Virus record (IMG/VR): IMGVR_UViG_2663763326_000013
Origin: a virus
Taxonomy: Duplodnaviria; Heunggongvirae; Uroviricota; Caudoviricetes
Strand: one strand, 5' to 3'
Length of the DNA stretch: 45,258 nucleotides
Positions 1 to 45,258 of this stretch are shown here, one piece after another. Numbering within the stretch: the first letter of the stretch is position 1; every line of letters starts with the position of its first letter. The notes under the pieces are model-generated. The model saw only the letters and a program-made list of their open reading frames with translations, did not search any database and was not told where the DNA came from. The position numbers and the translations under genes are program-made.

Positions 1-435
1 ATGCATCTAGAAGTCTCTATTAATCCAGAAACTAGAGCTGAATTTTTTGATGAAGTTTTTCTCAAATTCCCGGAGCTAGAGTCTTCTATCATTGATGATT
101 TCAAGAGATACAAAGCAACCGGTGAGCTTCCGCATTATTTCGGTAGGGACGTTGCGTATACTCAGCCCTATGGTGCTTTTCGGGCTGGGTTGATGCATAT
201 CCATCTTTGTCTACCGCCAAACAAGTTTCCCGAGAAACTTCCACAACCGGATAGGGTCTGCAAGAAAGGTGATCCTGATAATGATGCTTGTCTTGTGTAT
301 GTCCAAGGTGAGCTTTATGAGAATAAATATTCACTCATTGCTATTATGTATCCCGATGCACATGAAAAAGCAAGAAAACATGATGTGATGAGCTATCTGG
401 CGCGAATTGCCCAGAATTATAAAGATGAAAACTAA
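1..435 (+). CDS. YafO-family type II toxin (ribosome-dependent mRNA interferase family)
   Basis: 144-aa ORF with motifs recalled from E. coli YafO (YK..G.LP..FGRD, HIHL, LVY.QG, LIAI..P..H). Begins at window edge so upstream context including any antitoxin is unseen. Confidence 0.55.
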   Translation: MHLEVSINPETRAEFFDEVFLKFPELESSIIDDFKRYKATGELPHYFGRDVAYTQPYGAFRAGLMHIHLCLPPNKFPEKLPQPDRVCKKGDPDNDACLVYVQGELYENKYSLIAIMYPDAHEKARKHDVMSYLARIAQNYKDEN

Positions 436-456
436 CCCGCCGAAGCGGGTTTTTTG
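435..456 (+). terminator. Rho-independent terminator (ACCCGC-cgaa-GCGGGT followed by T5)
   Basis: GC stem-loop followed by TTTTT immediately after the stop of the 1-435 ORF; lies between two convergent genes. Confidence 0.65.
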
Positions 457-461
457 TGAGA

Positions 462-734
462 TTAGTTATTTATTTTCCTATTTGTTCTTACCCTCTCCCA
501 TTCAATTCTGCCTTCTTCACGCCGTTTATCTATATATTCAGCAAGATCCTGAATGTTGATGCAGCGCTTTGCTTTCTGTGATGTACCAACACGATAAGTC
601 GGGATCGGCAATTGGCATGCATTTGCTTTCGCTTCTGCTGTGTTAGGGCTCATACCGAAATACTTTTGGCATACAGCTGACAGCTCAATGTTTGGGGTAT
701 TGAATTCAGCCATCAGTAAAAACAAGGTGTTCAT
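462..734 (-). CDS. PrtN-family small DNA-binding protein (excisionase/activator-like)
   Basis: ORF 462-761 with motif FLLMAEFNTPNIEL...CQLPIPTYRVGTSQKA recalled as pyocin-activator PrtN family. Start set at third ATG (734) because GGAG lies 7 nt upstream. Confidence 0.45.
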   Translation of the reverse strand: MNTLFLLMAEFNTPNIELSAVCQKYFGMSPNTAEAKANACQLPIPTYRVGTSQKAKRCINIQDLAEYIDKRREEGRIEWERVRTNRKINN

Positions 735-770
735 AATTTTCTCCATCAAAACCGGCTGCACCCGGGAAAA

Positions 771-1346
771 TCATAATTCTGTGCTGGTGGCAGGAATTAG
801 TTTCTGCCAGATAGCGGAAACATATTTTGCCTGATGACGGGCATCAGCCAGGGCGTTGTGCCGTTCGCCATCGAAAGGCATGTCCATTTTTGGGTCGAAT
901 CCGATGGAACGCCCAAGCGTAACGATCGTGCGTACATCGTGGTCATTCCAGTACGCCCACGGGCAGATTTGTCCTGCTCGCTCGTAAGCTCCACGTAAAA
1001 TTACGTTGTCGAAGGTGGCCCCGTTACCCCAGACTTTTAAATATTTTGTATTGTCTGCATGCTGATTAATGAAATGGCTCAGTTCAGAGAGAGCATCGCT
1101 GATCGACAAAGTATCATCAATACAGATTGCAGCTCGTGCTTCAGGGCTTTGTTTCAACCACCACAGGATGGTATCGCCGTCAGGTGTAGCTCCTTGCCCC
1201 ATAGCACTTTCCAGGCTAACAACCGTATAGAATTCCTGTCCGATGTCTCCGGTTTCTGGAGTGAAGAACACCGCGCCAATGGAAACGATCGGTGCATCCT
1301 TATTTTTCCCCATCGTCTCAAGGTCGATCATTAAGTTGTTCATCAC
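771..1346 (-). CDS. 3'-5' exonuclease (DEDD/DnaQ-like phage exonuclease)
   Basis: 191 aa; N-terminal MIDLETMG...PIVSIGAV pattern typical of DEDD exonuclease motif I; early-left position. Confidence 0.55.
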   Translation of the reverse strand: MMNNLMIDLETMGKNKDAPIVSIGAVFFTPETGDIGQEFYTVVSLESAMGQGATPDGDTILWWLKQSPEARAAICIDDTLSISDALSELSHFINQHADNTKYLKVWGNGATFDNVILRGAYERAGQICPWAYWNDHDVRTIVTLGRSIGFDPKMDMPFDGERHNALADARHQAKYVSAIWQKLIPATSTEL

Positions 1347-2095
1347 TTCACCTCCTGCGGCGGTTCCGGTAGCGGCATCCAGTGAGTTGCTTGCTCAATA
1401 CCATTACCCGGCTTAATCGTTGCATCTCCGCGCCGAAAGGTGCCTCCGGTATAGCGTGCGGCGCATATTAGCGGTTCAACCAGAGAGCTATCGAAATTCA
1501 CCGAAATAAGCACGTTCTGGCCCTTTTCAGGCATTCGATCACTACAGCTTATCCAACTATCCGGAGTTCCCGGAGAGTTGCCATTTACATCGAAGTTTGG
1601 CTCTGCGTCCTGAACCAGGAGGATGTAACCATTCTTGGCTGTATCAAGTTCTAACGCCTCGGTGACGGTGCCGAAATAGCGATTACCTAAATCAGCATCA
1701 CAAGTGCTTACATCAATGGAAACTTCCATGCCTTCGATTAATTCTGGCAAGTTGTAAGTTTGGCTTACAGGTTGGCTACCCTGAAGCATGGCGGCGCGGT
1801 GACACCAGATAATCCAGCCAAGCGCCATATCCCATGCCATGTATTCTCTATCGCCATTTTTTGCCCTACGGCGATCTACAGATTCCCCGAAACGCTTCTC
1901 CATAAATAATTCATAGGCTGCTCGTTCATCCGATACTGCTGCCAGCGATGCCAGTGCAATTTTAAATGCGGTAAGTATGTTGTTAACCTGACCTATTTCG
2001 AATGCTATTTCACTACATACAAACGATTTATCGTCTATTATCGACTCAATTCCGGTAATCGTGTTCTGTAACCATTCTTTGGTAAGAGTATTCAT
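1343..2095 (-). CDS. DUF551-domain phage protein
   Basis: 250 aa; C-terminal W(I)SCSDRMPEKG...HWMPLPEPP matches DUF551 signature recalled from lambdoid early regions; start overlaps upstream stop. Confidence 0.45.
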   Translation of the reverse strand: MNTLTKEWLQNTITGIESIIDDKSFVCSEIAFEIGQVNNILTAFKIALASLAAVSDERAAYELFMEKRFGESVDRRRAKNGDREYMAWDMALGWIIWCHRAAMLQGSQPVSQTYNLPELIEGMEVSIDVSTCDADLGNRYFGTVTEALELDTAKNGYILLVQDAEPNFDVNGNSPGTPDSWISCSDRMPEKGQNVLISVNFDSSLVEPLICAARYTGGTFRRGDATIKPGNGIEQATHWMPLPEPPQEVK

Positions 2096-2097
2096 AA

Positions 2098-2289
2098 CTA
2101 TTTCACTTTAATCTCAATATTTCGCAGCTTTAGCTCTACTGGCAGGTCTGACTTTCCTGTTAATGCTAATGCGAGATTTTCAGGAGTAATGAGAGCAGTT
2201 ATTGTTTTCCCCCTCGCCAGACGAATAATCATTCGTATCTCGCAATCGTCACATGCTCCCGGTCGAACAATTGAGATTTGTCCGTTCAT
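2098..2289 (-). CDS. hypothetical small protein
   Basis: 63-aa ORF tightly packed in the leftward operon. Confidence 0.35.
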   Translation of the reverse strand: MNGQISIVRPGACDDCEIRMIIRLARGKTITALITPENLALALTGKSDLPVELKLRNIEIKVK

Positions 2290-2290
2290 C

Positions 2291-2845
2291 TCACTTCCCC
2301 TTCACACCAATGTTGGCGGCGGCGCGCTCGGCTTCACTTTGTTCCCAAAACCACTTGTGAAGCGCCATAAGCTTTTCGTCAATCGGTGCATATTTGCGAT
2401 TAAAGTAGGCCTGAGCATCTTTCTCAGATTCGTCCGGTAATTCGCCAGGGCCAAACAGTGTGTTATAAATCCATGCCAGTCCGCTCTTAGCGTCGCCAGT
2501 TGCCTGCCATTCGATAATGGCAGCCTGCATGACCAGAATGTTTTTCCCGATTAATAGGTCCAGTTCTTTGTACCGGTTGCGGATGTATGCATTCTCGCTT
2601 TGTAATTCAGCGTTTCGCTTCTCTGCTGCTTCCAGCTCATCCAGCAGCGCCAAGACGGTGGCAGGATTGGCGGCGGCTATGAATCGTTTATTGGCGCGAT
2701 TATCTGGTCCTGAGCATGATGCTATGTAGTAATTGGCGTTCAGTCCGGCATCGGCAATTACTCCATGGTAGTCATCAGCACACCATTCGCCTGGTGTTGC
2801 ATTTTCTGCCGCCAGTCGCAGAGCCTGATAGTTAATCTCGCTCAC
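2291..2845 (-). CDS. Ead/Ea22-like protein
   Basis: 184 aa; central coiled-coil region (LLDELEAAEKRNAELQSENAYIRNRYKEL) and overall organisation recalled from Ead/Ea22 family of lambdoid phages. Confidence 0.5.
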   Translation of the reverse strand: MSEINYQALRLAAENATPGEWCADDYHGVIADAGLNANYYIASCSGPDNRANKRFIAAANPATVLALLDELEAAEKRNAELQSENAYIRNRYKELDLLIGKNILVMQAAIIEWQATGDAKSGLAWIYNTLFGPGELPDESEKDAQAYFNRKYAPIDEKLMALHKWFWEQSEAERAAANIGVKGK

Positions 2846-3081
2846 TGGTTGCCTCCTTTACGGATCTGCGCTGCGATGCGCGAAAAAAAAGACTCCCGCG
2901 TATGACTGTTAAGAGCTGGCGCGAACGCTGCGTTAAGAACGGCAGCATCACAGCCGTCATCGATATAGAGCGCAATTTTTTTCTCCAGGCGCGCTTTGGC
3001 TTCCTGCAACTGCATACCCCGGCACGCACGCGGGATATACTCAGCAATTTGAGCGATAGATTTTTCGTTCTGTTTAAACAT
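2842..3081 (-). CDS. hypothetical protein
   Basis: 79-aa ORF, start/stop overlap with neighbours in the same operon. Confidence 0.35.
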   Translation of the reverse strand: MFKQNEKSIAQIAEYIPRACRGMQLQEAKARLEKKIALYIDDGCDAAVLNAAFAPALNSHTRESFFSRIAAQIRKGGNQ

Positions 3082-3277
3082 GCTTCACCTCGATAGGCTT
3101 GATGGTATCGATCAGCAGTCGGCGGCGAGTATTTTCTGCAAAGTGGCGGCGTCCGGTTTCTTTGTGGTAAAACTCGTTTTTTCCGACGACCCACATCCGC
3201 TTTGTCTGGTGCAGTTTTTTTACCTGCGGACCGTCTCGGGTGATAACAATTCCTGTATGAGTTTTTATCACGCTCAT
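3074..3277 (-). CDS. hypothetical small basic protein
   Basis: 67-aa ORF in operon context. Confidence 0.35.
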   Translation of the reverse strand: MSVIKTHTGIVITRDGPQVKKLHQTKRMWVVGKNEFYHKETGRRHFAENTRRRLLIDTIKPIEVKHV

Positions 3278-3636
3278 TTTTTATTCTCCGGTGCTTTCGG
3301 CATTACTGCCCAGTGAGTGATATTGACGTTTTCAAGGTCCCCGACCTGAAATGTCCACTGCCATTCTCCGGTTTCTTTTTGTCCCCAGGTGTACCAGAGA
3401 GAACGCCAGCCAATTAGCCAGCCTTCTCCGTTAGCATCAAATAACAGAACACTTTCATTTGCTGGCGGCAGTTCAGCTGACACTGGTATTATTTTGTTTT
3501 CCAGTGCCGCACATTTAGCTTCAAGCGCATCGAATTTACGTACCAGGTACTCAGCATTTGTTTCATTCACTTTCAGATCTCGTGGTACACATTTCCCGCG
3601 AAGAAACCCTTCCATTTCGAAAACATTCATGCGCAT
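3274..3636 (-). CDS. DUF551-like phage protein
   Basis: 120 aa; C-terminal HWAVMPKAPE motif resembles the DUF551 signature also seen in 1343-2095. Confidence 0.4.
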   Translation of the reverse strand: MRMNVFEMEGFLRGKCVPRDLKVNETNAEYLVRKFDALEAKCAALENKIIPVSAELPPANESVLLFDANGEGWLIGWRSLWYTWGQKETGEWQWTFQVGDLENVNITHWAVMPKAPENKK

Positions 3637-4163
3637 GTGCGTAACTCCGATAACTCGTTAAAGCGCTCCATAAACATCCCGTAGGCATGGCTCGGAGCCA
3701 GTGGAATAACTTTGAACATTTCTGTTGCCGGGATACCTTCCAGTACTGGCCAGAAAGAGCCATCATCAAGCCCGAGATCGCGGCGTTCGGTTGCCAGCAT
3801 GATGAGATCGGCATATTTCACAGGCGTGCTCATAACCGGGGGTAACCCGTATTTCTCACGGATTACGGCGTCTATTTTTTCTTCCATCCGTTTATAGTCA
3901 GGAAGAAGGCGTTTCAGTGGAGCGGGAATATCCTGGCAATACGCTTCTGTTGCATCATGCATTAACGCTTCAAAAGCAAATTCCTGCGGCACCAGCTGGC
4001 TGCAAAGCACCGCATGCTGGGCGACACTGTAGAAGTGTGAAAGATGTCCTGCAAAGCGACAGATATTTGAAAGGGAAACCGCGATATCGTTAATCACGAT
4101 GTCGTCTTTATTTATCTTGTCATAATAAAAATGCTTCCCGGAAAAAGTTTTAATAAATGACAT
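3627..4163 (-). CDS. HD-domain phosphohydrolase (YfdR-like 5'-deoxynucleotidase family)
   Basis: ORF 3627-4226; start reassigned to ATG at 4163 (MSFIKTF...) with GGAG 7 nt upstream. HD motif region (AQHAVL... HDATEAY..D) visible. Confidence 0.55.
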   Translation of the reverse strand: MSFIKTFSGKHFYYDKINKDDIVINDIAVSLSNICRFAGHLSHFYSVAQHAVLCSQLVPQEFAFEALMHDATEAYCQDIPAPLKRLLPDYKRMEEKIDAVIREKYGLPPVMSTPVKYADLIMLATERRDLGLDDGSFWPVLEGIPATEMFKVIPLAPSHAYGMFMERFNELSELRTCA

Positions 4164-4291
4164 TTCGTTCTCCACTTTATATGCGCTGCACCGCGCTGAA
4201 TTCGGGTAAAAGGAATCCCGCACCATCCGGCGATTATTGAGTTAATTACGTTTCCATAAATGCCCCCGCAGGGGCATTTGCAGTAATGAAA

Positions 4292-5116
4292 TCAGGCGGT
4301 GAAAGTACCAATAAAGGTTTCTACTTTGCTGTCTTTGAATTTCTCAACAAGCAGATCACGAAATTCGTTAGCCATTTCTTCCTGCACTGCTTCCAGCTGA
4401 ATAATGCGCAGAACCAGTACAGGACGATCGCCAGTGATAATGCTGAGGCGTAATTTAAATGGACGTTCTTTCAGACCTTCAAACGGAACGCATTTAAATT
4501 CAAATGCTACTGGCATAATATCTTTGGTTTTCGCTTCGACAGACTCCATCAGGGAGCGTTTGCCGCTGAAGTCATTATCTTCAAAATCAGCGGTCTGGTT
4601 TGCTTCAATCGTGATTTTACGGACAGCCGCAGCCGCTTTTGTTGCCTGAATAGCGTCACCATTAGCATCAAAGCCCACAAGGTAGTCGGCCCAGTCTTCA
4701 ATCCATTCTGCCAGTGACTTCTGGGAATGACGCTCGCCGTTAACAGACAACAGAGCAGAGAACGGTGCTGTCTTTTTCAGTTTGAGAGTGGCGGTGTTAT
4801 CTGCGTGACCTGGTTCATCAATAGTACCCAGGTTAAGCACACTGACGGCTCGCATATTATCGGCATCGATAAAGCAGCGGGTGCCTTCATCTGCAAGATC
4901 TTTAGAATAACGGGTAAAGTCATCAATGCTGGCAGTGGAAAGCGCACCACGGAAACGGAAGCGATTTAAATTAAATTTTTCCAGATCATGAATGCGGAAA
5001 TTCTCAGGCAATGCCACAGCATCGGCACCAATCTTACTGATAATTTCATTAACACCCTGAGCAGAAATAAGAGCATGGATTTGATTAATTGCGGTTGCGT
5101 CTAAGTTCTGAGACAT
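4292..5116 (-). CDS. YfdQ-like protein (DUF2303 family)
   Basis: 274 aa; overall similarity recalled to E. coli CPS-53 prophage YfdQ, and gene order YfdP-YfdQ-YfdR matches that prophage. Confidence 0.5.
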
Positions 5117-5181
5117 AATAAGTCCTCACTATATAAAGATATTCAGTGATGAGATAAATAATCAGTTAATTAAGAACGATA

Positions 5182-5544
5182 TTAATGACCTGCTGCGCGG
5201 AGTTTTCCGTCAGGTTCACCGGCAAGAGTCAGTAATTGTCCCTGGTCTTCCTGCAGAATAGTCAGGCGACCACCGCGATTGACATACATCGGCGTTTCGG
5301 TGGTGTCTTCTTCAGAAATTTTCCCGCGGTTAGTCGGGCGAACATATGAGAGTTTGTGTTTGATTTTCACACGGTTCTCATCAAACGGTTCGATTTCCAG
5401 GTTGAGCGAGACCTTACCTTTGGTTTTCGTGTTCATCACACCGGAAGCGACTTCACTGAGAACAGCGCCGATTTTGGTTTCAAATACGCCGCCGTCCAGC
5501 TCCCCGATAAATGCCTGCACATCAGTACTGCGTTCGCTAGCCAT
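5182..5544 (-). CDS. YfdP-like early protein
   Basis: ORF 5182-5775; true start placed at ATG 5544 (MASERSTDV...) because GAGGAG lies 7 nt upstream and the upstream extension overlaps strong hairpins. Confidence 0.45.
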   Translation of the reverse strand: MASERSTDVQAFIGELDGGVFETKIGAVLSEVASGVMNTKTKGKVSLNLEIEPFDENRVKIKHKLSYVRPTNRGKISEEDTTETPMYVNRGGRLTILQEDQGQLLTLAGEPDGKLRAAGH

Positions 5545-5592
5545 TTTGCTGCTCCTCATCATATCGACCCTGCAAGGTCGGTTGGTTTCTCC

Positions 5593-5681
5593 ACAAAACA
5601 GAGAAGAACACCTGCGGTGGCAGCCGCCCGGATGGATTGGGTTATGAGCCCGTCGTCCGGTGATGCTCTTCTCTGTTTTGT
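5593..5681 (-). ncRNA. Large hairpin in early-left leader (15-bp perfect stem ACAAAACAGAGAAGA / TCTTCTCTGTTTTGT, 59-nt structured loop)
   Basis: Perfect 15-nt inverted repeat at 5593-5607 and 5667-5681 read directly from the sequence; sits about 50 nt upstream of the YfdP-like start. Confidence 0.4.
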
Positions 5682-5727
5682 AAAAAGAGCGGTACCAGCC
5701 GGAAGCAAGTGTACAAACTGGTACCGC
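5682..5727 (-). terminator. Intrinsic terminator within the leftward leader (tL-like)
   Basis: 10-bp perfect stem GCGGTACCAG / CTGGTACCGC (5689-5698, 5718-5727) with 19-nt loop; on the minus strand followed by UCUUUUUA. Confidence 0.45.
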
Positions 5728-6138
5728 CAAAGCAGTGGCTGTTGTGGTGGGGTTGTCACTCAGGCGTATGGTCAACCTGACAATCCGGTGTCCTCAACGG
5801 GGAAAGAGTAACCCCGCCATACTTACCGCCGCGCCATTTCGCGGATTACCACAACGCTGAGAGCACTTAGCCAGTTACGGCACCACACTTTGTCGCGGTT
5901 CCATAAATGCCCTCATCGTTGCACCCTGGTCTCTTCCCAGGCGTCAAACCGAATCGCCACGCTGGTTAGGCGTCTTATCAGCATCCTCATTGACTTGCAC
6001 ATTCCGGCTACCTGGTTTGTTTGCCCGAGCAAGGAGTGGATTGTCCCCTTTAACGTCCCCAGACCGCTAACGACGCATGTGCCATACGCCGTGTTACAAC
6101 CAAATTTTGTCAGGACCTTGTTTGTTGGTCTGGAAAGA

Positions 6139-6190
6139 AAGATAAAATGAAATTGCGTAACGTGCAAGTATTTTATTGCGAGACATGCAA
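6139..6190 (-). promoter_or_regulatory. Putative OL/pL: two TTGC-N7-GCAA operator repeats overlapping a sigma70-like promoter
   Basis: Operator-like 15-mers at 6153-6167 and 6176-6190 match a third copy in the cI-cro intergenic region. On the minus strand TTGCAC, 17-nt spacer, TATCTT. Confidence 0.4.
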
Positions 6191-6200
6191 TAGCGTGAGT

Positions 6201-6226
6201 AATGAAAAGCCACCTTCTGGTGGCTA
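6201..6226 (-). terminator. Rho-independent terminator downstream of repressor gene
   Basis: AGCCACC-ttct-GGTGGCT stem-loop; minus-strand reading gives a U-run (UUUUCAUU) after the stem; 20 nt downstream of the cI-like stop. Confidence 0.55.
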
Positions 6227-6246
6227 ATTGATGTTGAGGTAGGGGG

Positions 6247-6939
6247 TTAATTGTGTCGCTTAAGGGTTTGTGACTGACTGATTAAGACCTTTCCAAAGAC
6301 CATAAACCGGTGTTCGTTTTCGCTGGTAATTCCCCATTCGCGGTAAATCTGATTATCAGAAATTACCAGCAGTTTATCAGGTATCATTTGCAGTCGTTTG
6401 ACGTAAATTTTATCATCAAAACCAAATACATATATACCATCCCCATCAAACTGATTGATACTGATATCAACGAAGATGAGATCTCCTGGCTCAATGGTTG
6501 GACACATACTGTCCCCACGAACGTTGATAACTTTAATGTGATTTGCTGGTCGTCCACCAAACATCGATACAGCATTATCAGTTCTGTATTCAATGGCATG
6601 AATCACATCAATGACATCACCGCCCTGGATAAGGCCATTTCCCGCACTGGCACTGACATCCAGCATTTCAATACGGAATACATCCTTCACCTGCGCAACA
6701 TCCTCACTAATACTGTTTTTACATACAGTATTACTTTTGAGGTCTGAGGTAAAGAGATCAGCAATATCAACACCTAAGCTCCTGGCAATATTACTCAGGG
6801 CTTGTTCAGTGAATTGTTTCTGCTTACCTGTTTCGAGGCGCGAGATATTCGCCGCATCCACTCCTATTGCTTCAGCGAGATCGGCGATTTTCATGTTCTT
6901 CGCCTGGCGAAGTTGTCTGACTCGATTTCCTATGTTCAT
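6247..6939 (-). CDS. cI: CI-like prophage repressor (HTH_XRE N-terminal domain + S24 LexA-like autopeptidase domain)
   Basis: 230 aa; N-terminal HTH (IADLAEAIGVDAANISRLETG) and C-terminal S24 peptidase region with Ser-Lys dyad context (RGDSMCPTI ... VKRL); divergent from cro-like gene. Confidence 0.8.
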   Translation of the reverse strand: MNIGNRVRQLRQAKNMKIADLAEAIGVDAANISRLETGKQKQFTEQALSNIARSLGVDIADLFTSDLKSNTVCKNSISEDVAQVKDVFRIEMLDVSASAGNGLIQGGDVIDVIHAIEYRTDNAVSMFGGRPANHIKVINVRGDSMCPTIEPGDLIFVDISINQFDGDGIYVFGFDDKIYVKRLQMIPDKLLVISDNQIYREWGITSENEHRFMVFGKVLISQSQTLKRHN

Positions 6940-7036
6940 GCGTTTATTACATTTCTTTATTGCGCGTTAAGCAAATCAACTTGCGCAAAATATTTGCGTG
7001 AAATAATATGCTTATCACGCAATATGTGGAGGTTAT
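6940..7036. promoter_or_regulatory. Immunity-region operator/promoter region (OR, pR/pRM)
   Basis: Divergent intergenic region containing TTGC-N7-GCAA (6960-6974) and a 7-bp inverted repeat TGCGTGA-N13-TCACGCA (6996-7022); GGAGG SD before the cro-like start. Confidence 0.5.
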
Positions 7037-7297
7037 ATGCAATCACCATTACGGAATGTGCGTAAGGCGCACGGATTTACTTTGCAGCATGTTGCTGCGG
7101 GCGTTCAGGTCAATCCAGCGACGCTGAGTCGTATTGAAAGACTGGAACAAATTCCATCTATCGATCTTGCAGAACGTCTGGCCAATTTTTTTAAGGGTGA
7201 AATCAGCGAAATGCAGATTCTTTATCCGGCACGTTTTCAATCTAGCCAAAACCAGAATGGGTTTAAACCACAGGAACAGGAGGTAAGCCGTGGGTAA
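7037..7297 (+). CDS. cro: Cro-like HTH regulator
   Basis: 86 aa; HTH (FTLQHVAAGVQVNPATLSRIE); first gene rightward of operators; strong SD. Confidence 0.65.
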   Translation: MQSPLRNVRKAHGFTLQHVAAGVQVNPATLSRIERLEQIPSIDLAERLANFFKGEISEMQILYPARFQSSQNQNGFKPQEQEVSRG

Positions 7298-7841
7298 GCA
7301 TCATTGGAAAGTGGAAAAACAACCTGAGTGGTACGTGAAAGCTGTCAGAAAAACTATCGCGGCATTGCCAGGGGGTTACGCTGAAGCTGCTGACTGGCTG
7401 GATGTAACAGAGAACGCTTTATTCAACCGCCTTCGTGCAGATGGCGATCAGATTTTCCCGTTGGGATGGGCAATGGTTTTACAGCGCGCGGCTGGCACTC
7501 ACTACATTGCGGATGCTGTCGCACAGTCTGCTGGTGGGGTGTTCGTATCGCTTCCTGAAATTGAGGAAGTAGAGAACGCCGATATAAACCAGCGCCTGCT
7601 GGAAGTCATCGAACAGATCGGGAATTACTCAAAGCAGATTCGTTCGGCAATCGAAGATGGGGTCGTGGAGCCACACGAGCAGACAGCAATTAATGATGAG
7701 TTGTATCTGTCAATTTCGAAGCTCCAGGAGCATGCAGCACTGGTCTACAAAATCTTCTGCGCTCCAGAAAAGAGTGACGCCCGCGAGTGTGCAGCTCCGG
7801 GCGTCGTGGCGTTTTGTGTCTGTGGAGAAACTAACGCATGA
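7290..7841 (+). CDS. CII-like regulatory protein (phage CII/CP76-type; could alternatively be YdaT-like)
   Basis: 183 aa, GTG start with AGGAGG 5 nt upstream; position after cro; family assignment by recall only. Confidence 0.4.
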   Translation: MGKHHWKVEKQPEWYVKAVRKTIAALPGGYAEAADWLDVTENALFNRLRADGDQIFPLGWAMVLQRAAGTHYIADAVAQSAGGVFVSLPEIEEVENADINQRLLEVIEQIGNYSKQIRSAIEDGVVEPHEQTAINDELYLSISKLQEHAALVYKIFCAPEKSDARECAAPGVVAFCVCGETNA

Positions 7842-8986
7842 ACAGTTTAACGGCAAATAACCGTTTGTCGCAACAGCTGGTGGTCAGTGTCGCTGAACAC
7901 CTGTTGTTACGGCATGAATGCAGATTACCAAATCACTTGGCTGTAAGTAACCACAGAGAACTTTACCTGACTGTGGGGGGCGAGTTGTGCAGGAACTTAA
8001 CCGCTGGTTTCGTGACGGAAGAGGGCTTTATGTCCATGTTATTCGTTGGGAGCCAGAAACACAGCGCGTTATCTATCTTCGCAAAGACTACCCGCATGAG
8101 TGCTTTAGTCCTTTGTGGAAATTCAGGCGTGATTTTGTTGAGTGTGAAGGACCACCAGCACATTGATTCTGCCATTCCGGGACGTTACACTGTTCAGGCA
8201 CCTTATAAAGCGGGTGCCGGGATTGGCGTCCTGGAATTGCATACGGCGACAATTGGCGCGTTAGCGTCTTTTTTGTTGCTACAACTCAGCTATACCCAAA
8301 TTATGGTGGGCTGGGTGGGGGCACCGAAAGGTGCGCCGGTTTCCGTATGCGCCGGTTACGCCAACCCTGCTCAGTTCACCACCAGCGAAATTGGCGTTTC
8401 CGGTGGTGGAAGTTATCCATTGCATACGGAGGCTGCCATCATGGCTACGATCCCTGCCTTAGTTCAACCTGAACTTTGCATTATTGCAGACAAAGTTGTT
8501 ACTTCTTCTCTGGCTGTTGCTAGTTATTTCGGCAAACAACACAAAAATGTCATTCAAAAAATTGCGTCTCTTGAATGCTCTGCCGAATTTACTGAGCTGA
8601 ATTTCCAGCTCAGTGAGTACATCGACGCATCAGGCCGCAAACTACCTTGCTATCAAATAACCCGCGACGGCTTTGCGTTTCTTGCTATGGGTTTCACGGG
8701 TAAACGTGCTGCCCAGTTCAAAGAGGCATATATCAATGCCTTTAACCAGATGGAGAAACAGCTTTCAAAACCCTCTGTACCGAGCGACGTTGCACATAAC
8801 GCCAGCGTTCTCTATTCCTACATTTCATCAATTCATCAGGTCTGGCTGCAGCAGCTTTATCCTATGTTGGCAAAAGCCGAATCTCCGCTGGCTGTTAGCT
8901 TGTATGACTATATTAATGATGCTTCGGCACTGGCCTGCCTCATAAATTTGTCGCTGAACCCTTCAGAGGTAAGGGGGCGCAAATGA
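7838..8986 (+). CDS. Rha-family phage regulatory protein (Rha domain in C-terminal half; likely internal start at 8441)
   Basis: Frame open 7838-8986. Residues from 8441 (MATIPALVQPELCIIADKVV...GKQHKNVIQKI...ITRDGFAFLAMGFTGKRAAQFKEAYINAF) match the Rha signature, with GGAGG 9 nt upstream of 8441. N-terminal 200 codons of uncertain reality. Confidence 0.4.
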   Translation: MNSLTANNRLSQQLVVSVAEHLLLRHECRLPNHLAVSNHRELYLTVGGELCRNLTAGFVTEEGFMSMLFVGSQKHSALSIFAKTTRMSALVLCGNSGVILLSVKDHQHIDSAIPGRYTVQAPYKAGAGIGVLELHTATIGALASFLLLQLSYTQIMVGWVGAPKGAPVSVCAGYANPAQFTTSEIGVSGGGSYPLHTEAAIMATIPALVQPELCIIADKVVTSSLAVASYFGKQHKNVIQKIASLECSAEFTELNFQLSEYIDASGRKLPCYQITRDGFAFLAMGFTGKRAAQFKEAYINAFNQMEKQLSKPSVPSDVAHNASVLYSYISSIHQVWLQQLYPMLAKAESPLAVSLYDYINDASALACLINLSLNPSEVRGRK

Positions 8987-9207
8987 TCCGGAATATTTTC
9001 AAACGGTTTACCAATCAGGCTTTCCGTTGTCCTCGTCCGGGTCAGTGGTACACCACACCCGCAGGGCATGTTCTACGTGTTAGCCTGGTTGACCGTGAAT
9101 GTCAGAAGGTGATTTGTGAACCGCTGGGCCGTAGTTACCGCGTCAGTATGCCGCTTATAGCCTTTCGCTCCGGAAAAAACATGAAGCATCTCGGAGGTGC
9201 TGCATGA
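8983..9207 (+). CDS. hypothetical small protein
   Basis: 74-aa ORF with ATGA stop/start overlaps on both sides, suggesting translational coupling. Confidence 0.35.
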   Translation: MIRNIFKRFTNQAFRCPRPGQWYTTPAGHVLRVSLVDRECQKVICEPLGRSYRVSMPLIAFRSGKNMKHLGGAA

Positions 9208-9626
9208 GTATGGAGCTGATGGTTAAAGCGATGAAAATTCGAGTGGGTAATCCATTGCGAAAACTGGTTCTGATCAAGCTGGCTGATAATGCCAGCGATC
9301 AGGGGGAGTGCTGGCCCAGCTACCAGCATATTGCTGACCAGTGCGAGATTAGCAAACGTTCTGTGATGAATCATATTGCGGCCCTTTGTGAGTCCGGGCT
9401 GGTAAAAAAAGTCACCCGGAAAGGTGAAAAAGGTAACTCAAGTAATATCTATCTCCTTCATCTGGATGGTGCAGGAGATTCACTAGGGGGTAGTGCAAAT
9501 AATTCACTATCTGGTGCAGCAAATTCACCAGGTAGTGCAGGAGTTGCACCAGGGGTAGTGCAGGAGATTCACCCAGAACCAGTCACTCTTTTGAACCAGT
9601 CAAAGAACCAGTCAATGAACCAATAG
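9204..9626 (+). CDS. Replication-initiator-like HTH protein (O-like N-terminal domain; possibly split from the next ORF)
   Basis: 140 aa; N-terminal HTH (SYQHIADQCEISKRSVMNHIAAL) typical of phage replication proteins; 3' third is encoded by iteron-like DNA repeats. Confidence 0.45.
   Translation: MSMELMVKAMKIRVGNPLRKLVLIKLADNASDQGECWPSYQHIADQCEISKRSVMNHIAALCESGLVKKVTRKGEKGNSSNIYLLHLDGAGDSLGGSANNSLSGAANSPGSAGVAPGVVQEIHPEPVTLLNQSKNQSMNQ
9469..9624. repeat. Iteron-like direct repeats (putative replication origin): five 15-bp GTGCA-N5-TNCAC units, then four tandem GAACCAGTCA-like units
   Basis: 15-mers start at 9469, 9492, 9515, 9535, 9558 (spacing 23, 23, 20, 23 bp), each with GTGCA/TGCAC-type internal symmetry; GAACCAGTCA repeats 9575-9624. 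Confidence 0.45.
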
Positions 9627-9652
9627 CTGTTGGTGCATCAGTTGATGAGTCC

Positions 9653-10021
9653 GTGCGAGTTCGTTCAAACCGACCGGAATACTCTCCGGAGTTTGAGCAG
9701 GCATGGCTGGCATATCCCAAACGTGCTGGTGGCAATTCAAAATCTGCAGCCTTCAAAGCCTGGAAAGCCCGTTTGAATGAGGGAGTAAACCCCGAAACCA
9801 TGCTGGAAGGTGTGAAACGCTACGCGGGCTGGGTATCTGCGATGGGTAACAGCGGCACACAATTTGTGAAACAGGCTGTCACGTTCTTTGGTCCGGATCG
9901 TCATTTCGAAGAATCCTGGGAAGTTCCTGCGGTATCTGCAGCCAGACGCGAGGACCCGTACTTCAAAGCCAGTTACGACAACGTGGACTACAGCCAGATC
10001 CCGGCAGGATTCAGGGGGTGA
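9653..10021 (+). CDS. hypothetical protein (possible C-terminal replication-initiator domain)
   Basis: 122-aa ORF 26 bp after the preceding ORF; function inferred from position only. Confidence 0.35.
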   Translation: MRVRSNRPEYSPEFEQAWLAYPKRAGGNSKSAAFKAWKARLNEGVNPETMLEGVKRYAGWVSAMGNSGTQFVKQAVTFFGPDRHFEESWEVPAVSAARREDPYFKASYDNVDYSQIPAGFRG

Positions 10022-10512
10022 TCATGAGTCTTTTGAATGAAGTTCAGAAATTCATTGAAGCCCATCCGGGGTGTACTTCCGGAGACATTGCGGATGCTTT
10101 TGCAGGTTACTCACGGCAGCGCGTTCTGCAGTCAGCAAGCAAGTTACGTCAGAGTGGGCGTGTGGCTCACCGTTGTGAAGGAGATACACGCAGACATTTC
10201 CCACGCCTGACTGAGAGAGCGCAGGAACCGGAACCACAACCAGTTCGAGAAACCAGACCTGTGCGCAATTTCTATGTCGGCACTAACGATCCACGGGTGA
10301 TTTTGTGCCTGACCCGCCAGGCTGAAGAACTGGAGTCCAGGGGCTTATACCGTCGTGCTGCAACCGTGTGGATGGCGGCATTCCGTGAAAGCCACTCCCA
10401 GCCAGAACGAAACAATTTTCTGGCGCGTCGTGAACGGTGTTTACGGAAAAGCAGTAAGCGGGCTGCATCAGGTGAAGAGTGGTATCTCTCAGGGAATTAC
10501 GTGGGGGCTTAA
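10018..10512 (+). CDS. PerC/ANR-like regulator with N-terminal winged-helix-like extension
   Basis: 164 aa; C-terminal LESRGLYRRAATVWMAAF...RRERCLRKS resembles the PerC-family core (GLWRRAA.RW...RR..C) by recall. Confidence 0.35.
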   Translation: MIMSLLNEVQKFIEAHPGCTSGDIADAFAGYSRQRVLQSASKLRQSGRVAHRCEGDTRRHFPRLTERAQEPEPQPVRETRPVRNFYVGTNDPRVILCLTRQAEELESRGLYRRAATVWMAAFRESHSQPERNNFLARRERCLRKSSKRAASGEEWYLSGNYVGA

Positions 10513-11165
10513 TGAGTAATAAATATTGCCAGGCGCTGGTGGAACTGCGGAACAAACCAGCCCATGAACTGAAGGAAGTGGGCGATCAGTGGCGCACGCC
10601 GGACAACATTTTCTGGGGAATTAACACCCTGTTTGGCCCGTTTGTTCTGGATCTGTTTACTGACGGTGATAACGCCAAATGTGCCGCGTATTACACGGCG
10701 GAAGATAACGCGCTGGCGCATGACTGGTCAGAACGTCTTGCGGAGCTTAAAGGTGCTGCCTTTGGTAATCCCCCATACAGCCGCGCCAGTCAGCATGAGG
10801 GGCAATACATCACCGGCATGCGTTACATCATGAAACATGCCAGTGCCATGCGTGATAAGGGCGGGCGCTATGTTTTCCTGATCAAAGCGGCCACCAGCGA
10901 AGTGTGGTGGCCGGAAGATGCAGATCATATTGCTTTTATTCGCGGGCGTATTGGTTTTGAACTGCCTGCCTGGTTTATACCGAAGGACGAGAAGCAGGTG
11001 CCGACAGGCGCTTTCTTCGCTGGTGCTATTGCTGTTTTCGACAAGACCTGGAAGGGACCGGCAATCAGCTACATCGGGCGTGATGAACTTGAGGCATGTG
11101 GTGAGGCGTTTCTGGCGCAGGTTCGCCAGCAGGCGGAAAAACTGGTCAGGGAGATGGCGGCATGA
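10512..11165 (+). CDS. Phage N6-adenine DNA methyltransferase (Dam-like, orphan)
   Basis: ORF 10479-11165; start set at ATG 10512 (TAATG overlap with upstream stop). Catalytic NPPY motif (FGNPPYS) present. Confidence 0.6.
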   Translation: MSNKYCQALVELRNKPAHELKEVGDQWRTPDNIFWGINTLFGPFVLDLFTDGDNAKCAAYYTAEDNALAHDWSERLAELKGAAFGNPPYSRASQHEGQYITGMRYIMKHASAMRDKGGRYVFLIKAATSEVWWPEDADHIAFIRGRIGFELPAWFIPKDEKQVPTGAFFAGAIAVFDKTWKGPAISYIGRDELEACGEAFLAQVRQQAEKLVREMAA

Positions 11166-11488
11166 CGACGTTAACTCAATGCCAGCAGCAGGTGCTGGAT
11201 ATGCTGATTTCTTACCAGAAAGAACGTGGCTTCCCGCCAACCAATCAGGAGGTGGCAACCATGCTGGGATACCGTTCAGTGAATGCAGCGGTGGAACATC
11301 TTCGCGCACTGGAGAAAAAAGGCGTCATCACGATAAAGCGTGGCGTGGCCCGGGGTATCACGCTTCATACCGCGGTGAAGGACGACGACAGCGAGGCGGT
11401 CGGGATTATCCGCTCACTGCTTGCCGGTGAGGAAAACGCCAGGCTGCGTGCAGCCCACTGGTTACATGAGAGAGGCCTGAAAGTATGA
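11162..11488 (+). CDS. LexA-DNA-binding-domain-like winged-helix protein
   Basis: 108 aa; N-terminal LTQCQQQVLDMLISYQKERGFPPTNQEVATMLGYRSVNAAVEHLRALEKKGVI resembles LexA N-terminal domain; no peptidase domain. Confidence 0.4.
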   Translation: MTTLTQCQQQVLDMLISYQKERGFPPTNQEVATMLGYRSVNAAVEHLRALEKKGVITIKRGVARGITLHTAVKDDDSEAVGIIRSLLAGEENARLRAAHWLHERGLKV

Positions 11489-11874
11489 AGCTGATCCTGC
11501 CTTTCCCGCCCAGCGTGAACACGTACTGGCGACACCCCAACAAAGGGGCATTTGCTGGTAAGAGCCTGATAAGCGCGGCGGGGCGAAAATTTCAGAGCGC
11601 GGCGTGCGCAGCAATAGTTGAGCAGTTACGTCGTCTGCCAAAACCAACGTCGGCACCTGCTGCAGTGGAGATCGTGTTGTTTCCTCCGGATAACCGGATC
11701 CGCGATCTGGACAACTATAACAAGGCGCTGTTTGACGCGTTGACCCACGCGGGTGTGTGGGAAGACGACAGACAGGTGAAAAGAATGCTGGTGGAGTGGG
11801 GACCGGTTATCCCGAAAGGGAAGGTCGAGATCACCATCAGTAAGTACGAGAAAACGGCGGGTGCAGCCGCCTGA
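11485..11874 (+). CDS. rusA: RusA-family Holliday junction resolvase
   Basis: 129 aa; MKLILPFPPSVNTYW start and DLDNYNKA(L)FDAL catalytic region are hallmark RusA motifs. Confidence 0.8.
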   Translation: MKLILPFPPSVNTYWRHPNKGAFAGKSLISAAGRKFQSAACAAIVEQLRRLPKPTSAPAAVEIVLFPPDNRIRDLDNYNKALFDALTHAGVWEDDRQVKRMLVEWGPVIPKGKVEITISKYEKTAGAAA

Positions 11875-11893
11875 TCAAGAGGAGAAACGAAGT

Positions 11894-12703
11894 ATGAATA
11901 ATCTGATGGTCATTGATGGTATTGAAGTTCGTCGTGATGCTTATGGGCGTTACAGCCTGAACGATCTGCACAGGGCTGCCGGGGGAGAACAAAAAAACCG
12001 CCCGAAATACTGGCTCTCCAATAAGCAAACCTGTGAATTGATTGAACAACTTTTCACCGAGGGTGGAATTCCGCCTCTGGAACAAAATCAACCAGTTAGC
12101 GTCATTAATGGCGGAAATAACCAGGGGACGTATGTCTGCAAAGAACTGGTGTATGCCTATGCAATGTGGATCAGCCCGTCATTCCATCTGAAGGTGATCC
12201 GTACTTTCGACATGGTAACCAGCGCACCGGAAAAATTATCCGGACAGGCTGCTGACAAGATGCAGGCTGGCGTGATCCTGCTGGACTTTATGCGCCGGGA
12301 ATTAAATCTGTCTAACTCATCAGTGCTTGGAGCCTGTCAGAAGCTTCAGGAGGCTGTTGGCTTACCGAATCTGGCACCGCGCTATGCCATTGATGCTCCT
12401 GCTGACGCGCCTGATGGCTCAAGTCGCCCCACGCTGTCGCTGAGTGCACTGCTGAAGCAGTATGGTATCCGCCTGACGGCTAATCAGGCATATCACCAGA
12501 TGGTGAAGCTGGGGATCGTTGAACAACGCGAACGATACAGCCGTACCGCGATTAACAACATCAAAAAATTCTGGTCGCTGACGGCGAAAGGCTGCATGTT
12601 CGGCAAGAACATCACCAGTCCTGCAAATCCGCGCGAGACGCAGCCGCATTTCTTCGAATCCCGATTCCCTGAGCTGTTAAAGCTGCTCGATACCGTTCAT
12701 TGA
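11894..12703 (+). CDS. KilA-N domain protein (antirepressor-like N-terminal domain)
   Basis: ORF 11861-12703; start set at ATG 11894 with AGGAG upstream. N-terminal MNNLMVIDGIEVRRDAYGRYSLNDLHRAAGGE is typical of KilA-N. Confidence 0.55.
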   Translation: MNNLMVIDGIEVRRDAYGRYSLNDLHRAAGGEQKNRPKYWLSNKQTCELIEQLFTEGGIPPLEQNQPVSVINGGNNQGTYVCKELVYAYAMWISPSFHLKVIRTFDMVTSAPEKLSGQAADKMQAGVILLDFMRRELNLSNSSVLGACQKLQEAVGLPNLAPRYAIDAPADAPDGSSRPTLSLSALLKQYGIRLTANQAYHQMVKLGIVEQRERYSRTAINNIKKFWSLTAKGCMFGKNITSPANPRETQPHFFESRFPELLKLLDTVH

Positions 12704-12704
12704 G

Positions 12705-13700
12705 GTGACCGTGAGAGCACTACTGACCCCTGAAATTGCCCCGCGTATGGGGATCGTATTGTTCAGGCCAGGTTCAGAGCTGATGCCCCTGTTTATGCAG
12801 GGGCGTGTTCTGCTGGAGCCTGAGCCGGAACGTTATTCATCTTTCGCCAGTGGTGCCGTTCCGGCGGCATCACAACCGCTGGCGGATGATCCTGCCGTTC
12901 GGGCCGTGTTCCGCAATGAGGCAGTGATCCGTCGTGCTGGTGGCGTGGAATGTCTTGAAAGCTGGTTACTTCGTGAAAAAGGCTGCCAGTGGCCTCATTC
13001 CGACTGGCACAGCGAGAACATGACCACAATGCGACACGCTCCGGGCGCAATCCGTCTGTGCTGGCACTGCGATAACCAGCTGCGCGATCAGTTCACGGAA
13101 CGGCTGGAATCAATGGCAACGGATAACTGTGCCCGCTGGGTGTTGTCTGTTGTGCGTCGGGATCTCGGTTTTGATGATAGTCACGTTGTGACAATGCCGG
13201 AACTGTGCTGGTGGCTGATTCGTAATGACCTGGCGGATGCCTTACCGGAAAGTGCAGCCCGTAAGGCACTGAGATTACCAAAGCCTGTTGTGCCGTCTGT
13301 CACCCGGGAAAGTGACCTTGTGCCTTCGGTTCCTGCCACCAGCATCATCCAGGATAAGGCAAAAAAGGTGCTGGCGCTGAAAGTGGATCCGGAGTCGCCG
13401 GAGTCTTTTATGTTACGCCCAAAACGCCGCCGCTGGGTTAATGAAAAGTACACGCGCTGGGTTAAGACACAGCCGTGTGCATGTTGTGGAAAGCCTGCTG
13501 ATGATCCCCACCACCTGATAGGTCACGGTCAGGGTGGAATGGGAACAAAAGCGCATGACCTTTTTGTGTTGCCTTTGTGCAGAAAGCATCACGACGAGCT
13601 GCATGCGGATACCGTGGCATTTGAAGAGAAGTATGGCTCCCAGCTGGAGCTGATATTTCGTTTTATCGATCGTGCGCTGGCAATTGGCGTGCTGGCCTGA
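12705..13700 (+). CDS. DUF968-family protein with C-terminal HNH-like zinc-finger motif
   Basis: 331 aa, GTG start; C-terminal CACCGKP...HH...CRKHHDELH resembles an HNH/zinc-ribbon nuclease motif; nin-region position. Confidence 0.5.
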
Positions 13701-13717
13701 TTTTGTGGAGAAAGTTG

Positions 13718-14083
13718 ATGCGTGATATTCAAATGGTTCTTGAACGTTGGGGGGCATGGGTGGCAAATAATCACGAGGATGTCACTTGGTCGTCTATTGC
13801 TGCAGGATTTAAAGGACTAATCCCTTCAAAAGTAAAATCCCGCCCGCAATGTTGTGACGATGACGCGATGATCATTTGTGGATGCATGGCTCGCCTGAAA
13901 AAGAACAACAGCGATTTGCACGATTTATTAGTGGATTATTATGTAGGTGGTATGACGTTTATGGCGCTTGCCCGTAAACATGGGCGTTCTGATTGCTGGG
14001 TTGGGCGTTTATTGCAAAAGGCTGAAGGTGTAGTTGATGGCATGTTAATGATGTTAGAAATTGAGCTAGAGATGGATCGTTAG
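13718..14083 (+). CDS. Late-gene antiterminator Q (QuuD/phage-82-type Q family)
   Basis: ORF from 13703; ATG at 13718 has GGAG 7 nt upstream. [14 protein letters not shown]...[24 protein letters not shown] recalled as Q-homologue of E. coli cryptic prophages. Confidence 0.7.
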
Positions 14084-14125
14084 AAGACCTCTTATTAAGG
14101 GGGTAATTGAATCAGTTTAATGTGT

Positions 14126-14156
14126 GGGGAGTCGATTTATTCTCCCCATTTTATTT
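14126..14156 (+). terminator. Stem-loop GGGGAG-N10-CTCCCC followed by T-rich tract
   Basis: Read from sequence; lies between Q stop and the convergent lipoprotein gene. Confidence 0.35.
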
Positions 14157-14167
14157 AATTAATTTAC

Positions 14168-14614
14168 TTAAGGTTTTAATTCATCAAGACGTTGTTGGAT
14201 AGTGTTTTTGCTTGCGTTGTCTGTTATAGCCATTTGTTGTACTTGCCCCATTGCCATTTGAGTTTCCATCCACATATCGGCCCACACTTTTGTATCGTTA
14301 TTAACTTGAGCGATAGTAAATTTGACTTTTGATACCGGGGTTGTTGAATAGGCATTGCCGATTAACATTTGTCCAAAAACAGCAGACCCGCCTTCCAGTT
14401 CTTTACCACATATAACACTGCTGTTATCCGCGTTGTAAATTATCAACCCTCTACTATTGCAGTAATTCACAAGGGCATCTTTGACTTTATCTTTTGTCGT
14501 ATTTTGATAAACCCCCTCAGGTTTTCCTGATTGAGTTTTCTTTATCAATGGTACGGAAGAAGTACAACCTGAAATGATAGTTGCGCTAAGTAATAATACA
14601 GTCATTTTATTCAT
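14168..14614 (-). CDS. Lipoprotein of unknown function (moron; signal peptide with lipobox ISGC)
   Basis: 148 aa; N-terminal MNKMTVLLLSATIISGC is a signal peptide plus lipobox; gene is AT-rich and on the strand opposite to flanking phage genes. Confidence 0.55.
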   Translation of the reverse strand: MNKMTVLLLSATIISGCTSSVPLIKKTQSGKPEGVYQNTTKDKVKDALVNYCNSRGLIIYNADNSSVICGKELEGGSAVFGQMLIGNAYSTTPVSKVKFTIAQVNNDTKVWADMWMETQMAMGQVQQMAITDNASKNTIQQRLDELKP

Positions 14615-14679
14615 GTTTCTTATCCATTGTTAAGGGCATACCCACACAATTATTTTTATTGGAGATGAATAATCAACCG

Positions 14680-14707
14680 TTTACAATCGTAAAAAATCAA
14701 ATATGCT
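14680..14707 (+). promoter_or_regulatory. Putative late promoter pR' (TTTACA-16nt-TATGCT)
   Basis: Sigma70-like hexamers upstream of a short leader that ends in an intrinsic terminator; arrangement resembles lambdoid pR'/tR'. Confidence 0.35.
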
Positions 14708-14740
14708 GTTAAGAGTGGTTACTTCGCCACACAACTTAAA

Positions 14741-14762
14741 CCCGCCGCTGAGCGGTTTTTTT
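14741..14762 (+). terminator. Putative tR' intrinsic terminator (GCCGC-tga-GCGGU + U7)
   Basis: Short GC stem followed by TTTTTTT about 35 nt downstream of the putative pR' -10. Confidence 0.45.
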
Positions 14763-14860
14763 GTACCTGTAAACCTGGTGCAGTACAGTAAACACGCTGG
14801 TGGTCGTGAATACTGACTTTTTATCTTGCTGGCTTTTTAGACAAGAGTTATTGGTATGTC

Positions 14861-15088
14861 ATGTTAACCAGAAGGGAAAAAGACATGCTAAAACAGCAAG
14901 ATATGACAGAAACCGCCGCAGCAGTCCTTCATTTCTTACCTGCTGACAAGTGGGTAACGCCACGCATGATGACGAGAACTACCGGAGTAAGCGAAGCCCG
15001 GTGCCAGTTAATACTGACTCAGTTAGTTCTGGCGGGTCTGGCGAAGGATAACGGCGGGTACGGGAATAAATTCAGACGCTGCCAGTAA
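14861..15088 (+). CDS. hypothetical small protein (possible winged-helix)
   Basis: 75-aa ORF, first ORF of the putative late transcript, upstream of the methyltransferase. Confidence 0.35.
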   Translation: MLTRREKDMLKQQDMTETAAAVLHFLPADKWVTPRMMTRTTGVSEARCQLILTQLVLAGLAKDNGGYGNKFRRCQ

Positions 15089-15238
15089 TGGCGGTTTCCT
15101 GCTGTGAAAATGGGCGGCTGGTGGGTGTTGGTAGCACCTGCCAGCCATTCGCTCATGCTTACTGGTCACAAGCGAACCACGGCCCACTGCTTTAGCGCAA
15201 AAGCAGAGTGAGCCTACCAGAGTTACGCTTACTGATCC

Positions 15239-16291
15239 ATGAAAAATACTGTAAAAATAAACAGTGTTGATTTAATCAACGCTGATTGCCTGCATTTTAT
15301 TCAGTCCCTGCCTGATGATTCCATTGACCTGATTGTTACCGATCCGCCGTACTTCAAGGTGAAACCCAACGGCTGGGACAATCAGTGGAAAGGGGACGAA
15401 GATTACCTTAAGTGGCTGGACCACTGTCTGGCCCAGTTCTGGCGGGTGTTAAAACCTGCCGGAAGCCTTTACCTGTTCTGTGGGCATCGCCTGGCATCTG
15501 ATATTGAGATCATGATGCGTGAACGTTTCAACGTGCTTAACCATATCATCTGGGCGAAGCCGTCCGGACGTTGGAATGGGTGTAATAAAGAAAGTCTGCG
15601 CGCATATTTTCCTGCCACAGAGCGCGTTCTGTTTGCTGAACATTACCAGGGGCCATATCGCGGCAAAAGTGACGGCTATGCGGCAAAAGAAAGGGAACTC
15701 AAACAGCACATAATGGCACCGCTGATATCGTATTTCAGGGATGCTCGTGCCGAACTGGGTATAACGGCAAAACAAATTGCCGAAGCCACAGGTAAGAAAA
15801 ATATGGTTTCCCACTGGTTTGGTGCCAGTCAGTGGCAGTTGCCGAATGAGGCTGACTATCGGAAGTTACAGGCACTGTTTTCCCGTATAGCGGCAGAGAA
15901 GTTTCAGGAACAACAACTGGAACAACCACACCACCAGCTGGTGGCATCTTATGATTCACTGAATCGCAAATATTCTGAATTGCTGGATGAGTTTAAATCT
16001 CTCCGGCGCTATTTCTCCGTATCAGTCTCCGTGCCTTATACCGATGTCTGGATGCATAAACCCGTTCAGTTCTACCCGGGGAAACATCCGTGTGAGAAAC
16101 CGGCGGATATGCTCAGGCAAATAATCAATGCCAGTAGTCGACCAGGTGATCTGGTTGCTGATTTTTTTATGGGATCCGGTTCCACAATAAAAGCAGCAAT
16201 GGCGCTGGGGCGTCGGGCCTTAGGTGTTGAGCTTGAGTCAGAGCGGTTTAACCAGACAGTGAAAGAGATAAACGAGCTGGTGGGGAAATAA
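15239..16291 (+). CDS. DNA methyltransferase, beta-class N6-adenine/N4-cytosine type (orphan)
   Basis: 350 aa; motif IV DPPY near the N-terminus (LIVTDPPYF) and AdoMet motif FxGxG near the C-terminus (DFFMGSGST). No adjacent endonuclease. Confidence 0.7.
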
Positions 16292-16358
16292 TCTGGTGGC
16301 CACGTCAGGTGGCCTTTTTATTTCCATTACACAGCACCCGCATCTGCGAGGTGGGGTT

Positions 16359-16574
16359 ATGAAATCCATGGATAAGTTAACAACGGGTGTCGCCTATGGC
16401 ACCTCAGCAGGTAGTGCCGGGTACTGGTTTTTACAGTTGCTCGATAAAGTCACGCCCTCACAGTGGGCGGCAATAGGTGTGCTGGGTAGTCTGGTATTTG
16501 GCTTGCTGACGTATCTGACAAACCTTTATTTCAAGATTAAAGAAGACAAGCGTAAGGCTGCACGGGGAGAGTAA
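16359..16574 (+). CDS. Class II holin, phage-21 S21 pinholin family (dual-start MKSM motif)
   Basis: ORF from 16296; ATG at 16359 has GAGGTGGGG upstream. Sequence [29 protein letters not shown]...[35 protein letters not shown] recalled as near-identical in pattern to S21. Confidence 0.7.
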
Positions 16575-16578
16575 TTCA

Positions 16579-16929
16579 ATGACTCAAAACTATGAACTGA
16601 TTGTGAAAGGGATCCGCAATTTTGAGAATAAAGTTACGGTAACTTTAGCATTACAGGACAAAGAACGCTTTGACGGTGAAATTTTTGACTTGGACATCTC
16701 GCTGGACCGTGTTGAAGGTGCTGCGCTGGAGTTTTATGAGGCAGCGGCCAGAAGGAGCATCAGACAGGTCTTCCTGGATGTCGCTGCCGGGTTATGTGAA
16801 GGGGATGAGCAGTCGCCGGAAAAGCGCCCCGTAATTTTAGAGGCGCAGAATGTATGGATAACCTACAAAGGAAAGCTACCGGGAAGGATTACTGGTTCTC
16901 TGAAGACTCCTCCGGAATCACAACCTTAA
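16579..16929 (+). CDS. hypothetical protein inserted between holin and endolysin
   Basis: 116-aa ORF in frame context of the lysis cassette; no recognisable motifs. Confidence 0.4.
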   Translation: MTQNYELIVKGIRNFENKVTVTLALQDKERFDGEIFDLDISLDRVEGAALEFYEAAARRSIRQVFLDVAAGLCEGDEQSPEKRPVILEAQNVWITYKGKLPGRITGSLKTPPESQP

Positions 16930-16992
16930 GTCACTGACCGGAACAGATAAACCTGTCCGTGGGCAGAAACCGATAAATCCTGATAAATATCC

Positions 16993-17526
16993 ATGAACGC
17001 AAAAATCAGATACGGCCTGTCGGCTGCCGTTCTGGCACTGATTGCCGTCGGTGCGCCCGCGCCTGATATTCTCGACCAGTTTCTGGATGAAAAAGAAGGT
17101 AACCACACAACGGCATACCGCGATGGGTCCGGCATCTGGACCATCTGTCGGGGTGCCACGATGGTGGATGGAAAACCCGTTTTTCCCGGTATGAAACTGT
17201 CGAAGGAAAAATGCGACCAGGTCAACGCCATTGAGCGTGATAAGGCGCTGGCATGGGTGGAGCGCAATATTAAAGTACCACTGACCGAGCCACAAAAAGC
17301 GGGTATCGCGTCATTTTGTCCCTATAACATTGGCCCCGGTAAGTGTTTTCCGTCGACGTTTTATAAGCGGCTGAATGCTGGTGATCGTAAAGGTGCATGC
17401 GAGGCGATTCGCTGGTGGATAAAAGATGGTGGGCGCGATTGCCGCATACGTTCAAATAACTGCTATGGGCAAGTTATTCGTCGTGACCAGGAAAGCGCAT
17501 TAGCCTGTTGGGGGATAGATCAGTGA
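16993..17526 (+). CDS. SAR endolysin (lysozyme, R21-like with N-terminal signal-anchor-release domain)
   Basis: 177 aa; Gly/Ala-rich weak TM segment ([18 protein letters not shown]) followed by a lysozyme catalytic region (E...D...T at ...[20 protein letters not shown]). Confidence 0.75.
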
Positions 17527-17990
17527 GCAGAGTCGCCGCGATTATTTATGCTCTGGTTATCTGCATCATCGTCTGCCTGTCGTGGGCGGTCAATCATTAT
17601 CGTGATAACGCCATCGCCTATAAAGAACAGCGTGATAAAAAAGTCAGTGAGCTGAAGCAGGCGACCGCCACCATTACTGACATGCAGCAGCGCCAGCGTG
17701 CTGCTGATGCACTCGATGCTAAATACACGAAGGAGTTAGCTGATGCGAAAGCTAAAAATGATGCTCTTCGGCGCAAGCTTGATAATGGTGGTCGGGTGTT
17801 CGTCAAAGGAAAATGCCCTGTGCCATCCTCAGCCGAAACCTCCAGCGCCTCCGGTATGGGCAATGATGCCACCGTCGAACTCTCTCCAGTTGCTGGACGA
17901 AACGTTCTCGGTATCCGGGACGGAATCATCAGAGACCAGACAGCACTGAGAACGCTTCAGGAATATATCAGGACGCAATGCCTTCGATGA
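17508..17990 (+). CDS. Rz-like inner-membrane spanin (i-spanin)
   Basis: 160 aa; N-terminal TM segment ([17 protein letters not shown]) then coiled-coil region; contains the embedded Rz1-like ORF. Start uncertain (ATG 17508 or GTG 17523). Confidence 0.65.
17743..17949 (+). CDS. Rz1-like outer-membrane lipoprotein spanin (o-spanin), embedded in the +1 frame of Rz
   Basis: 68 aa; signal peptide with lipobox VVGC, Pro-rich mature region ([11 protein letters not shown]); entirely within the Rz ORF. Confidence 0.65.
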
Positions 17991-18496
17991 TAGAGATAAT
18001 TTTACTCATCATCCTTCACATCTGGTTCTGTAGACAGGGTGGTGATCACTTCTGGAGTGAATCCAGATTAAACATCTCATTGCTGATGCTTAAAGTTGAG
18101 CATTTGGCGCGCGGTAAGGGGCTGCGTTTAGATAAGAGCCAGTCATCACAAACACCAGGATTTAGCCTCGCATTCGCGGGGCTTTTTATTGCAACAAAGG
18201 TAAAGACGATGGATGAAGAATATCGTAAAGACCTGCAACTGTGGTTTGGTCTTACGCATGCGTCGTTCTGCGTGATGCCGCGAGTATTCATGGAGGCTAT
18301 GCCTCCAGAATGGCAAGAGAAGATGGCTCAGTTGCTTTTTGAGTATAGCGACACGATCAAAACGGATGTCTGCGGAGTTCACAGCTGTTTTGTTACTGCC
18401 AAAGACGGCAACAACCGCTTTATGAGGATGCCAGAAGATATTCTGAACTATCGTCATCCTCGACGTGAATTCATCGAATCATTTCTGAAGAAGTAG
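17978..18496 (+). CDS. hypothetical protein (start uncertain; alternative start at 18208)
   Basis: 172-aa ORF with hydrophobic N-terminus; an internal ATG (MDEEYRKDL...) could be the true start. Confidence 0.3.
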
Positions 18497-18780
18497 CCAT
18501 TACAAAGCCTATCTACGGGTGGGTTTGATAATGGCTTATACCCTGCACGGGATAACTTAACTGATATCCCTTTTAACGGATAAACGGAGCCAACAATGGC
18601 AGAGAATGTCGGCATTATGGCAGTGAAATTTGGATAAATCGGGGATTAGAAAGATAGAGGCGAGCCGGTCAGGTAGAAATGAATCAGGCTCAAAGTGAAG
18701 CGGAAAAGGTCTGTGGCACAAACTGATGCTGCCATAATTACAGCCTGATGACTTGTGGAATGAAACATGTTGAACCTCCT

Positions 18781-19352
18781 TAATTGATGTGATTCGAGTG
18801 AGGAAGGCATTCTGTCCTTCTATAGTGTCCAGTAAATCAAACAGGAAGCTTGTCTCACGTGTGAGACAAGCCTCTCCATTAGCGAGTTGTATTGATTACA
18901 ACTCTTCAAAGAGTTCATTACTGGGTAGATGAAAATAGTTTCACGACGAATGGAGGAGACTATGTCGGTGGCTTCTTCATTGGAGTACATATGCTCCCTC
19001 GAACCTCAAAAGCATGCCGAGTTCGCGGCTGCCGCCATACCACGACTGACCCGTGTTGAAGCTCCGTAATTGATGTTATTCGAGTGAGGAAGGCATTCTG
19101 CCCCCCTATACTGTCCAGTAAATCAAACAGGAAACTTGCCTTACGCGTGAGACAAGCCTCTCCCATCAGTGAGTTGTATTGATCTCGACTCTTCAAAGAA
19201 TTCATTACTGGGTAGATGAAAATAGTTTCACGATAAATGGAGGAGGCTATGTTGGTGGCTTCTTCATTGGAGTACATATGCCCCCACGAACCCCAAAAAC
19301 CTGCCGTGTTCGCGGCTACCGCAATACCACCACAGATCCGTCAGGCTATTGC
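18781..19352. repeat. Tandem direct repeat, 2 copies of a ~286-bp unit (plus a degenerate partial copy upstream)
   Basis: Copy A 18781-19066 and copy B 19067-19352 align base-for-base with scattered substitutions. Each has a 22-bp palindrome (perfect in A: CTTGTCTCACGTGTGAGACAAG) and a GGAGGAG SD followed by a mini-ORF. Confidence 0.7.
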
Positions 19353-19599
19353 AAAAGCCACAAAAGCGAAGGCTGGAAGCAATACAAGCCGGGCCAGTCC
19401 TGTCATCAGCGCGGTTATGGTTCGCGGGGTTGTCCCTCATGCTCGCCAGTCCTGTGCGGGGGTGGAAGAAACAGGACACTCACACAGATTCTTGTGGGTC
19501 GATGCTATTCCTTTCTGGATTATCCCGATGCCATTCATGCAAGGGCTGTATAAGACGTTCGTCATGGCTGTCAGGCTGACGGGTCCTCCCGGTGGGGTG

Positions 19600-19795
19600 G
19601 CCTGCCACGGGGCGGGAGCGTCGCGGAAAAAGGCTAGTTTTTGCATTTTTATCGGCCACCATCATCTTTTCATCTTATTGATTATTAATGATTATTTGTT
19701 TTTTGTATGTCGAATTGAGTGTTTTTTGTTCGACATCGAACGCGTTTTCTTAAAGTTGTTCGCACGATGCATGTTTAAAGCTCTCCGGAGGAAAT
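19600..19795. other. Putative cos region (cosN-like GC-rich core followed by AT-rich cosB-like segment) upstream of Nu1-like gene
   Basis: GGGGCGGGAGCGTCGCGGAAAAAGGC at about 19608-19634 resembles the recalled lambda cosN core (GGGCGGCGACCTCGCGGGTTTTCGC); position immediately 5' of terminase small subunit. Confidence 0.3.
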
Positions 19796-20287
19796 ATGGA
19801 TCATGAGTTGAAAAACCTGGTGCTGAATATTAATCAACTGGCGGCTTTATCTGGTCTGCACCGCCAGACTGTCGTGGCAAGACTGAAAAACATTCGTCCC
19901 GCTGGTGGACATGACAAACTCAAGCTATACCGGTTGACCGATATTCTGACTGAATTTATGGGGTTACCACCGCCGGTTGCTGAGGGCGAAATGGATCCAC
20001 ATGAACGCAAAGCCTGGTATCAGTCTGAACGTGAGCGTCTTAAGTTCGAACAGGAAACGGCACAACTCATTCCGGCCAGTGATGTCAGACGGGAGTTTGC
20101 CATCTGGGCAAAAGCGGTCGTGCAGGTGCTGGAGACATTACCGGATATTCTGGAACGTGACTGCGGCCTGCAGCCTGCCGCTGTGAGCCGTGTTCAGTCC
20201 ATTATTGATGATCTGCGCGATCAGATAGCCCTGCGGGTGACCGAAGCAGGTGCGGATGATGAGGAGGAATTACAGCAGGAGGAGTAA
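19796..20287 (+). CDS. Terminase small subunit (lambda Nu1-like)
   Basis: 163 aa; N-terminal HTH (LNINQLAALSGLHRQTVVARL); first gene of packaging module; overlapping stop/start with large subunit. Confidence 0.7.
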   Translation: MDHELKNLVLNINQLAALSGLHRQTVVARLKNIRPAGGHDKLKLYRLTDILTEFMGLPPPVAEGEMDPHERKAWYQSERERLKFEQETAQLIPASDVRREFAIWAKAVVQVLETLPDILERDCGLQPAAVSRVQSIIDDLRDQIALRVTEAGADDEEELQQEE

Positions 20288-22389
20288 TGCTGAATCAGGA
20301 AACCGCAAAGGCAGCACGAACCGATTCAGGTTATATCCTTCGCGCACCGAGACGAATGCGGGTTGCTGATGCCGTTGCTCAGTATATGCGGGTGCCCATG
20401 GGGGCCGGGAATTCAGTCCCGTGGGATCCGCTGGTGGCACCGTATGTTATTGAGCCGATGAACTGCCTGGCCTCGCGTGAATACGACGCAGTGATATTTG
20501 TTGGCCCGGCACGAACTGGCAAGACTATCGGCCTGATTGACGGCTGGGTGATTTACAATGTGATTTGCGATCCTGCTGATATGCTGATCATTCAGATGAC
20601 GGAGGAAAAAGCCCGCGAACACTCCAAAAAACGACTTGCCAGAACGTTTCGCGTCAGCCCGGAAGTGGTCAGTCGCCTGAGTCCGAACAAAAATGACAAC
20701 AACGTTTATGACAAAACATTCCTTGCTGGCAACTACCTGAAAATCGGCTGGCCGTCAGTCAATATCATGTCCTCATCAGATTATAAATGCGTGGCGCTGA
20801 CGGATTATGACCGTTTTCCGGAAGATATTGATGGCGAGGGGGATGCCTTCTCTCTTGCCTCAAAACGTACCACCACATTTATGTCCAGTGGTATGACGCT
20901 GGTGGAGAGTTCCCCCGGCAGGGATGTGAAGGATGTGAAATGGCGACGGACTTCACCGCATGAGGCTCCACCAACCACGGGGATACTGTCGCTCTATAAC
21001 CGTGGCGATCGCCGTCGCTGGTACTGGCCCTGTCCACACTGTGGTGAGTATTTTCAGCCCTGCGGCGATGTGGTTGCTGGTTTCCGTGATATTGCCGATC
21101 CCGTGCTGGCAAGTGAGGCGGCTTATATTCAGTGTCCTTCCTGTTCAGGACGGATTATGCCTGAACAAAAACGTGAGCTGAACGGACGTGGGGTCTGGTT
21201 GCGGGATGGTGAATCCATCAATGCGGATGGCAGTCGTTATGGTGATCCCCGACGCTCACGTATTGCGTCATTCTGGATGGAGGGTCCGGCAGCTGCTTAC
21301 CAGACACTCTCGCAACTCGTTTACAAACTGCTTACTGCAGAACAGGAATACGAGACAACCGGAAGTGAAGAAACACTCAAGACGGTTATCAATACCGACT
21401 GGGGATTACCTTATCTTCCCCGTGCCAGCATGGAGCAACGAAAAAGTGAACTGCTTGAGCAGCGGGCAGAGCCAGTTCCTTCCCGCAGTGTTCCGGATGG
21501 CGTTAATTTCCTTGTGGCGACAGTGGATGTGCAGGCGGGACGTCATCGCCGTTTTGTGGTTCAGGTAACGGGCTATGGCAGCCGTGGCGAACGCTGGATT
21601 ATTGATCGTTACAACATCACGCAGTCATTGCGCAGTGACTGCGACGGGGAGAGCCAGCGAATTGATCCGGCCAGCTATCCGGAAGACTGGGATGTCCTGC
21701 TGACGGATGTTTTTCATAAAAGCTGGCCGCTGGCCTCCGATCCTTCTCAACAAATGCGACTGATGGCAATGGCGGTGGACTCCGGCGGTGAAGACGGGGT
21801 CACTGATAATGCCTATAAATTCTGGCGTCGTTGCCGTCGTGATGGCCTTGGTAAACGTATTTACCTGTTTAAGGGCGACAGCATCCGGCGCGCAAAACTG
21901 ATCAGCCGTACATTCCCTGATAACACCGGACGAACGGGCCGACGGGCGCAGGCCGCAGGTGATGTACCGCTCTGGCTTCTTCAGACGGATGCCCTGAAAG
22001 ACCGGGTGAATAACGCGTTATGGCGTGACTCGCCAGGTCCCGGCTATGTGCATTTCCCTGACTGGCTGGGGAGCTGGTTTTACGACGAACTGACGTATGA
22101 AGAGCGGAGCAGTGACGGGAAATGGAGTAAGCCGGGTCGCGGTGCCAACGAAGCTTTTGACCTGATGGTGTATGCCGAGGCTCTGGTCATTCTGCATGGA
22201 TACGAAAAGATCCGCTGGCCGGATGCACCGGAGTGGGCGAGCCGGGAAACCTGGCTGGAGTGTGTCCCGGACAGTACCGAACCGTCACCCACACCGGAAC
22301 CGGTATCCACGCCTGTTAAAAAACAAAAACGGAAGAAAACAGTAACTGACGATGTTAACCCCTGGCTGACTTCCGGAGGATGGTTATGA
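20287..22389 (+). CDS. Terminase large subunit (lambda gpA-like)
   Basis: 700 aa; Walker A-like (VGPARTGKT) and CPHCGEYFQ motif paralleling lambda gpA CPHCGEEQY. Confidence 0.8.
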   Translation: MLNQETAKAARTDSGYILRAPRRMRVADAVAQYMRVPMGAGNSVPWDPLVAPYVIEPMNCLASREYDAVIFVGPARTGKTIGLIDGWVIYNVICDPADMLIIQMTEEKAREHSKKRLARTFRVSPEVVSRLSPNKNDNNVYDKTFLAGNYLKIGWPSVNIMSSSDYKCVALTDYDRFPEDIDGEGDAFSLASKRTTTFMSSGMTLVESSPGRDVKDVKWRRTSPHEAPPTTGILSLYNRGDRRRWYWPCPHCGEYFQPCGDVVAGFRDIADPVLASEAAYIQCPSCSGRIMPEQKRELNGRGVWLRDGESINADGSRYGDPRRSRIASFWMEGPAAAYQTLSQLVYKLLTAEQEYETTGSEETLKTVINTDWGLPYLPRASMEQRKSELLEQRAEPVPSRSVPDGVNFLVATVDVQAGRHRRFVVQVTGYGSRGERWIIDRYNITQSLRSDCDGESQRIDPASYPEDWDVLLTDVFHKSWPLASDPSQQMRLMAMAVDSGGEDGVTDNAYKFWRRCRRDGLGKRIYLFKGDSIRRAKLISRTFPDNTGRTGRRAQAAGDVPLWLLQTDALKDRVNNALWRDSPGPGYVHFPDWLGSWFYDELTYEERSSDGKWSKPGRGANEAFDLMVYAEALVILHGYEKIRWPDAPEWASRETWLECVPDSTEPSPTPEPVSTPVKKQKRKKTVTDDVNPWLTSGGWL

Positions 22390-22598
22390 ACCAGAATGAT
22401 ATCGAAGCCATGATTCAGCGTTATACGGAAGCTGAAATGGCGGTGCTGGACGGAAAATCCGTCACCTTTAATGGTCAGCAGATGACCATGGAAAACTTAT
22501 CTGAGATCCGGCAGGGACGGCAGGAGTGGGAGCGCCGCCTTGCGGCTCTGATTACACGACGACGGGGGCATCCCGGGTACCGGCTGGCGAGGTTCTGA
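22386..22598 (+). CDS. Head-tail joining protein (lambda gpW-like)
   Basis: ORF from 22380; ATG 22386 preferred (GGAGG 6 nt upstream). C-terminal RRRGHPGY resembles gpW RRRGPAGF. Confidence 0.55.
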   Translation: MNQNDIEAMIQRYTEAEMAVLDGKSVTFNGQQMTMENLSEIRQGRQEWERRLAALITRRRGHPGYRLARF

Positions 22599-24106
22599 TG
22601 GCAATTCTTGATGATGTGATTGGCGTTTTTTCACCAAGATGGAAAGCGGCAAGGCTGCGTTCCCGTGCGGTGATCCAGGCTTATGAGGCCGTAAAAACGA
22701 CGCGGACACACAAAGCCCGGCGGGAAAACCGAACTGCCGACCAGTTAAGCCAGTACGGGGCCGTGTCGTTACGTGAGCAGGCCCGTTACCTTGATAACAA
22801 CCACGATCTGGTTATTGGTGTATTTGACAAGCTGGAAGAACGGGTGGTGGGGAAAAACGGGATTATTGTCGAGCCACATCCGGTATTACGCAATGGGGCC
22901 ATTGCCCGTGATCTGGCAGCGGAGATACGCACCCGATGGAGTGAATGGTCTGTCAGTCCGGAAGTCACCGGGCAGTTTACCCGTCCGATGCTGGAACGTC
23001 TGATGCTGCGTACCTGGCTGCGCGATGGTGAGGTGTTTGCCCAGATGGTTTCCGGGCGCATAAACAGCCTGACGCCTTCTGCCGGTGTTCATTTCTGGCT
23101 GGAGGCGCTCGAGCCGGACTTTATTCCCATGACCAGTGATGAGAGCAACAGGCTGAATCAGGGCGTGTTTGTTGATGACTGGGGGCGTCCCGAAAAATAT
23201 CTGGTGTATAAAAGCCGTCCCGTATCCGGACGGCAGATGGAAACCAAAGAAGTGGATGCAGAGCGAATGCTGCATCTTAAATTTGTTCGCCGTCTGCACC
23301 AGATGCGCGGGACGTCTTTGTTGTCCGGTGTGCTGATCCGCCTCAGTGCCCTGAAAGAGTATGAAGATTCTGAGCTGACTGCAGCAAGGATCGCCGCTGC
23401 TCTGGGGATGTACATCCGCAAAGGCGACGGGCAGAGCTATGAACCGGATGGTAATGGCAGCAAGGATAAGGAACGCGAGCTTACCATTCAGCCAGGCATT
23501 ATTTACGACGATCTGAAACCCGGCGAAGAAATTGGAATGGTGAAGTCGGATCGCCCCAATCCTAATCTTGAAACTTTTCGTAATGGTCAGTTGCGTGCAG
23601 TGGCGGCTGGCAGTCGTCTGAGTTTTTCCAGTACAGCGCGCAACTATAACGGCACTTACAGCGCCCAGCGTCAGGAGCTGGTTGAGTCTACTGATGGCTA
23701 CCTGATCCTGCAGGACTGGTTTATTGGTGCCGTCACCCGCCCGATGTATCGTGCATGGCTGAAACAGGCTGTGGCATCCGGTGTTATCAGGTTACCCCGC
23801 GATCTTGACCGTTCTTCACTGTATACCGCGGTGTATTCCGGACCAGTGATGCCGTGGATTGACCCTGTTAAGGAGGCTGAGGCCTGGAAAATCCAGATTC
23901 GTGGTGGAGCGGCGACAGAATCAGACTGGGTACGTGCTGGTGGTCGTAATCCGGATGATGTCAAACGTCGGCGCAAGGCCGAAATTGATGAAAACCGCAA
24001 GCTGGATCTGGTATTTGATACCGATCCGGCCAGTGATAAAGGAGGCAGCAGTGCCGCAACGAAACGACAGGAGCCGCAGCACACCGACGACCAGTCCGAA
24101 GAATAA
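22598..24106 (+). CDS. Portal protein (lambda gpB family)
   Basis: ORF from 22526; start at ATG 22598 overlapping the gpW stop (ATGA... context). 502 aa; position after terminase and W. Confidence 0.75.
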   Translation: MAILDDVIGVFSPRWKAARLRSRAVIQAYEAVKTTRTHKARRENRTADQLSQYGAVSLREQARYLDNNHDLVIGVFDKLEERVVGKNGIIVEPHPVLRNGAIARDLAAEIRTRWSEWSVSPEVTGQFTRPMLERLMLRTWLRDGEVFAQMVSGRINSLTPSAGVHFWLEALEPDFIPMTSDESNRLNQGVFVDDWGRPEKYLVYKSRPVSGRQMETKEVDAERMLHLKFVRRLHQMRGTSLLSGVLIRLSALKEYEDSELTAARIAAALGMYIRKGDGQSYEPDGNGSKDKERELTIQPGIIYDDLKPGEEIGMVKSDRPNPNLETFRNGQLRAVAAGSRLSFSSTARNYNGTYSAQRQELVESTDGYLILQDWFIGAVTRPMYRAWLKQAVASGVIRLPRDLDRSSLYTAVYSGPVMPWIDPVKEAEAWKIQIRGGAATESDWVRAGGRNPDDVKRRRKAEIDENRKLDLVFDTDPASDKGGSSAATKRQEPQHTDDQSEE

Positions 24107-24119
24107 TTCCTGGTTCAGG

Positions 24120-26078
24120 ATGCAGGCTGGTCACCAGAGTGACGCGGATATTTATATTTATGACGAGATTGGTTTCTGGGGTGTTACAGCGAAGCAGTTT
24201 ATCAGTGATCTGAATGCACTGGGCGATATCACCCACATTAATCTCCATATTAATTCACCGGGTGGCGATGTCTTTGAAGGCATCGCCATTTTTAATGCGC
24301 TGAAAACACATGGTGCGTCCATTACCGTTTATGTCGACGGTATGGCGGCGTCAATGGCGTCGGTCATTGCGATGGTGGGAAACCCGGTCATTATGCCGGA
24401 AAACACCTTCATGATGATTCATAAACCATTTGGCTTTACGGGCGGTAATGCGGAGGACATGCGCACCTATGCCGACCTGCTCGATAAAGTTGAGGCGGTT
24501 CTGTTACCCGCTTATGCACAGAAAACCGGGAAAACCACCGATGAAATTGCTGCCATGCTGGCGGATGAGACCTGGATGTCCGGTGCCGAATGTCTGGCAC
24601 ATGGATTTGCTGATCAGGTAACGCCAGCCGTTAAGGCAATGGCATGTATTCAGTCAAAACGTACAGAGGAATTTAAAAAGATGCCGGAATCCATTCGAAA
24701 CATGATTACTCCGCCACGCAACAGTGCTCCACGCGTACAGGATGATGAACCTGCAGCCTCCCGGACGCCAGTGCAGGCAGCAGCACCCGTGGTGGATGAA
24801 AACAGCATCCGTGCGCAGGTCCTGGCAGAGCAAAAAGCGCGTGTAAACGGTATTAATGATCTGTTTGCCATGTTTGGCGGGCGTTATCAGTCGCTGCAGG
24901 CTCAGTGTCTTGCCGATCCTGAATGTTCGCTGGAGCAGGCCCGCGAAAAGCTGTTGAACGAGATGGGGCGCGAGTCCACGCCATCCAATAAAAATACCCC
25001 GGCTCATATTTATGCCGGTAACGGTAATTTTGTGGGGGACGGGATCCGCCAGGCGCTGATGGCGCGTGCCGGATTTGAAAAAACCGAACGTGATAATGTC
25101 TACAACGGGATGACCCTGCGTGAATATGCCCGTATGTCACTGACTGAACGGGGTATTGGGGTTTCCAGTTATAACCCGATGCAGATGGTCGGTGCGGCGT
25201 TCACACACAGTACGTCTGACTTCGGTAATATTCTGCTGGATGTTGCGAACAAAGCCATTCTGCAGGGCTGGGAAGATGCCCCTGAAACCTATGAACAGTG
25301 GACGCGGAAAGGTCAGTTGTCTGATTTTAAAATTGCCCATCGTGTGGGTATGGGGGGCTTCAGTGCTCTGCGTCAGGTGCGTGAAGGGGCGGAATATAAA
25401 TACGTCACCACCGGAGATAAACAGGCCACTATTGCACTGGCGACCTATGGCGAGCTGTTCAGTATCACCCGTCAGGCCATTATCAATGATGATCTGAATA
25501 TGCTGACCGATGTCCCGATGAAACTGGGCCGTGCGGCGAAATCCACTATTGCCGATCTGGTTTATGCCATTCTGACGTCTAACCCGAAAATCTCCACAGA
25601 TAATGTAAGTCTGTTCGATAAAGCGAAACATGCAAACGTACTGGAGAGCGCTGCAATGGACGTGGCATCGCTGGATAAAGCCCGCCAGTTGATGCGCGTT
25701 CAGAAAGAGGGGGAGCGTCATCTGAATATTCGTCCTGCGTTCGTACTGGTACCGACGGCGATGGAGTCTGTTGCCAACCAGGTCATTCGCTCCTCAAGTG
25801 TCAAGGGGGCTGACATTAACGCCGGTATTATTAACCCGGTGAAAGATTTTGCGACCGTTATTGCAGAGCCTCGTCTTGATGATAACAGCCAGACCACCTT
25901 CTACCTGGCTGCGTCAAAAGGCTCCGATACGATTGAAGTGGCTTATCTCAACGGTGTGGATACGCCATATATTGATCAGATGGAGGGCTTCAGTGTGGAT
26001 GGCGTGACAACGAAAGTGCGTATTGACGCCGGTGTCGCGCCAGTTGATCACCGCGGTCTGGTGAAATGTACGGCGTAA
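24120..26078 (+). CDS. Prohead protease (ClpP/S49-like) fused to scaffold and major capsid domains
   Basis: ORF from 23859; start at ATG 24120 (MQAGHQSDADIYIYDEIGFWG). N-terminal ClpP-like protease signature (INSPGGDV, MAASMAS), central coiled-coil, C-terminal ~350 aa capsid-like. No separate capsid gene before the tail genes. Confidence 0.6.
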   Translation: MQAGHQSDADIYIYDEIGFWGVTAKQFISDLNALGDITHINLHINSPGGDVFEGIAIFNALKTHGASITVYVDGMAASMASVIAMVGNPVIMPENTFMMIHKPFGFTGGNAEDMRTYADLLDKVEAVLLPAYAQKTGKTTDEIAAMLADETWMSGAECLAHGFADQVTPAVKAMACIQSKRTEEFKKMPESIRNMITPPRNSAPRVQDDEPAASRTPVQAAAPVVDENSIRAQVLAEQKARVNGINDLFAMFGGRYQSLQAQCLADPECSLEQAREKLLNEMGRESTPSNKNTPAHIYAGNGNFVGDGIRQALMARAGFEKTERDNVYNGMTLREYARMSLTERGIGVSSYNPMQMVGAAFTHSTSDFGNILLDVANKAILQGWEDAPETYEQWTRKGQLSDFKIAHRVGMGGFSALRQVREGAEYKYVTTGDKQATIALATYGELFSITRQAIINDDLNMLTDVPMKLGRAAKSTIADLVYAILTSNPKISTDNVSLFDKAKHANVLESAAMDVASLDKARQLMRVQKEGERHLNIRPAFVLVPTAMESVANQVIRSSSVKGADINAGIINPVKDFATVIAEPRLDDNSQTTFYLAASKGSDTIEVAYLNGVDTPYIDQMEGFSVDGVTTKVRIDAGVAPVDHRGLVKCTA

Positions 26079-26164
26079 ACGTCGCAGACAACAACTCTGA
26101 TGGCCCGTAAGGGCTTTTTTTGTACCTGAAATCAGCCCCTGAACGGGGCTGTGCGGAGACAGTT

Positions 26165-26488
26165 ATGGCAAAGAATTTTGTAGAAGAAGGAAAAACGGTG
26201 GCGATTGTTGCCAGTGCAGCCATCAGCAGCGGAGATCTGGTGCAGGTGGGTGATGTTTTTGCGGTGGCGCTGACCGATATTCCACAGGGTGAAACAGGCG
26301 ACGGCATGACCGAAGGTGTGTTTATGCTGCCTAAGCTGAAAACGGATGATATGAAAACGGGTAAGAAGGTTTATCTGAAGTCCGGAAAAGTTCAGCTGAC
26401 TAACAGCGGCTCTGATCCGCTGGTCGGGGTTGTCTGGGCAGATGCCGGAACCAGTGCAGAAGAAGTGCCGGTAAAACTCAATGTCTGA
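26165..26488 (+). CDS. Small head protein (DUF2190-like; possible decoration or head-completion protein)
   Basis: ORF from 26120; start ATG 26165 with GGAGA upstream; position between capsid and FII-like gene. Confidence 0.4.
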   Translation: MAKNFVEEGKTVAIVASAAISSGDLVQVGDVFAVALTDIPQGETGDGMTEGVFMLPKLKTDDMKTGKKVYLKSGKVQLTNSGSDPLVGVVWADAGTSAEEVPVKLNV

Positions 26489-26756
26489 TCCCTTTTCCCG
26501 GCTGGCAGCGCGTATGGATGCGATCACGGTCAGAAAGATGGGAAAGACAGCCTCGATTAATGATGTCGATATGACTGTGATCCCGGGAGAAACACTGGCA
26601 GAGCTGAATGCTCTGTCCGGACCTGCGGTCTCTCTGGTGGTGTTTTCTTCGGGATACCGCCCACGGCGCGGGGATCGCGTTGTTTATGACGGACAACAAT
26701 GGACGGTCACACGGCATGAACGCTTTAACGGTAAGCCAATGATCTTTATTGAGTAA
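26481..26756 (+). CDS. Head-tail connector (lambda gpFII-like)
   Basis: 91 aa; pattern ...RRGDRVVYDGQQWTV resembles lambda FII C-terminal region (RRGDTL...WVDRV). Confidence 0.45.
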   Translation: MSDPFSRLAARMDAITVRKMGKTASINDVDMTVIPGETLAELNALSGPAVSLVVFSSGYRPRRGDRVVYDGQQWTVTRHERFNGKPMIFIE

Positions 26757-26767
26757 AGAGGTGTGGG

Positions 26768-27358
26768 ATGAAGGGGCTTGAGAATGCCATCCGCAATCTG
26801 AACAGCCTTGATACCCGTATGGTGCCACAGGCCAGCGCATGGGCGATAAACCGTGTGGCACAGAAAGCGGTCTCGGTTGCCACCCGGCAGGTTGCCGGGA
26901 ATACCGTTGCGGGAGATAACCAGGTGAAAGGGATCCCCCTGAAACTGGTACGTCAGCGTGTCCGGGTGTTTAAAGCCAGTCCGTCAGGAAAAATGACGGC
27001 CAGGATCCGCGTTAACCGGGGCAATCTGCCCGCCATCAAACTGAACACAACACGGCGGCGTGCTGGTGAAGGACTGAGAGTGGGAAAATACTTTTTCCGG
27101 GGGGCATTTGTTCAGCAACTGGCGAATGGCCGCTGGCATGTTCTGAGGCGTCTTCCTGAAGCGCGTTTTGCAACAGGGCATGACCATCAGGGCAGGCCAA
27201 GAAAAAATCGTCTTCCTGTGGAGGTAGTGAAAATCCCGCTGTCCGGACCGCTGACACAGGCATTTGAAGATGCCCGCGACCGCATCATTGCTGCGGAAAT
27301 GCCGAAACAGCTGGGGTATGCACTAAAACAACAACTGAGGTTATGGCTGACCCGATGA
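26768..27358 (+). CDS. Z: Minor tail protein Z (tail terminator/completion, lambda gpZ-like)
   Basis: 196 aa; order Z-U-V as in lambda; family recall. Confidence 0.6.
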   Translation: MKGLENAIRNLNSLDTRMVPQASAWAINRVAQKAVSVATRQVAGNTVAGDNQVKGIPLKLVRQRVRVFKASPSGKMTARIRVNRGNLPAIKLNTTRRRAGEGLRVGKYFFRGAFVQQLANGRWHVLRRLPEARFATGHDHQGRPRKNRLPVEVVKIPLSGPLTQAFEDARDRIIAAEMPKQLGYALKQQLRLWLTR

Positions 27359-27756
27359 ACCGACATACACAAATCCGCCAGGTCGTACTGGCACGCCTTC
27401 GGGAACAGTGTGGAGACAGCGCCACGTTTTTTGACGGGCTTCCGGCATTTGTTGATGCGCAGGAACTGCCTGCCGTGGCGGTGTGGCTGAGTGATGCTCA
27501 GTACACCGGAAAAATGACGGATGAAGATGACTGGCAGGCTGTTCTGCATATTGCTGTCTTCATCCGGGCACAGGCACCGGATTCAGAGCTGGATATGTGG
27601 ATGGAGAGCACCATTTTCCCGGCCCTGAATGATGTACCGGCACTTTCCGGACTCATCGACACCCTGATCCCACTCGGTTTTAACTATCAACGTGATAATG
27701 AGATGGCCACCTGGGCGATGGCGGAAATCACGTACCAGATCACGTACACGAATTAA
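27343..27756 (+). CDS. U: Minor tail protein U (tail tube terminator, lambda gpU-like)
   Basis: 137 aa; position and size match gpU. Confidence 0.65.
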   Translation: MADPMNRHTQIRQVVLARLREQCGDSATFFDGLPAFVDAQELPAVAVWLSDAQYTGKMTDEDDWQAVLHIAVFIRAQAPDSELDMWMESTIFPALNDVPALSGLIDTLIPLGFNYQRDNEMATWAMAEITYQITYTN

Positions 27757-27766
27757 GGAGGTGGCA

Positions 27767-28510
27767 ATGACCACACCAAATCCACTGGCAAAGACGAAAG
27801 GTGCGGGGACGACGTTCTGGATGTATACCGGCAACGGCGACGCATTTGCGAACCCTTTGTCGGACACTGACTGGCTGCGTCTTGCGATGGTGAAGGATCT
27901 GCAACCTGGCGAAATGACCGCTGATGCAGAAGATGATACTTATCTCGATGATGAAGATGCAGACTGGAAAACGACAACCCAGGGGCAGAAATCAGTCGGT
28001 GATACTTCGGCGACGCTGGCCTGGCGTCCGGGTGACAGCGGGCAGAAAAAACTGGTTCAGTTGTTCGACTCCGGTGAAGTCTGCGCGTTTCGTATCAAAT
28101 ATCCCAACGGTACTGTTGATGTTTTCCGTGGCTGGCTGAGTTCACTGGGTAAAACCATTGCCTCAAAAGACGTGATGACCCGCACTGTGAAAATCAGCGG
28201 TGTGGGGCGTCCGTATCTGGCAGAGGAAGGCACTGAAACAGTGAGCGTTACCGGGCTGACGGTGGCACCGGCATCTGCCAGTGTAAAAGTGGGAGCAACC
28301 ACCACGCTGACCTTTACAGTAAAACCTGACGGAGCCAGTGACAAAGCGATCAGTGTGCATTCGTCAGATCCACAGACTGCCACGGTGACCCTGAACGGGC
28401 TTGTAGCCACGGTGAAAGGCGTGAAGCAGGGCAGTGTCAGCATTGTGGGCATGACCGCTGACGGGAATTTTGTGGCTGTGGCTGCGGTGACTGTCAGCGC
28501 CGCAGGTTAA
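27767..28510 (+). CDS. V: Major tail tube protein V with C-terminal Ig-like domain
   Basis: ORF from 27692; start at ATG 27767 with AGGAGGTGG upstream; C-terminal Big_2-like region (SVTGLTVAPASASVKVGATTTLTFTVKP). Confidence 0.75.
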   Translation: MTTPNPLAKTKGAGTTFWMYTGNGDAFANPLSDTDWLRLAMVKDLQPGEMTADAEDDTYLDDEDADWKTTTQGQKSVGDTSATLAWRPGDSGQKKLVQLFDSGEVCAFRIKYPNGTVDVFRGWLSSLGKTIASKDVMTRTVKISGVGRPYLAEEGTETVSVTGLTVAPASASVKVGATTTLTFTVKPDGASDKAISVHSSDPQTATVTLNGLVATVKGVKQGSVSIVGMTADGNFVAVAAVTVSAAG

Positions 28511-28570
28511 CAGGACGATACTCATCATTTGCCCCGGCTATCCGGGGCTTTTTTGCAGGTGGAGAACATG

Positions 28571-28957
28571 ATGTTTCTGAAACAGGGCACGTTTAATTAT
28601 GAAAAACAGTCCGTGGTGCTCAGTGAGCTGTCCGGGCTGCAGAGAATTGAATATCTGGCGTTTGTTCAGCAGCGAACGGCAAAGTTTGATGCCGGTGAGG
28701 GAGAACTGCCGGAGGCTGAACGACAGATTGCTTTTCTGCGGATGGGGATGGATATCAATGCCTGGCTGGTTTCCCGCTCACTGTGGAATGCGGATCAGTC
28801 TAAGGATGTAGAGACGCTTTGCGCATCCGTTATTACAACATGGTCGTATGATGCCCTGGGTGCGGGGGCGGAGATGGTTCTGTCGCTGAGCGGTATGGGG
28901 GCCATTGAGAATGCCGGGGATGATGAGCATGAGGCGCTGACGCCGGAAAAGTCCTGA
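28571..28957 (+). CDS. G: Tail assembly chaperone G
   Basis: ORF from 28529; MFLKQG... start parallels lambda gpG MFLKTE...; GGTGGAG SD. Confidence 0.7.
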   Translation: MFLKQGTFNYEKQSVVLSELSGLQRIEYLAFVQQRTAKFDAGEGELPEAERQIAFLRMGMDINAWLVSRSLWNADQSKDVETLCASVITTWSYDALGAGAEMVLSLSGMGAIENAGDDEHEALTPEKS

Positions 28958-28965
28958 CGCGGGAA

Positions 28966-29295
28966 ATGCAGTTTGTCATGCGGCTTGCCCGGGAGTTCCG
29001 GCGGGCAGACTGGCGGCGGATGCTGTCGGAAATGTCGGCCACTGAGCTTGGTGAGTGGGGCGATTATTTCCGGATGCAGAGCTTCAGTGATGTGTGGATG
29101 GATGCGCAGTTTGCCTCGCTGAAGGCATTGATCGTGAGAATGGTGTCCGGCAGCAGTGATGCTGCGGTGGCTGATTTCAGCCTTTTACCGGAAGAGAACG
29201 GGATACCGGAGCGAACGGACGAAGAACTGATGCATCTTGGGGAAGGTATTTCCGGAGGTGTGCGTTATGGACCAGATAGCCAACCTGGTCATTGA
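28966..29295 (+). CDS. T: Tail assembly chaperone T segment (probably expressed as G-T fusion by -1 frameshift)
   Basis: ORF is in the -1 frame relative to G, and that frame is open from 28933. A-AAG-containing heptamer GGAAAAG (28945-28951) sits just before the G stop. Confidence 0.55.
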   Translation: MQFVMRLAREFRRADWRRMLSEMSATELGEWGDYFRMQSFSDVWMDAQFASLKALIVRMVSGSSDAAVADFSLLPEENGIPERTDEELMHLGEGISGGVRYGPDSQPGH

Positions 29296-32200
29296 TTTGG
29301 GGATTGATGCGGCAGAGTTTAAAAATGAAATCCCCCGTATCAAAAACCTTCTGAATGGTGCAGCCAGCGATGCAGAACGGTCTTCTGCCCGTATGCAGCG
29401 TTTTATGGAGCGTCAGACTCAGGCCGCCCGGCAGACAACGCAGGCGGCGTCTTCGGCTGCAACAGCCGCATCCGTCCATGCGCAGACGGTGGAGAAGAAC
29501 GCACAGGCTCATGAACGCATGGCCCGCGAGGTGGAGAAAACCCGCCAGCGCATGGAGGCGCTGAGCCAGAAAATGCGCGAGGAACAGGCGCAGGCCATGG
29601 CTCTGGCGGAGGCTCAGGATAAAGCGGCTGCTGCGTTTTATCGTCAGATTGACAGTGTGAAACAGGCCAGTGCGGGTCTGCAGGAATTACAGCGTATTCA
29701 GCAGCAGATCCGACAGGCCAGAAACAGTGGCGGGATTGGTCAGCAGGATTATCTGGCGCTGATTTCTGAGGTTACGGCGAAAACCCGTGTTCTTACACAG
29801 GCTGAGGAAGAGGCTACCCGACAGAAAGTGGCGTTTATCCGTCAGCTTAAAGAGCAGGCAACCCGCCAGAATCTTTCTTCTTCTGAGTTGCTTCGTGCTA
29901 AGGCTGCCCAGTTGGGGGTAAGCAGTGCTGCAGAAGTGTATATCCGCAAAATGGAGCAGGCAGGAAAAGCCACGCATTCGCTGGGGCTGAAAAGTGCAGC
30001 GGCCCGTCAGGAGATAGGCGTTCTGATAGGTGAACTGGCCCGCGGAAATTTAGGTGCGCTGAGGGGATCCGGAATAACGCTGGCTAACCGTGCCGGGTGG
30101 ATAGACACACTGATGTCACCGAAAGGCATGATGCTTGGCGGGGTTATTGGCGGTATTGCCGCGGCTGTCTATGGTCTGGGTAAAGCCTGGTATGACGGTC
30201 AGAAGGAGGGGGAAGAATTTAACCGCCAGCTGTCGCTGACGGGGCATTATGCCGGAGTCACTGCCGGGCAGCTGTGGACGCTCAGTCGTGCTATTTCCGG
30301 GAATGGTATCACGCAACATGCTGCAGCCGGTGCGCTGGCTCAGGTGGTGGGGAGTGGTGCATTTCGTGGAAACGATATCGGTATGGTGGCGAGAGCTGCC
30401 GCACAGATGGAGCGATCGGTTGGCCAGTCGGTCAGCGATACCATAAATCAGTTTAAGCGGCTGAAGGATGATCCTGTAAATGCCGCGAAGTCTCTGGACA
30501 ATGAGCTGCATTTTCTTACTGCCACTCAGCTTGAGCAGATACGCGTCCTTGGAGAGCAGGGGCGGTCCAGTGATGCGGCACGGATAGCCATGTCTGCACT
30601 GGCAGAGGAAACCGGTCGGCGTACTGCGGATATTGATAATAACCTCAATGCGCTGGGCAGTACGCTGCAAACTTTGTCTGACTGGTGGAAGCAGTTCTGG
30701 GATGCGGCCATGAATATTGGTCGTGAAGATTCGCTGGATGCGCAGATTGCCACTTTGCAGGAGAAAGTGTCGCGGGCGAAAAGACTCCCCTGGACGGCAT
30801 CATCTTCTCAGGTTGAATACGATCAGCAGCGTCTTAACGATCTTCAGGAGAAAAAACGCCAGAAGGATTTGAAGGATGCAAAAGAGCAGGCAGAGCGGAA
30901 TTATCAGGAGCAACAGAAACGCCGTAATGCTGAAAATGCTGCACTGAACCGGATGAATGAAACGGAAGCTGCACGACATCAGCGTGAAATTGCGCGTATT
31001 AATGCCATGCAGTACGCCGATCAGGCTGTCAGGGATGCGGCGATACAACGTGAAAATGAACGTTACGAGAAAGCCCTGGCATCCGGTAAGAAAAAAACAC
31101 GCGAAACCCGTAATGATGAGGCCACCCGGTTATTGCTGCAGTACAGTCAGCAACAGGCACAGGTGGAAGGACAGATTGCTGCTGCAAGACAGTCAGCAGG
31201 CATTGCCACTGAAAAGATGACAGAAGCGCATAAACAGCTTCTGGCTCTGCAGCAGCGCATCAGCGATCTGGACGGGAAAAAACTGACGGCAGATGAAAAG
31301 AGTGTGCTGGCCCGTAAAGATGAACTGATTCAGGCACTGACGCTGCTGGATGTAAAACAGCAGGAGCTTCAGAAACAGACGGCACTCAACGATCTGAAGA
31401 AAAAAACAATTCAGCTGACCAGTCAACTGGCTGAAGAAGAGCGCGCTCAGCGTCAGCAACATGACCTGGATATCGCCACGGTTGGTATGGGTGATCAGCA
31501 GCGGCAGCGATATCAGGTACAACTGAGTCTTCGCCAGAAATACCAGCAACAGCTGGAGCAGTTGAGGCGGGATAGTGAGCAGAAAGGGACATATAACACG
31601 GATGACTACAGAAAGGCCGAGCAGGCGCTGACGGAGAGCCTGAACCGACAACTGAATGAGAATCGCCGTTACTGGCAACAGCTTGAAATTGCTCAGGGTA
31701 ACTGGAAAAACGGAGTCCTGCGTGCACTCCAGAATGTCACTGAGAATGCGGATAACACAGCCGGGACAGTGGAACAGTTGTTCACGTCTGCGTTCAGTAG
31801 CATGAGTGACTGGCTGGCGACATTCTGTACTACAGGCAAACTCAATTTCAAATCTTTTACTTCTTCTGTGCTGTCAGATATGGCCAGAATCATGGCTCAG
31901 ATAGCTTTAATGAAAGCGGTAAAAGGCATTGCTTCCGCGCTGCCTTTTGATTTTGTAGCCAATGCTGATGGCGGTGTTTATCAGTCGGCTGATTTGAGTC
32001 GCTACAGTGGCACGGTGGTTAACCGTCCGACGTTTTTTGCTTTTGCAAAAGGCGCGGGTGTGATGGGGGAAGCTGGACCTGAAGCCATTCTGCCACTGCG
32101 TCGTGGTGCTGACGGTAAGCTGGGGGTTGTGGCGGATATTGGTGGTTCAGGTATGGCGATGTTTGCCCCGCAGTACAACATCGAGATCAATAACGATGGC

Positions 32201-32323
32201 ACGAACGGGCAGATAGGTCCGGCTGCCCTGAAGGTGGTTTATGACCTTGGGAAAAAAGCGGCAGCGGACTTTATGCAACAGCAGGCTCGTGATGGTGGTC
32301 GGTTAAGTGGAGCATATCGGTAA
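29267..32323 (+). CDS. H: Tail tape measure protein (lambda gpH-like)
   Basis: ORF from 29237; start ATG 29267 with GGAGG 8 nt upstream; ~1018 aa, long coiled-coil Ala/Gln/Arg-rich central region. Confidence 0.8.
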   Translation: MDQIANLVIDLGIDAAEFKNEIPRIKNLLNGAASDAERSSARMQRFMERQTQAARQTTQAASSAATAASVHAQTVEKNAQAHERMAREVEKTRQRMEALSQKMREEQAQAMALAEAQDKAAAAFYRQIDSVKQASAGLQELQRIQQQIRQARNSGGIGQQDYLALISEVTAKTRVLTQAEEEATRQKVAFIRQLKEQATRQNLSSSELLRAKAAQLGVSSAAEVYIRKMEQAGKATHSLGLKSAAARQEIGVLIGELARGNLGALRGSGITLANRAGWIDTLMSPKGMMLGGVIGGIAAAVYGLGKAWYDGQKEGEEFNRQLSLTGHYAGVTAGQLWTLSRAISGNGITQHAAAGALAQVVGSGAFRGNDIGMVARAAAQMERSVGQSVSDTINQFKRLKDDPVNAAKSLDNELHFLTATQLEQIRVLGEQGRSSDAARIAMSALAEETGRRTADIDNNLNALGSTLQTLSDWWKQFWDAAMNIGREDSLDAQIATLQEKVSRAKRLPWTASSSQVEYDQQRLNDLQEKKRQKDLKDAKEQAERNYQEQQKRRNAENAALNRMNETEAARHQREIARINAMQYADQAVRDAAIQRENERYEKALASGKKKTRETRNDEATRLLLQYSQQQAQVEGQIAAARQSAGIATEKMTEAHKQLLALQQRISDLDGKKLTADEKSVLARKDELIQALTLLDVKQQELQKQTALNDLKKKTIQLTSQLAEEERAQRQQHDLDIATVGMGDQQRQRYQVQLSLRQKYQQQLEQLRRDSEQKGTYNTDDYRKAEQALTESLNRQLNENRRYWQQLEIAQGNWKNGVLRALQNVTENADNTAGTVEQLFTSAFSSMSDWLATFCTTGKLNFKSFTSSVLSDMARIMAQIALMKAVKGIASALPFDFVANADGGVYQSADLSRYSGTVVNRPTFFAFAKGAGVMGEAGPEAILPLRRGADGKLGVVADIGGSGMAMFAPQYNIEINNDGTNGQIGPAALKVVYDLGKKAAADFMQQQARDGGRLSGAYR

Positions 32324-32652
32324 TGGAGACGTTTCACTGGAAAGTGCGCCCGGATATGAATGTGGTATCAGAGCCGAAAGTGGTGACAGTGAAGCTGGGC
32401 GATGGTTATGAACAGCGTCGTGCGGCGGGACTGAATAACCAGTTGTCGACTTACAGCGTGACGATACGTGTTCGTAAATGTGAACACCCATCTTTAAAAG
32501 CCTTTCTGGAACGGCACGGTGGCGTCCGCGCATTTCAGTGGACGCCACCTTATGACTGGAAGCCGATCAGGGTGGTTTGTCGTAAATGGTCGGCAAGCGT
32601 GGGAGCGTTGTGGGTAACCATAACGGCAGATTTTGAACAGGTCGTGGCATAG
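32323..32652 (+). CDS. M: Minor tail protein M
   Basis: 109 aa; lambda order H-M-L-K-I-J conserved. Confidence 0.7.
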   Translation: METFHWKVRPDMNVVSEPKVVTVKLGDGYEQRRAAGLNNQLSTYSVTIRVRKCEHPSLKAFLERHGGVRAFQWTPPYDWKPIRVVCRKWSASVGALWVTITADFEQVVA

Positions 32653-32661
32653 GAGGCTCTG

Positions 32662-33360
32662 ATGCAGGATATTCCACAGGAAACACATCATGAGACGACA
32701 CGCCTCACTCAGTCAGCCCAGGTGGTGCTCTGGGAAATCGATCTGACAGAGGTCGGTGGTGAACGTTATTTTTTCTGTAATGAGCAGAACGAAAAAGGTG
32801 AGCCGGTTACCTGGCAGGGGTGGCAGTATCAGGCATACCCCATTCAGGGGACGGGATTTGAACTGAACGGCAAGGGCAGTGCTGCCCGTCCGACACTGAC
32901 GGTTTCTAACCTGCACGGCATGGTCACCGGGATGGCGGAAGACCTGCAGAGTCTGGTCGGCGGAACGGTGGTCAGGCGTAAGGTTTACGCCCGTTTTCTG
33001 GATGCGGTGAACTTCGTCAACGGAAACAGTGACGCCGATCCGGAGCAGGAGGTGATCAGCCGCTGGCGCATCGAGCAGTGCAGCGAACTGAGCGCGGTCA
33101 GTGCCTCTTTTGTACTGTCCACGCCGACGGAAACGGACGGTGCTGTTTTTCCGGGGCGCATCATGCTGGCTAATACCTGCACCTGGACCTATCGCGGTGA
33201 TGAGTGCGGTTATCACGGTCCGGCTGTCGCTGATGAATATGACCAGCCGACGTCCGATATCACGAAGGATAAATGCAGCAAATGCCTGAGTGGTTGTAAG
33301 TTTCGCAATAACGTCGGCAACTTTGGCGGCTTCCTTTCCATTAACAAACTTTCGCAGTAA
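32662..33360 (+). CDS. L: Minor tail protein L
   Basis: 232 aa; position and size as lambda gpL; Cys cluster near C-terminus (CSKCLSGC). Confidence 0.7.
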   Translation: MQDIPQETHHETTRLTQSAQVVLWEIDLTEVGGERYFFCNEQNEKGEPVTWQGWQYQAYPIQGTGFELNGKGSAARPTLTVSNLHGMVTGMAEDLQSLVGGTVVRRKVYARFLDAVNFVNGNSDADPEQEVISRWRIEQCSELSAVSASFVLSTPTETDGAVFPGRIMLANTCTWTYRGDECGYHGPAVADEYDQPTSDITKDKCSKCLSGCKFRNNVGNFGGFLSINKLSQ

Positions 33361-33364
33361 TCCC

Positions 33365-34108
33365 ATGACACAGACAGAATCAGCGATTCTGGCGCACGCC
33401 CGGCGATGTGCGCCAGCGGAGTCGTGCGGCTTCGTGGTGAGAACGCCGGAGGGGGAAAGATATTTTCCCTGCGTGAATATCTCCGGTGAGCCGGAGGCGT
33501 ATTTCCGGATGTCGCCGGAGGACTGGCTGCGGGCAGAGATGCAGGGTGAGATTGTGGCGCTGGTCCACAGCCACCCCGGTGGTCTGCCCTGGCTGAGTGA
33601 GGCTGACAGGCGGCTGCAGGTGCAGAGCGATTTGCCTTGGTGGCTGGTCTGCCGGGGTGAGATTCATAAATTCCGCTGTGTGCCGCATCTTACCGGGCGG
33701 CGCTTTGAGCACGGGGTGACGGACTGTTACACGCTGTTCCGGGATGCTTATCATCTGGCGGGGATTGAGATGCCGGATTTTCATCGCGGGGATGACTGGT
33801 GGCGTCACGGTCAGAATCTCTATCTGGATAATCTGGAGGCCACAGGGCTGTATCAGGTGCCGTTGTCAGCGGCGCAGCCGGGCGATGTGCTGCTGTGCTG
33901 TTTTGGTTCATCGGTGCCGAATCATGCCGCCATTTACTGTGGTGACGGCGAGCTGCTGCACCATATTCCTGAACAACTGAGCAAACGAGAGAGGTATACC
34001 GACAAATGGCAGCGACGCACACACTCCCTCTGGCGTCACCGGGCATGGCACGCATCTGCCTTTACGGGGATTTGCAACGATTTGGCCGCCGCATCGACCT
34101 TCGTGTGA
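33365..34108 (+). CDS. K: Tail assembly protein K (MPN/JAB + NlpC/P60-like domains)
   Basis: ORF from 33290; start at ATG 33365 (MTQTESAILAHARRCAPAESCGFVV...) matching gpK N-terminus pattern. Confidence 0.7.
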   Translation: MTQTESAILAHARRCAPAESCGFVVRTPEGERYFPCVNISGEPEAYFRMSPEDWLRAEMQGEIVALVHSHPGGLPWLSEADRRLQVQSDLPWWLVCRGEIHKFRCVPHLTGRRFEHGVTDCYTLFRDAYHLAGIEMPDFHRGDDWWRHGQNLYLDNLEATGLYQVPLSAAQPGDVLLCCFGSSVPNHAAIYCGDGELLHHIPEQLSKRERYTDKWQRRTHSLWRHRAWHASAFTGICNDLAAASTFV

Positions 34109-34653
34109 AAACGGGGGCCGAAGCCATCCGGGCGCTGGCCACACAGCTCCCGGCGTTTCGTCAGAAACTGAATGACGGCTGGTATCAGGTGCGCATTGCC
34201 GGGCGTGATGCAGGTGAAACCGAATTATCTGCCCGTCTTAATGAGCCGCTGGCAAATGGTGCCGTGATCCATATCGTGCCGCGTCTGGCGGGAGCTAAAA
34301 GTGGCGGTGTATTTCAGGTGGTGCTGGGGGCGGCGTTGATTGCGGTGGCATGGTGGAACCCTGTGGGCTGGCTGGGTGCCGCGGCTGTATCGGGCATGTA
34401 TGCGGCAGGGGCCAGTATGATCCTGGGCGGTGTGGCGCAGATGCTGGCACCGAAAGCCAGGACGTCCACGGCAGCCAGTACAGATAACGGCAAACAGAAC
34501 ACCTATTTTTCCTCACTGGATAACATGGTTGCTCAGGGCAATGTTTTGCCTGTTCTGTACGGTGAAATGCGTGTGGGGTCGCGGGTGGTTTCTCAGGAGA
34601 TCAGCACGGCAGACGAAGGGGATGGTGGTCAGGTTGTGGTGATTGGTCGCTGA
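34006..34653 (+). CDS. I: Tail assembly protein I
   Basis: 215 aa; N-terminal MAATHTLPLASPGMARICLYGDLQRFGRRIDLRV and C-terminal NGKQNTYFSSLDNMVAQGNVLPVLYGEMRVGSRVVSQEISTADEG recalled as near-identical to lambda gpI. Confidence 0.75.
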   Translation: MAATHTLPLASPGMARICLYGDLQRFGRRIDLRVKTGAEAIRALATQLPAFRQKLNDGWYQVRIAGRDAGETELSARLNEPLANGAVIHIVPRLAGAKSGGVFQVVLGAALIAVAWWNPVGWLGAAAVSGMYAAGASMILGGVAQMLAPKARTSTAASTDNGKQNTYFSSLDNMVAQGNVLPVLYGEMRVGSRVVSQEISTADEGDGGQVVVIGR

Positions 34654-34713
34654 TGCAAAATGTTTTATGTGAAACCGCCTGCGGGCGGTTTTGTCGTTTA
34701 TGGAGCATGACGA

Positions 34714-37700
34714 ATGGGTAAAGGCAGCAGTAAGGGGCATACCCCGCGCGAAGCGAAGGACAACCTGAAATCCACGCAGTTGCTGAGTGTGATCGATGCC
34801 ATCAGCGAAGGGCCGATTGAAGGTCCGGTGGATGGATTAAAAAGCGTGCTGCTGAACAGTACACCGGTGCTGGACAGTGAGGGGAATACCAACATCTCCG
34901 GTGTCACGGTGGTGTTCCGGGCAGGTGAGCAGGAGCAGACACCGCCAGAGGGATTTGAATCATCAGGTTCTGAGACGGTACTGGGTACGGAAGTGAAATA
35001 CGACACGCCGATCACCCGGACCATCACGTCTGCAAACATCGACCGTCTGCGCTTTACCTTCGGTGTGCAGGCACTGGTGGAAACCACCTCAAAGGGTGAC
35101 AGGAATCCGTCGGAGGTCCGACTGCTGGTTCAGATACAGCGTAACGGTGGCTGGGTGACAGAAAAAGACATCACCATTAAGGGCAAAACCACGTCGCAGT
35201 ATCTGGCCTCGGTGGTGGTGGATAACCTGCCGCCGCGCCCGTTCAATATCCGGATGCGCAGGATGACACCGGACAGCACCACAGACCAGCTGCAGAACAA
35301 AACGCTCTGGTCGTCATACACCGAAATTATCGATGTGAAACAGTGCTACCCGAACACGGCACTGGTCGGCGTGCAGGTGGACTCGGAGCAGTTCGGCAGC
35401 CAGCAGGTGAGCCGTAATTATCATCTGCGCGGGCGTATTCTGCAGGTGCCGTCGAATTATAACCCGCAGACGCGGCAATACAGCGGTATCTGGGACGGAA
35501 CGTTTAAACCGGCATACAGCAACAACATGGCCTGGTGTCTGTGGGATATGCTGACCCACCCGCGCTACGGCATGGGGAAACGTCTTGGTGCGGCGGATGT
35601 GGATAAATGGGCGCTGTATGTCATCGGCCAGTACTGCGACCAGTCGGTGCCGGACGGTTTTGGCGGCACGGAGCCGCGCATCACCTGTAACGCTTACCTG
35701 ACCACGCAGCGTAAGGCGTGGGATGTGCTCAGTGATTTCTGCTCGGCGATGCGCTGTATGCCGGTATGGAACGGGCAGACGCTGACGTTCGTGCAGGACC
35801 GGCCATCGGATAAGGTGTGGACCTATAACCGCAGTAATGTGGTGATGCCGGATGATGGCGCGCCGTTCCGCTACAGCTTCAGCGCCCTGAAGGACCGTCA
35901 TAATGCCGTTGAGGTGAACTGGATTGACCCGGATAACGGCTGGGAAACGGCAACAGAGCTTGTGGAGGACACGCAGGCCATTGCCCGTTACGGTCGTAAC
36001 GTCACGAAGATGGATGCCTTTGGCTGTACCAGTCGGGGGCAGGCACACCGTGCCGGGCTGTGGCTGATTAAAACGGAACTGCTGGAAACGCAGACCGTGG
36101 ACTTCAGCGTGGGCGCAGAAGGGCTTCGCCATGTGCCGGGCGATGTCATTGAAATCTGCGATGATGACTATGCTGGTATCAGCATCGGCGGGCGCGTGCT
36201 GGCGGTGAACAGCCAGACGCGGACACTGACGCTCGACCGTGAAATCACGCTGCCATCCTCCGGTACCACGCTGATAAGCCTGGTTGACGGAAGTGGCAAT
36301 CCGGTCAGCGTGGAGGTTCAGTCCGTCACCGGCGGCGTGAAGGTAAAAGTGAGCCGTGTTCCTGACGGCGTTGCTGAATACAGCGTATGGGGGCTGAAGC
36401 TGCCGACGCTGCGCCAGCGACTGTTCCGCTGCGTGAGTATCCGTGAGAACGACGACGGCACGTATGCCATCACCGCCGTGCAGCATGTACCGGAAAAAGA
36501 AGCCATCGTGGATAACGGGGCGCACTTTGACGGCGACCAGAGTGGCACGGTGAATGGTGTCACGCCGCCAGCGGTGCAGCACCTGACCGCCGAAGTCACC
36601 GCAGACAGCGGGGAATATCAGGTGCTGGCGCGATGGGACACGCCGAAGGTGGTGAAGGGCGTGAGCTTTATGCTTCGTCTGACCGTGGCAGCGGATGACG
36701 GCAGTGAGCGGCTGGTCAGCACGGCCAGGACGACGGAAACCACATACCGCTTCACGCAACTGGCGCTGGGAAACTACAGGCTGACAGTCCGGGCGGCAAA
36801 TGCCTGGGGGCAGCAGGGCGATCCGGCATCGGTATCGTTCCGGATTGCCGCACCGGCAGCGCCGTCGCGGATTGAGCTGACGCCGGGCTATTTTCAGATA
36901 ACCGCCACGCCGTATCTTGCCGTTTATGATCCGACGGTACAGTTTGAGTTCTGGTTCTCGGAAAAGCGGATTGCGGATATCAGGCAGGTTGAAACCACAG
37001 CCCGCTATCTTGGCACGGCGCTGTACTGGATAGCTGCCAGTATCAATATCAAGCCGGGCCATGATTATTATTTTTACATCCGCAGTGTGAACACCGTTGG
37101 CAAATCGGCATTCGTGGAGGCTGTTGGCCAGCCGAGTGATGATGCATCCGGCTATCTGGATTTTTTCAAAGGAGAGATAGGGAAAACCCATCTGGCTCAG
37201 GAGTTGTGGACGCAGATTGATAACGGTCAGCTTGCGCCTGACCTGGCGGAAATCAGAACGTCCATCACGGATGTCAGTAATGAAATCACGCAGACCGTCA
37301 ATAAGAAACTGGAAGACCAGAGTGCAGCGATCCAGCAGATACAGAAGGTTCAGGTTGATACAAATAATAACCTGAACAGCATGTGGGCTGTGAAGCTGCA
37401 GCAGATGCAGGACGGACGCCTTTATATCGCGGGTATTGGTGCCGGTATTGAAAACACCCCTGACGGCATGCAGAGTCAGGTGCTGCTGGCGGCAGACAGG
37501 ATTGCGATGATTAATCCTGCGAATGGCAACACAAAGCCGATGTTTGTTGGTCAGGGCGATCAGATATTCATGAACGAAGTGTTCCTGAAATACCTGACGG
37601 CTCCCACCATTACCAGCGGCGGTAATCCTCCGGCATTTTCCCTGACACCGGACGGGCGGCTGACGGCGAAAAATGCCGATATCAGCGGTAACGTGAATGC

Positions 37701-38193
37701 GAACTCCGGGACGCTCAACAATGTCACGATTAATCAGAACTGCCGGATTCTGGGAAAACTGTCAGCCAACCAGATTGAAGGCGATATTGTTAAAACGGTG
37801 GGCAAAGCTTTCCCCCGGGACTCCCGTGCACCGGAGCGGTGGCCATCAGGAACCATTACCGTCAGGGTTTATGACGATCAGCCGTTTGACCGGCAAATTG
37901 TTATCCCGGCGGTGGCATTCAGTGGCGCTAAACATGAGCAAGATCATACTGATATCTACTCCTCATGCCGTCTGATAGTACGAAAAAACGGTGCTGAAAT
38001 TTATAACCGAACGGCTCTGGATAATACGCTGATATATACGGGTGTTATTGATATGCCTGCAGGCAGTGGTGTCATGACACTGGAATTTTCTGTATCGGCA
38101 TGGCTGGTAAATGGCTGGTATCCCACAGCAAGTATCAGCGATTTGCTGGTTGTGGTGATGAAGAAAGCCACCGCAGGCATCAGTATCAGCTGA
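34714..38193 (+). CDS. J: Host specificity / central tail fibre protein J
   Basis: 1159 aa; long stretches recalled as near-identical to lambda gpJ ([42 protein letters not shown]...); C-terminal receptor-binding part differs. Confidence 0.85.
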
Positions 38194-38213
38194 ATTTTAT
38201 AACCCCAATATGG

Positions 38214-38237
38214 GCGTCAGAAATGACGCCTTTTTTA
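38214..38237 (+). terminator. Rho-independent terminator after J
   Basis: GGCGTCA-aaa-TGACGCC stem followed by TTTTTT. Confidence 0.65.
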
Positions 38238-38260
38238 TTGCAGAAAAGCGAGAGGTAATT

Positions 38261-38860
38261 ATGCGTAAATTATGTGCTGTTATTCTGTCCGCAGTAGTCT
38301 GGCTGGTTGCCGCTGGTACGCCAGCGAGCGCAGCAGAGCATCAGTCCACACTAAGCGCCGGGTATCTTCAGACCCATACTGATATGCCAGGCAGTGATGA
38401 CCTGAAGGGCATTAACGTGAAATACCGTTATGAATTTACGGACACGCTGGGGCTGGTGACGTCATTCAGTTATGCCAATGCCAAAGATGAGCAAAAAACG
38501 CATTACAGCGATACCCGCTGGCATGAAGATTCAGTGCGTAACCGCTGGTTCAGCATGATGGCGGGGCCATCTGTACGCGTGAATGAATGGTTCAGTGCTT
38601 ATGCGATGGCAGGTGTGGCTTACAGCCGTGTTTCGACGTTCTCCGGGGATTATCTCCGCGTAACTGACAACAAGGGGAAAACGCACGATGTGCTGACCGG
38701 AAGTGATGACGATCGCCACAGCAACACGTCTCTGGCGTGGGGAGCTGGCGTGCAGTTTAACCCGACCGAATCCGTGGCCATTGATATTGCTTATGAAGGC
38801 TCCGGCAGTGGCGACTGGCGCACTGACGGTTTCATCGTGGGTGTCGGTTATAAATTCTGA
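38261..38860 (+). CDS. lom: Lom-like outer membrane protein (Ail/Lom family beta-barrel)
   Basis: ORF from 38210; start at ATG 38261 (MRKLCAVILSAV... signal peptide); sequence recalled as near-identical to lambda Lom (STLSAGYL...GFIVGVGYKF). Confidence 0.8.
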   Translation: MRKLCAVILSAVVWLVAAGTPASAAEHQSTLSAGYLQTHTDMPGSDDLKGINVKYRYEFTDTLGLVTSFSYANAKDEQKTHYSDTRWHEDSVRNRWFSMMAGPSVRVNEWFSAYAMAGVAYSRVSTFSGDYLRVTDNKGKTHDVLTGSDDDRHSNTSLAWGAGVQFNPTESVAIDIAYEGSGSGDWRTDGFIVGVGYKF

Positions 38861-38886
38861 TTAGCCAGGTAACACAGTGTTATGAC

Positions 38887-38914
38887 AGCCCGCCGGTTCA
38901 GGCGGGCTTTTTTG
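38887..38914 (+). terminator. Rho-independent terminator after lom
   Basis: 8-bp stem AGCCCGCC / GGCGGGCT with 6-nt loop, followed by TTTTTT. Confidence 0.7.
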
Positions 38915-38924
38915 TGGAGTGGAT

Positions 38925-41321
38925 ATGGCAGCAGTAAAAATCTCAGGTGTGCTGAAAGATGGTGCGGGAAAACCAATACAGAACTGCACTATTCAACTGA
39001 AGGCAAAGCGTAACAGCACCACGGTACTGGTGAACACGGTGGCTTCTGAAAATCCGGATGAAGCCGGACGTTACAGCATGGATGTTGAGTATGGCCAGTA
39101 CAGCGTCACCCTGCTGGTTGAAGGTTTTCCGCCTTCACATGCCGGGACCATTACCGTCTATGAAGGCTCCAGACCAGGTACGCTGAATGATTTTCTCGGT
39201 GCCATGACGGAAGATGATGTCATGCCGGAGGCATTGCGTCGTTTTGAGGCAATGGTGGAAGAAGTGGCACGCAACGCCGAAGCCGCCTCTCAGAGCGCAG
39301 CGGCGGCAAAGAAATCCGAAACTGCAGCGGCATCATCAAAGAACGCGGCGAAAACCTCAGAAACGAATGCAGCTAATAGTGCACAGGCGGCAGCGGCCTC
39401 ACAGACTGCATCGGCAAACTCCGCGACAGCAGCCAAAAAATCAGAAACCAACGCGAAAAATAGCGAGACAGCCGCAAAGACGAGCGAAACCAACGCAAAG
39501 TCCAGCCAGACGGCAGCGAAAACCAGCGAAACGAATGCCAAAGCCAGTGAAACTGCGGCAAAAAACAGCCAGGTTGCAGCAGCCCAAAGCGAGAGCGCGG
39601 CAGCCGGTTCTGCGACTTCAGCAGCCGGATCAGCAACTGCTGCGGCTAACAGCCAGAAAGCTGCGAAGACGAGTGAAACTAACGCAAAGTCCAGCCAGAC
39701 AGCAGCGAAGACCAGCGAAACGAATGCCAAAGCCAGCGAAACTGCGGCGAAAAGTAGTCAGGCTGCAGCAGCCGAAAGCGAGAGTGCTGCAGCTGGTTCT
39801 GCAAGTGCGGCGGCTGCTTCTGCCACTGCATCAGCTAACAGTCAAAAAGCAGCCAAAACCAGTGAAACCAACGCAAAGGCGAGCGAGACTGCGGCGGCGA
39901 ACTCGGCGCAAGCATCGGCAGCAAGCCAGACAGCAGCTAAAGCAAGTGAAGACGCAGCCAGAGAGTATGCAAGCCAGGCAGCGGAGCCGTATAAACAAGT
40001 TTTGCAGCCGTTGCCCGATGTGTGGATACCGTTTAATGAATCACTGGATATGATTACTGGTTTCGCTCCTGGTTATAAAAAAGTAACTATCGGTGATGAT
40101 GTTATTACTTTTCCATCAGAGAAGGTTGTATCTTTCACTCGCTCCACTTCTGCAACGTATATAAACAAATCAGGTTCATTTGCTTTTGCAGAAATTAACG
40201 AGCCGCGCTTTGAAAAGGAAGGTTTATTAATTGAAGGTCAGAGGACAAATACATTTACTAATAGTAACAATCCTTCATTATGGAATTATGACGACAAGAA
40301 TATAGAAATAACCACATCGGTTGATGAATATGGTTTTAAATATGGTTTGTTCAATGTAAAGGAAACATCAACTACTGAAAGGGCGACGATAATATCTACT
40401 GGATACAGTAGGGTTATTGATGTTGCTGCAAATGAATCTGTTACTTTGTCCTGTAGGGTTAAGAAGATAAATGGAGAAGGTATTATAACGTTAAGACCCA
40501 GAATATCTTTCGTTAACGATGACGGCACAAGCAACACGCTGGTAGCTGGTTCCTACATAGATTGCGAAACTGGTGATGTTTTAGGTTTTTCTGGTGGGGA
40601 TGCTGTAAATCATGTCATATACAGAGAAGCTAACGGATGGTTACGCGTCGAATTTACATATAAATCACCAGAAGCAAAAAGCATGTATGGGCGCTTTGAA
40701 ATGGGAGCAGATAAAAGGGCGATCAAAAAAGGCGATCAGATAATGTTTACTACGCCGCAATTTGAAAAAGGATCGTGTGCATCATCATTTATCGTTACAT
40801 CAGATGTGGCAGTTACACGGGCTAGTGACGTGGTAATAATGCCAATAAGACTGAACTGGTCAACACCTCCGTTAAGCGTTCTTATGGAAGTTAATATCAA
40901 CTGGGACAAAATGCCAAACAGTGAAGGTTCAGCAAGGCTTCTTAACGTGTCAATAACTGGCGCAACAACGGATGTTGCTGATGAAAGTTATATGTATTTT
41001 GGTTTTACCTCTGGAGGCGCGCGCTCAATTATAACTAACGGAAAAGGAACAAAGACCGAGTATAAAGCCTACTGTAACAGGACAACCCGCAGGTTTATTG
41101 CTGGGTTTAAGTTTACAGAGCAGAAAGAATTGCGTGCTGTTATAAACGGTAACTTTGGCGCTGTTGGTGTATCACAACACACAAGACAACGTTATACAGA
41201 AGGGCCAATAAATATAGGCGGTCAATCAATATCAGGTAACAGGCATTTATTTGGACACGTGCGCAATTTACGTATCTGGCATAAGGAACTGACAGATGCA
41301 CAAATGGGAGAAAGAATATAA
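38925..41321 (+). CDS. stf: Side tail fibre protein (lambda Stf-like N-terminus, repetitive Ala/Ser/Thr-rich shaft, distinct lectin-like C-terminal domain)
   Basis: ORF from 38919; ATG 38925 has GGAG 6 nt upstream. N-terminus MAAVKISGVLKDGAGKPIQNCTIQLKAKRNSTTVLVNTVASENPDEAGRYSMDVEYGQYSV matches lambda Stf; C-terminal ~400 aa is AT-rich and ends with a LamG-like pattern. Confidence 0.75.
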   Translation: MAAVKISGVLKDGAGKPIQNCTIQLKAKRNSTTVLVNTVASENPDEAGRYSMDVEYGQYSVTLLVEGFPPSHAGTITVYEGSRPGTLNDFLGAMTEDDVMPEALRRFEAMVEEVARNAEAASQSAAAAKKSETAAASSKNAAKTSETNAANSAQAAAASQTASANSATAAKKSETNAKNSETAAKTSETNAKSSQTAAKTSETNAKASETAAKNSQVAAAQSESAAAGSATSAAGSATAAANSQKAAKTSETNAKSSQTAAKTSETNAKASETAAKSSQAAAAESESAAAGSASAAAASATASANSQKAAKTSETNAKASETAAANSAQASAASQTAAKASEDAAREYASQAAEPYKQVLQPLPDVWIPFNESLDMITGFAPGYKKVTIGDDVITFPSEKVVSFTRSTSATYINKSGSFAFAEINEPRFEKEGLLIEGQRTNTFTNSNNPSLWNYDDKNIEITTSVDEYGFKYGLFNVKETSTTERATIISTGYSRVIDVAANESVTLSCRVKKINGEGIITLRPRISFVNDDGTSNTLVAGSYIDCETGDVLGFSGGDAVNHVIYREANGWLRVEFTYKSPEAKSMYGRFEMGADKRAIKKGDQIMFTTPQFEKGSCASSFIVTSDVAVTRASDVVIMPIRLNWSTPPLSVLMEVNINWDKMPNSEGSARLLNVSITGATTDVADESYMYFGFTSGGARSIITNGKGTKTEYKAYCNRTTRRFIAGFKFTEQKELRAVINGNFGAVGVSQHTRQRYTEGPINIGGQSISGNRHLFGHVRNLRIWHKELTDAQMGERI
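39471..39900 (+). repeat. In-frame tandem ~192-bp repeats (about 2.3 copies) within the tail fibre shaft
   Basis: Nucleotide units beginning about 39471 and 39663 encode near-identical ~64-aa blocks (AKTSETNAKSSQTAAKTSETNAKASETAAK...ANSQKA); generates spurious ORFs on other frames and strand. Confidence 0.6.
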
Positions 41322-41602
41322 TGCGAGACTTAACTCTCAAATTCATAAACAAGGCCGACTTTTCGGCCTTTATGGATAGCATTGGTTATGAAGATGACGA
41401 GGTAATGCAGAACAATGTTCTCATTGATGTGATAGGTAACGTGTACAAAGAAACCGGAGAACTTACTGAAGATGGCGAGCCGGTATGTGTTAAGGAAGAC
41501 GGATATTTTGTAAACGTGCGCATCATTAATGATGCAAAAAAATCGTCAATATTCGATAAATACGCGGTTGTTGTTGAGCATCAACTTCGTGGCTGGATGT
41601 GA
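41321..41602 (+). CDS. hypothetical protein (AT-rich, downstream of tail fibre)
   Basis: 93-aa ORF with ATGA overlap with stf stop; acidic; no recognisable motif. Occupies the position of a tail-fibre assembly gene but is not Tfa-like. Confidence 0.4.
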   Translation: MRDLTLKFINKADFSAFMDSIGYEDDEVMQNNVLIDVIGNVYKETGELTEDGEPVCVKEDGYFVNVRIINDAKKSSIFDKYAVVVEHQLRGWM

Positions 41603-41611
41603 GGTAGAGAA

Positions 41612-42301
41612 ATGGCTACATCGACAGTAATTCCAGGAGATATCACCAAGCTAAAGGGGGATGTCAGTAAAGCTAAGGAAGATATTTCATCAATTAGCGG
41701 AAAAGTATCAACGCTTCAGACTGATATGGACAGTGCAAAGCAGGATATCAGTACCAGATACACAAAAACTGAAGTTGATAATAAGCTGAAAAACAAAGTG
41801 GAAGCGAACGATCTGGAAAGCGGTCGTTATGGCGGTGATTTTTACCCGCTGACTGGTCGTGAAGCATTTTATTTATGGAATTTGGGCACGACTACAGCGG
41901 CGGCAAACCTTTATCTTAATCCTGACCCTGCAATTTCGTCTGTACTGCGGTCAACATCGTCTATTCGCTATAAACATTCAGTAGAGACGATAGATTCAGA
42001 GCACGCCGATCTCATTTTCAAGATGCGCCCTGTGTGGTACAGGTCGCAATGCGAAAATGACAGGCGCGATTGGGGATTCTATGGATTGATTGCCGAGGAA
42101 GTAGGAGAAATTGCCCCTCAGTTTGTTCACTGGCGACCAGCTAACGAAGATGATGCACCGGAAACCATTTCCAGCAATGGCCTTGTTGCCGAAGGTGTAA
42201 TGTACGAACGTCTGGTTGTTCCACTGATTCACCATATCCAGAAACTGACTGAAAGAGTTGATGAACTTGAGTCAGAATTAAAGTTGTTATCAACTTCCTG
42301 A
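41612..42301 (+). CDS. Tail-fibre-like protein with C-terminal intramolecular chaperone (peptidase S74-like) domain
   Basis: 229 aa; N-terminal coiled-coil heptads, C-terminal GFYGLIAEEVGEIAPQFV... and terminal coiled coil resemble the endosialidase-type chaperone domain. Confidence 0.45.
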   Translation: MATSTVIPGDITKLKGDVSKAKEDISSISGKVSTLQTDMDSAKQDISTRYTKTEVDNKLKNKVEANDLESGRYGGDFYPLTGREAFYLWNLGTTTAAANLYLNPDPAISSVLRSTSSIRYKHSVETIDSEHADLIFKMRPVWYRSQCENDRRDWGFYGLIAEEVGEIAPQFVHWRPANEDDAPETISSNGLVAEGVMYERLVVPLIHHIQKLTERVDELESELKLLSTS

Positions 42302-42326
42302 AGCGATATCGGATAAAGGAGGAGTA

Positions 42327-42614
42327 ATGGATATAAGCCCCTTACTTCATGCGCTTTGTGCTGTGGCTGCGCAGGTACTGATTGGCCTTTTTACCGGAAA
42401 CTGGGCTTACGGGGCGATAGCCGGTTGTACGTTCTTCATTGCGCGTGAACACACCCAGGCAGAATATCGCTGGATTGAAATGTTCGGACATGGCAAGCGT
42501 ATGAATATGCCGTGGTGGGGCGGTTTTGATCCGCGCGTGTGGGATGTAGCAAGCCTGATGGATTTTGCTGTGCCGGTGATGGCGTGTCTGCTGGTCTGGC
42601 TGTTTATCCGTTAA
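42327..42614 (+). CDS. Small integral membrane protein (2 predicted TM helices), unknown function
   Basis: 95 aa; hydrophobic segments at about residues 7-35 and 75-93; moron position between tail-fibre genes and integrase. Confidence 0.4.
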   Translation: MDISPLLHALCAVAAQVLIGLFTGNWAYGAIAGCTFFIAREHTQAEYRWIEMFGHGKRMNMPWWGGFDPRVWDVASLMDFAVPVMACLLVWLFIR

Positions 42615-42618
42615 ACAT

Positions 42619-42657
42619 AAAAAGCCGCAGCAACTTGTCATGGCAGAATACTGCGGC
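42619..42657 (-). terminator. Possible terminator for dinI-like gene (GCCGCAG stem, long loop, U-run on minus strand)
   Basis: 7-bp inverted repeat GCCGCAG / CTGCGGC with 20-nt loop; minus strand reads ...CUGCGGCUUUUUAUG. Confidence 0.35.
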
Positions 42658-42724
42658 TGGCTGGTGAACTTCCGATAGTGCGAGTATTGAATGATTTCCA
42701 GCCGTTATCGATTTTACGTATTAA

Positions 42725-42973
42725 TTAATGAACAAACCACTCGTCAGCAGACTCCCAGGTATCTTTCAGAGTTTCCTGAACAAAAGTTTTAGCTGAATCT
42801 TTATCGGCGGTGCGCGTAACAGAAAGGCCATCGTTGCTGGTGGCTTTTACGATCACCTCTACATCGTCATAACGCTTACTGATGCGTCGAGTTAATTCTT
42901 CCTTTAACGCATCCACAGCACCGTTTGGCATTTTAGTCATTTTCTCTTTGGCTATGCAGATCTCAATACGCAT
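42725..42973 (-). CDS. dinI: DinI-family protein (DNA-damage-inducible protein I-like)
   Basis: 82 aa; [31 protein letters not shown]...[15 protein letters not shown] parallels E. coli DinI (MRIEVTIAK...LQETWESADDWFV). Confidence 0.75.
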
Positions 42974-43034
42974 AAAAATCCCTCTATACTGTGTTTGTAT
43001 ACAGTATTATTTTTAACTGTATGAATAAACAGTG

Positions 43035-44132
43035 TCAAGAGGTCTTATTTCTGCTCCTTTGGAGTTCTTCAAAACGATTATGTAAAGATTTTGGATACAG
43101 TTCGGTATATACCTGCCATAGCACGTTTAATGAACGATGCCCTGTAACCTGGGCGACTTCCTCAATACTAAAACCAGCCTCAAATAAGCGACTTGCCCCT
43201 TCTCTACGCAAATCATGGTATCGCAGATCTTTAATACCTAATTTGCTTCTTACCCTCTGAAATCCTGCGGTAACAGAAGTGCTGTTGTATGGAAAAATGA
43301 ATTCAGATTTTTTGGGTTGTCGTTGGACGATATCCCAGGCTTCCCCAAGCAAGGCCACTTTCATATGGTTACCTTCCTTTTTACGTGGATCTTTCCTGTC
43401 TCTTACTAGTATAGATTTTTGTTCCTGGTCGAGATCTTCCCATCGTAACCGGCATACTTCTCCGATTCGCATACAGGACCACACAGAAAATTTGAGGATA
43501 TCAACGAACGGAATTTTTGAGCATTTATGAGTAGATCGTTGTTGAAGGCCTTCAATGAGCATGTCTAGTTCATCAGATGCTGGTCTACGATTACGACGAT
43601 TTGATTTACCAATTAAACCAAGTTTAAGTAGATATGGACGAGCGGCTTTTGCTGGGTTTGATGTGTAATTAATTCCGTATACAGGTTTGGCTGCATCCAG
43701 AACACTGCCAAGATAACTAACATCGTGGCTAACAGTAGCTGGACCTGCACCGGCGTTGTTTCTCAACCTGCAATGTTCTATTACGTCATTTTCTGTTAAT
43801 TCAGATAGTCTGATCGCAGAAATGTCACTATCCATAAGTAGTTCCAGCACATATCTTTTAGTACGGCCTGCTTTACCTCCGGCATTTGGGTCATTTAAAT
43901 ATTTGCGTAGTAAGTCACGGACTGTAAGCCCGTCAACAGCATTTGATGATGGAATGCCATGTAGATCTAATTCCATCACTTTCTGTGTGCCCCATGTTTT
44001 GGCATGAGCATGTTTAGGGAATGTTTTGCTTTCCCTGTAAGTGATAACCCCTTTTTCTTTGATAATCACATTACAGCGATAGCGTGGTGTGCCATCGGAT
44101 TTTAGTCGTTTCTCTATGTTATAGTACGCCAT
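43035..44132 (-). CDS. int: Tyrosine integrase (phage integrase family, dusA-associated)
   Basis: 365 aa; C-terminal catalytic-domain pattern (R ... HDLRREGASRL ... VTGHRSL ... Y); adjacent to the dusA 5' end. Confidence 0.85.
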   Translation of the reverse strand: MAYYNIEKRLKSDGTPRYRCNVIIKEKGVITYRESKTFPKHAHAKTWGTQKVMELDLHGIPSSNAVDGLTVRDLLRKYLNDPNAGGKAGRTKRYVLELLMDSDISAIRLSELTENDVIEHCRLRNNAGAGPATVSHDVSYLGSVLDAAKPVYGINYTSNPAKAARPYLLKLGLIGKSNRRNRRPASDELDMLIEGLQQRSTHKCSKIPFVDILKFSVWSCMRIGEVCRLRWEDLDQEQKSILVRDRKDPRKKEGNHMKVALLGEAWDIVQRQPKKSEFIFPYNSTSVTAGFQRVRSKLGIKDLRYHDLRREGASRLFEAGFSIEEVAQVTGHRSLNVLWQVYTELYPKSLHNRFEELQRSRNKTS

Positions 44133-44300
44133 TACACGACCTCGTTATTTCGGGTTCCCATAAAACGTGGGAACCTGTGCGGGAACCTAACGCGAGAAAA
44201 ATAGCCTGAAATGTTCAAAAATGCACGATAATCATGAAACACAAAAAATTAATCAAACCAGCGTGATGCCTGAAAAAAATGGTGTTTACTGGAATTCTCG
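44133..44300. other. Putative prophage-host junction (att region overlapping the dusA 5' end)
   Basis: Integrase start faces the dusA start codon region; dusA-targeting integrases are known to insert in the 5' end of dusA. Exact core not determinable without the second att copy. Confidence 0.3.
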
Positions 44301-45258
44301 GTTTAGCATTGCTCCTATGCTTGACTGGACGGACAGACATTGCCGTTATTTCCTGCGTCTGCTTTCCCGCAATACGTTGCTGTATACCGAAATGGTGACC
44401 ACAGGGGCGATTATTCACGGTAAAGGTGATTACCTGGCGTACAGTGAAGAAGAACATCCGGTAGCGTTGCAACTCGGGGGTAGCGATCCGGCGGCGCTGG
44501 CACAGTGTGCGAAGCTGGCAGAAGCGCGCGGATATGATGAGATCAACCTGAATGTCGGCTGCCCGTCTGACCGGGTGCAGAACGGCATGTTTGGTGCGTG
44601 TCTGATGGGTAATGCGCAGCTGGTTGCCGACTGCGTGAAAGCGATGCGCGATGTGGTGTCGATTCCGGTGACGGTGAAAACGCGTATTGGCATCGATGAT
44701 CAGGACAGCTATGAATTTCTCTGCGATTTCATCAACACCGTTTCCGGCAAAGGTGAGTGTGAGATGTTCATCATCCACGCACGTAAAGCCTGGCTTTCTG
44801 GGTTAAGTCCGAAAGAAAACCGTGAGATCCCGCCGCTCGATTATCCGCGTGTGTATCAACTGAAGCGTGACTTTCCGCATCTGACGATGTCGATTAACGG
44901 TGGTATCAAGTCGCTGGAAGAAGCTAAAGCGCATTTGCAACATATGGATGGCGTGATGGTCGGGCGCGAGGCGTATCAGAATCCGGGGATTCTGGCGGCG
45001 GTAGACCGAGAGATTTTTGGTTCCTCGGATACCGATGCCGATCCGGTGGCGGTAGTGCGCGCCATGTATCCGTACATTGAGCGTGAACTCAGCCAGGGGA
45101 CGTATCTCGGCCATATTACCCGGCATATGCTGGGCTTGTTCCAGGGTATTCCTGGCGCGCGGCAGTGGCGACGTTATTTAAGTGAAAATGCCCATAAAGC
45201 GGGTGCAGACATTAATGTGCTGGAACACGCGCTCAAACTGGTGGCGGATAAGCGTTAA
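44221..45258 (+). CDS. dusA: tRNA-dihydrouridine(20/20a) synthase DusA
   Basis: 345 aa; FMN-binding TIM-barrel Dus motifs ([35 protein letters not shown]); ORF runs to the window end with a stop at 45256-45258. Confidence 0.9.

Follow-up and report, generated by a model that had tools for sequence, protein, structure and literature searches.

The origin of replication of bacteriophage lambda lies inside the gene for its own initiator, gene O, and in phages P22 and L it lies likewise within gene 18, the iterons being specific to each phage (bioRxiv 10.1101/2020.10.05.325894). In all three phages the origin is found between the sequences encoding the DNA-binding and the partner-binding domains, consists of 4-6 dyad-symmetric repeats about 20 bp apart, and differs between phages both in the iteron sequence and in the DNA-binding specificity of the initiator. 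In lambda there is a 40-bp A+T-rich stretch beside the iterons. In iteron plasmid origins of the RepA/pi/TrfA type, repeated initiator sites lie beside a repeated opening or helicase-loading element, and host DnaB is used with no plasmid-borne loader. Among the Stx phages, the class Eru6 is recognised by Rha/Ash plus an HTH_36 protein next to cI (PMC8951638), and it is stated there that nothing is known of the replication of the Eru phages.

The stretch of DNA analysed here, referred to as the window, is 45,258 nt long and is 99.993% identical over its full length to positions 3145168-3190426 of E. coli R11, a prophage adjoining dusA. The three differences between them are a G deletion and two SNPs, near 40655 and 43566. 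The region addressed here is 98.4-99% identical in DNA sequence to those of Shigella phage SfV (orf39), phage mEp460 (gp43), and the Eru6 phage Stx2a_WGPS2 (AP012537.1), with which it shares the gene order cI, cro, cII-like, Rha/Ash, small ORF, HTH_36 gene, PerC, Dam. The identity of the 1-kb region to AP012537.1 is 98.4%, and the window ORF at 7838-8986 has Ash and Rha domains, as expected for a member of Eru6. By megablast the 1-kb region has a match in 2721 of 5426 complete E. coli genomes, the match extending over 80% or more of its length in 881 of them. Besides being very common in E. coli, the replication module also serves the 'Eru6' class of Shiga-toxin phages.

The best explanation of 9204-10021 as a whole, and one in which there is considerable confidence, is that it is the single initiator gene of a lambdoid prophage of the SfV/mEp460/'Eru6' type next to dusA, with the origin in its linker-coding part and with a frameshift in this copy. 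The repeats within it very probably constitute the origin from which a common E. coli prophage replicates, located inside the prophage's own initiator gene. A previous sequence-only reading of the window had proposed an ori-like iteron array inside an initiator gene, between the domains as in lambda O, and comparison of related loci strongly supports the origin reading. This kind of system, the lambda-O kind of origin, is already known, while the origin of this family is uncharacterised: a literature search on the repeat sequences and on HTH_36 origins, outside of which the 2002 SfV genome paper fell, returned no paper on this origin or its repeats. The analysis maps the 15-mers predicted to be bound by the initiator, the helix that would set specificity, the putative opening site, and the likely dependence on host DnaC-DnaB. 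Of specialist interest are the GAACCAGTCA core, which is conserved, and the modularity by which iteron is paired with helix and C-terminal domain with loader.

The initiator gene and the missing base

There are two ORFs in this region, ORF 1 at 9204-9626 (140 aa) and ORF 2 at 9653-10021 (122 aa). Their boundaries, and the HTH nature of the first, had been correctly given in the sequence-only reading, which had interpreted them as two separate ORFs with the iterons at the junction. In E. coli R11, phage SfV, where orf39 is called 'replication protein', and phage mEp460 there is, however, one 819-nt gene in each case, encoding 272 aa. The best matches to 9100-10100 of the window among complete E. 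coli genomes and phages are 1002 nt long against the query of 1001 nt, and a 262-column alignment with R11, SfV, and mEp460 contains only one difference, a missing G. This G has been lost from the run at 9552-9555 (no strand assigned), between iterons 4 and 5, which is G4 in the window and G5 in the homologues, where the spacer reads CAGGGGGTA; the spacer consensus across loci is YAGGGGGTR.

The split into two ORFs is therefore due to the loss of one G from a G5 run, and the gene, at 9204-10021 on the + strand, is a replication-initiator pseudogene of the SfV orf39 / mEp460 gp43 / WP_000061529.1 type, with a -1 frameshift and of 272 aa when intact, as the SfV, mEp460, and Eru6 copies are. The frameshifted N-terminal fragment terminates at a premature TAG at 9624-9626 (+ strand), its last 23 residues being out of frame. 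Comparison with homologues, which had been suggested as a check on the sequence-only reading, thus goes against the split, an uninterrupted single ORF being found, and shows the iterons to be conserved in these homologues rather than lost. The missing G would be expected to leave a 140-aa DNA-binding fragment and a C-terminal ORF that is unexpressed or poorly expressed, and the prophage should then be unable to initiate replication by itself, except where the initiator is provided by a co-resident phage with iterons of the same class. The prediction from the frameshift is of a replication-defective prophage, inducible but not amplified, in which a cis-active origin is still present.

The two-ORF arrangement is an ordinary frameshift, representing either a real pseudogene or a homopolymer error. 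The second of these, in which the G is missing through sequencing or assembly error and the organism has an intact 272-aa initiator gene, is rather unlikely, although it has evidence in its favour. Across 45 kb no other indel separates the window from E. coli R11, and the deletion falls within a G run. In addition, some other assemblies with the G4 allele have split neighbouring genes, with Dam in two pieces in L213, L215, and L216, which is typical of error-prone long-read data and would suggest that part of the recurrence of this allele may be homopolymer sequencing error. Against this, at least 24 contigs, originating from different samples, encode the exact 140-aa frameshift product in several prophage backgrounds and beside several different neighbouring genes, which indicates that the G4 allele recurs, and in L208, L209, L211, and L212 the product is accompanied by otherwise intact neighbours.

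The G4 allele is also found in E. coli RM8082, the one genome out of the 924 complete E. coli genomes carrying the region that has the exact G4 111-mer; likewise, one of the 927 records matched by a 111-nt query around the run is identical to the G4 sequence of the window. In RM8082 the gene is annotated as a frameshifted pseudogene by PGAP (NCBI). The RM8082 prophage is only about 95% identical to the window, which would suggest that the two deletions are probably independent events. The same G5-to-G4 change, in the same spacer and with a truncated ORF, is seen in the homologue from Pseudomonas bharatica (L042).

The iteron array and the domain predicted to bind it

Within 9469-9572 there are five dyad-symmetric 15-mers of the form GTGCA-N5-TKCAC. 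These are iteron 1, GTGCAGGAGATTCAC (9469-9483); iteron 2, GTGCAAATAATTCAC (9493-9507); iteron 3, GTGCAGCAAATTCAC (9514-9528); iteron 4, GTGCAGGAGTTGCAC (9535-9549); and iteron 5, GTGCAGGAGATTCAC (9558-9572), none of which is assigned a strand. Scanning of the whole window with the pattern GTGCANNNNNTNCAC gives + strand matches starting at 9469, 9493, 9514, 9535, and 9558, with iteron 4 matched on both strands, and neither this pattern nor GTGCA-N5-TNCAC has a further match elsewhere in the 45,258 nt. The five units of the sequence-only reading are thereby confirmed as unique in the window, and three of its start positions (9469, 9535, 9558) are correct, while the other two, 9492 and 9515, were each off by one. 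The spacing, given there as mostly 23 bp, is 24, 21, 21, and 23 nt in the window and 24, 21, 21, and 24 in intact homologues. All five units are imperfect palindromes, the half-sites being GTGCA and GTGMA. Dinucleotide-preserving shuffles had a mean of 0.62 matches to the iteron pattern, and none of 100 shuffles reached the observed count (6). Tandem Repeats Finder reports both this array and that of the GAACCAGTCA repeats.

The presence of direct repeats of a putative initiator site beside a repeated element is a likeness to the iteron plasmids, as is the use of host DnaB without a loader of its own, which is inferred for this prophage. There are differences, in that there is here a single winged-helix domain with no Rep_3-type match, the iterons are within coding sequence, and there is no DnaA box near the array, TTWTNCACA being present in the window only at 24512 and 35598. 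A promoter and terminator scan of 6900-10600 found nothing exceeding chance near the iteron array.

The N-terminal winged-helix DNA-binding domain, residues 1-90, is encoded at 9204-9473 on the + strand. Residues 17-67 of ORF 1 match Pfam HTH_36 (PF13730) with 45.7 bits against a cut-off of 25 (E 5.5e-12). Here there is a difference from lambda, since Phage_rep_O (PF04492), the profile for the N-terminal domain of lambda O, is absent among the Pfam hits of ORF 1 at E <= 0.01. DnaD_N (PF21984) scores 26.2 bits for ORF 1, below its cut-off of 27. The AlphaFold model of the N-terminal domain has helices at residues 3-11, 17-28, 40-47, and 51-64 and a beta-hairpin wing at 67-85, with block-mean pLDDT of 70-93, and the recognition helix would be at about residues 50-58 (SKRSVMNHI). 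Residues 91-157, encoded by the iterons and the adjoining element, are predicted to be disordered, with pLDDT below 50, and form a linker between the confident winged helix and a helical C-terminal domain (residues 158-272) for which the AlphaFold confidence is only moderate. In Foldseek searches against the PDB there were just weak, generic winged-helix hits to the N-terminal domain, that to DnaD-N 2v79 having E 0.03. Over its full length, residues 3-271, the intact homologue matches PHROG 270, 'replication initiation protein' (E 1.7e-88).

Eighty loci with relatives of the intact protein were gathered, using one genome per species, from Enterobacterales, Pseudomonas, Aeromonas, Shewanella, Marinomonas, and other hosts; in all, 81 genome loci and at least 80 independently retrieved viral loci, about 160 related loci, were compared. 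The relaxed motif GTG.A-N5-T.CAC occurs 242 times at +200 to +560 of the gene and twice elsewhere in 511 kb, both strands being included. The position of the array within the gene is conserved in the 81 and the 80 loci, and the iterons are spaced at 21 (61 cases), 22 (26), 23 (28), or 24 nt (59), which is about two helical turns.

Loci that do not have this class A motif carry other repeats at the same place: class B, which is GGGGC...GCCCC-like, class C, GTAGGCC...AGCAC, and class D, ATGCC...GCAC. The four iteron classes in the 81 genome loci pair with four types of recognition helix, which are S[KR]RSV[MI]NHI for class A, [GSA]RSTVK.H[IV]R for class B, DRSTVRKHIK for class C, and CSKSAVR.HI for class D, and the pairing is reproduced in the 80 independently retrieved viral loci among the matches listed. 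Residues 1-48 are almost invariant across all four classes. Such covariation is the pattern expected if the recognition helix reads the repeats. By analogy with lambda O, and in keeping with the covariation, dimers of the N-terminal winged helix (HTH_36) would bind the five iterons about two helical turns apart.

The conserved element beside the last iteron

Adjoining the last iteron there is a core element, CCAGAACCAGTCACTCTTTTGAACCAGTCAAAGAACC with a further GAACCAGTCAATGAACC, at 9573-9621 (no strand assigned), which is identified by its conservation across loci. Exact copies of GAACCAGTCA start at 9576, 9593, and 9605. The four tandem repeats of the sequence-only reading therefore stand for these three, the fourth, GAACCAATAG at 9617-9626, being degenerate. 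In loci ranging from E. coli to Pseudomonas and Shewanella the last iteron is immediately followed by a 37-nt element, CCAGAACCAGTCACTCTTTTGAACCAGTCAATGAACC. About 75 of the 81 loci are identical at 30-37 of these 37 nt, irrespective of iteron class, C-terminal domain, or host G+C content.

Third codon positions were compared using only those codons in which the amino acid equals that of the E. coli reference. Third-base identity is 91.3% (697/763) in the 37-nt element and 42.8% (2057/4804) in the N-terminal domain, and in the same comparison of loci 251 codons inside the element change the amino acid. By this measure it is the DNA sequence of the element that is conserved. When viral contigs were searched in reverse, using the 37-nt element alone as the query, at least 120 stretches were matched, giving at least 80 loci, and among the matches listed the element is found only in the HTH_36 initiator family. 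In 74 of 80 of these loci, again among the matches listed, the conserved N-terminal motif is in the same ORF; the remaining six comprise four that are truncated where the locus ends and two in which a short upstream ORF lacks the N-terminal motif.

The position and the conservation of the 37-nt element would suggest that it is the site of unwinding and helicase loading, with the nucleoprotein complex at the iterons destabilising the adjacent GAACCAGTCA repeats. At 46% G+C, it is only mildly A+T-rich, unlike classical unwinding elements, and this conserved repeat is one of the differences from lambda. In the Pseudomonas loci the element is a local dip in G+C, 0.43-0.52 against 0.60-0.72 in the flanks, whereas in E. 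coli its G+C does not stand out locally.

It is also conceivable that the iterons and the 37-nt element serve in autoregulation, as operator or incompatibility sites, and that the element is a junction for recombinational exchange of modules, with no origin present. The element is indeed located exactly where the N-terminal module is joined to at least 13 different C-terminal domains, and it is not markedly A+T-rich. Homology resulting from recent exchange would not, however, be expected to maintain 91% synonymous identity beside an N-terminal domain that is saturated at 43%; furthermore, both annotation and profiles identify the gene family as a replication initiator, and helicase and loader genes come next in most loci. 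As a replacement for the origin reading this explanation is improbable, but an operator or junction role and an origin role do not exclude each other.

Far less probable still is that the repeats are a mere low-complexity peptide linker, made of GGSAGDSP-like units under protein-level selection or drift, with no role for the DNA. The units in E. coli are multiples of 3 nt that encode a Gly/Ser/Ala/Pro-rich segment, and their copy number varies like that of ordinary tandem repeats, alleles of 242-302 aa differing in the number of 7-8-residue linker units, i.e. in iteron number. The iterons are, however, read in two frames, 207 against 35 of the 242 units; in Pseudomonas a spacing of 23 and then 22 nt places the second iteron in the other reading frame with the DNA motif kept. 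It would therefore appear to be the DNA, and not the peptide, that is conserved. In Shewanella (L080, L082, L083) the last spacer has 8 nt where others have 9, which is offset by a downstream element stretch of 10 nt rather than 12; the ORFs are uninterrupted (251-262 aa), and the DNA element is retained. The conservation of third codon positions despite amino-acid changes, and the correspondence between motif class and the recognition helix of the DNA-binding domain, also argue against a peptide linker.

C-terminal domains and the genes downstream

The C-terminal domain, residues 151-272 of the intact protein, is encoded in ORF 2 (9653-10021, + strand) and is of the type designated CT1. ORF 2 matches the C-terminal parts of PHROGs 26426, 270, 3729, and 1701; there is no match to the domain in Pfam or NCBIfam, nor did sequence search find a relative of solved structure. 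The type of this domain covaries with the genes downstream. CT1 is followed by a DnaC-like AAA+ protein (Pfam IstB_IS21) and then a DnaB-like helicase in 29 of 33 loci, CT2 by a 268-aa Pseudomonas protein in 12 of 17, CT3 by a true lambda-P homologue (Pfam Phage_lambda_P, 1.6e-66) in 7 of 9, and CT4 by a 174-aa Aeromonas protein in 3 of 5. Since its type tracks the next gene, the C-terminal domain behaves like the P-binding domain of lambda O, and would bring a DnaC-type loader and DnaB helicase to the origin. This matching of domain to downstream loader in the relatives is a further likeness to lambda, from which the window itself departs in having no loader.

The sequence-only reading had noted no helicase-loader gene, either P or DnaC-like, and indeed tblastn finds none of the DnaC-, DnaB-, or lambda-P-like kind in the window, and no helicase, primase, or loader is listed in the annotation of the 99.993% identical prophage of E. 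coli R11. In the closest relatives outside E. coli, those of Klebsiella/Raoultella (75% identical) and of Citrobacter (70% identical), the initiator gene is immediately followed by DnaC-like and DnaB-like genes. Among CT1 relatives the pair is missing only in the E. coli SfV type, which differs from lambda in having no loader gene of any kind, and in one Leclercia locus; where it is missing, PerC, Dam, and LexA-like genes come next. Because nearly all relatives with the same C-terminal domain carry DnaC-/DnaB-like genes downstream, the absence of a loader from the window is, on this distribution, a derived state, the pair having been lost in the E. coli SfV/Eru6 type.

E. coli encodes its own DnaC and DnaB, while pseudomonads, in the known distribution of DciA and DnaC, are without DnaC. 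Given the absence of phage DnaC-/DnaB-like genes, the E. coli SfV/Eru6 type presumably recruits the DnaC-DnaB of the host, where most relatives would use a pair of their own.

A broader and tentative suggestion, somewhat on the doubtful side, is that the 37-nt element may be a core, not described before, that is universal to a large family of prophage origins in gammaproteobacteria. It would be a fixed opening and helicase-loading site, recognised either by a conserved host factor or by the near-invariant residues 1-48 of the initiator, around which cassettes of iterons with recognition helix on one side, and helicase-recruitment domains on the other, would be freely swapped. On this view the E. 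coli SfV/Eru6 type may represent a minimal version, with a single protein, in which the DnaC-DnaB of the host is hijacked.

That the two ORFs form a functional arrangement, with the halves made separately or joined by ribosomal slippage, is hardly credible: the halves do correspond to separate domains and the allele recurs in public assemblies, but the intact allele predominates by far (2852 sequences cluster with the intact 272-aa protein at 90% identity), ORF 2 on its own has only a GTG start, 26 nt past the stop of ORF 1, with no clear ribosome-binding site, and programmed frameshifting is rejected by the absence of a slippery heptamer, the predominance of the intact allele, and the PGAP call of the same allele as a pseudogene.

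A resemblance of ORF 2 to YfdO of the K-12 prophage CPS-53, also 122 aa, is confined to its tail. The match to K-12 begins at window position 9946, with 97.8% identity, and the last 25 or so codons, together with the downstream yfdN, are common to both. The identification of ORF 2 as K-12 yfdO is therefore rejected, as only this tail is shared and YfdO is the remnant of a different type of initiator, with another C-terminal domain and with TCTGACCCGTCAAAA-like repeats upstream. The last 25 or so codons of the initiator are divergent in the E. coli type, and there is a mosaic joint at 9946.

The last spacer of the iteron array

The last spacer of the array, which separates iterons 4 and 5, is conserved as YAGGGGGTR, and the corresponding run in the window lies at 9552-9555, with four G residues in place of the five found in homologues. 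The loss of one G from this run is repeated across unrelated backgrounds, being present in the Pseudomonas homologue from P. bharatica (L042), in E. coli RM8082 (L004), and in the contigs L207-L216. This tract may be a slippage hot spot at which the initiator is inactivated again and again, or the shortened run may be a recurrent sequencing error.

Natural variants of this spacer are present in the Shewanella loci L080, L082, and L083, where it is 8 nt long and contains C4. The stretch downstream is 10 nt in these loci, rather than 12 nt, which appears to compensate for the 8 nt spacer, judging from the sequences. Translation of the final iteron, and of the GAACCAGTCA copy nearest to it, would thereby appear to pass into another frame, with the DNA itself retained. 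Such variants suggest that a spacing of 23 nt, as found in the window, can be tolerated in cis.

Conserved and mosaic portions of the initiator gene

The initiator begins with a stretch, residues 1-48 (MSMELMVKAMK.KVGNPLRKLVL.KLADNASDQGECWPSYQHIADQCEI; window 9204-9347), that is near-invariant from E. coli through Shewanella and in all four iteron classes, a conservation far above that of the rest of the protein. This parallels the invariance of the 37 nt DNA element abutting the last iteron.

At the other end of the gene there is a mosaic joint, window 9946-10778 being 97.8% identical to 6122-6954 of the K-12 CPS-53 locus (L086). The final ~25 codons of the initiator (EDPYFKASYDNVDYSQIPAGFRG) and yfdN are common to the two, while yfdO of K-12 is the remnant of another initiator type, with its own TCTGACCCGTCAAAA-like repeats. 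The ...IPAGFRG tail also terminates an unrelated type of C-terminal domain in the retrieved locus L024, and might be a short motif linked to the loader-less arrangement.

Some public proteins (P0025, P0027, P0039, and P0047-P0050) have the N-terminal part of this initiator joined to a further domain, such as PerC, Dam, or RusA. These fusions look like the products of deletion or frameshift in decaying prophages.

Neighbouring genes and the complete prophage

Immediately 5' of the initiator is a small ORF of unknown function (8983-9207; PHROG 1153), itself immediately preceded by a 382 aa ORF (7838-8986) in which Pfam identifies both Ash and Rha domains. In relatives the latter ORF either has the Ash domain alone, at 278 aa, or combines it with Rha.

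The entire window, 1-45258, is a single lambdoid prophage adjoining dusA, with a YafO-family toxin gene at its left end and the integrase gene close to its right end. Its identity to E. coli R11 (NZ_CP107155.1, 3145168-3190426) is 99.993%, and the two differ only by the missing G and two SNPs, one at ~40655 (T in place of G) and one at ~43566 (T in place of C). Also seen in the comparison with R11 were two segments of ~288 nt in the lysis region (18768-19341), which share 88.5% identity with each other.

Follow-up and report, generated by a model that had tools for sequence, protein, structure and literature searches.

Cor, Llp and HK97 gp15 are examples of small envelope proteins that exclude other phages and whose moron genes lie within or next to phage tail modules. 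Cor (phi80, HK022, N15 and T1) is a small moron lipoprotein of temperate siphophages that mediates FhuA-dependent superinfection exclusion and is encoded beside the tail genes. Llp of T5, encoded beside the receptor-binding protein gene, is an outer-membrane lipoprotein that acts from the periplasmic side to block the receptor used by T5 itself; a second role described for it is to mask receptors or envelope debris, which keeps released progeny from being lost. HK97 gp15, an exclusion moron product encoded among the tail genes near the tape measure, is an inner-membrane protein and not a lipoprotein. Bor of lambda, a member of the Iss family, is a moron lipoprotein encoded on the opposite strand in the lambdoid late region; it is expressed in the lysogen and confers serum resistance.

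Two further envelope proteins, the porin NmpC (DLP12/mEp332) and the lipocalin Blc (Lambda_4B5), are encoded on the minus strand between pR' and a Q gene of the PF06530 type (81–95% identical), and NmpC is transcribed 10-fold above the prophage background in LF82 lysogens (PMC9928086). The gene described here occupies the same kind of site as nmpC and blc, and its product, a lipoprotein predicted to have a helix-grip domain, is unrelated to either protein.

The AT-rich cassette between Q and the late promoter

The window, that is, the whole stretch of 45,258 nucleotides that was analysed, comes from a lambda-like E. coli prophage beside dusA. Its antiterminator gene Q (13718–14083, plus strand; PF06530, E 2e-51; phrog_79) encodes 121 amino acids from an ATG, the longest ORF beginning at a TTG at 13703. 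The protein shares ∼80% identity with the Q proteins of Stx phages (e.g. TL-2011c), which at 144 aa are 23 aa longer. As detected by blastn, homology to mEp332 ends at 14098, and homology to both mEp332 and the Stx phages restarts at 14679. These boundaries delimit an inserted cassette of ∼580 bp (14099–14678) that carries a single gene, the lipoprotein gene (14168–14614, minus strand). The first-pass annotation had described this gene as more AT-rich than its flanks, and this was confirmed: GC content is 0.376 in the ORF and 0.366 in the cassette compared with 0.506 in the window, only 0.3% of the 580-bp stretches of the window are as AT-rich, and the GC minimum of the window falls here.

Comparison with empty sites bore out the proposed insertion between Q and the late promoter. 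In Sakai Sp5, where the Q–pR' arrangement is also found, and in TL-2011c, the promoter abuts and overlaps the end of Q, whereas in this phage a gap of 595 bp (14084–14678) holds the lipoprotein gene. Both absence from the equivalent position in homologous phages (Sakai Sp5 and TL-2011c) and deviant base composition are features of a moron, and the cassette is one: an AT-rich insertion with one opposite-strand gene. The earlier description of the locus as a moron site holds for the opposite-strand insertion, with the qualification that the Q–pR' gap is an already known hot spot for backward-facing morons, filled by other minus-strand genes in mEp332 (nmpC), Lambda_4B5 (blc) and cdtI (orf53/54). 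At this locus it is plain that backward-facing envelope genes have landed repeatedly in the few base pairs that separate Q from the −35 element of pR'. The position differs from that of bor, which lies after Rz.

Within the cassette, a consensus scan revealed a candidate sigma-70 promoter for the lipoprotein gene (TTGATT-16-AATAAT, 14649–14676, minus strand), which lies back-to-back with pR' and matches the consensus at 9 of 12 positions; the Citrobacter homologue is preceded by a comparable TTGATT-17-TATTAT. The best minus-strand promoter of the scan, TTAACA-18-TAAAAT (14633–14604), was rejected because its −10 element lies within the ORF. At the other end of the cassette, the scan and folds revealed a hairpin (GGGGAG-N-CUCCCC, 14126–14155) that is followed on the plus strand by AUUUUAUUU and has no U-tract on the minus strand, i.e. 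that of the lipoprotein gene. The folding energies were −16.8 kcal/mol on the plus strand and −11.2 kcal/mol on the minus strand. The hairpin may terminate rightward transcripts that read on beyond Q and may also form the 3' stem of the lipoprotein mRNA. An alternative layout, with pR' between Q and the lipoprotein gene and the 14126 hairpin as tR', was rejected because this interval has no promoter and is just 42 bp long, and homology places pR' at 14680.

The late promoter pR' and its leader

The sigma70-like sequence TTTACA-16-TATGCT, which the first-pass annotation had likened to pR', lies directly after the cassette (pR', 14680–14714, plus strand), with the −35 element at 14680–14685, a 16-bp spacer, the −10 element at 14702–14707 and a predicted start at A14714. 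It aligns with the promoters of Sakai Sp5/TL-2011c and mEp332, the −10 element and the start A being in register with Sakai PR', the start site of which has been mapped by dRNA-seq (PMC7547250); in the alignment, the equivalent of the mapped start is A14714. Judged by this homology, the promoter at 14680–14707 is the real late promoter pR', with a predicted dependence on Q. The palindrome TTTACAATCGTAAA (14680–14693, plus strand) is a candidate Q-binding element. In a small sample, the promoter element co-varied with the Q allele: TTTACRNNCGTAAA was common to phages with a Q ∼80% identical or more, and cdtI, with a Q 49% identical, differs exactly in the −35/spacer and keeps the transcribed region.

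The second half of the proposed unit, the tR' terminator, stood only in part. A terminator-like hairpin with a U7 tract is present in the pR' leader at 14741–14762 (plus strand, +28 to +49), the scan placing the hairpin plus T7 at 14744–14762. It is kept in mEp332, the Stx phages, cdtI and Ayreon, in the last of which it is annotated as a terminator. Because both the promoter and this hairpin are conserved in the Q-adjacent region of Stx phages and mEp332, they are not chance matches. Sakai has a stronger proximal stem (whole-leader folds of −13.4 kcal/mol in this phage and −21.9 kcal/mol in Sakai). However, the hairpin is homologous to the proximal hairpin of the Stx phages and not to Sakai tR', for which a 3' end at +258 has been mapped (PMC7547250). 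A second intrinsic-terminator-like hairpin was found by the scan at 16298–16322 (plus strand), directly before the holin gene, and a terminator is annotated at the equivalent place in Ayreon. From these comparisons, the 14741–14762 hairpin is more aptly described as the first in a series of two or more terminators, with the one at 16298–16322 as the second, than as tR'.

The closest described leader is the PR'/StxS leader of Sakai Sp5/Sp15, in which the promoter, the initial transcribed hairpin and the proximal hairpin with its U-tract are homologous to those described here (79–80% over 90 bp). The two differ downstream: in Sakai a 258-nt leader runs to the distal tR' and yields the StxS sRNA, which has no counterpart in this phage, whereas here orf75 and an intact methylase come next, followed by the terminator at 16298–16322. 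The first late-leader gene is a small ORF of unknown function (14861–15088, plus strand; phrog_331) common to mEp460, Ayreon, cdtI and Stx2c phages, and the methylase is a DNA adenine methyltransferase (15239–16291, plus strand; PF01555, E 2e-42; PADLOC MTase_II). An Rfam scan of 13500–15400 gave a single chance-level match and no family for the pR' leader.

The lipoprotein and its homologues

The 148-aa ORF has an ATG start, matches the phrog_3152 profile over its full length (residues 1–148 against 1–148 of 148, E 6e-104) and begins with MNKMTVLLLSATIISGC. Lipoprotein signal peptides carry the lipobox [LVI][ASTVI][GAS]C with the Cys at 15–35 and a basic n-region, and inspection by eye showed that this rule is obeyed here: the signal peptide (14564–14614, minus strand) has K3, an h-region without charge and the lipobox I-S-G-C, ending at Cys17 (codon 14564–14566) and leaving a mature protein of 132 aa. 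In an alignment of 18 homologues (alignment A1), Cys17 is kept in all 18, in agreement with the lipobox read from the sequence in the first pass. The alignment has 26 invariant columns, Cys17 and Cys69 among them, and Cys52 is nearly invariant. The conserved motifs of the protein are GNAYSTTP and KVWADMWxETQMAxGQ, some positions of which lie in loops with lower model confidence. Across genera, selection on the gene is strongly purifying as judged from substitution patterns (pS 0.71–0.87, with synonymous sites saturated, against pN 0.19–0.32; dN/dS 0.07–0.14 where computable), which marks it as a real gene. Lipoproteins without Asp after the lipidated Cys are sorted by Lol to the outer membrane; because Thr, not Asp, follows Cys17, the lipoprotein is probably located in the outer membrane.

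Searches for known relatives of the protein gave little. With Pfam only sub-threshold matches to SapB_1 and SUR7 were obtained, NCBIfam returned no match, and nothing below E 0.9 was found in the PDB by sequence, whether with the single sequence or with a profile. The sole match among the PADLOC models was PbeC (E 0.013, 12 bits), which does not amount to a defence-system match. In hmmscan against all PHROGs (E ≤ 0.01), phrog_3152 was the single match. A literature search by protein accessions, family and PHROG number found no paper on the lipoprotein. The annotation of phrog_3152 is unknown function, and the gene is labelled hypothetical in all records. The name VirB7, given in UniProt to the Xenorhabdus homologue, was rejected, as neither a Pfam match nor fold similarity supports it, and is probably an automatic label derived from the lipoprotein signal.

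The first reading had noted that the protein resembles none of the phage lipoproteins known from moron sites, and this proved correct for Bor and Cor. In hhalign comparisons with alignment A1, only residues 1–31 (signal peptide and lipobox) aligned with HK022 Cor and only residues 1–39 (signal peptide) with lambda Bor, and no similarity in the mature proteins was found. Cor, moreover, has 77 aa compared with 148 aa here, and its family occurs in 237 sequenced-phage records compared with 2 for the present lipoprotein. Llp differs in size and fold, and an indirect test, the hmmscan against PHROGs with its one match, revealed no similarity to it. The further suggestion of a new factor needs a restriction: the protein is uncharacterised, but its family is already represented in databases by phrog_3152, by 291 near-identical sequences and by complete E. 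coli genomes, the full-length cassette occurring as a unit in 185 of 5426.

The gene was found in only 2 of 50,697 sequenced phage records, and the context was a prophage in all eight close homologues examined. Most homologues, like Cor, are encoded beside tail genes. The sites comprise a position between tape measure gene H and M in Citrobacter and L016-18, one after the tape measure gene in Xenorhabdus, one between K and I/J in Salmonella and Jejubacter, a P1-like dar region, a nin region, and the prophage early region in Chromobacterium. The placement near the tape measure in Citrobacter, Xenorhabdus and L016-18 recalls that of HK97 gp15. Copies in tail modules have their own strong terminator, and one of these copies also has a promoter-like site. 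Any connection with conjugative plasmids or entry exclusion was rejected: only four plasmid records match, of which one of 4.9 Mb (chromosome-sized) and one 17-kb E. coli fragment with 99% identity are suspected to be prophage DNA.

The AlphaFold2 model of the lipoprotein (pLDDT 85) is of the helix-grip/TBP-like class, a predicted fold that resembles the BamC domains and Francisella Flpp3 (DUF3568). The resemblance is one of fold class alone, at 6–9% identity, with no sequence-level homology to these proteins; for BamC in particular, the model has the similarity to its helix-grip domain, and the Pfam, NCBIfam and PDB sequence searches revealed neither sequence homology nor the BamD-binding N-terminal segment. 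Foldseek gave nothing below E 6e-3 against the PDB, and the same was true of the BFVD viral structures. The remote relatives form 790 clusters at 50% identity with strongly conserved motifs, and this domain family has no Pfam model. Its phage-borne members were found in prophages across Enterobacterales and Chromobacterium. PDZ/SHOCT fusions occur in Xanthomonadales and Sphingomonadales within island-like regions that are possibly mobile elements.

Possible roles of the lipoprotein

Our best guess, which we hold tentatively, is that the lipoprotein acts in superinfection exclusion at the envelope. A role in exclusion or lysogenic conversion is reasonable because the contexts are exclusively those of phages and placement in tail modules is frequent. 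The product would be made as a prolipoprotein, lipidated on Cys17 and, probably through Lol, delivered to the outer membrane, from where an alpha+beta domain of 130 residues, predicted to be of helix-grip/TBP-like type and braced by a disulfide, would face the periplasm. The gene would be transcribed in the lysogen, as is nmpC, which occupies this site in other prophages (the nmpC site of LF82 presumably being equal to the Q–pR' site here), and its expression would be independent of Q because the gene is located upstream of pR' and points in the direction opposite to the late operon. The lipoprotein may then bind a conserved outer-membrane or periplasmic component of the host, such that incoming phages are blocked at adsorption or while their tail tip or DNA crosses the periplasm.

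The notion that the lipoprotein tracks one J receptor-binding domain was rejected: among the carriers compared there was no co-variation between the receptor-binding ends of J and the lipoprotein, the J C-termini of the window and PhiR40_1 being unrelated to those of Salmonella, Jejubacter and L016. The Cor and Llp families are narrow and receptor-specific, whereas the present domain family is conserved and very broad. Together with the missing co-variation with J, this breadth speaks against a simple blocker of one specific receptor like Cor or Llp. It is conceivable, if doubtful, that the lipoprotein represents, in phages, a large and unnamed family of envelope domains and excludes by a mechanism unlike that of Cor and Llp. 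The target could in that case be a conserved periplasmic or outer-membrane component needed by the tail tip, the tape measure or the DNA in passage. Such a mechanism would account for the frequent adjacency to the tape measure gene and for the lack of tracking of the J receptor-binding end.

If the lipoprotein is an exclusion or envelope-remodelling factor, it would provide a function for a widespread uncharacterised domain family of prophages of E. coli, Salmonella, Citrobacter and others, and would be a new structural type among the few phage lipoproteins for which an action at the outer membrane is known. This would be relevant to host range in phage therapy and to what prophages give their hosts. 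As it stands, the feature is an ordinary moron with a putative phenotype and a decent candidate for experiments.

Rather unlikely, though foremost among the rival explanations, is a Bor-type factor for host fitness or virulence, which would change the envelope (serum or complement resistance, stress tolerance, membrane integrity or adhesion) and have no role in exclusion. The moron anatomy and site are those of the lysogenic-conversion genes nmpC and blc, and the predicted fold is like that of the Francisella virulence lipoprotein Flpp3 and the BamC domains. The domain family is broad and conserved, and its PDZ and TPR fusions suggest binding of a conserved envelope component. The cassette is also present in pathogens, e.g. 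UTI89 and O157:H7. However, the 185 carrier strains of E. coli come from varied sources (human, pig, chicken, dog and water), with no obvious pathotype link; similarity to Bor/Iss is limited to the signal peptide; and the frequent placement in tail modules suits phage-related functions better.

Placement in tail modules also bears on an improbable alternative, that the lipoprotein helps the lytic cycle, either by masking receptors or debris and thus sparing released progeny or by assisting lysis or tail function. The homologues of most other phages are located within the late tail operon and share its orientation, and they would therefore be transcribed late even without a promoter of their own. 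In contrast, the E. coli gene is on the opposite strand and upstream of pR', so that Q-dependent late transcription cannot express it. Further, strong terminators after the tail-module copies are typical of autonomous morons, and the phage has a complete set of holin, endolysin and Rz apart from the lipoprotein.

It is equally improbable that the protein primarily binds a lipid or other hydrophobic ligand, its helix-grip/TBP-like domain holding a lipid, a part of LPS or an acyl chain in the periplasm, with any exclusion or virulence effect secondary. Sequence identity to the fold relatives is only 6–17%, Foldseek found no match below E 1e-3, and GNAYSTTP and KVWADMWxETQMAxGQ, with their lower-confidence loop positions, suit a protein-binding surface equally. 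Finally, a passenger without current function, for which the label of hypothetical protein in every annotation and the lack of a known function could be cited, is very improbable in view of the strong purifying selection across genera, with an intact ORF in those annotated carrier contexts that were inspected and a full-length cassette in all 185 carriers.

The lipoprotein cassette between Q and pR'

The prophage is lambda-like, resides in E. coli and, over the region of interest, shares 99% identity with PhiR40_1 and PhiR55_1, both of which are inducible phages. Because its integrase gene (43035-44132, minus strand) adjoins dusA, encoding tRNA-dihydrouridine synthase A, at the right end (within 43035-45258), it occupies the dusA integration site. 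The first-pass annotation had described an AT-rich lipoprotein gene on the opposite strand, inserted between the late antiterminator gene Q and the Q-dependent late promoter pR', and both parts of this description hold. The ORF (14168-14614, minus strand; 148 aa) begins with MNKMTVLLLSATIISGC, in which the lipobox (I-S-G-C) accompanies a basic n-region and hydrophobic core, and Cys17 is invariant in 18 homologues. Because Thr follows Cys17, the textbook Lol rule predicts sorting of the lipoprotein to the outer membrane. The GC content is 0.376 for the ORF and 0.366 for the inserted cassette (~14099-14678) versus 0.506 for the window, in which no other stretch is as AT-rich (GC among the lowest 0.3% for segments of 580 bp). 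Other stretches of low GC (<0.40) are found at 39901-41800, covering the distal half of the side tail fibre gene and the small ORFs after it, and at 42841-43541, around the integrase 3' end.

Q (13718-14083, plus strand; PF06530, E 2e-51) lies upstream of the cassette and is ~80% identical to Stx-phage Q. In Stx phages, Q (144 aa; L004 2501-2935) runs into pR', its final codons overlapping the promoter, whereas here 595 bp (14084-14678) separate Q from the pR' -35, and homology with mEp332 stops at 14098 and restarts at 14679. As Q is 121 aa here and 125-127 aa in Lambda_4B5 and mEp332, its C-terminal tail seems to be dispensable and absent wherever a backward-facing moron (accessory phage gene unit) has been inserted. 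In phages with related Q, this gap holds other backward-facing genes, namely nmpC in mEp332 (as in DLP12), the lipocalin gene blc in Lambda_4B5 and two ORFs in cdtI; therefore, the gap is a recurrent moron site. Of 5426 complete E. coli genomes, 185 carry the 579-bp core of the cassette at full length, UTI89 and one O157:H7 strain among them, and the three contexts inspected share the gene order DUF968-Q-lipoprotein (minus strand)-small ORF.

Within the cassette, a consensus scan detected a candidate sigma-70-like promoter (TTGATT-16-AATAAT, 14676-14649, minus strand) with a predicted start ~28 nt before the ATG, back-to-back with pR' such that the two -35 hexamers are 3 bp apart. Directly after Q, a stem-loop (14126-14145, with a T-rich tail to 14155) is terminator-like on the plus strand and only a stem on the strand of the gene, and it would halt unmodified rightward transcription ahead of antisense entry into the lipoprotein gene. 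We infer both functions, promoter and terminator, from sequence.

The late promoter and its leader

TTTACA-16-TATGCT (14680-14707, plus strand) was recovered by the consensus scan, and its reading as pR' was borne out by homology with a promoter whose start has been mapped. Window positions 14679-14767 align at 79-86% with DNA following nmpC in mEp332 and with DNA directly following and overlapping the end of Q in the Stx phages TL-2011c and Sakai Sp5, and this homology starts exactly at the -35. The Sakai PR' start site was mapped by dRNA-seq (Sy et al., PMC7547250); following correction for a 142-bp shift between genome versions, it is an A seven bases past the -10 TATCAT, equivalent to A14714, and we take 14680-14714 as pR' on this basis. 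A palindrome, TTTAC(A/G)NNCGTAAA, overlapping the -35 and spacer, is common to phages with related Q, being perfect in Stx phages (TTTACGATCGTAAA) and a near-palindrome here (TTTACAATCGTAAA, 14680-14693). The phage cdtI, with a Q of just 49% identity, has another sequence at the -35 and spacer but keeps the transcribed region. Because the palindrome tracks related Q and is replaced in cdtI, as expected of a Q-specific binding element, 14680-14693 is a candidate for that element. PhiR40_1 annotates a 37-aa "hypothetical protein" over the leader and hairpin (window 14703-14816), which is probably spurious.

The proximal hairpin with its U7 tract (14741-14762, plus strand) is conserved in all phages compared (mEp332, Stx phages, cdtI and Ayreon) and annotated as a terminator in Ayreon. 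Its earlier likening to tR', the terminator of the pR' leader, stands only in part: the Sakai PR' transcript ends at +258, at a distal terminator other than the proximal hairpin (PMC7547250), so that the homologous hairpin in Sakai must leak, and in whole-leader folds the stem is weaker here than in Sakai (-13.4 versus -21.9 kcal/mol). The downstream DNA common to phages with quite different Q (mEp460, Ayreon and Stx2c phages) begins at this hairpin. A second terminator-like hairpin (16298-16322, plus strand) lies between the methylase and holin genes, giving a late leader with at least two putative terminators, between which lie the small phrog_331 ORF and an intact gene for a DNA adenine methyltransferase (within 14861-16322). 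Sakai Sp5 has only a 3' remnant of the methylase gene (L007 1118-1188; 79% identity to window 16190-16260), just past the mapped tR'. Should the proximal hairpin be leaky, lysogens could express the methylase. In Ayreon, two copies of the hairpin (L002 2324-2353 and 3001-3030; 90% alike) flank a plus-strand 141-aa ORF, which suggests that the terminator sequence itself is a recombination joint for morons.

Conservation and distribution of the family

The lipoprotein matches phrog_3152, a family with no assigned function, end to end (E 6e-104). It thus belongs to an unstudied family that databases already list, and both its insertion site and this type of element are familiar. Profile comparisons with lambda Bor and HK022 Cor aligned the signal peptide alone, in agreement with the view that the protein does not resemble these two. 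Sequence searches gave no match in Pfam, NCBIfam, PADLOC or PDB, and Foldseek gave none below E 6e-3 in PDB or BFVD. The predicted structure (helix-grip/TBP-like class) resembles those of many SRPBCC proteins, with identities of 6-17% throughout.

Genera with close homologues (50-72% identity) are Salmonella, Jejubacter, Citrobacter, Xenorhabdus, Photorhabdus, Morganella, Enterobacter and Phytobacter. The lipoprotein is clearly under purifying selection, with saturation at synonymous sites (pS 0.71-0.87), pN at 0.19-0.32 and dN/dS at 0.07-0.14 where computable. Cys69 is invariant and Cys52 nearly so in the homologue alignment, making a Cys52-Cys69 disulfide likely, and the motifs GNAYSTTP and KVWADMWxETQMAxGQ are conserved.

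All close homologues examined lie in prophages, at differing positions: between tail genes K and I/J (Salmonella and Jejubacter), between the tape-measure gene H and M (Citrobacter and the further carriers L016-18), just past the tape measure (Xenorhabdus), in a P1-like dar region (Enterobacter) and in the nin region (Phytobacter); a Chromobacterium homologue lies in a prophage early region. The tail-module copies interrupt tight tail-gene packing, a TTGATT-17-TATTAT site precedes one of them, and strong intrinsic terminators lie directly 3' of two copies between H and M (L010 6461-6478 and L016 6522-6543), which transcripts of the late tail genes have to pass. Such an arrangement is typical of morons, and the lipoprotein gene is a conserved, selected mobile accessory unit of temperate phages.

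Searched with the family profile, 1.84 billion representatives yielded 790 clusters at E <= 1e-3, in which many longer members have the lipoprotein domain followed by PDZ and often SHOCT. Both PDZ members examined, remote homologues from Xanthomonas (L025 714-1625; PDZ) and Tsuneonella (L027 5001-5915; PDZ and SHOCT), are set in island-like regions near an integrase, SLFN-type helicase, SNase nuclease or RadC. The family is nearly absent from plasmids and is carried by 2 of 50,697 records of sequenced phage isolates.

Possible roles of the lipoprotein

The commonest known role of small prophage lipoproteins and tail-module morons is superinfection exclusion (Cor, Llp and HK97 gp15), and by analogy this role, which we favour tentatively, would best fit the contexts described. 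Because the receptor-binding ends of J do not co-vary with the lipoprotein, and because the family is broad and its motifs are strongly conserved, the evidence argues against a simple receptor blocker and points toward a conserved envelope partner. A Bor-like contribution to host fitness is a less likely alternative to exclusion. Given its placement, the gene is out of reach of Q-dependent late transcription, and it may be transcribed in the lysogen from its own candidate promoter. In LF82, transcription of NmpC, presumably from an equivalent site, exceeded the prophage background 10-fold (PMC9928086). A role in the lytic cycle appears improbable. Binding of a lipid or other ligand, suggested by the fold, is similarly doubtful, and a functionless passenger is disfavoured by the purifying selection.

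Because the functional phage PhiR40_1 and well-studied hosts such as UTI89 carry the gene, it is a reasonable candidate for wet-lab study. The same prophage has a second envelope moron, a Lom-like outer-membrane protein gene (38210-38860) flanked by J and the gene for the side tail fibre.
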